A stretch of 64,000 nucleotides of DNA, taken from NCBI RefSeq assembly GCF_016432865.1, contig NC_067401.1, positions 39,618,001 through 39,682,000 on the forward strand. The letters run 5' to 3'. Of this stretch, positions 1-64,000 are shown one piece after another. The position numbers and the translations under genes were made by a program. Source of the stretch: Antechinus flavipes. Taxonomy: Eukaryota. Positions within the stretch are counted from its first letter, which is position 1. Each line of letters begins with the position of its first letter. The notes below the pieces were generated by a model that worked only from the letters and a program-made list of their open reading frames with translations, was not told the DNA's origin and did no database searches.

Positions 1-1
1 C

Positions 2-194
2 TAGGGGTCCTCAAACTAAAACCCACGGGCCAGATGCAGCAGCTGAGGGCTGTTTATCCCCCTCACCCAGGGCTATAAAGTTTCTTTATTTAAAGGCCCA
101 CAAAACAAAGTTTTTGTTTTTACTATAGTCCAGCCCTCCAATAGTCTGAGGGACAGTGAACTGGCCCCCTGTTTAAAAAATTTGAGGACCCCTG
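2..194. mobile_element. hAT/Charlie-type non-autonomous DNA transposon (MITE)
   Basis: Terminal inverted repeats taggggtcctcaaact (2-17) and aatttgaggacccctg (179-194); left TSD lies outside the window. Confidence 0.75.
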
Positions 195-2007
195 TGTTGT
201 GGAGTTGAGGTTTGAGTCTGGGAAGACTGAGGGAATGTTCAGTCCGTGCTGCAAAGACCAGCCCTGGGCAAGAAGGAACCAGCTTCTGGTGAGTGTGGAT
301 GCTGTTGGCTGCTGGCACTTACAGGAAGGTGGAGCTCTTGATTTGGGGTTCTTTACTCAGAGGGGAGAACTGAGATGAAGCCAGAGACACCCCCAACTCC
401 AAGATTAGAGGAGTTTATACTAATACTTCTTAATTTAAAAAAAAAAAAAAAGAACTGGCAAAGAAGAAAGAACTCCACCATAGAAACCTACTATTGGAAA
501 TGAGGAAGAATAGGGTTCATCCTCAGAGAAGGACACTTTAACAAAAGAAAGATTCTATCCCAAAGAATAATGTGAAATGGCTCTCTATCTAGAGAGAATT
601 TATAGAACTCAAAAAAGAATTTAAAAATCATATGTGATTCATTGAGGAAAAACTAACAAAAACCATCCAAGAAAAACAAGATTATGGAAAAAAATGTTAA
701 CTAACTAGAAAAGGAGATACAGAGTCTCAAAGTCAAAAATAACTCTTTGCAAATTAGAATTGGACAACGGGAAGCCCGTGAAGCTATGAGAGACCAAGAA
801 ATATGAATTATAAAGAATGGGAAAATAGAGCAGAATGTGAAACATAAGAAAAAACGATAGATTTGGAGAACAGATCGAGAAAATATAAGACAAGTTGGAC
901 TGCTTGAAAGCTGTGACCAAACAAAAGGATCTTGACATAATAATGCAAGAAATAATCCAAGAAAATTGTCCTAGAATAATAGAACATAAGGAGAAAGTAG
1001 AAATAGAAAAAAAAAAAAATCCACCAATCACTACCTCAAGAAGAGCCTTTGTGGAAAACACCTAGTAACATTATTGCCAAATTTCAAGACCCTTAGATCA
1101 AAGAGAAAATTTTACAAGAAACAAGAAAATAACTATTCAAATACAATGGAGCTACAGTTACAATTGTATAAGACTTATCAGAAGCCACACTAAAAAATCA
1201 CAGGTCCTAGAATTATATCTACTGACAATCAAAAGAACTAAGCCTGCAGTCAAAAATATCATATTCAGCAAAACTATTTATAATTCTGAATGGGAAAAAT
1301 TGAATATCCCTGGATATTCAATGAACTTGCAGATTTTCAGGACTTTCTATCAGTGAAACCTGAACTTAATTGAAAATTTAACATATAACAGCCAATATCA
1401 AAGATCAGTTTCAAGGAACTCAACAAGGGTACATTGCTTATATATTTTTTTTTTACATGGGAAATTTAGAGGATATGTTTAAGATGGACATTAACAATAT
1501 GACAGCTCAAAAGATAGATTGGGGCAGATTTAAGGTAAAAATAGTAATTATGTCACACAAATGAGATGCAGAGGAAGAATAGACACAGAGGCATTAGAGG
1601 GGGGAGGAGGGCTCATAGTTCTAAGAACCTACTCACATCAGGAATAGATTAAATAGGCAACACTATATATATACTATGAATGATATAGCATCCTCCAAAA
1701 TCTTTAAAGAAATAAGGGGAAGAGGGATGGGCAAATGGGAAAGCAAAGGGTGGGGGGAGGTTAAGTAATAGCAAAGCAAGTTAAGAGCAGAATTAAAGCA
1801 AAAGATCAGCAGGGATAGGAAAGACCTATGTGTTTGTGGGTTGTGTGTGTGAATGTGTGTAGGTATGTATATATCTACATAAGTATATATAAATATATCC
1901 TTTCTTAACAGCTTGGGGTGCAAGGTGGGGATGAAAGGGGGAAAAAAGAATAAAGTAAAAAAGACGCAGCAGAGAACCAAAGAACAATTTACAAGGAAGT
2001 AAAGAAA
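195..2007 (+). mobile_element. Degenerate L1/HAL1-like element: 5'UTR, disrupted ORF1 and purine-rich spacer
   Basis: A-rich ORF1-like tract (aagaactccaccatagaaacctactat..., atccaagaaaattgtcctagaataataga...) with many stops. Confidence 0.65.
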
Positions 2008-2135
2008 NNNNNNNNNNNNNNNNNNNNNNNNNNNNNNNNNNNNNNNNNNNNNNNNNNNNNNNNNNNNNNNNNNNNNNNNNNNNNNNNNNNNNNNNNNNNN
2101 NNNNNNNNNNNNNNNNNNNNNNNNNNNNNNNNNNN
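2008..2135. other. Assembly gap (128 N)
   Basis: Run of N. Confidence 1.
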
Positions 2136-2253
2136 GCTGTGACTTATTTGCCCAGCTTCACACAGCTAGGAAGTGTTAAATGTCTAAGGACAATTATGAA
2201 CTCAGGTCCTCCTGACTTCTCTGTGCTCTGTCCACTGAGCCACCTAGCTGCCC
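2136..2253 (-). mobile_element. Marsupial tRNA-derived core-SINE fragment (WSINE/WALLSI/MAR-like)
   Basis: gaactcaggtcctcctgac...ccactgagccacctagctgccc. Confidence 0.7.
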
Positions 2254-2439
2254 CTATATATATTTTCTTAAACTGGTATTGTTATATGTTTTGAATCCTC
2301 CCTAATGTTCTGCTGGGGATATGACAATGTTCTCTTTTGTTTTGTTTTGCATTCCTTTTATGTGTTTCTTTTTTATTATTCTGTTTCTTTAGATAAAATA
2401 AATTTTGGGGGGAGGGGAAAGAAAGAAATAATAAGCAGG

Positions 2440-2915
2440 ATACTCTAAAACCTGGAAAGACTTAACAAGAGCTGATGCAAAGTGAAATGTACTGTGTACA
2501 AAGTAACAGCCATATGTTAAGATAATCAGCTGTGAATCAGCTATTCACAGCAATGCAATGATCCAAGACAACTCTGAAGGCCTTATGATGAAAAAATGCT
2601 ATCCTTTTCCCAGACAAAGAAATAATGGTGTCTGCATACAGTTTAAAGTGTTTTTTTTTTAACTTTATTTTTCTTGAGATCCTTTTTTTTTTGGTCTATG
2701 TTTTCTTTTACAACAAACTAATATGGAAATGTTTTATGTGACTACGCATGTATAACCTATATTGAATTGCATGCCTTCTTCTTGAAAGGAGGTAGGGAGG
2801 AAGAAAGAAAGAATTTGGAATTCAAAGTTTTAAAAGCAAATGTTACAAATTATTTTACATGTAATTGAGGTAAAATAAAATACTAAATTTTTTTTAAAAA
2901 TAAAGGCATTAAAAG
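2440..2915 (+). mobile_element. Old L1-like 3' end
   Basis: ggaaagactt...gagctgatgcaaagtgaaat...atgatccaagacaactctgaagg...aataaaggc tail. Confidence 0.65.
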
Positions 2916-3635
2916 GTTTTTTTGGGGAAAAACCAATCCTTTGCCTAACATTTAAAAAAAAAAAAAACTTTGATACTTTGATACTTAGACTTTTGAGACT
3001 TTGTCTTTCTCATAATTGGTAACAAAAAACAACAACAACAAACCTCAAATCATCAATAAGACTTTGTGGTTATATGAGGGAGGGACATTTCCTGCTACTT
3101 CCTTTGAGAAGAGGAGAGTATATTATGCTTGAGTGTTTGAAGTCTATACAGATATTGCTGCAAGTCTGAAAGGTTTTGTGGGAAAAATCTGTTTAGAATG
3201 TTTATTTGTATTTCATCATTCTCTTCTAAGTCAACATGAATTTTTCCAAGGGAAAAAAAAAGACCACCCACCTGAATATGAACAACAGACATAGCTCCCC
3301 TGTGTCCTTATCCAAAGCCTTTATATCTAGGTAGACCATGCCAGTGTTTGAGCTCCCGTGGGATAGGCCTGGAGAACCCAGGTTTACCTCTACAGTACAA
3401 TGAAGCACCAGAGGAAGATTTTAGTAGAGGCTGTAAATATGGAACCATCCATCACTCCTACTGAAAAAAGAATCCCAAGCATAAGCTCTATTTATGGTTC
3501 ATCATCTTTGCATATTAAAGACAAGCAATAATTTGCAGATGATCAAGAGGATAATATGTTAATAATATACCAGTGTCACATTGGTTGCAACCTTAGGTCT
3601 CCTCCCTCTTTCCAGGGTGTGTCTCCCCCTCTCAC

Positions 3636-3694
3636 CTGGAGAGCCTGGTAGAGTTTTTCAGCAAAGTACAGTGGAGTGTTCCTGATCACAGAGG
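3636..3694 (-). CDS. ANXA9: ANXA9 coding exon 10
   Basis: [20 protein letters not shown], 59 nt, donor gtgaga. Confidence 0.94.
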
Positions 3695-6600
3695 CTGAAA
3701 AGCAAAGGAGAAAATGAGGGAGGCAACTAGGTGGACCCCAGCCCCCATCCCAACAGAGCACAGGGGCTCGGAGCAGGTTCTCACCTAGGGTGAGAAGAGC
3801 ACTCTGGGCATTTCCATGAAAACAGGTCCGGATGCCCTCCTCTATCTCCTGACCATTATGTCTCTGGTATTCGTCAAACACTATTGGGAATGGAGGAAGA
3901 AAGAGGAAAGTCGGGAGGTACCGAACATAGTAGAGGGGACTCTAGTCAGCTCAGTAAATTCCATCTTACCTCGGTTGAGGTGTTCAGTATTTCGTTGGGT
4001 CAAAATCGTGATCCATGTTGCCCCTGTGCCTGTTTCTCCAGCCTCATGTAATGTCTGGTTGGAAGAAATGAGACAAGAAGAGCAAGGGACCTGAAAAATT
4101 GTGGCAGAATCCTCTACTCCCCACGGAAGATCCTGGGTCAAGTCCTAGGTCCCACGCTCCATCCCTTGGGTCCATGGCTCCCTTAATCCCCCCAAGGAAC
4201 GAGGTATCCTTGTCCTACACATCAGGGCTCTCTCGCTTCCCCCAAATTCCCCCACTTCCCTTCCCGCCTCCCATGTCCTCCACCTGCAGACCCAGGCTCT
4301 GGCCCAAGAGCCCTTCCTCTTCAATCCTTTCCAAATCCTTAGCACAGGTTACGGCCCCTCCCCTAGCTCTCCATCCTGTCTGGACCATGCTCTTGCTAAT
4401 AGGCTTGTCCTGGGCTTGGGGGGGGGGGGGGACAAGAATAAGGAGAAGGTCTGGTTTGGGGAGGGAAGTGATGGGCTCACTCTGGGTATTTTAGACACTG
4501 CCCCTTGGGGGTTTCAGGTATGTAGGAACCCTTCCTCTGAAATGATCACTGGCTGGAAATCTGGGTTTGTGAGCCTAGACCACCCCTGGACAGCCCGCCA
4601 GGTTACCTACTCCTTTTCCAATAGTGAGCGTGCCAGCTCTGGGACTGTTTGCTACTATTCCTGCCCCACCCCCCACCAAGGGCAAAGGGCTTGGGGGAAG
4701 GGAGGCCCATCACCATGGTGATGGCAGGGCAGCAGGGGTCAGCCACCTGGAGCTGCCAAGAAAGCCATGGTATGTGCAGAAGGGCACCAGACCTCTCCCC
4801 TCTCCCAGAGGTATGTGGCTGGGGGCCAGAGGAAGCTGGTGCCTTATCAAAAGGGAGCAGGCCCTGGGCCAGGGGCTTCCCAGCCTCCCCAGGGGTGGGA
4901 CTCCCTCAAATTCTGGGGCCGAAGCCAGGCCCCATTCCAGGATGGTCCTGATCATTTTCCTAACCCCAACCAGCCTCTGACATGGGAATCCAGCAGTCAG
5001 TGATCTCAGTTCTTGTGAGGCAATGAACCATATGGTCAGACACACAGAGGTGTTAGTGGGACCCTTCTTTGTCTCCCAGACATGTCCCAGGAAGGCCTGA
5101 AGCTGGGGGATGGGCACCTATTCCCCGCTCCCAATTATTTTTCCATGTGGGGCTGAGGGATAGCTGGGGCTGCCTTTAGGTGGTCAAACTCACCTGTGCA
5201 TCCTGTTCTGTCAGGTTGTAATCCTTTATCCCAGAATAGCTCTCCCGAGTTCCCTGGAAGTTAGTGTTGATTTTAGGGGATATATTTTGAGAGGGAAGCT
5301 CAGTCAATGGCTTTAATAAGAATTAAACAGCACCTCACATTTATTGCAAAAGCATTTTCCCTTAAAACTATTCCCTTGGAGAAGAAGGAATGTGATTATC
5401 CCCATTTCACACATGAGGAAACAGAGGTCCAGAGAAATCACCCAGCTGGCAAATAGAAAAGCTAGGATTCCTGACCCCACAAATGCAACCTTCTTTCCAC
5501 TATCCTGTGTGACCAACAGAAATTAAGCCCCAGGACTCCTTGAAACCTTCCCCTGCTATTATTCCCACAGGAATTCTCTCTTGTCTTTCATCCCCCTAGA
5601 TCCCTCACATTGAACACAAGTTCTGATTTCCTTACCTTAACCAACGTTAGCAGCAGATCCCTCAGGAGGCCGCTTGTCTCTGATCTCATATCATCTTCAA
5701 TGTCCACCCCAAAATCTAGGGCAGGATCCAGAATAAATATCAGAGTGAGTGGGGAACCAAAGTTTGATATGGTCTCCTAATCTTTCTCATCTGAACCACC
5801 AGAGCTAGTCTTAGCACCTGATCTATGGCACCCAGCAAGCTCCGGTATCCAGAACCAAATGATGCTGGTAGTCCCAGGCTCCTGGCATTTAAGGTGCCCA
5901 TCCCTGGAAATACTTCTGAACTGTAAGTAACATGTACACAGCCAAGTGTTGGGAGGGAAATTGTTTGACTTTGTGTTGTCATTAAACAATCTCAAAGCCC
6001 CATAGCAGTACTACAATAACTAAGGGATGAGAAAAAAAAGAAAGAGAAGAAGAAAGAAGGGAGAATGGGAGAGAAGAAAGTATTAAGGAAGGATGGACAG
6101 AAGGAAGAAAGGTAGAAAGAAAGGGAAGGAAGGAAGAAGGAAAGAATAGAGGAAGGGAGGAAGGACGGAGTCCAGCTTTGGAGGCAATATGCTTAAGTCT
6201 GGGTTTCCTTATAGAGGGAAAAATGATTCTAGATCTGAGCTGGAAGAGAGGATATCTAAATTCTGATGCTCTGAGGAAAAGAACATAAGGAAAAAGGATG
6301 GAGAAGGGAGAAAATTGAGAACTGGCTTTTAGAGTTAGAAGACCTAAGGTAAATTGACTCAGAAACTAGCTGTGTGATTCCGAGTGGGTCACTCAACTTC
6401 TTTCTGCCTCAGTTTCCTTATTTTTAAAATGGAGATCATGATAATAGCGTCTACCTCTCAGGGGTGTTACAAAGATCAAATGAGATAATTGTAAAGTGTT
6501 TGACAGACCTTAAGGTGCTACAGAAACACTAGCTATTATTATGTAGAGAGAAATAAATAGGGAATAAAGGGAAAAGGGAAGAAGCAGACATCAGATTCAA

Positions 6601-8596
6601 GGCTAAGGCATCTGGCTGCTGGGCTGGGTAGGGCCATGGCCAATAGGAATCTGGCACCCAAGAGGTATGCTGAGGGAGGAATGAAAGACCAGAGTCACCA
6701 GTTTCAGGGCTGGGGCCAGGCTCCATTCAGCTTGAGACAGAGACTGATAAGAGTGTGTTTGTATGTTTTGTAGGGAAAGCTGGGTTTGAGGAGAGATAGG
6801 GAAGAGGGAGGAATGGATATCCTTGTGATTATCAGATACTTACTCTATTATTAATCTCAAGCCTTAGGCTAAAAGGGCTAATAATTGTCTTCTCCTTGTC
6901 GAATAACCACATTTGGCTTTCTTCCAAGGGGAAATCAAGACACTAGCAGAGAGAAGGGCTCCTAAGGAGTTCATCAGGAAGTAAAATATCAGCATTTAGG
7001 CTCCAGGACTCTTCCCCTAAAGGGACAGTGATGGAGCTGAAAGATGGGAGAAGACTGAGAGTTTCTTTCCCTTCAGTGGGATGTGCCCTCCTGAGTGCTT
7101 GGCCATTCAGTCCCATTACCACGTTTGTAGACAGTCAGACACTCCTGTAGCTGGGGTGGGGAACGGGTAGAAAGGATTTCCACTCCTACATCCTCAGCGG
7201 AACTTATATCCTGGAAGAAAACAAGGGTCCAGTCTGTGACAGACATAATGCCAGTGGAAGTGAGGACAGAAGGAAGCCCGTGGCCATTTCTGTTCTGGGG
7301 GGAGAGCATGGACCAGTGACTTTAGGAATGAGATTTGAAGTAAAGATCAGACTTTGAGGTCATAGGGTGATGATGTCAGAAGGTCTCCTCCCCTCCAGCC
7401 CTGGGGCCAAGGAATGATTGAGAGATTGGGGAGGCAGCTCCCAGGTTAGCCAATACATTTGTTTCCAAGATATCTGGAGTCCATTTCCTCTCCTAATACC
7501 TTCAGTGCTGCCCTTAGTTCATGGGCATCATATTGGGCTGCAGGCTTCAGCAGTGCTACCACAACCTTCTCCAAGCTCCCAGAAAGAGCTGCTTGCAAGG
7601 ATTTCAGTAAGTCCTAGGATAAATATGCAGTAAATAAGTTCTAGAGCAGGGTGGGCAAGAGTGAGAAGGCTGACTAGAATGTACAGGCAAAGGAGCCAAT
7701 TTTGTGGAACTGCAGAGGTTTGGTCGATACTACATTCATGTTGGTCAGTCTGGACCAGATGATGAGCTTGGGGACAATTTCATATGGACAAAGGGGTGCA
7801 TTTTATCTAAGTCAACAGTTCCTCCCATGTCTCCCAAGGGGCTTCTCCCTCTTGGTCTTCTTACCTGCTGGGTGCGCTCCTGGAAGGCTCGGGCAATAAG
7901 TTGCCTTTGTTCACCATTCCGGTTGGTCAGCACATTCACTATGGTGCCCTGATCCACACCTGAACCAGGACAGAGGGCAGAACTCAACCAGAGAGTTTTT
8001 GAATTTGAATTACTCAATATAATGCAGCAAAAACCAAGGCCATAAATATACTGGGGCTAGAATCACTTTGAGAAGAGCAGGTGCTTAAGGAGGTACTAGA
8101 CTGGGGTGATTTCTGTAACTTGTTTTTAAATGATCATGCAAAAAATGTCCCAATTTATTTTCAGTTTCCTGCTTACTCTGTATAATAAGAAATTTTTAAG
8201 AGCAGAGAAAGGAGAGCCCTAACCCATAGAGGCAAGACAGAGAGAAGGACCATGAGAGGGGAAAAGTCACCTTGGCCTGCAATAGCTTCTAGCAGCCGTT
8301 GTACATCCTTGTCCACGTTGAAGCTCAAAAATGGCCTCAGAGTCCCCAAGGTACCCCAAGCTGCAGTCTATAGAAACGTAGGGGAGTTGATATTTGGTTG
8401 AGTTCAAGAAAAAGATCACCTGCTTCATTTTAGTGCCTTGATTTGTGGATAAAAGCTTTCTTTACATACCTGCCGCTAGGGTCACCCCAGCCCGTATTCT
8501 AGAATATCCTCATGGTCCTACCTTGTTGGCCAAGCCCAGGTGGCTGAGGATCTCATGGACCAGGGATGACTCCATCCTTGCATTGCTCACAGACAT
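3636..8596 (-). CDS. ANXA9: Annexin A9, spliced CDS, 3'-partial (first 284 codons)
   Basis: Exons 8522-8596, 8271-8367, 7865-7959, 7500-7613, 7120-7210, 5636-5715, 5194-5253, 3970-4054, 3785-3880, 3636-3694 total 852 nt, all GT-AG and in frame. Translation [51 protein letters not shown]...[15 protein letters not shown] matches recalled human ANXA9. Synteny with CERS2 and SETDB1. Confidence 0.96.
3785..3880 (-). CDS. ANXA9: ANXA9 coding exon 9
   Basis: [32 protein letters not shown], 96 nt. Confidence 0.94.
3970..4054 (-). CDS. ANXA9: ANXA9 coding exon 8
   Basis: [28 protein letters not shown], 85 nt. Confidence 0.93.
5194..5253 (-). CDS. ANXA9: ANXA9 coding exon 7
   Basis: [20 protein letters not shown], 60 nt. 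Confidence 0.93.
5313..5480 (-). mobile_element. MIR/core-SINE
   Basis: attatccccatttcacacatgaggaaacagaggtccagag core. Confidence 0.65.
5636..5715 (-). CDS. ANXA9: ANXA9 coding exon 6
   Basis: [27 protein letters not shown], 80 nt. Confidence 0.94.
6030..6210. repeat. GA-rich (polypurine) low-complexity tract
   Basis: aagaaggaaggg-type repeats. Confidence 0.8.
6320..6542 (+). mobile_element. MIR/MAR1 core-SINE
   Basis: ctagctgtgtga...gtcactcaacttctttctgcctcagtttcctt...aaaatgg...aaggtgctacagaaacactagctattatt. Confidence 0.75.
7120..7210 (-). CDS. ANXA9: ANXA9 coding exon 5
   Basis: [30 protein letters not shown], 91 nt. Confidence 0.95.
7500..7613 (-). CDS. ANXA9: ANXA9 coding exon 4
   Basis: [38 protein letters not shown], 114 nt. 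Confidence 0.95.
7865..7959 (-). CDS. ANXA9: ANXA9 coding exon 3
   Basis: [32 protein letters not shown], 95 nt. Confidence 0.95.
8271..8367 (-). CDS. ANXA9: ANXA9 coding exon 2
   Basis: [32 protein letters not shown], 97 nt, AG/GT. Confidence 0.95.
8522..8596 (-). CDS. ANXA9: ANXA9 coding exon 1 (ATG at 8596)
   Basis: [25 protein letters not shown]; acceptor AG 8612-8611; donor gtagga. Confidence 0.93.
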
Positions 8597-9417
8597 GATG
8601 CTGTTGACAGCTTTGGGGAGAGAAGCAGGAGCTGAGCTGAGCTCCCTTATTCCTCTTGATCCTTTTTGTCACCTAGACCTCCTGCGCTTAGAGTCCCCTT
8701 CCCATTTCCTGCACCTTCTCTTCCCACCCAAAGTTTTTCTTCTCTCTGGTGTAGAAAAAACATCATCAACCTGCTAGGCAGGTTTGGGAATGAGGATTGA
8801 AACTGGAAGCCAGAGAAGCAGAGGAAAAAAGGACCCTCTGTTCCTCTGTCCCTTTGGGGGCCACAGCAATGGAGTACAGCTACAGCTCGGACTGGACTCA
8901 CCCAAACCCCGGGCGATGATCCCTTTAATGTCAGACCTGTGGTCTAAAGTAGATTTTTAAAGGAGTCTTTCCCCTTCACCTCCACAGAAATGGCCTCTGC
9001 CTTCCTTTTCCACCTCTCCTTCGACCATTCCCATTGGCATTATGTCTCAGTCACAGACTGGACCCTAGGTTTCTTCTGAGCTCCCAGTGGGAGAGAATCT
9101 CGGGCGAGGTAGGAAATGAGTGTGTGGGGAGAGGTGAGGACTCCCCTTCCCATTCTTTAAGCTCAAAGCCCCAGCTTCTGAGCCCTCTCCTCCCCAGCCC
9201 TGCTTTCCCCCTGTATCCCATCTATCACTTCGCTTGTCCGCATCTCCTATTCATCTGGCTTTAGGCTGGGATTCTCTCACCCATGGGGCACAAGCCATGT
9301 CCAGGGGGATGAGGGCTTGTTGACCTGTGTGTCTGTGAAAGGCAGCCCTGCCCAGCCCATCCCGAGGGCGCAGAGAGCCCCCATTGTGGGGGGGGGGCAC
9401 AAGATCCGAGCGCTTAC

Positions 9418-9500
9418 CTGGGACAGAGGGTGCTGAGTGTGGGACCAGCTTCTCGGTGATAGTGGAGGGGGCGTGTGCAGGACCAGGCTGGGTTCTGAAT
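9418..9500 (-). other. ANXA9: Candidate ANXA9 non-coding first exon (3' end at 9418; 5' start undefined)
   Basis: Strong donor CAG|GTAAGC at 9417, upstream of the ATG exon, which has only 14 nt of UTR after its acceptor. Confidence 0.5.
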
Positions 9501-11074
9501 CAGGTGACCTCCCTTCCAGACCAGACCAGCTGGTGTCTCCCGCCCTCGGCCCCTCCCATCTGTGGGAGAGGATCTGCTTGTACCTGGGCACCCCCACACT
9601 CTCCTGCCTGGCCTTTCTTCTGGCCCCAGCCTAGCCTCATTCATGCGTCCCACAGCCTCCCTGGGAGCAGCTCAGCGCAGACACAGGGGGCTTTGTGTGC
9701 TCTTTTCCCTAAGGGGGCCAGGTGGTAGGGGCACCAGAATGCAGGGCTGGTTCCCGGCTCCCTGAAGGGAGGGTAGAGTGGGCAAGTCAGACAGGCTCTC
9801 GGCTGATCCCGGGTTTGATAGACCTGGGGAGAACTTGTTGGGGCACATGCCAGGAGGGACACCCCAGGGACAGGCCCCCAGAAGGGTCCCGGCCCAAACC
9901 TCCTTGCACCACTCCCTGGATGTGGAGAACAACCGGGCGCTGTGTTCAGAGCAGCAGGGCAGAGATTTTACAATCCGGGGCTGTCTCGACAAAACCCCAC
10001 TCATCTCTCCAGAAGTCTTGGCAGAAAGAGGGATTTTGGGTGGGCATGCTATAGTGGGGGCTGGGGAAGTGACCTAAAGAAAAGGCATCGGGTTAGCTTT
10101 GAGCTTAGAAATGTGATTCCCAAGAGGCCACGGTGGGGGGTGAGGATCATGGGAGACTAAGATCTCAGAGCCCAGAGATTCAGCTCTTTACCCCCTGCTG
10201 TCCTTTTGCTTTATTGGCTGTCCTAGCCTAAGTGATGCAACCCCAGCAGCCGGGCCCTGCCTCCCTTTGGGTCCCACTGGCAGATAGAACAGCAGGTGAA
10301 CAGCAAGTGAACAGTGCCGAGTGCAGCCGGGGGCCCTGGAGAGCTCCACAAATCTCCTAACGGATCCTCCGAGGACCGGGGACAGCCCTTTCCCCACTTC
10401 CAGGGCAAATTAGGCTCTCTGTCCTCCTTGGGACCCCCTCTCTGGCTTTGCAGCCGGCAAAGGGCTTTTCGTCTCCTCCCTCACCTCGCGTAGACCCCCT
10501 AACGATCAGGTGACTTCTAAAACGCAGATGGTGCCAGTCTGTGCCAGGCCACTGGCAAGAGATTCCAGTGGTGGGAGGTACCTTTGTCCTCTTTTTTTTC
10601 CAATGCCAAAAAATTAAATTAAGTTAAAAAAATACAGATAACGCCCACATGCCTGGGACAGGTGCCTAATTGCTCCTCCAGGGGAATAGTCCAACCTGCT
10701 CCCTTAAGTCCCTCAGCTACAACCTCCAAGAGCCCACAAGAGGGCACCCATGTCAAGAACCTTGGTCTTCAGCAAGTCCAGGGAAAGGGGTCTTGCCCCC
10801 TGGTGGCCGTTTTGGGTCTGCAGTCAGTCCCTCTACCCTAGCTTTCCAAGACTCTAAGGGGAAAAAATCAATGAGACTCCTGGGACAGAGATTCCTGGCC
10901 CACGGCCTGAAGGGCCACCGACGGGGAGAGGAGCAAAGGCAGAAAGAAACAGGTTAAATGTCCCGGTAGCTGCTCTGGGATGAGCTATCTACCGTTCAAA
11001 CCAGCTCACAACTGTAAAAGGGTTGGATTTACTACGTGAGTTCTCTCATTCATGAGCATAATGTAGAGAACTGT

Positions 11075-11250
11075 TAGGTTTCATTCATTCAATCAGTCAT
11101 CCAGTATTTTTTACTTGATCATTTTTTTTACTTGATTTTACTTTAATCACAATTTTTTACTATGTGATAGGGATAAAAAAGCAAAAATGAGATTGTTCCT
11201 GCCTTCAGGGAAGTTAAATTAGATTGGGAGAGACAATGTGTATATACTTA
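11075..11250 (-). mobile_element. L2-like 3' end fragment
   Basis: cattcattcaatcagtcatccagtatt...tactatgtgatagg...cctgccttcagggaagt. Confidence 0.55.
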
Positions 11251-11300
11251 CTTATAAATAAGTACATTAAGTACTTATGTGAGTATTTAATATGTATGGA

Positions 11301-11744
11301 TTTTCTCTTGCCCCTCTCCTTCCTTCCAACCCACGGAGGGGGTGACCACGCAGTCTGACACTCATTAGTCATTCGTTTTTCCCTGCAGTAGCTGTTACTT
11401 CCAGATCTCTGTTCAGTCCCTACCCTGATCCTTTTAGCCACAGTTCAAAAAAAAGGAAGATACCAAAAACTTTTCTGGGGGGTGGGGCGTGTGTGTGTTC
11501 TGAGGCAGAACTGCTCAGAAGGAGAGTTCAGTTAGGGCCTGAACAATAAAGATAATGATTATAAGCCCTTGCTGCCTGTCAAGGAGGGAAGCAGGCAACT
11601 GTCCAGGAGGAGAAGAAACTAAGAAGAAACATCTAGCATGAGGGTGATGTTATTAGCTTTGTCATATTCCTACAATCTTATCCCAATGAGTGCCCTGGCA
11701 ATCCTAACCTCACTCCTGTTCTCACTCATGCCCTCACCCAGGCA
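11301..11744 (+). repeat. Left arm of a ~440-bp inverted duplication
   Basis: Reverse complement of 13071-13505; ~90% identity by eye. Confidence 0.95.
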
Positions 11745-12244
11745 TATAAATAAATATATATAAAAATATAAAAAATATATACTTACGTACATAAGTATAT
11801 AAAATATAAAAAATATGTAAATATATAAAAATAATGTACTTATGTAAGTATTACAAATATAAAAATAATATGTAAGCATATAAAATAATATACTTACATA
11901 ATTATATAAAAATATATACTTGTGTAAGTATATGAAAATATAAAAAATAATATATAAATTTATAAAAATAATCTACTTATGTATTTATATAAAATATAAA
12001 ATAATATACTTGTATATGTATATAAAATATTAAAAATATACTCACATAAGTATATAAAATATTAAAACAATATACTCATATAATTATATAAAATAATATG
12101 CAAACATATAAAAATAAAAAATGATATACATATATAAGTATATACAAATATAAAAATAATATACTTATATAAAATATTATGTTTATACAAGTATATAAAA
12201 TACAAAAATATACTTACATAAGTATATAAAAATATAAAAAATAA
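11745..12244. repeat. AT-rich degenerate minisatellite with palindromic units
   Basis: Recurring atatactta(c/t)(a/g)taagtatat plus aaaatataaaaaat. Confidence 0.9.
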
Positions 12245-13070
12245 ACACAAGGTGATTTTGGGGGTAGGAGAAATCAAGCATTTAGGATCTGGCAAGAGCT
12301 CATGCTTTTTGACATGGAAGAGAAATCTAGTCAAAAGATTCTCTTCCTCCCACATTCCTACCATAAATTTCCCCACTATGGTTCCCTTCATTTCACCTTT
12401 CCCCTTGAACTATCGCCCTGGATTCCAGGAAATACTAGAAATGGTTACTGAAGAAGCTTGTGCTTCTCCCTCTTTAAACACAGTCCCTTTCTTGCATTAA
12501 GCTAGTGGGAGTTCCAAGATTACAGTGGGATAAGGATTCTTACTTTCTTCCCTTCCTGTTCCATGAGTCTCCTAACTAACCAGTTTGAAGAGGAGAACAG
12601 GACTGCTCACCTTAGGCATGAGGAAAAAAAAAAAAGAGAGAGAGAGATGATTAGGTCTAATCTCTTGTTACTAGGACACTGGGCTTGTTTGCTTCTTTCC
12701 CCGACCTTTCCGGCTTTGGGCCATTTCTACCCAGTAACCTCTGTCTCAGGGGGCTTCATTGATTTTTCCCTCCAAACTATTTCAGTCTGTGTTCCAGTTC
12801 TGAAGTCCCTACTAATCATTGTTTCTCTTTCCCATTGTCCCTTTTCTATTGGGTTGCAAAGTTTGCCTGACCTGAAAAAAAGATCTACAATATTCTAACT
12901 CTCTAACTCTCCTGGCAGTCTGCCGGTACCCGGGGGCCTAGGAACTAAAGGCACTGTGGTAGCCACAGGCACCTCCACCTCCCTGACACTTCACTAGGCC
13001 TGGGCAAAGGAAGTGAGTCACACTCCTTGTCACACGGGCACTGTGGGTGTGGCCATACCAGCCCAGCAAT

Positions 13071-13505
13071 TGCCCGGGTGAGGGCATGAGTGAGACCAGC
13101 AGTGAGGTTAGGATTGCCAGGGCACCCATTGGGGTAAGACCGTAGGAGTAAGGACAAAGCTAATAACATCACCCCCATGCCAGATGAGAGCTTAGTTTCT
13201 TCTCCTCCGGACAGTTGCCTGCTTCCCTCCCTGACAGACAGCAAGAGCTTATAATCATTATCTTTATTGTTCAGGCCCTAACTAAACTCTCCTTCTGAGC
13301 AGTTCTGCCTCAAAACACACACGCCCCACCCCCAGAAAAGTTTTTGGTATTTTCCTTTCCTTGAACTGCGGCTAAGAGGATCAGGGTAGGGACTGAATAG
13401 AGATCTGGAAGTAACAGGTACCGCAGGGAAAAACGAATGACTAGTGCCAGACTGCGTGGTCACCCCCTCCATGGGTTGGAAGGAAGAATGAGGGGCAAGA
13501 GAAAA
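13071..13505 (-). repeat. Right arm of the inverted duplication
   Basis: tgcccgggtgagggcatgag...gaggggcaagagaaaa, the inverse of 11301-11744. Confidence 0.95.
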
Positions 13506-15199
13506 GTAACTATGAAAATGGAAAACTGGAAAGGTAGAGGGTATGCTGGGAGCATGAATGAATGCAAGGAAAAAGGAGAACCTAGCAGGCTTGAACAGTA
13601 GAGGGAGCTGGATCCCAAGAGGGCCTGGAACGGAACAATCAAAGGCAGATCTCCCTGGGTAGTATGCCGAAGGAGAGAGAATAGAGTAGGGAAAGAGATT
13701 TGGGAGAGGGAGGTGAAGGTGGGGAGGGAGAGGGGAGGAGGAAAAACTCAGCACAGCTCGATAAAGATTGGGAGGGGAGGAGGTTCTGGGGGGCTAGAGA
13801 AAGAACCTATTCTGGAGTGGGATAAAATGCTAGAAAAGGCCGATGGGGAAATTGGGAAAATATGAAGAGCAGCCTAGAAAACAACATAAAGAGAGAAATC
13901 GAGAGCTGGCCATCTAGGAAGAGTGGAAGGAATCTGGTATATACAATAGTCTTTGGTTCAGACCAAAAAATTGGGGTGTGTGGTCTAAAAGTGTATATCC
14001 CTTTTGCCAAAACTTATTAGTTCTCTTTTAAAATCTTTCTTATGATTATTCCAGAAAATCCAGGTTATGTGAGCACAACAGAGAAAGCGAAACTAGGAAA
14101 ATTAAAATTGGAAAGAGGTTTGGGAAAATGTTGATTTATTAAAAGGTACTGGGACGCTGGACTTGGCCTAAGAGGTTTATGAACAAAGTCTGCCAAGAAG
14201 TAGGTAGGACATAGATGGCAGAGCTGGGGAAGTAGAGGAAAGAAGGGCATCTGGGAAGCTCGGTTTTAGAGGCTAAAGGTGGGAATATGAAGGTTCAAGC
14301 TTGAGGCAGGATACCCCTGCACAAAGGTTAATAACTTAATTTATGGGAAACTTGTTAGCCTCCTTCACCTTTCTCTCTATACATGTAAGCCTCAGACCTA
14401 TTAGTCACATTCTCTGGAAATTGGAAAGGATGTCAGACAGGAGGTGATGATGACTAGAAATAATAGAACTGAATGATATTAACTTAGCCTGGCTCCTTAG
14501 AAAAGACTCTCAACAATGTTCATTTGCACCTTCCCCAGAGTGTTTGGGGGTGCACTGAGACCCAGGCACCCCAACACCAAAGTATGAAGAAGCATCAGCT
14601 AACACCTACTCTTTCTCCGCAAATTCTCCTTGGAAGACAGGATGGAAATGTGCGGAAATGACCAGTTGGAAGAATTGGAGATTGAGGCAATTGGGCTGAA
14701 ACTATGTAACCATGTATCTGTATCTGAGGCAAGAGTTACAATTGAGTGGAGGTGAATGGGACAGGGTACTATCTTTATCTCCCATTTTTATTATTCAGTC
14801 TAAATTGGCTCAAGAGCCTTCGGAACCCTCCTGTGCCCCAGGGGCAAGTTGAACCCTACCAAGATCACGTCTTCCCCCACCCCCTCCCAAGTCCTTTGCA
14901 AGATCCACCTTCCCGCAGTTCAAATATCTGACAGATCTTTGTGGTTAGAAAACTCCACTGACCTTGACAACTTCCCTCTCTGCTTAGGGAAGCCACTCAT
15001 TCGCAACTGAAGTGCTTTGAATTCAAGTGATAAAGGCACTTTTCCAAGATCGCGTTTCTACCTGTGGGGCTTAGCTAGGAACGAGGGGGTGGGGTGGGGC
15101 GGGCACGAGGGACGAATCTGTTTTCTGACCACTCAGAAGGTCCCCTACCTCGGCAGCCCGGCTCAGGCGAGGGTGGGTGGGAGTTCGATCTGTGGCTCG

Positions 15200-16250
15200 G
15201 CCATTGATTGCTAAGGTTTGTAGCAGACCCCCGCCCCCGCCCCCGCCCTCGCCCGACTCGGCCCAGCCCAGTCTCTCCCTCCCACTCCCCCAGCGCCCCG
15301 TAGGCTCCCGCGTTGCCTCTGACGGACGCGCTGGACTCCACTCTTTCTAGACTTGGGCTGGGATTCGGACTCCGCCGGCGGCGGGAGGAGGGAACGAGCG
15401 GGCAGGCGGGCAGGCGGAAGGGGGAGGAGAGGAGAGCAGCCGAGCCCTGTGGAGTCAGGGGGTGGGGGAAGAAGGGCGGACGGAGGAGGTGAGAGCAGAG
15501 GACAGCCCGGCCACCGCGGACGCTGCCAAGTAAGTCTGCACTCGCCTGCAAGCTCCGGGGGCCCCGCGGAGAGGGCGCACGGGGGGCAAGGGGAAGAAGT
15601 CCGACGGGGGGGGGGGGTCCGGGAGAGGTTGGTCCGGACCGAGGGGCGCCCTGGCTCGTGGCTGGCGCTGCCCCGGCTCCCAGGGTTACCCGCTGGCGGC
15701 CCGCCCAGCCCCCGGGGCTGGGGAGCAGACTAGGCGCCCGAACTGCCGGGCTCCGGGAAGGGGGGGGGGGCAGTGCCGGGACCGGAGCGGCCGCTGCCTC
15801 CCAGGCCTCCGCCTGTTCTGCTCATGGCGGCCGGAGCTTGGGGGGGAGGGAAGGGACGGTCAGGGGAGGGACGAGGCCTGAGTCGGGCCTGGCCGGGGCC
15901 CCCGGCTGCGGGCCCCACCGAGGCGGGGCCCGTGTACGTTCCCCTTAGCCAGCGCGGGGCTCTGCCTTCCTCCAGCCCCTTTCGCGCCAGGCTTAGCGAT
16001 TTCTCCCGCCGGGCAACAGGTCCGGGAGGGAAGCCTCGCCCAGGACCACGAAAGGGTGCGGGCCTGGCCCTCGATCCTGGAGGTGAGGCTAAAGAGCCAG
16101 CCAAATAATCCTGAGCCGCAGGGTGCCCTCCCGGCTGCAGGGGGCCGGGCTGCGTGTCACCCCATGTGCCAGCATAGAAGGAAAAGGGCGGCGTGGCGAG
16201 ACCACCTCGGAGAGACTAGCGGCCACATCTGCTTAACGGGAAACGGGAAG
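15200..16250 (+). promoter_or_regulatory. CERS2: CERS2 CpG-island promoter
   Basis: Very GC- and CpG-dense; tandem Sp1 GC boxes ccccgcccccgccccgccc at ~15229-15248. Confidence 0.85.
15370..15529 (+). other. CERS2: CERS2 non-coding exon 1 (5' start approximate)
   Basis: Donor CCAA|GTAAGT at 15530, downstream of the GC boxes; the ATG exon carries only 1 nt of UTR. Confidence 0.65.
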
Positions 16251-19200
16251 GAGGGGTTAAGAAAGGCAGCCCTGGTTCCTCTGGGCCTGCCACTCCTGCA
16301 CCGTTATGGGGTGTGTATGTGTGCGGGCTGGGCTGGCCGGCCCGGGGGGGGGAGTTTGATGCTGGTTGAGCTGGTTCTCTCTATTGCAGGCTGCTAATTA
16401 CAGAAGTGGGAAAGGCAAATTGACAGGCGGCTTAATTGCAGGTGTTTGGCTAAAGTAACTGGCCCATCTTGGGGTTTCTTTTACTCCTAGGTTCTTAGCT
16501 CCTTCTGACCGTCCCCATTAAGTTTTAGCTTGAGTTGTTTGTTCCTTGTTGGCTCAAAAGCCCTAACTTCGTTGTCTGGAAGTTCTAGACAAAGCACACT
16601 GGTCTCTGAGGTTCTTTGGAACCCGGCTACTCTCTGTGGACCTTTTCCCTTCAGAGTATCAGGTTGAGAAGGGCTTTGACAGGGGTTTTCTCTCCCGTTT
16701 CCATTAGGTCTATTGGGGAGCTGTCACTAACTGGGTGGGCATGTCGGTGCATAAGAAGCTTCAGTGACTTTATATTTTATTGTGTCTGAGCATATATTTC
16801 CTTGTGTTTGTTGTTTTGTATGTGTAACTATGTCCCTGGCTGTCTTTTAATCGAATCCTTTAGATTTTGCTCTGTCTGAGAATGAGAAGTCTTGTTCCAA
16901 AGAGAGCTTCATTTTTTCTTCTACTACTCCCTTTGCCAGTGCAATTTGTTTACTGTCTTCTAGAAGTCTAGAAAAAAGATTCTTTTTTTCCCTTCTTCTT
17001 TATCTTCCCATTCTTTTTTCTTACCTTGTTTTTTTAGCTTTCTTACTTGTCAACTTGTCCCTGCCCTCAGGGTTAGAAATCTTACCTGCTTACTCAGCCT
17101 GGGCCTGTTGTGTTTGGGTGCTGGGCTCCTAGGTAGGGACCCAGCTGGGCTTTGTGTCAGGTGACCTTAAATAAGACCTGAGGGCCCTTTTCTTCTTGTT
17201 TTTTCTATATCCCATTACTAACCTTATTTTGGGGGGTTGGGAGTGAGGAAGAAAGGTAGAGTGTTTACCGAATTGCCTGAATTTGGCTCTCCTGCCTTCA
17301 TCTTTCCTCTTCCAGCTTTTTCCACTGTGTTTCCCCAGAGGTTGCCTTTTAACTTGAAAATAAAGTTTACGAGAGCTTCCAAAGTTTTTCTAGTCCCAGA
17401 TTTTATAGTTACCCTGCAAAAGATTACAGGAGGCTGAAATTATAACTGGTCTCCCTTTGACCCGTATGCTTCTATCTCTAGACCAGCTCTTTGACCCCTA
17501 CCCCCCCCTCCCCAAACAAAAAGAGTTGTGAGGAAGGTTAGGGTTAGAATGAGAAGAGGTAAGGGATGGGCTGGGCAGCTCCCAGCTCAAGTTCCTTGTA
17601 ACTGAATGCCTAGGAAATCTCTGCCGTCCTGGCAGCTTTCCAGCCTTTGCCTCAGAAAGTGGTGTCTGTGTTTCCAGAGGAGGGAGAACTGCTCTTTGTG
17701 TCTGTGTGTGTCTGTTTCTTTGTGTTTAGGGGGCAATCCTGGGAGTGGAAAGGTTTGTATTGAGTAAGGTGAGGGGAAGTGTGCAAGTCCAGGACCCACT
17801 CTGAAGAGCGGGAACTAAGCTGGTAGTGAAGGGAGCAAATGTTCTCTCTGTGAGTTTCCTGGCTCTGGGCTCTCACTTTTGTTCTTTCTCACTGGCTCGT
17901 GGGTCCGAAGAAGCCCACTGGAGAAGGGGGCAGGAGCCTGAAAGCTTTACGGGAAGCAGAACTTAAGAGCAGAGCTATGCACATCTGTTCCATGTACCTG
18001 ATTTGTTTCCCTGCTGTGCTTCTCTCTGTCCTGCCTGGCGGGCTGAGGGATTAAGGGAGCTGCTGCTAATGGAGGCAGAGGAGAGTGGGCAAAGGCTGTT
18101 TGGGAGGGCTGTGGTTAGAGAGAGCCTGAAACATAGGAGAGAACGCCATTATTTTTCATTATTCCAATCATTGCGAAACATCCACTTTACCTTGATCCTG
18201 GGAGAAGGGTGGAGGAGGGGAGGCCTTATGCTTGAGCTGGTTACTCCTAGTCCTTTCCTTGCTAACATCCCCGCTCCCTTAAACCCTCCCTCCTGACCCC
18301 AACCCCATCCAAGAACAAGATGTACCTGGGCTTCTGGAGTCGAAAAAGCAAAGGCAAAGAGATGCTTTCTTACCACAGTCTTCAGGACCTTTGCCAAGAT
18401 CTCTAAGCACTTAATTTTCACAGAAATCCAGAAGGATTTGCGTGAAATGCTCTGCTGGCCATCCTTCTCGCCTCTTATTGGGTGAAAGGACAACCAGAAC
18501 CTAGTTCTGATATCTGATAGGATTTATATTTCATGAGAAGGATCAACCCAGTATAAAGCCCATTTGGTAGGCTGATTTGTCTGGAACTGGAAATTTTGTG
18601 TGGCAGAGGGAGGAAAAGAAAAGAGGGGAGTAGTTGAGGGGTATGGACATGTCCCAGGTAGAACTCTAATCCCCACTAGAGTGGGGACTAGTGCCTTAAG
18701 GCAAAATTATTATTAAGCCTCCTACCTTATCTCTTCCTTTTTTTCAGTTGTACTCATTACCTCCCATATTGCTTTTGTTTGGGGAGAAGGGAGAGATAAG
18801 GTTGAGGGGGAGATTTCACTATAGATAATTTTATTAGTCTCATTTAAAAAGGTTTCATTTCACTTTCAAGTCAAATCATTTAATCCCTCAGAGAAAGAGG
18901 GTGAAAAGGTCTTAGTTTAGGCGGAGAACCGAGTTGAGGGCGGGGAGGGCCCTAAGCTTCTTTAGTTTTTGTGACTCCTGAGGGCAGTGTTCAAGGAGGG
19001 GAAGTGGTGAATACTAGAGGGTAAAGTCCTTGTGCTGGGAGTATTTGCCCATGTCTGACAAGAGTTTGGATTTCGAAAGATCTCCGAAGGGGGTGGGGGA
19101 AAAGGGAGGAAGAGGATGATAGGGCCAAGCTGTGTTATGATCTGAGGACTTAAGTCTTCTGCCATCTCCCCAAAGTCCTCATGAGGAGGAAGAGGCCATT

Positions 19201-20324
19201 TTTCTCTTGCCAAAACATTCTGGGAATTCTGAGGGGGGGCACAATTCTTTGTCAATGACCTCTCTTGAAAATGGAATAAAGATAGGGATGGAGAGCCTGG
19301 AAATCTGGTCTCTTCATCTCTACACCATCATTATGTAGTAATTCAATAGGGCCATCTTGTTTACTCACTTTCTTGGGTTCTTGCGGGATTGTTAGGTTTT
19401 ACCCTAACCCCAGCCTTTTCTACTTTGTCTCCAGATCACCCTGCTCCTCCTTTTCTCCAAGCAGTCCTTACAGCCCCACTCTCCCTTTCATCCCCTTAGG
19501 AGGTGGTGGTAGTGAGAGCCCCAGTTCCCAATGTCCATGTAGCAACCTTTCTCTGAGATTTCCCAAGCTCCCTGCCCCCAGCTTGGTATTCTTTCTGGAC
19601 AAGTTCTAACACGAAGTAGTTCTTAATCCTTCTAAACTTTGGGACCTGCCACTGCTCTGCTTCCTCCTTCCCCCACGGACCTGGGACCTTGAAGAAGTGA
19701 GTCAGTCTGTAAGACTGCTTGAATGAATGAAGATCTGGGTGGTCTGGGGTCATGTGTCCAGTGCCTACAAGTGCAGAGTTTGGCCCGTGGCCCAGAGTCT
19801 CATAGGTTAACTCTTAGCTACAGTTTCTTCACCTATTGTCTCCTGTTTAGTCAGCCACCCCTTTCTCTGGTCGCTGCTTCTAGATCTTTGTGGGCCCCTC
19901 CATTAGTGGCCCATGGGGAAGAGGGGAAATTTCCCCTCGTTCTGGAAGTCTCTCTTGCCTGCCCTCCGAGAGGCTTCCTCGGGTAGGGTCGCTTTAGGAG
20001 TGGGCAACATGGAAGGAGGGGCAGTGGGAAGGTTATTCTGCCTTTAGTCGGTTTTAGCAGCTGCTGGAAGCTTAAGCATTACTAAGTGGATTGAAGCAAA
20101 CCAGAGCTGTGGCCCCCCATCCTGGGTCCAGAAGGGAAGTCCGGACCCTAAGTTCATATTTACAGGAGCCTGGAGAAGGAAGACTTTTGCACACTCTGGG
20201 ATGACTATCCTTCCAACCCAAACATTCACTCCGTAAGCCTCGTCGTGGTTCCTTAGGATGTCCTAACATCCCTGGCAGCCCCTCTTTCTGACGCCTTTCC
20301 CCCCCATCTCTTGGGCTCTCTAGG

Positions 20325-20497
20325 ATGCTGCAGACCCTCTATGATTACTTCTGGTGGGAGCGATTGTGGCTACCTGTGAACCTGACCTGGGCTGACCTGG
20401 AGGACCGCGATGGGCGCATCTACGCCAAGGCTTCTGACCTTTACATCACTTTGCCCTTGGCTCTGCTCTTCCTTATTATCCGATACTTCTTCGAGAT
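20325..20497 (+). CDS. CERS2: CERS2 coding exon 1
   Basis: ag|G ATG; [15 protein letters not shown]...YFFE; donor gtgagc. Confidence 0.96.
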
Positions 20498-23400
20498 GTG
20501 AGCATCCCGCCCTTCTGCCTGCCTTTCCCACCTGCTCTCTCTGAGGTCTTTCAGCTGGCAGTCATTGGTGGCCAGGCCTTGGTGTCCCCACTTTGCCCTC
20601 CCCGTAAAGGCCGGCATTGTCTGCCTGAGGCTTTAGCTCCCCCAGGCCATTCTTTGAATAGCCATTTGTTTCTTCCCCTCCCCCAGGCCACTGGTAGACA
20701 CAAGCTGCTTTGTCCAGAGCTGTGGGAAACAAAGGAGGCCAGAGGGGGTGCCAGGGAACCTTTCTCTCACCCTGAGCTGGGGAAACTGAGGCCTTAGAGA
20801 AGGTTCTAGGCGCCTAGTCTCTTCCCCCTCCCCCACCTCAGATGTCATAGGGGGTCCTTGAAAAGGACAGTCCCTCTCCTTAACCAGATGCCTTTCCCAG
20901 TTATGTGGCTACCCCGCTGGCTGCCCTCCTAAATGTGAAGGAGAAGACCCGACTTCGAGCATCGCCCAACCCAACCCTGGAGAACTTCTACTGCACCAGT
21001 GGCAAACACCCCAAACAGGTATGGAGGAGGGGAGCCTCAAGGCCCCCGGGCCGCCCCTCCCAGGTGCACCTGACCCATTGGATGCCAGATCCTAGCAGGG
21101 GAGGGAGAGAAGGAGGTGAGCGCCAGAGGGAAGTGATTGGTGAGGCAGGAGGAAAACGGAGAGTTCTGGCTTTGCAGCCAAAAGATCTTGGCTCACTGGC
21201 TCTGCTCTTTGCCTCTTGGGTGACTTCTGGCCAAGCATTTAACCCCTTTTGACCAGTTTCATCTAAAATGAGAGGATTGTATGTCACATGAGCTTTCCCC
21301 TCCTTCCCAGCTCTGAAATGATGCTCCTTGGGCCTGTCAGTGCTAGAGAATAAAGGCCTTCATTTTGGGGGCAAGGTTTGTGGCTGAAATCTAGTGCCCT
21401 AGCCAGAGGAGTGGGTGCAGAAAGAAGGCAAAGGAGGGTTAGGGGATTGGGGAAAGGAATTAGGGAGGCAGCGTCAGAGATCAGCCGGATTCTCTGTCCA
21501 AGCAGTCACTGCGAGCTTTTCCGTCTCTCCCCAACCCTCTCAGGCAGAGGTGGAGCTCTTGTCCCGGAAGAGCGGGCTCTCTAGCCGTCAGGTGGAGCGA
21601 TGGTTCCGGAGACGCCGAAATCAGGACCGGCCGAGTCTGCTCAAGAAGTTCCGAGAGGCCAGGTTGCAGGGGAGCCAGGGCTGCCGGGCGGAGGGATTAG
21701 GGAGTGGCGGGGTGTGGGAAAGGATGAAATAGAGATGGGTCTTGATGGAGGGGGTGAAGGGTCTGGAGGGCAGGCAGGGAGCCCAGGGTCTGCTCCCTAG
21801 TGCCGTCCCACTGAGCGCCTTTGCTTCTTCCTTCAGTTGGAGATTCACCTTTTATCTCATTGCCTTCATCGCCGGCATGGCCGTCATTGTGGATGTGAGT
21901 TGAGGGCATGAGGGAGGAGTTGGAGGTTGTCAGGTGGAGACTGACTTATAAGACTTGGTTCCCCCTTCAGTATTTCAGTTCCTCTGATTTGCCACTATCT
22001 TTTCTCAGAAACCTTGGTTCTATGACATGAAAGAAGTATGGAAAGGTTATCCCATACAGGTACGAGAAGGGGGGACTATAGCTCCTCATCAGGGGCGAGA
22101 GGCATAAAAGGTTTTGGTGGGGGGGAGATGGAGGGAATCTGTAACATCCTTGGGAGCTACTGAGAAGAGAGATCTGAAGGTTCTGGGGGAGACTCCTTGT
22201 TGGGGTAAAATGCATACCCTAGAATCGATGAATGAGTGTAGTGGGAGTGGGTGGGTGAGGCTTTTGGAAAGCACCTGTGCTTTGGTGAGCAGTTTTCCTT
22301 CCTTTCTCCTAGTCTACCATCCCTTCTCAGTACTGGTATTACATGATAGAACTCTCCTTCTACTGGTCCCTACTCTTCAGTATTGCTTCTGATGTGAAAC
22401 GAAAGGTAGGTCCACAACTGGCAGAGGGACGGTTTGGAGAGTCCTCTAGGTACGGGATCCTCCTGTTTATTGCTAGAAGCTCTCATTTGTCTGTTCAGTT
22501 GTGCTAAATTTGAAAGTTAGCAGCCATGCCAGATCTCAGACTCTTCCTTTGATTTGAGACTTAACTCTTTAGTGTCATGGGCCCCTTTCGCAGTCTGTTG
22601 AAACCTATGAACCCCTTTTCCAGATGTTTTTAGATGAATTAGAATGAGATAGAATTACCAAGTCTGTTGAGATAGATGTGAATTTTTTCCACACCACCCA
22701 AACTTTTGTAGACCCCCTCACCTTGGGGTTCATGGACCCAAGTTTAGGAATCCCTACTTTAGAAAGTAGGGCAGAAGGGGCAAGGGTTGGAAGATATCTT
22801 GAAGAAGGAAAGAGGGAACTGTGGGATTGGGGAACAGAAAAATTCTCATCTCATGATGAGAATAATGTCCTCCTTAGGATTTCAAAGAACAGGTGATCCA
22901 CCATGTGGCCACTATCATACTCATCAGCTTCTCCTGGTTTGCCAACTATATCCGGGCTGGGACGCTCATCATGGCTCTCCATGACTCCTCTGACTACCTG
23001 CTGGAGGTCAGGATTCCCCTGGATTCCCCTAACCCAAGATCCCAGACCAGATCACTCTTCCCCTGCCCCCTTTGCCTCCTTTAGGGATGTTGGGTTGGGC
23101 TAAGGGGTCAATACCAATGTCCTGGTCTTATCTGTATGTACAAATAATAGACATACACACCCACATTACTTATGTATGTCGGAGGGGGACTTGGGCCCTT
23201 GATGATGGCTACAGAGGGCTGGGGGTGTCTGTGCAGTCAGCCAAGATGTTTAACTACGCTGGATGGAAAAATACGTGCAACACTATCTTCATTGTCTTCG
23301 CCATTGTCTTCATCATCACTCGATTGGTCATCTTGCCCTTCTGGTGAGTGGGAGCCAGGGGTGCTGCCTGCATCGGGGGTGGGTCTCTGTCCCCCTCGCC

Positions 23401-23984
23401 CCAGACTGTGTGACCTCATCTTCCCTGGGCCCCCTATTTCCAGTTTTCCCCTCTCTGCCCCGCAGGATCCTGCACTGCACAATAGTGTACCCTCTGCAGC
23501 TGTATCCTGCCTTTTTTGGATATTACTTCTTCAACTCCATGATGGGTGTGCTACAAGTGCTGCATATCTTCTGGGCCTACCTCATCCTTCGCATGGCCCA
23601 CAAATTTGTAACTGGAAAGGTGAGGACTCTCCATTTTGGGGGCTCCTTTGCTAAGTAAGCATGGGTTCCTCTAACCCCCATTGAGTTTTCTTCGTTCCTA
23701 ACAAGAGGAAGGCCTTCCTACTCCTGAGCACCGGCACTTAGGCCTCTTTCACATTAAGTGTGTTCACCTGTTTAAACATCAGGTAGGACCCTGAGGAGAG
23801 GGAGTAGAGGAGTTTCCAATCTTTGCCCCCCTTTCTTCTGTAGCTGGTAGAAGATGAGCGCAGCGATCGGGAGGAGACGGAAAGCTCTGAGGGCGATGAG
23901 GCTATCACCAGTGGGGGAATGAAGAACCATCATCTAGCCAACGGTCACCCCATCCTTAACAATAACCACAGAAAAAATGACTGA
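20325..23984 (+). CDS. CERS2: Ceramide synthase 2 (LASS2), complete spliced CDS, 380 aa
   Basis: Exons 20325-20497, 20901-21018, 21544-21662, 21837-21894, 22009-22059, 22313-22405, 22878-23006, 23237-23343, 23466-23619, 23844-23984 total 1143 nt. Runs [30 protein letters not shown] to [14 protein letters not shown]; includes the Hox-like domain ([16 protein letters not shown]) and Lag1p motif (HHVATIIL...LHDSSD). Confidence 0.98.
20901..21018 (+). CDS. CERS2: CERS2 coding exon 2
   Basis: [39 protein letters not shown], 118 nt. Confidence 0.96.
21165..21320 (+). mobile_element. MIR/core-SINE in CERS2 intron
   Basis: gggtgacttctggccaagcatttaacc...ccagtttcatctaaaatgagaggattg...tcccagctctgaaat. 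Confidence 0.65.
21544..21662 (+). CDS. CERS2: CERS2 coding exon 3
   Basis: [39 protein letters not shown], 119 nt. Confidence 0.96.
21837..21894 (+). CDS. CERS2: CERS2 coding exon 4
   Basis: [19 protein letters not shown], 58 nt. Confidence 0.96.
22009..22059 (+). CDS. CERS2: CERS2 coding exon 5
   Basis: [17 protein letters not shown], 51 nt. Confidence 0.96.
22313..22405 (+). CDS. CERS2: CERS2 coding exon 6
   Basis: [31 protein letters not shown], 93 nt. Confidence 0.96.
22878..23006 (+). CDS. CERS2: CERS2 coding exon 7
   Basis: [43 protein letters not shown], 129 nt. Confidence 0.96.
23237..23343 (+). CDS. CERS2: CERS2 coding exon 8
   Basis: [35 protein letters not shown], 107 nt. Confidence 0.96.
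23466..23619 (+). CDS. CERS2: CERS2 coding exon 9
   Basis: [51 protein letters not shown], 154 nt. Confidence 0.96.
23844..23984 (+). CDS. CERS2: CERS2 last coding exon
   Basis: [46 protein letters not shown]. Confidence 0.96.
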   Translation: MVEDERSDREETESSEGDEAITSGGMKNHHLANGHPILNNNHRKND

Positions 23985-24823
23985 GCCTGGCTCCCCTACT
24001 GGCCCCGCTGGATTTCATAAAGCCAAGAAATGGCCCTCCCTCCTCCAAGAGGAGATGTCCCTTGGGGAGTGGGTCAGAGGTCACCAAAATCTGGGGGTGG
24101 GAGGGAAGGGCAGGTTGTCTGTCCCTTTCCCTTCAGCCCTTCCTCCATTTGCCCTTCTTGCTGGTCACCCAGATGCCTTTCAACCAAATTCCTGTCCCTC
24201 CTGTGTGAGGGGGATGGCTCAAGGCCTGTTACAGGCAGGGCCCACCTTCCCCCACCCCTGGGCTTGGGTTCAGAGCTGGGGAATAGCTTCCATTCCTCAC
24301 TGTAGAGTCAGACCAGGGGTCCCGAGACAGTCTGTGCCTTACCATTCCCTTTGTGGGTCTCATTCTGCCAAAGCTAGACGACCTGCTCTCATTATTCCAG
24401 GCCCCCTTCCTCTGCCTGGGGGCCCAAGCTGAGCTGCCTAATTTTTTTCCTTCCTCTAACCAGAGACTTCCAGAGTGGACCAGGGTTAGTGGGTCCTTGC
24501 CTCTGGGGCCCGAAACACAAGGAGCGCCCTCTCCCTCCTGTCCCCCTTTCTAGCCTCTTTCCCATGGCCTTTTTTACTTTCCTCTTCCTTCTGTCAGGTT
24601 AGCTTGACTGAAGTGGGGCAGCAACCAGTTTTACTTATTTATTGAACTTTGCAGTTTTGGTTTTCAGTCTGAAAGCCCAAACTACAAATAGCCTAGGGAG
24701 AGGAGGGTGACAGATATTTCCCTAGAGAGGACCATATCGAACCATTTCAAACCCACAGACCAAATGTTGTACTGTTTGTGTGTGTGTGTGTTTTTTTTTT
24801 TAATTAAAATATATTAAAGATTA

Positions 24824-24829
24824 AATAAA
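24824..24829 (+). terminator. CERS2 polyadenylation signal AATAAA (ATTAAA also at 24803, 24813, 24820)
   Basis: Cluster of hexamers ~840 nt after the stop codon, followed by a G/T-rich stretch. Confidence 0.75.
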
Positions 24830-25480
24830 ACATGGCAACAGACGTGAGAACATGGGAAGTTGGTGGGGAACAAAAAAAAGGTTTCTTACCTTTACAACTA
24901 ACCTTACAATTACATAAACTCTCCCCTCCCTCTGCCCACCTCAAAATTCACCTGGCATGTGAACATAGGAAAGGACTAACTGATGATCCAAGACACTTAG
25001 AACAGTGTGTCTGGGCAAGAACAACAAACTAAGATAGGATCACAGGCTCCCTTGGTCTGGAGAAGGGAACTAAAAAGAAAAATCAAACCAGAGACACACA
25101 GATTTACCTCCTTGTTAAAAGATTTTCAAGGAAGAATACAAAGTGGGAGTGAGGGGGAGGGGAGGTTGGGAAAAACAATCCCCATCTTGGGGACAAATGA
25201 GAACTGCCATACTTACATGAATGCAGTAGAGGGGAAAGAGAAGATGGGGCAGGAATGGAAGGGCCCTGTCCACAAGCTGTGATCTCCTCAAACCAACATG
25301 CTGGGAGAGTAGATTGTGGGCTGGGGGATGGGCCCTGCCTGATAGCACCACACTGGAAGGAACCCTCAAACTGCAGGGTTCCCATTTTTATCTACTGGAG
25401 GAAGCAGGGGAGGGATCAAGTCCAATGGATAGGGAGGTGGTTTGAGATGCCTCGGAAGATCCTGAATGCAGCAGGGAAGT

Positions 25481-48398
<22,918 letters not shown>

Positions 48399-49064
48399 GC
48401 CTGAGGTTCTGTGCAGGACAAAAAAAAAGAAAGAAAGAAAGAAAGAAAACTGTAAAACAAACCAAGACCATTAGTTAACTAGGAAATCCATGTCCCAGCC
48501 CTATCCTCAGATAATCCAAATATAATTCACTTTGAATCCTGCACTATCTCCTGAACTAGAAGTAGTTAGTTTGTAGTAGTAACTGACTGGTAAACCAGAA
48601 TGGAATTAAAGAGCACAGAAAAATATTAGGGACACAATCCTATAGATTACATAAATACCCATTTTGCTAGAATAGTGGAAGGGAAAGGAGTAAGCATTTT
48701 TACAGTACCAGGCTCTATGCTAAGCAATTTTACAAATATAACTTCATTAGGCTCTCAAAAAAAACTCTTGTGAGGTAGGTGCTATTATCACCTCCATTTA
48801 AACAACTGAGGAAATGGATGCAAACAGTGGTAAAGTGACTATACATACATCTTATTTTAATGGCATGTCATGTCTATACATATCAGTATTCATACCTGTA
48901 GAAGACATATCAAGATAAAGGATTCTAGGAGTCCAAAAGACTTGGATTCAAGTCTTGCCTGTGACATATATTAGCTGTGTGGCCATAGTCATAGTCATTT
49001 AACTCCTCAGAGGCCCAGGCAAATCTGTAAGAATTTAAGTTGATATGCCCAAAGAGCTATCAAT

Positions 49065-49678
49065 TAGTGCATACTTTTTGATCCAACAGTGTCTCTACTG
49101 GGCCTGTATCCCAAAGAGATCATAAAAAAGGGAAAGGAAACTACATGTGTAAAAATGTTTGTAGTGGCAAGAAGCTAGAAATTGAATGGATGCCCATCAG
49201 TTGGAGAATGACTGAATAAGTTATGGTACATGAATATAATAGAGTATTATTGTTCTATAAGAAATGAGTACGATGATTTCAGAAAGGCTTGGAGAGACTT
49301 ACATGAACTAATGCTAAGTGAAATGAGCAGAACTAGAATATTTACACAGTAACAAGATTATGTGATAATCAACACTGATGGATTTGGCTCTTTTCAACAA
49401 TGAGGTAATTCAGGCCAGTTATAATAGACTGGTGATGGAGAGAGCTATCTACATGAAGAGAGAAGACTAGGGGGACTGAATGTGGATCATAACATAGCAT
49501 TTTCACATTTTTGTTGTTTGCTAGAAGAATTGCACATGTTTAACATCTATTGGATTACTTGCCATATAGGGGAGAGGGTGGGGGGAAAAATTTGGAACAC
49601 AAGGTTTTACAAGAATGAATGTTGAAAATTATCCATGCATGTGTTATGAAAATAAAAAGCTTTAATTAAAAAAAAAAA
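49065..49678 (+). mobile_element. L1 3' end (ORF2 end, 3'UTR, polyA)
   Basis: tttgatccaacagtgtctctactgggcctgtatcccaaagag...aataaaaagctttaatt(A)n. Confidence 0.85.
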
Positions 49679-50735
49679 GACAAGTTGAATCAGTATGAAG
49701 TAAATCATAGGTCTAGAAAAACAAAAATCATGTTTGTTTCTAGTAGTAAATCCATGAGACTATCAATTGTTGTTGAGGGTTTTTTTTTTTTTTTTTTTAA
49801 GGAGTGGAGGTAGAGAACAATTAAAACAGCATCACATGAATTCGTTTAATAAAAAGGATGATTTTTCTATGAAGTTTTAGTACCTAAGTGACCAATGAGA
49901 ATAAGAAAAGCAAGTATGTCTAACAAGACGACTATGTTATGATCAACTGTGATGGACTTGGCTCTTAACAATTCAGTGATTCAAGGGATTTCAAGACTTG
50001 GAATGGAAAGAGCCATCCACTTCTAGAGAGAGAACTATAGAGATTGACTGTGGATCAAAGAATAGTGTTTTCACCTTTTTGTTGTTTGTTTTCTTGTTTT
50101 TTTCCCCTTTTGTTCTGATTTTTCTTGCACAGCATGACAAATATGGAAATGTGTTTAGAAGAATTGCAGTTCTGCAAGGGTGAATGTTGAAAATTATCCA
50201 TGCATATGTTATGAAAATAAAAAGCTTAAAAAAATAAGACGTTAGGTTGAATCTCAGTAAATCACAGGTCTAAGAAAACAAAAATCAAGTCCATTTCTAG
50301 TCATGGCAAGTTTCTGGTAGTAAACCCATAAGCCTATCAATTCTTGAGGGTTTTTTGGGTTTTTTTTTGAAGAGGAAGTGGGGGTAGGAGAACAACTAAA
50401 ACAGCACCACAAGCAATTAAAGAAAGGATACATTCATTTAATAAAAAAGGATTTTTTTTCCTATGAAGTTTTAGTTCCTAAGTGACCAGTGAGAATAAGA
50501 AAAGCAAGTATGTCAGTAATGTGATGATCAATTGTGATGGACTTGACTCTTAATTCAGTACATCAAATCAATTCCAACAGACTTGGAATGGAAAGCCCTC
50601 TGCATCCAGAAAGAACTGTGGAGATTGACTGTGGATCAAAGCACCTTTTTGTTGTTTGTTTTCTAAGTTTTTTCCCCTTTTGCTTTGATTTTTCTTGCAT
50701 AATTAACAAATATGAAATGTGTTTAGAAGAATTAT
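49616..50735 (+). repeat. Tandem duplication, period ~565 bp
   Basis: Copy A ~49616-50168 and copy B ~50181-50735; each is L1 tail, then unique sequence, then an L1 3'UTR piece. Confidence 0.85.
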
Positions 50736-51379
50736 ACACATTTAACCTATATTGGATTGTTTATTGTCTTGGGGAGGGAGATAGAGGAAAATTTTAAACA
50801 TAAAGTTTTGCAAAAGTTAATATTAAAAATTATCTTTGCATGTATTTAGAAAAGTAAATACTATTGGGAAAAAAAGAAAAGCAAGTGTGTTACAATCAGG
50901 TTATCTGTCTCAACAGGTGGAAGTTGGGATTTTATCTATTTTTTTCGTATTTTAAAACTTTAATACATAATGCAAAAGCACAACTTACATCATTTGATGC
51001 TTCTATACAGAGTGACACTGAACCATCAGTTTTCATAATAGTAAACACCTCATAGTGTGTAAGATAATATTTAAGAAAAGCTTTCACTTTTGTTAGGACG
51101 GGCATAACTTTCTCGAACATCTTTCATTGATAATTAGACCCGTAATCAAAAAGCACTTATTAGAATTTGGCTTTTGATTATATCATAATCCCTCTCCCTA
51201 ACCACAACAAGCAGTCTCGACTGGACTAAAAGGTTTGCACTCCCAGAAAAAAAGCAACGACTACAAGAGAAGAGAAAGATGCGGAAAGGTGGCGGGAACC
51301 AGCCTGGCCCTCCACATGGGCTGGGGATGGGCGACATCCAGGGTGCTAAAGGTAGAGACCACCAGGAGCTCCAGACCAA

Positions 51380-52270
51380 GTTTACAATTAAAATAGTTTG
51401 GGCAAAACCAGTCACGTGGTCCACCCGGTTCTCCACCTCCCCCTGCCCCCCACAGTTCCCCCTTTTCCTCCCAGGGCCCCAGGGCCCTGTCAACTCCCTC
51501 TCTCACCCAAGCGGCTTAGGGCTCGGCCGCCCCGCAGCCTGCTCGCCACGCGCGCCCTCCCGCTGCCCCCGGCCCAGGGGCCCGGCGCGCCCAGCGCGAG
51601 TGCAGCCCCCCGGGCCCGGTCCCTGCTTAAGTTACCTCTTCAGGCTCCAACTGCTCCACTCCCCATTCCTCCCCCGGTCCCCAGCGTCCCACGCTCGCCG
51701 GACAACCGCCCCTCAGTTCTTTCCCACCACTGAGACTCACGCCTCGGGGCTAGCAGTGGCAGGGACTGCGAGGGAAGCCCAAGCTGAGGGGATAAGAGAA
51801 AAGCAGGCTGGAGCGGGGGGTCGGGGAGGAGGAGTGGTGGTGAGGGGGGAACGTAAAGCAGGACGGACGCCGGATGCACGTCCCTTATGCTTTTCCGGTC
51901 CCGGAGATGGTGGCCGGCTTGGCTCAAACCCCGCTGGCGTAGCGTCTGCTACGATTCGGCAGCTATTTTCGGTGGCTGAGGCGGCTGCCCCACGTGTTTT
52001 CTGAGGGGCGGGCGTGGCAGAACTTTTGGAAGAGAGGGGCAAAGCTGAGGGGCGGGACCTGGCTTAAAGGAGACGCTGCCTCTCCGGAGCTGCCCACTGG
52101 ATTTATAGCGTCCTGGCGTGGTGCAGAGATCGCGAATAACCCCCTCGTCTTTTGACCGAGGAAGAAACTGAGGCCAGAGAGACTGAGGAATTTGCTCAGG
52201 ATCAGTCAGGCAGAGCTGGGATTGCTTCCCGGGCACGATTAAGCCGCGGACTCACCCCCCCTCCCCGGGT
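51380..52270 (-). promoter_or_regulatory. SETDB1: SETDB1 CpG-island promoter
   Basis: CpG-dense; GC boxes at ~52006-52014 and ~52049-52057; E-boxes CACGTG at 51991-51996 and 51413-51418. Confidence 0.85.
51636..51870 (-). other. SETDB1: SETDB1 non-coding exon 1 (5' start approximate)
   Basis: Donor GAAGAG|GTAACT at 51635 inside the CpG island; a second donor GC|GTGAGT at 51740. Confidence 0.6.
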
Positions 52271-54281
52271 CCTCTGCCCATATCCAAATAGAACCCAGAG
52301 CAGTGCCGGAGTGAAGCTATCTGTACAGCAGGGCCTTCCCTATATTAATTATTTCCTATTTAGCTTCCTGTGTATTTATTTGATCACTTTTGTTTTTTCC
52401 CCATTAGATTGGAAGCTCCCGGAAGGCAGGACTGTTTGGCTTCTTTTTGTTTCCGCAGCACTTCGGGGGGCTAGGCGCTGCACGGACTCTAAATAAATGT
52501 TGATTGGTAGATTAACCCGCAGCTTTCCTTCGGGCTGCCTCTTAGGCAAAGACTTCCACCACTTTTCTGATAATCTTGTCGATTAAACGCTCAATTGTTC
52601 TGCCAGTTGAAACTTTGGGGCAGGGAGGAAAGGGAAAGGTGTAAATAACGCTAATCTGTCCTGATTGAGTTTGATTGTTCCTGGCCCTAGGAGAGCCGGC
52701 AGCTTACTCTATATTGTCTAGTGCATATTCTCCTATATATACTGTGTCTGATTTCCCTTTTTGCTATCTGACTTGAATCATTAGGTTTCTTTGCCACTTC
52801 CTATGTGTGTTCATTATGGAACTGATATTTGATGGGAAGGGAATTAAGCTTGGATATAAAACTTGGGTCTTCCTTTTCCCATTAAGAAACAGTAATTGAA
52901 TCTGAAAAAAAAATCACATTTAAGGAAAAAATAGAAATAATTTTAGCCTGCACCTCCCCTTTCTGAGGAGAGCAGAATGACCAAATTTCTGTCCCCAATC
53001 TCTTGCTTCTGACAAAAATCAGTCTTCCTTGGAGAAGGGTGGGGGAAGAAGAGATAAAGATATACTCTCTCCCCATGAGTCACAGAATGATACCTGTGGT
53101 GGGCAGTCCTTATTACAATTATTTTTCAATGACTTGAATCTAGTTTGAGCTGCATTCTCAAGCATGTGTTTGACACATACTCTAGAGAAGTCTCTAAGGC
53201 TGTCACCTACAGAAGAAGTGCTGATCTGCATTGGAAAAGAGAGTTTTTTCATCTGGCCATCCAAGCTTTATGCATTCTATGGACTGAAAAAGTGTAGAAT
53301 GTGTGACCAGGAGTAACCTGAACAACATTGACAAAGTTGAAGCATAAGGCTTTGTTGAAGATCTTTGCCTACCTAAAGCATAAAAATGTCTAATTTTAAC
53401 ACCTCTTTACAATAATTAATTCAATTTATGCAGAGGGCAATATAATGACCTCTAGGTTTCTCATGGTTCCTTACTCTTTGGTTTTAAGAATTGTTTTTAG
53501 ATAAAGTTATGAGTTCAGTCACAGTTGCTCTGGGCTTCCAGTTAAGAAAATTCCTAACATTTAGGTAGAGGTTGGGCTCTCTGCCTGACTTTATATTTAT
53601 CTCCAGTTAACCCTTGGTTTATTTGTAGTTGAGGTAAAAATCAGCTTACTGTAAATATGTGGGTAACAAAAGGGCAGATTGTTGAGGCAAAAAATCAGCT
53701 TACTATATATAGAAGGGCAAATTATAGAGTCAGTGAGAAGAGAGGCACAGGAAAGGAGTTTGGGGAAAAAAAGCTAACCTTTGGTTTGAACTTCCCTTAG
53801 TCCAGGTCTCCTGCTCTGTGATATCTGGTAGAGAAAATGATGTTTTTTCTCTACCATAGCTCAGTCTGACCTTTTTACTCTTTAGGCTATGTTGGAATGC
53901 TATGTAATTCTTTCTGGAAACCAGATTTTCAGAATTTCTATCCACTTCTGGGATAGTGTCTTCTGTTTATATAAATTCTGTAGGCATGATCAAGTTGCTC
54001 TCACAATAATTTGGATTGATCCAAGAAAATACACAGGTCTTATTCATACTTAGTTCTGTAGATATTTGTTGTTTTTCCCTTGAGATTGTAAGCTCTTTGA
54101 GGACATGGACTATCTTTTACCTCTTTTTGTTTCTCCTGTGTTTAGTACAGTATCTGACATATGGTAGGTGCTTAATAAATGCTTATTAACTGACTGATTT
54201 TTCATCAAATTGATAAGTGTAACTAGTAAATGTAAAAAAGTAATTACCAAAAGTAATCACTTTTAAGTAGGCTAAATAATC

Positions 54282-55365
54282 AATAGAGGCCTCATTTCCA
54301 AAATACATAGAGAATTGACATAAATTTATAAGAAATCAAGCCATTCTCTGATTGATAAATGGTCAAAGGATATGAATAGACAATTTTCAGATGAAGAAAT
54401 TGAAACTATTTTTAGTCATATGAAAAATCACTATTGATCAGAGAAATGCAAATTAAGACAACTCTGAGATACCACCACACACCTGTCAGATTGGCTAAAA
54501 TGATAGGAAAAGATAATGATGAATGTTGGAGGGGATGTAGGGAAACTGGGACACTGATGCATTGTTGGTGGAATTGTGAATGAATCTAACCATTCTGGAG
54601 AGCAATTTGAAACTATGCTCAAAAAGTTATCAAACTGTGCATACATACCCTTTGATCCAGCAGTGTTACTTCTGGGCTTATATCCCAAAGAAATACTAAA
54701 GAAGGGAAAGGGACCTGTATGTGCCAAAATATTTGTGGCAGCTCTGTGGTGGCTAGAAACTGGAAACTAAATGGATGCCCATCAATTGGAGAATGGCTGG
54801 GTAAATTGTGGTATATGAATGTTATGGAATATTATTGTTCTGTAAGAAATAACCAATAGGATGATTTCAGAGAGGCCTGGAGAGACCTACATGAACTGAT
54901 GCTGAGTGAAATGAGCAGAACCAGGAGATCATTGTACACGGCAACAACAACATTATACAACGATCAATTCTGATGGATGTGGCTCTCTGTGAGTTGATTC
55001 AAACCAGTTCCAATTGTTCAGTAATGGAGAACCTATCTACACCAAGAGAGAGGACTATGGGAACTGAGTGTGGACCACAACATAGCATTTCCACTCTTTC
55101 TGTTGTTGATTTGCATTTTTGCTTTCCTTCTCTGTTTTTTTTTTTTTCTTTTTAGATCCGATTTTTCTTGTGCAGCAAGATAACTAACTGTATAAATATG
55201 TATACATATATTGGATTTAACATATATTTTAACATATTTAACATGTATTGGACTACCTGTCATCTAGGGGAAGGAGTGGGAAAATTTGGAACGGAAAGTT
55301 TTGCAAGGGTCAATGTTGAAAAAATTACCCATGCATATGTTTTGTAAATAAAAAGCTATAATAAA
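54282..55365 (+). mobile_element. 5'-truncated L1 (ORF2 C-terminus and 3'UTR)
   Basis: cctcatttccaaaatacatagagaattgac...aataaaaagctataat(A)n; candidate TSD aaataatc at 54274-54281 and 55366-55373. Confidence 0.9.
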
Positions 55366-56389
55366 AAATAATCGAGGCCCATCCTTATACATTTCTCCCC
55401 AATCCAGTTTTAAGATCTCTATCCTTAGACAAAGAATACTTGGCAAAGTCCATAATCCAAAATCCTGTACATACTCCTTAGTAATTTAGGAATATTCTGC
55501 ATTATATTTTTGAATACATTTCCCAGTGTACAAGAGTACTAATGAGTCTTGGGAAAAGTGTAGGTGACACAAATTTGGAAATTAATTTACATTCTTCCCT
55601 CTCCAGAATATTTAAATTCCTGCTCTAGTGGAAAAACAAATACCATATTCCAGTTCTGATTCCAGGAGCACTTGCTCTTTTTCCAAAACAGAAAGAAATG
55701 CTATTGTCAGGTTCTTTGGCAATATTGGCCACCCATGACAGGCAATTGGGTCAATTCTAGGCAAAATGACTATTATATCCATCAGGAAATATCATCCACA
55801 GGCTATGCAAAATAGCCTGATTAAAGACCTCTAGATAATTACAACATGTAATTAAGAAACTCTGTACATGCATAATGAAAACACAAAGCAAATAAATATT
55901 AAAATACAAGAAAGAAAATGACAGGAGCATGTGACAATCTGTCTATCAGTAAACATACATATATATAAGATTTAAGTGTTGCCCTGGATTCACACAGGAT
56001 ATTGTTAATTAAATCAGTCTGGTTATTGGTCAACTAGTTTATGTTTTTTTTTGTGGAAATTCTGTGGAATTAGCTGCCCCAATATTAGTTGTTGGTATTG
56101 GCTGATTAAGGTCTGCAAAAGAACCATGATTTGCTCTTCCTAAACCTCAGTTTATAGAGGGCTCAGGCCATATAATAACTATCAATATTATTAGTTCTTG
56201 AAGTACCTAATTAAAAGTCTCTTTCAAGTGAAATGTCTGTTAAGACACAAATAGACTTGATCCATTGCCATCATTTATTGCCAGTAGGTAAGCTATTTGA
56301 ACACTCTAATAAACCTTTGGACTCTGATGGATGTTCGTCTTCACAAATTTAAGGCAAAGACTGACAGTCATACAAAGTCTGCTCTATAA

Positions 56390-57095
56390 ATTGTGAATGA
56401 CTTAGCTGTTTTTAGCAATACAATGATCCAAGACAATTCTAAAAGTCTCATGATGAAATATACTTTCTGCCTCCAAAGAACTGATAAGCCTGAATACAGA
56501 CTGAAGCATGCTATTTTTCACTTTCTTTTATTTGAGCTTTCTTGAACATAACTAATATGGAAATGTTTTACATGATTGAACATATATAACCTATATTGTA
56601 TTGCTTACTATCTCAGGGAAAGGGGGAGAAGGATAGAATTTGAAACTCAAAATTTTAAAAAATGTTTAAAATTGTTTTAACATGTAGATGGGGTGAAATA
56701 TTATATAAAATTATCACAAAATTGACTGGATCAAAAAATTCATACCTTATTTTTATCCCTTTCTTGAAAATGTAGTTTGTGCTGAGTGAAACAAGCAGAG
56801 CCAGGAATATATTGTACACAATAACAGCAAGAATGTGTGATAACTATGAAAGACTTAGTTCTTCTCAGTGGTTCAGTGATACAAAGCAATTCCAAAAGAC
56901 TTTGGACAGAAAATGCTATCTGCAACCATAAAAAGAACTAAGTAGACTGAATATAAATCTACACATGCTTTGTTCATCTTTTTTCTGTTTTTTTAATCTT
57001 TCTCATGGGTTTTCTCTTTTGTTCTGATTTTTCTCTCCCAACATGAGTCATAAAGCAATGTGTGTTAAAAATAAATTAACTTATTAATTTTAAAA
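56390..57095 (+). mobile_element. Two adjacent old L1-like 3' ends
   Basis: gtgaatgacttagctgtttttagcaatacaatgatccaagac...; gctgagtgaaacaagcagagccagg...aataaattaa. Confidence 0.65.
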
Positions 57096-57159
57096 AGAAA
57101 AAATATAGTTTGATCATATATTTGCCTCAAATTTTAAAAAATTAAACAACTAAAATGAA

Positions 57160-57790
57160 TTTGGTTTTCATATTGTTGTTAATCTCTTTCATTGTTCTTC
57201 TGGGTTAAAGAAGATGGGTGGCAAAGCTTCCTTTAGCTTCTCTCAGCTCAGAAATGTAGTAGTTGTAGGTTTCTGTAGTGTTTCCCTTTTCAGAGATTCT
57301 AAAACATAAAAAATAGGGATGACCAGCCTACTCCAAACATCTATAAATAGGATGTAAAGCCAATGGTATTATTCCTGATGGAATTGCTTGCATATACTAG
57401 GAAAATCACTGTGGGTCTACTGAAATTTTTATTATTGTCTTCATATATAGAACATGTTCATCAGCATATTGTTGAAACATTTTGGTAGTGGGTCTTGAGT
57501 ATCCTAAGATATTGTTCTAGATCTTTTAAAAGCCTGCCAAAGCTAATATTTCTTTGAGCAGGGTACTTTTGAAGTCTCTGCTTTGGTTTGAATAGATCCC
57601 AGCAGGAAATTCATATTCTGAGAAATATTTCTCCCACTGTATTTTAGCAACTATGGAAAGTTTCTTATTCCTATTAGGTATACTGATGCATGCCTTTTGA
57701 AGGGGTCAGTTACCACCAGCATGTGACATGTTCTTGCTATCTTCTTTCAGATTTGCTGTGTTTTGAACATTCAGGTTATATGTGTCCACA
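57160..57790 (-). mobile_element. Fossil Ty3/Gypsy integrase fragment
   Basis: With frameshifts: LVVTDPF (57699-57719), WEKYFSEYEFPAGIYSNQSRDFKS (57565-57636), AFKRSRTIS*DTQDPLPKCFNNMLMNMF (57450-57533), LVYASNSIRNNTIGFTSYL*MFG (57332-57400), in the rve-core order. Confidence 0.8.
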
Positions 57791-57889
57791 TGGATCTGTC
57801 TATGTGGCTTTCTAAGGGAGACAAAAATAGATATCTTTAACCCACCCTTCTGTAATAGAAGAAAAAAGAAAGGGGAGGGGAAGAGGTAA

Positions 57890-58130
57890 GAGAGTGATTA
57901 TATAGTGCCTATTGTGTGCCAGCACTAAGCTAAGCATTTAAAAAAATATATCATTTGAGCTTCACAACAACCCTGAACAATAGGTGCTATTATTTTCTAT
58001 GTTACAGTTGAGGAAACTGAGGCAAATAGGTTATATGACTTGCCCAGGCTCATATCGCTCATAACTCTCTAAGACTGGATTTAAATTCACATCCTGCTTC
58101 TAGGCCTGGCACACTATTACGCTGTTAGTT
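57890..58130 (-). mobile_element. MIR/MAR1-like core-SINE
   Basis: cttcacaacaaccctga...aggtgctattatt...acagttgaggaaactgaggcaaataggttatatgacttgcccagg. Confidence 0.75.
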
Positions 58131-58199
58131 GATTTAAAAGGAGGTTTTTGCCTCGAGTTTCTATTTATCCTTCTCTTTCTTTGTACCCTATCATTTCTC

Positions 58200-60640
58200 A
58201 AAAGTCTGTTTTACTTCTGACCACTGTGTCCCTTAATCTGCCCTCTCTTTTGTCACCCCCATTTTCTTATCCCCTTTACTTCCTAATTGGGTAAAATAGA
58301 TTTATATACCTAATTGAGTATATTTGTGTGTTTCCCATTTTGAAGCAATTACAATGAAAGTGAGTATTACCTTGCCATCACCTCCTTTCAATATAAAAGC
58401 ACTTGTTTGCATGTGCTATGTGAGATAATTTCTGCCATTATTCCCCTCCTTTTCCCTCTTTTTTGCCCTTAAATTTTTTTTGAGATCATTCCAACATAAT
58501 CAACACACATTTATACCCTCTGTCTATGTGAGACTCCTTTTGACTGTCCTAGTAATGATAGTAAATCATTTTAAATAGTTTTAACCTTTTAAAATCTCTT
58601 ATTTCTTTTTCATGTTTACTTTTTAATGCTTCTATTGAGTCTTTTATTTTAATGTCAAATTTTCTATTCAGCTCGTTTTTTCATCAGGAATTCTTTAAAG
58701 TTAACTATTTTATTAAATGTCTGTTTTTTCCCCTGAAGGATTATATTCAGTTGTTTGGAGTAGGAGTTTTTTTTGAATATAGCTATAATTCTTAAATTAT
58801 ACCTCTTCAAACTATTTTCCAGGTCATTTGTTTTTCTGATGAGATATTCACATTTTCTTCTATTTTAAAAAATTCTTTTGAGTTTGTTTTCTTTTTTGAT
58901 GTCTCATGAAATCAAGACTTCATTTGCCCTATTCTAATTTTTGTCTTTTCTTCAGTGAGCTTTTGTACTTCTTTTCCCATTTAGCCAGTTCTTTTTAAGA
59001 ATTTCTTTTCTCCAGCGAATTTTTATGTCTCTTGCCATATGCCAGTTCTGTTTTTTAAGATGTTATTTTTGTGCCCTTTTTAAAAACCAAACTGTTAATC
59101 CTCTTTTTCATAATTTTCTTGCAACATTCTTATTTCTTTTTCAAAATTTTCTTCTACCACTCTTGTAATGTTCTCTTTAAAATATAATGTTCTCTGTTTT
59201 CTTGGGGTCTCTGGAGGCAGCCTTCCTTTCAGTTCAGTAATCACCACAAGTACAGCCAGGTGTTAAAGTCCAAATCCTTTATTGTCTCCTTCAAAGTCTT
59301 GTCTCCTTTCCTGAGGCCCGGTTAGCTTTCTTAGAAGCCTATCTCTCTTCTTGGTTCCTGGGCTTGAGCTCTTGCCTCCTTCTCTGCCCTCTGAATCTCT
59401 CCGAATCTGCAAAGATTTAGCTTCAGCCTGCAGCCACCACAAAGGTGGATGATGGAATGATTCTGTCTCAGCCTCTGAGAGCTTCTAGTGAGCTTGTCCT
59501 TCCTGGCCCTGAGAGCTTCTTCCTTAAATGCTCTACACTGAGTATAAACCAATCATTATATCACTAGGAAACCATTATTTGTTGTAGGATTAAATCAATA
59601 CTAAACTAGATTTAACCATTGTCTCTTCAATTCCACTAAGTATCTTGTTTCAAGTTCAATGATACTGAACCATGCTAAATTAGATAACTATTGTCTCTAT
59701 CAATTCCACTGACTTAGTACCTTGTATGAGTCTTTTGTTTCAATTCAGAGTTCTGGCCCATAATCTGATCATTTCTTTAGCTTTTCAAGGAATTTTTGTT
59801 CTGCTTATGTCAATTTGCATTTCTCTTTGAAGCTTCATTTATAGCTATTTTCAAATTGTTGTCTTCTGAGTTTATGTTTTCATCTTCCTTGTGACTACTA
59901 TAGCTTTTTATGGTCAGGTTCTTTTTTGTTGTTGCTGTTTATTATTGTCATTTTTCTAGCCTTTCTCTTGACTTTGAACTTTATGTTAAAACTGGGCTGT
60001 GTTCCTGAAGTACGGTGGGGGCACTTTTATAAGCATCAGGCTTTTTAGTTGCTATTTTCAGAGTTAGCTCTGGGAGCCTATAGCTTTTCCAGTGCTTCCA
60101 AGCTGGTATAATCTGGGGAGAGGTGTGGTCAGTGATTTCTTATTCTGTACTCTGGTCTTTATCTAGAAAGACCTCTGTTCTTCTACAGCTGAAAATGATA
60201 GTGGTCCCCTTAATCCTAGAACCAGGTCCCCTGGTGTCCTTCTCCATAAGCACTAGTGTTCCTCTTGATGCTGGAATTATTAATAGGTCCCTTCCTCTCC
60301 TGTGGCCATAAATGCTAGTGTTCTACTCTGTGACTGGGAGCTATATTTGGTCAATGCAATAGGATTCTGCACCCAGTGTCAGAAAAGGATCATCTAGAAT
60401 CTCTTTCTGACTAGTTGCCCTACCCCCATACCATCTGTGGGCTGAAAGCTCCCAAAGCTAGTGCTGCTGCCATGTGTGCTCCAAGCTACCTCCCACCTTG
60501 GTGCTAACTTTCTAAGTTGTCTTAGTCTGGAAAAAAAATGCCTCACCTTGATCTTTTGTTGGCTTTGCTGCTCCAGAATTCAATTTGAAACATTTTTTAA
60601 AGTTAATTTGAGGGTATGTTGGGAGAATTTGTCTGGATTA
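58200..60640 (-). mobile_element. Old L1/HAL1-like 5'UTR and ORF1 remnant, interrupted by an LTR
   Basis: T-rich ORF1 antisense; 5'UTR motif ttctgcacccagtgtcagaaaagg. Confidence 0.55.
59188..59762 (-). mobile_element. Solo ERV LTR
   Basis: ~575 bp starting tgttctct and ending ctggcccata; minus-strand AATAAA near 59278-59283; internal repeat of attgtctct..caattccact; TSD not resolved. Confidence 0.7.
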
Positions 60641-60985
60641 TTGCCTCTACTCTCCCATTTTAGTTCTTCTTCCCTACCTCAAGTCTCAGAAGGAAACTTT
60701 GATTACTGCCAAGAAGGTAAGCAAGATATTGGGTTCAGGGACTTGTCATCCTATTTCTCTCTGAGAAAGAGTACTGTGCTAGAATGATATATAGCCAAAT
60801 CTTTCTCTTTGCCCACAAATATTGTTAGTCTAAGGAAAATGTGTTTTTTTTTAAATTCAAGTTGAATTTCTGATCACCATATCTTAATGGAGAATGGATA
60901 CTACAAGTTATACATCCAAAGATTCACTTCGATTCCACCAAATTCCACTTCCACAAAGAACACTTGTAGTAAATGAATCAATTTA

Positions 60986-62243
60986 CTTTTTTTTGTTTTG
61001 TTTTGATTAGCTATACATCTTTATTTTATTTTTTTTTTTTACTAACTTTTTATTGATAGAACCCATGCCAGGATAATTTTTTTTTCAGCATTATCCCTTG
61101 CATTCACTTCTGTTCCGATTTTTCCCCTCCCTCCCTCCACCCCCTCCCCTAGGTGGCAAGCAGCCCTTTACATGTTGAATAGGTTATAGTATATCCTAGA
61201 TACAATATACGTGTGCAGAACTGAACAGTTTTCTTGTTGCACAGGGAGAATTGAATTCAGAAGGTAGAAATAACCTGGGAAGAAAAACAAAAATACAAGC
61301 AGTTTATATTCATTTCCCAGTGTTCTTTCTTTGGGTGTAGCTGCTTCTGTCCATTTTTGATCTGAATTAACTCTCTTTATTGAAGAGCTCCACTTCCATC
61401 AGAATATATCCTCAAACAGTATCGTTGTTGAGGTATATAATGATCTCCTGGTTCTGCTCGTTTCACTTAGCATCAGTTCATGTAAGTCTCGCCAGTCCTC
61501 TCTGTATTCATCCTGCTGGTCATTCCTTACAGAACAATAATATTCCATAACATTCATATGCCACAATTTACTCAACCATTCTCCAGTTGATGGGCATCTA
61601 TTCATTTTCCAGTTTCTAGCCACTACAAACAGGGCTGCCACAAACATTTTGGCACATACAGGTCCCTTTCCTTTCTTTAGTATCTCTTTGGGGTATAAGC
61701 CCAGTAGAAACACTGCTGGATCAAAGGGTATGCACAGTTTGACAACTTTTTGAGCATAATTCCAAATTGCTCTGCAGAATGGCTGGATGTGTTCACAATT
61801 CTACCAACAATGTATCAGTGTCCCTGTTTTCCCACATCCCCTCCAACATTCCACATTATCTTTCCCTGTCATTCTAGCCAATCTGACAGGTGTGTAGTGG
61901 TATCTCAGAGTTGTCTTAATTTGCATTTCTCTGATTAATAATGATTTGGAGCATATTTTCATGTATCTAGAAATAGTTTCAATTTCTTTTTCTGAGAATT
62001 GTCTGTTCATATCCTTTGACCATTTATCAATTGGAGAATGGTTTGATTTCTTATAAATTAGAGTCAATTCTCTATATATTTTGGAAATGAGGGCCTTTAT
62101 CAGAACCTTTGATTATAAAAATGTTTACCCAGTTTATTGTTTCCCTTCTAATCTTGTCTGCATTTGTTTTGTTTGTACAAAAACTTTTCAATTTGATATA
62201 ATCAAAATTTTCTATTTTGTGGTCAATAGTGATCTCTAGTTCT
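60986..62243 (-). mobile_element. 5'-truncated, relatively young L1 with perfect 16-bp TSD
   Basis: TSD taaatgaatcaattta at 60970-60985 and 62244-62259; ORF2 C-terminal remnants (MFLLGLYPKEILKKGKGP...; ...TTLRYHYTPVRLA). Confidence 0.92.
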
Positions 62244-62689
62244 TAAATGAATCAATTTATCCAAACTTCCTGCAAACAGAAATCAGAGAAGATAAACAAA
62301 TGAGAATATATCAAACAATACACAGAATGAATGAATTCTCCCATTGGAAGCAAGATAACTCAAGATCTCACTTAGGGGAAATTCCTGAAATATTTAAGGT
62401 AATAAGCTGGCTTGATAACATGACAAAGTACCAGTTTTTTTATGTGCTGGCTTCTTTTCAGAGTCTTTCTCTCCCTTAAGGGAGAGAAATTTTGCCCCTC
62501 AACTGCCACCAATGTGAAGTATCTAATACAAATGGGCTTTGAGTCATAAGTTACACAGAGATTTTTAAAAGCCCATGTATGTAGAGGCTAAAGATTTGCT
62601 GATGTAAGCATTCTCCAAATATGCAACATGAGTTGAAAATACTTCACACACGTGGGCACAAGCATCACATTTTTTGGTAACATTTGTGA

Positions 62690-62910
62690 CTTTTTTAGGC
62701 CAGAAAAATCTTTTTCTTATTAACTCTAGGGGCCTTTCTCAGCGATTTAGCCTCTCATTCCTTTCTCTAAAATCATCCTACAAAACTTTCATGACTATAG
62801 AAAGATATGTTCTAGGTAGTACTAACTGCTTTCTGGTGCCATGTGTAGGATTCACTGACAGTACAGTACCTGGCACATAGTACGTACTTAATAGATACTT
62901 GTTGATCAGT
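62690..62910 (+). mobile_element. L2-like 3' end
   Basis: acagtacctggcacatagtacgtacttaatagatacttgttga. Confidence 0.6.
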
Positions 62911-64000
62911 TATTGATTTGAGTGCAATTTAGCACTGTTATTCAACTCCAATTTCTGCCACTGTCTCTATGACAAAGTACCCTCAATGATTGTAGCTCTA
63001 TCCATTCTGCCTTGTTTTTTGGTTTGTCAGCCATCTGCTCTTTTCAATGGTCATTCGCAAATAGTTGAGGTAAGTAGATTGCGAACTCTTTGAGGATAGG
63101 AACTGTCTTTTAAGCCTTTCTTTATATCTAGTGCTTTGCATAGTGCCTGTTACATAGACACTTAATAATGTTTATTGTGGATTGAAATAGGATTGACTTA
63201 TAAAAAGGGTTCCATATGCTCTTTACATACTGTCTGATGGAAATCTAAAACTTCCAGCTGTTCTGCCATCTGTCTTCCAGTTCCTTGGGAGTTAAATATA
63301 GCTTTCAATGTCATATGGTCTTTGGGACAGGGCACTTGGCCAATAATGGATGCTGCCACCCATTTCTGGCAAACAGCATCAAACTGTTGAAGGCCTTTGT
63401 TGAAACTATCTTTCTATACAACACAAATATTTTCACTGATGCCATTTTGGGAAATCTGATATTTTCTTCATGGAACATAAAGCATTTTTACTGGGTTTTT
63501 ACTGTCTCACTGACACCAACTGAGTATGATTGAATCATGATTGAGGTGCAGCTGAGCATTGTGAGCATTGTGCCTGAATTTGGCCTACAAAAAGAGATTA
63601 GGCACAGACATGAAGGAAAAATTGTCCAGGGCTAATGGAGCAGATAGAAGACCCTCTACATACAAAGAATGAGGTAGGAACCAGGAAGGCATGTGGTAAT
63701 TCTGCTAAAACAGAAAGCATACAAGGAGACAGTCAAAGTGGAGAAGCATTGGGATAAAGCCATTATATAGAAAAGTAAATGCAGACCTTTTCCTTTACTA
63801 CTGTGAATTGTGTGGATTGTGCAAGTCCAGGGGAAGGAAATCAATGTTTTATTTAACCTTAAGTGCTTTCTCTTTCAGGGAGAACTTATAAATATAGAAG
63901 ACTTCATAGAAGTCATGAAGAAGCCATATCTGATAGAGGAGAGCCATATTGGCTTTGTAGGGACTTAGATATGAATCCTTTGTGTTTTGAATTTTCTATG

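What the first reader, a model, noticed from the sequence alone, without database searches (positions are those of the whole stretch)
11301..13505. ~440-bp inverted duplication between the divergent ANXA9 and CERS2 promoters
Seen: 11301-11744 is the reverse complement of 13071-13505 at roughly 90% identity by eye, with a 1.33-kb spacer. The arms do not resemble any SINE, LINE or LTR I recognise, and there is no target-site duplication at the outer ends (tatgtatgga vs gtaactatga). The left arm ends exactly where the AT-rich palindromic array starts. Inference: a local template-switch or foldback event copied part of a probable regulatory element toward ANXA9. An unrecognised long-TIR transposon is the alternative. 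The arms could form a long hairpin in ssDNA or read-through RNA (a possible ADAR substrate) and could promote inversion of the spacer.
Basis: partly seen in the sequence, partly recalled or inferred. Interest (0 to 1): 0.75.

Follow-up and report, generated by a model that had tools for sequence, protein, structure and literature searches.

The report
Old inverted copy inside AT-rich array
A 0.44-kb piece of DNA upstream of a marsupial ceramide-synthase gene was copied backwards, millions of years ago, into a fragile AT-rich hairpin-forming repeat 1.3 kb away. This is a real but ordinary scar of DNA-break repair, with no sign of a function.

Summary
11301-11744 is the reverse complement of 13071-13505: 446 aligned columns, 90.4% identical with gaps, 93.1% over aligned bases. 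The 22 transitions and 8 transversions point to real, old divergence, not an assembly artefact.

The anatomy favours a local copy over two mobile-element insertions or a long-TIR transposon:
- The left arm sits inside the AT-rich palindromic array, with array-type units on both sides, so it is the derived copy.
- The right arm's outer end cuts through the most purine-skewed tract of the window, which runs on past the arm, so it is the native source.
- Neither arm, nor the whole unit, has a target-site duplication above chance.
- The arms have no LTR, SINE or TIR hallmarks.
- There is no third copy in 64 kb.

Best reading (about 0.55): a templated inverted insertion at a break or stalled fork in the array, roughly 9-27 million years old.

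Orthologous loci and long reads were out of reach too. Two copies of a low-copy dispersed repeat therefore stay a live rival (about 0.25).

Nothing supports a regulatory role. The longest identical run is 37 bp, so spacer inversion now looks unlikely. Editing of a hairpin RNA is untested. Interest is low.

The parts
11236..11300 (.). Remnant of the AT-rich palindromic array on the left (outer) side of the left arm
   Evidence: It holds two array-type palindromic cores (11243-11260 and about 11268-11286). The same motif occurs 10 times in 11745-12245 and only 3 times in the other roughly 62 kb. See also D4, I19 and I23. Local alignment to the array gives z=3.1 against shuffles, and neighbouring 75-bp blocks give z<=0.1.
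11301..11744 (-). Left arm: the derived, inverted copy
   Evidence: Reverse complement of 13071-13505 at 90.4%/93.1% identity. It is flanked on both sides by array sequence, and GC drops from about 0.45 in the arm to about 0.10-0.30 at both edges. Its first 35 nt are 86% pyrimidine, but the flank beyond is unskewed.
11745..12245 (.). AT-rich array (GC about 10%) of short palindromic units; the probable site of the break or stalled fork
   Evidence: TRF finds periods of 26, 33, 84 and 137. There are many internal inverted repeats. As single-stranded DNA it folds at -49.6 kcal/mol against -28.4 +/- 3.8 for shuffles, z=-5.6.
12246..13070 (.). Unique part of the spacer, probably native sequence continuous with the right arm
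   Evidence: No other copy in the window. The 111-aa ORF has no Pfam domain. GC does not jump at 13070|13071.
13071..13505 (+). Right arm: the probable native source of the copy
   Evidence: GC is level across both of its edges. Its last 35 nt (86% purine) are the start of a purine-rich tract that continues outside the arm.
13471..13920 (+). Purine-rich tract that the outer duplication breakpoint (13505|13506) cuts through
   Evidence: 13506-13920 is 73.3% purine, the most strand-skewed 415-bp stretch of the window (top 0.08% of 1,261 windows). It is not a tandem repeat.

Best explanation
This is a local, non-transposon inverted duplication. A 435-444 bp segment that natively lies about 2 kb upstream of the ceramide-synthase CpG island (right arm, 13071-13505) was copied in reverse orientation. 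The copy went into a break or stalled fork inside an AT-rich, hairpin-forming palindromic array 1.3 kb away (left arm, 11301-11744). The source stayed in place. Shown: the two copies, their orientation, the copy's position inside the array, the source's continuity with its flank, the lack of TSDs, and the age signal. Inferred: the mechanism. The nascent plus strand would leave its template at 11300, copy the plus strand from 13505 back to 13071, and return to the array (two template switches of FoSTeS/MMBIR type). Capture of such a copy by end joining is the alternative. Also inferred: the event is 9-27 My old, and the pair is now a neutral relic with no demonstrated function.
For: 1. The arms are real and old, not an artefact: K2P distance 0.073 and ts:tv 22:8.
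2. The left arm is embedded in the array. Array-type palindromic cores lie on both sides of it: 2 in the 65 bp to its left, 10 in the 500 bp to its right, and 3 in the remaining roughly 62 kb.
3. The right arm's outer end lies inside the most purine-skewed tract of the window. That tract continues for 415 bp beyond the arm, while the left copy carries only its first 35 nt and then abuts unskewed array DNA. This is what a breakpoint in native sequence gives, not the end of a mobile element.
4. No TSD above chance for the left arm, the right arm or the whole unit. The best exact matches are 5, 0 and 4 bp, and 61% of random position pairs give 4 bp or more. At this divergence a 5-8 bp TSD should survive with at most one mismatch in 89-96% of cases.
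5. No tRNA, 7SL or 5S head, no Rfam hit and no Pfam domain.
6. No third copy in 64 kb. The window's other repeats are all 67-83% identical and unrelated to the arms.
7. The array folds far better than shuffles, z=-5.6. Template-switch loci in apes are enriched in AT-rich and poly(dA:dT) DNA, which is prone to fork stalling (PMC7954356).
Against: Genome-wide copy number was not measured, so a low- or mid-copy dispersed family cannot be excluded. The junctions show only 0-1 nt of microhomology, whereas FoSTeS/MMBIR junctions typically show 2 nt or more (PMC9199198). About 3.7% divergence per copy could have erased it, or end joining could explain it. The array remnant left of the arm is short (65 bp), and its alignment score alone is only modestly significant (z=3.1). 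One arm end reads TG.../...CA, as an LTR end would. No orthologous locus was available to show the pre-insertion state.
Confidence: 0.55

Rival explanations
1. The arms are two independent, oppositely oriented, full-length insertions of one dispersed repeat family (a solo LTR or a roughly 440-bp retroposon) that happened to land 1.3 kb apart.
For: About half of an Antechinus genome is repeats, and LTR elements are put at 15.4% (PMC9290055). Most short inverted pairs in mammalian genomes are mobile-element pairs (general knowledge). The arms are co-terminal at both ends. In right-arm orientation the unit starts with TG and ends in AAAA. AT-rich DNA is a classic target of LINE-mediated insertion (general knowledge). 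Other readers' notes report many ERV LTR oddities in this genome (unchecked).
Against: Neither arm has a TSD, although TSDs should survive at this divergence. TG/CA is present at one end only. There is no poly-A beyond 4 A, and no Pol III head or Rfam hit. No third copy lies in 64 kb. The right arm's end is continuous with a purine-rich tract outside it. At 90% this is by far the most similar repeat pair in the window, and it is also the closest pair.
Confidence: 0.25
2. The whole 2.2-kb unit (11301-13505) is one non-autonomous DNA transposon or foldback element with 440-bp terminal inverted repeats.
For: The geometry fits: long inverted ends around a non-coding interior. No known family could be excluded by a library search, because no repeat library was available.
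Against: No TSD flanks the unit (best exact match 4 bp, at chance level). Array sequence lies both outside the left end and inside the unit, which a single inserted element does not explain. The right end runs seamlessly into a purine tract. The interior has no transposase remnant (partial test). There is no other copy in the window.
Confidence: 0.07
3. It is an assembly artefact, for example a chimeric foldback read or a mis-join around the AT-rich array.
For: AT-rich palindromic arrays are hard to assemble. No reads could be laid on the region.
Against: Artefactual foldbacks give near-identical arms. These differ by 30 substitutions with a 2.75:1 transition bias that includes CpG-type changes, plus 13 gap columns. 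That is an evolutionary signature, not a sequencing-error one.
Confidence: 0.03

Closest known systems
Replication-based template switching (FoSTeS/MMBIR) and short-range template-switch mutations (PMC9199198; Walker et al. 2021, PMC7954356)
   Same: A nearby sequence is copied in inverted orientation and the source is kept. There is no TSD. The event sits in AT-rich, structure-forming DNA that is prone to fork stalling.
   Different: At 444 bp the insert is far longer than the short-range events described in apes, and far shorter than the kb-Mb clinical rearrangements. The junctions show 0-1 nt of microhomology instead of the usual few bases.
Templated or inverted insertions at double-strand breaks (yeast foldback insertions, PMC11724301)
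   Same: An inverted copy of neighbouring sequence is placed at a break.
   Different: According to that paper's abstract those insertions are mostly about 5-34 bp and copy DNA right next to the break. Here the copy is 444 bp and its template lies 1.3-1.8 kb away.
Fold-back inverted duplications of human chromosomes (PMC3907307; reviewed in PMC9199198)
   Same: Inverted duplicate arms separated by a single-copy spacer.
   Different: Those duplications are large and tied to a terminal deletion and a dicentric intermediate. This one is a small block bounded on both sides and inserted into an otherwise intact region.
Palindromic AT-rich repeats (PATRRs) of human chromosomes 11, 17 and 22 (from general knowledge; not read here)
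   Same: AT-rich DNA able to form hairpins or cruciforms, acting as a break site.
   Different: The array here is a 0.5-kb tandem run of short (about 18-bp) palindromes, not one long near-perfect palindrome. The outcome is an insertion, not a translocation.
Inverted SINE or LTR pairs (for example inverted Alu pairs as ADAR substrates)
   Same: Inverted arms of about 0.4 kb within 2 kb that would form long double-stranded RNA if co-transcribed (duplex energy -768 kcal/mol).
   Different: The arms show no mobile-element hallmarks, and they lie between two divergent promoters, not inside a known transcript.

Membership tests
Solo LTR / ERV LTR pair | 5'-TG ... CA-3' termini at both ends | tested here: not met
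   In right-arm orientation the unit starts TGCC but ends ...GAGAAAA. The bases just outside the arms differ between the copies, so the ends cannot be moved outward.
Solo LTR / ERV LTR pair | 4-6 bp target-site duplication around each copy | tested here: not met
   The right arm has no match of 4 bp or more within +/-8 bp of its ends. The left arm's best exact match is a 5-mer displaced by 7-8 bp in AT-rich DNA, which is chance level.
SINE / LINE-mobilised retroposon | Pol III-type head (tRNA, 7SL or 5S derived) | tested here: not met
   ARAGORN finds 0 genes. Rfam finds 0 matches at E<=1 over 9000-17000. Sensitivity to decayed heads is limited.
SINE / LINE-mobilised retroposon | A-rich 3' tail plus a 7-20 bp TSD | tested here: not met
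   Only AAAA stands at the shared end, and no TSD was found.
Long-TIR DNA transposon / foldback element | TSD flanking the whole unit | tested here: not met
   The best match is an exact 4-mer, off the boundaries. 61% of random position pairs do as well.
Long-TIR DNA transposon / foldback element | Several copies in the genome sharing the same ends | not testable with these tools
   There is no copy elsewhere in the 64-kb window.
Templated inverted insertion by template switching (FoSTeS/MMBIR-like) | Inverted copy of nearby sequence with the source retained and no TSD | tested here: met
   The direction (right arm as source, left arm as copy) is inferred.
Templated inverted insertion by template switching (FoSTeS/MMBIR-like) | Microhomology at the switch junctions | tested here: not met
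   There are 0 nt at 11300|11301 and at most 1 nt at 11744|11745, read directly from the sequence. About 7% divergence may have erased it, so this lowers the claim of membership but not the claim of a local copy.
Templated inverted insertion by template switching (FoSTeS/MMBIR-like) | Breakpoint in DNA that forms structures or stalls forks | tested here: met
   The array has GC of about 10% and folds as ssDNA at z=-5.6. For the literature link.
Templated inverted insertion by template switching (FoSTeS/MMBIR-like) | An ancestral empty site in related species | not testable with these tools

The most novel reading that the evidence does not exclude
The pair is not a neutral scar. One option is that it is the first sighting of a lineage-specific, TSD-less long-inverted-repeat mobile element. 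The other is that it acts as a cruciform- or dsRNA-forming boundary between the divergent annexin and ceramide-synthase promoters, transcribed as upstream RNA and edited by ADAR.
Probability: 0.06. Interest if true: 0.5.

Novelty: new member of a known kind. Interest (0 to 1): 0.2.

Why it matters
If the local-copy reading is right, this is a clean natural example of a few-hundred-base templated inverted insertion at a palindromic AT-rich array. That size class lies between the tens-of-bases template switches catalogued in apes and the kilobase-to-megabase clinical rearrangements. Here both the source and the fragile target are still readable. It has modest value as an anecdote about mutational mechanism and as a possible phylogenetic marker within dasyurids. 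There is no evidence that it affects either neighbouring gene.

Tried and rejected
- This left four things untested: copy number from read depth, the long-read check of the assembly, spacer-inversion polymorphism, and the RNA and A-to-G editing scan.

- Three uses need stating. A Pfam scan that included three ORFs from inside the stretch gave no hits. A place-based 'relatives' look-up came back blank.

**Searches that found nothing**
- Earlier findings by place and by words.
- Rfam and tRNA scans.
- Flank-to-flank similarity beyond the arms.

**Readings considered and rejected**
- ERV 'two U3 ends' mini-provirus, as other readers noted elsewhere in this genome. Here the TG/CA ends face inward and there is no 6-bp TSD.
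- Helitron. The ends are not TC...CTRR and the insertion is not between A and T, read directly from the sequence.
- The purine tract as an overgrown SINE tail (idea). It is not tandemly repeated.
- CpG asymmetry between the arms as a sign of constraint. The count is 4:1, p=0.375.

Full report
**Observation.** The repeat finder recovers it as four collinear blocks. A gapped local alignment gives 11301-11744 against the reverse complement of 13071-13505: 446 columns, 403 identities, 30 mismatches and 13 gap columns. That is 90.4% identity overall and 93.1% over aligned bases. Blastn of either arm against the window finds only itself and its partner, at E=1.8e-168. Similarity stops abruptly at all four ends, and the flanks beyond the arms share nothing. 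The spacer is 1,326 bp. It consists of a 0.5-kb AT-rich array (11745-12245, GC about 10%) and 826 bp of unique sequence.

**Context.** Stop-to-stop reading frames with an annexin repeat lie on the minus strand at 7745-8017 (Pfam Annexin, E=1.8e-6). Frames with a homeodomain and a TLC domain lie on the plus strand at 21403-23081, and they carry ceramide-synthase motifs. CpG-rich islands sit at about 9200-10500 and 15000-16300. I did not test the specific names ANXA9 and CERS2. An earlier follow-up note says the genome is an Antechinus (not checked here).

**Real and old, not an artefact.** The differences are 22 transitions and 8 transversions. Five are CpG-to-TpG/CpA changes. The K2P distance is 0.073, and the longest identical run is 37 bp. 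Foldback artefacts of assembly would give near-identical arms. This is the pattern of evolutionary decay. Dating depends on the rate assumed:
- 1.37e-9 per site per year, the rate used for Antechinus PSMC (PMC9290055), puts the split near 27 My.
- 2.2e-9 and 4e-9 give 17 and 9 My.

**Which arm is the copy.** Three observations give a direction.
- First, the left arm is embedded in the AT-rich array. The array's palindromic core (like TATACTTACATAAGTATA, up to 4 mismatches) occurs 10 times in 11745-12245 and once at 11243. A second core at about 11268-11286 is two mismatches from the unit at 11835. Only three more cores occur in the other roughly 62 kb (also D4, I19 and I23). The 75 bp left of the arm align to the array at z=3.1, while neighbouring blocks do not. 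The arm therefore splits the array.
- Second, GC drops sharply at both edges of the left arm, from about 0.45 to 0.10-0.30. It is level across both edges of the right arm.
- Third, the last 35 nt of the right arm are 86% purine. They run straight into 13506-13920, which is 73.3% purine. That is the most strand-skewed 415-bp stretch of the window (top 0.08% of 1,261 windows) and it is not a tandem repeat. The left copy carries only those 35 nt, as pyrimidines, and then meets unskewed array DNA.

The outer breakpoint thus cuts through a native feature on the right. The right arm is the source and the left arm is the copy.

**Mobile-element hallmarks.**
- A scan for direct repeats around each arm and around the whole unit allowed +/-8 bp of slack. 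It found nothing above chance: best exact matches of 5, 0 and 4 bp, while 61% of random position pairs give 4 bp or more. At about 3.7% change per copy, a 5-8 bp TSD should survive with at most one mismatch in 89-96% of cases.
- TG/CA stands at only one end of the unit, and that end faces inward in both arms.
- The other end has only four A.
- ARAGORN and Rfam find nothing.
- The ORFs in the arms and spacer have no Pfam domain.
- The window's other internal repeats are 67-83% identical and unrelated to the arms.
- A single long-TIR element is also hard to square with array sequence lying both outside its left end and inside it.

**Mechanism (inferred).** The array folds as single-stranded DNA far better than shuffles: -49.6 against -28.4 +/- 3.8 kcal/mol, z=-5.6. 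AT-rich and poly(dA:dT) DNA is where template switches cluster in ape genomes, and it is linked to fork stalling and breaks (PMC7954356). The polarity fits two switches. A nascent plus strand leaves its template at 11300, copies the plus strand from 13505 down to 13071, and returns to the array at 11745. FoSTeS and MMBIR normally leave microhomology at the junctions (PMC9199198). Here I see 0 nt at the outer junction and at most 1 nt at the inner one. So either the microhomology has decayed, or a copied fragment was captured by end joining. A classical foldback does not fit, because the copy is a bounded block whose template lies 1.3-1.8 kb from the insertion point.

**Consequences.** Folded as RNA (RNA energy parameters), 404 of 444 left-arm bases pair with the right arm in the minimum-energy fold of the 2.2-kb unit. 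The arm-to-arm duplex energy is -768 kcal/mol. A long hairpin is therefore certain if one strand is ever exposed or transcribed as a unit. Whether that happens is unknown. With identical runs of 37 bp or less, homologous recombination between the arms should now be inefficient (general knowledge of minimal homology requirements), so a current inversion polymorphism is unlikely. There is no sign of constraint: divergence looks neutral and the 4:1 CpG retention asymmetry is not significant.

**What could not be done.**
- The decisive tests were out of reach: genome-wide copy number, orthologous loci, long reads and RNA.
- No marsupial genome or repeat library is among the collections.
- After the decline I kept the letters of 10500-14500 out of DNA, genome and paper searches. 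The exceptions are listed under Tried and rejected.
The exons were scanned singly by reference.

**Verdict.** The feature is real and measured exactly. The most likely reading is an old local templated inverted insertion into a fragile AT-rich palindromic array (0.55). The main rival is two copies of a low-copy dispersed repeat (0.25). It is a new member of a known kind, and interest is low.

Noticed in passing
window 11745-12245 (plus 11236-11300): An AT-rich array (GC about 10%) of short palindromic units of about 18 bp (like TATACTTAYRTAAGTATA) separated by A-rich spacers. TRF periods are 26, 33, 84 and 137. Its ssDNA fold has z=-5.6. It resembles a miniature PATRR and may be a fragile site in its own right.
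   Followed up: partly
window 13471-13920: A complex, non-tandem purine-rich tract (73% purine on the plus strand), the most strand-skewed 415 bp of the window. It lies about 1.5 kb upstream of the ceramide-synthase CpG island. It could form triplex (H-DNA) structures; this was not examined.
   Followed up: partly
window 54283-55372 and 61028-62100: A 1.1-kb inverted pair at 77% identity. Related fragments lie at 49044-49518, 43226-43444 and 50168-50237. This looks like an older dispersed repeat family, unrelated to the arms.
   Followed up: no
window 49350-50733: A roughly 570-bp-offset direct self-similarity (49350-50165 against 49921-50733, 72%). It suggests a decayed tandem duplication or the internal repeats of a mobile element.
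   Followed up: no
One array-like palindromic core lies nearby at 1870.
   Followed up: no
window 12980-13070: Just inside the spacer next to the right arm are GGAAGTGAGTCAC (looks like an ETS/AP-1 composite site) and GGGTGTGG (looks like a CACCC box). These were recognised by eye from memory and not tested.
   Followed up: no
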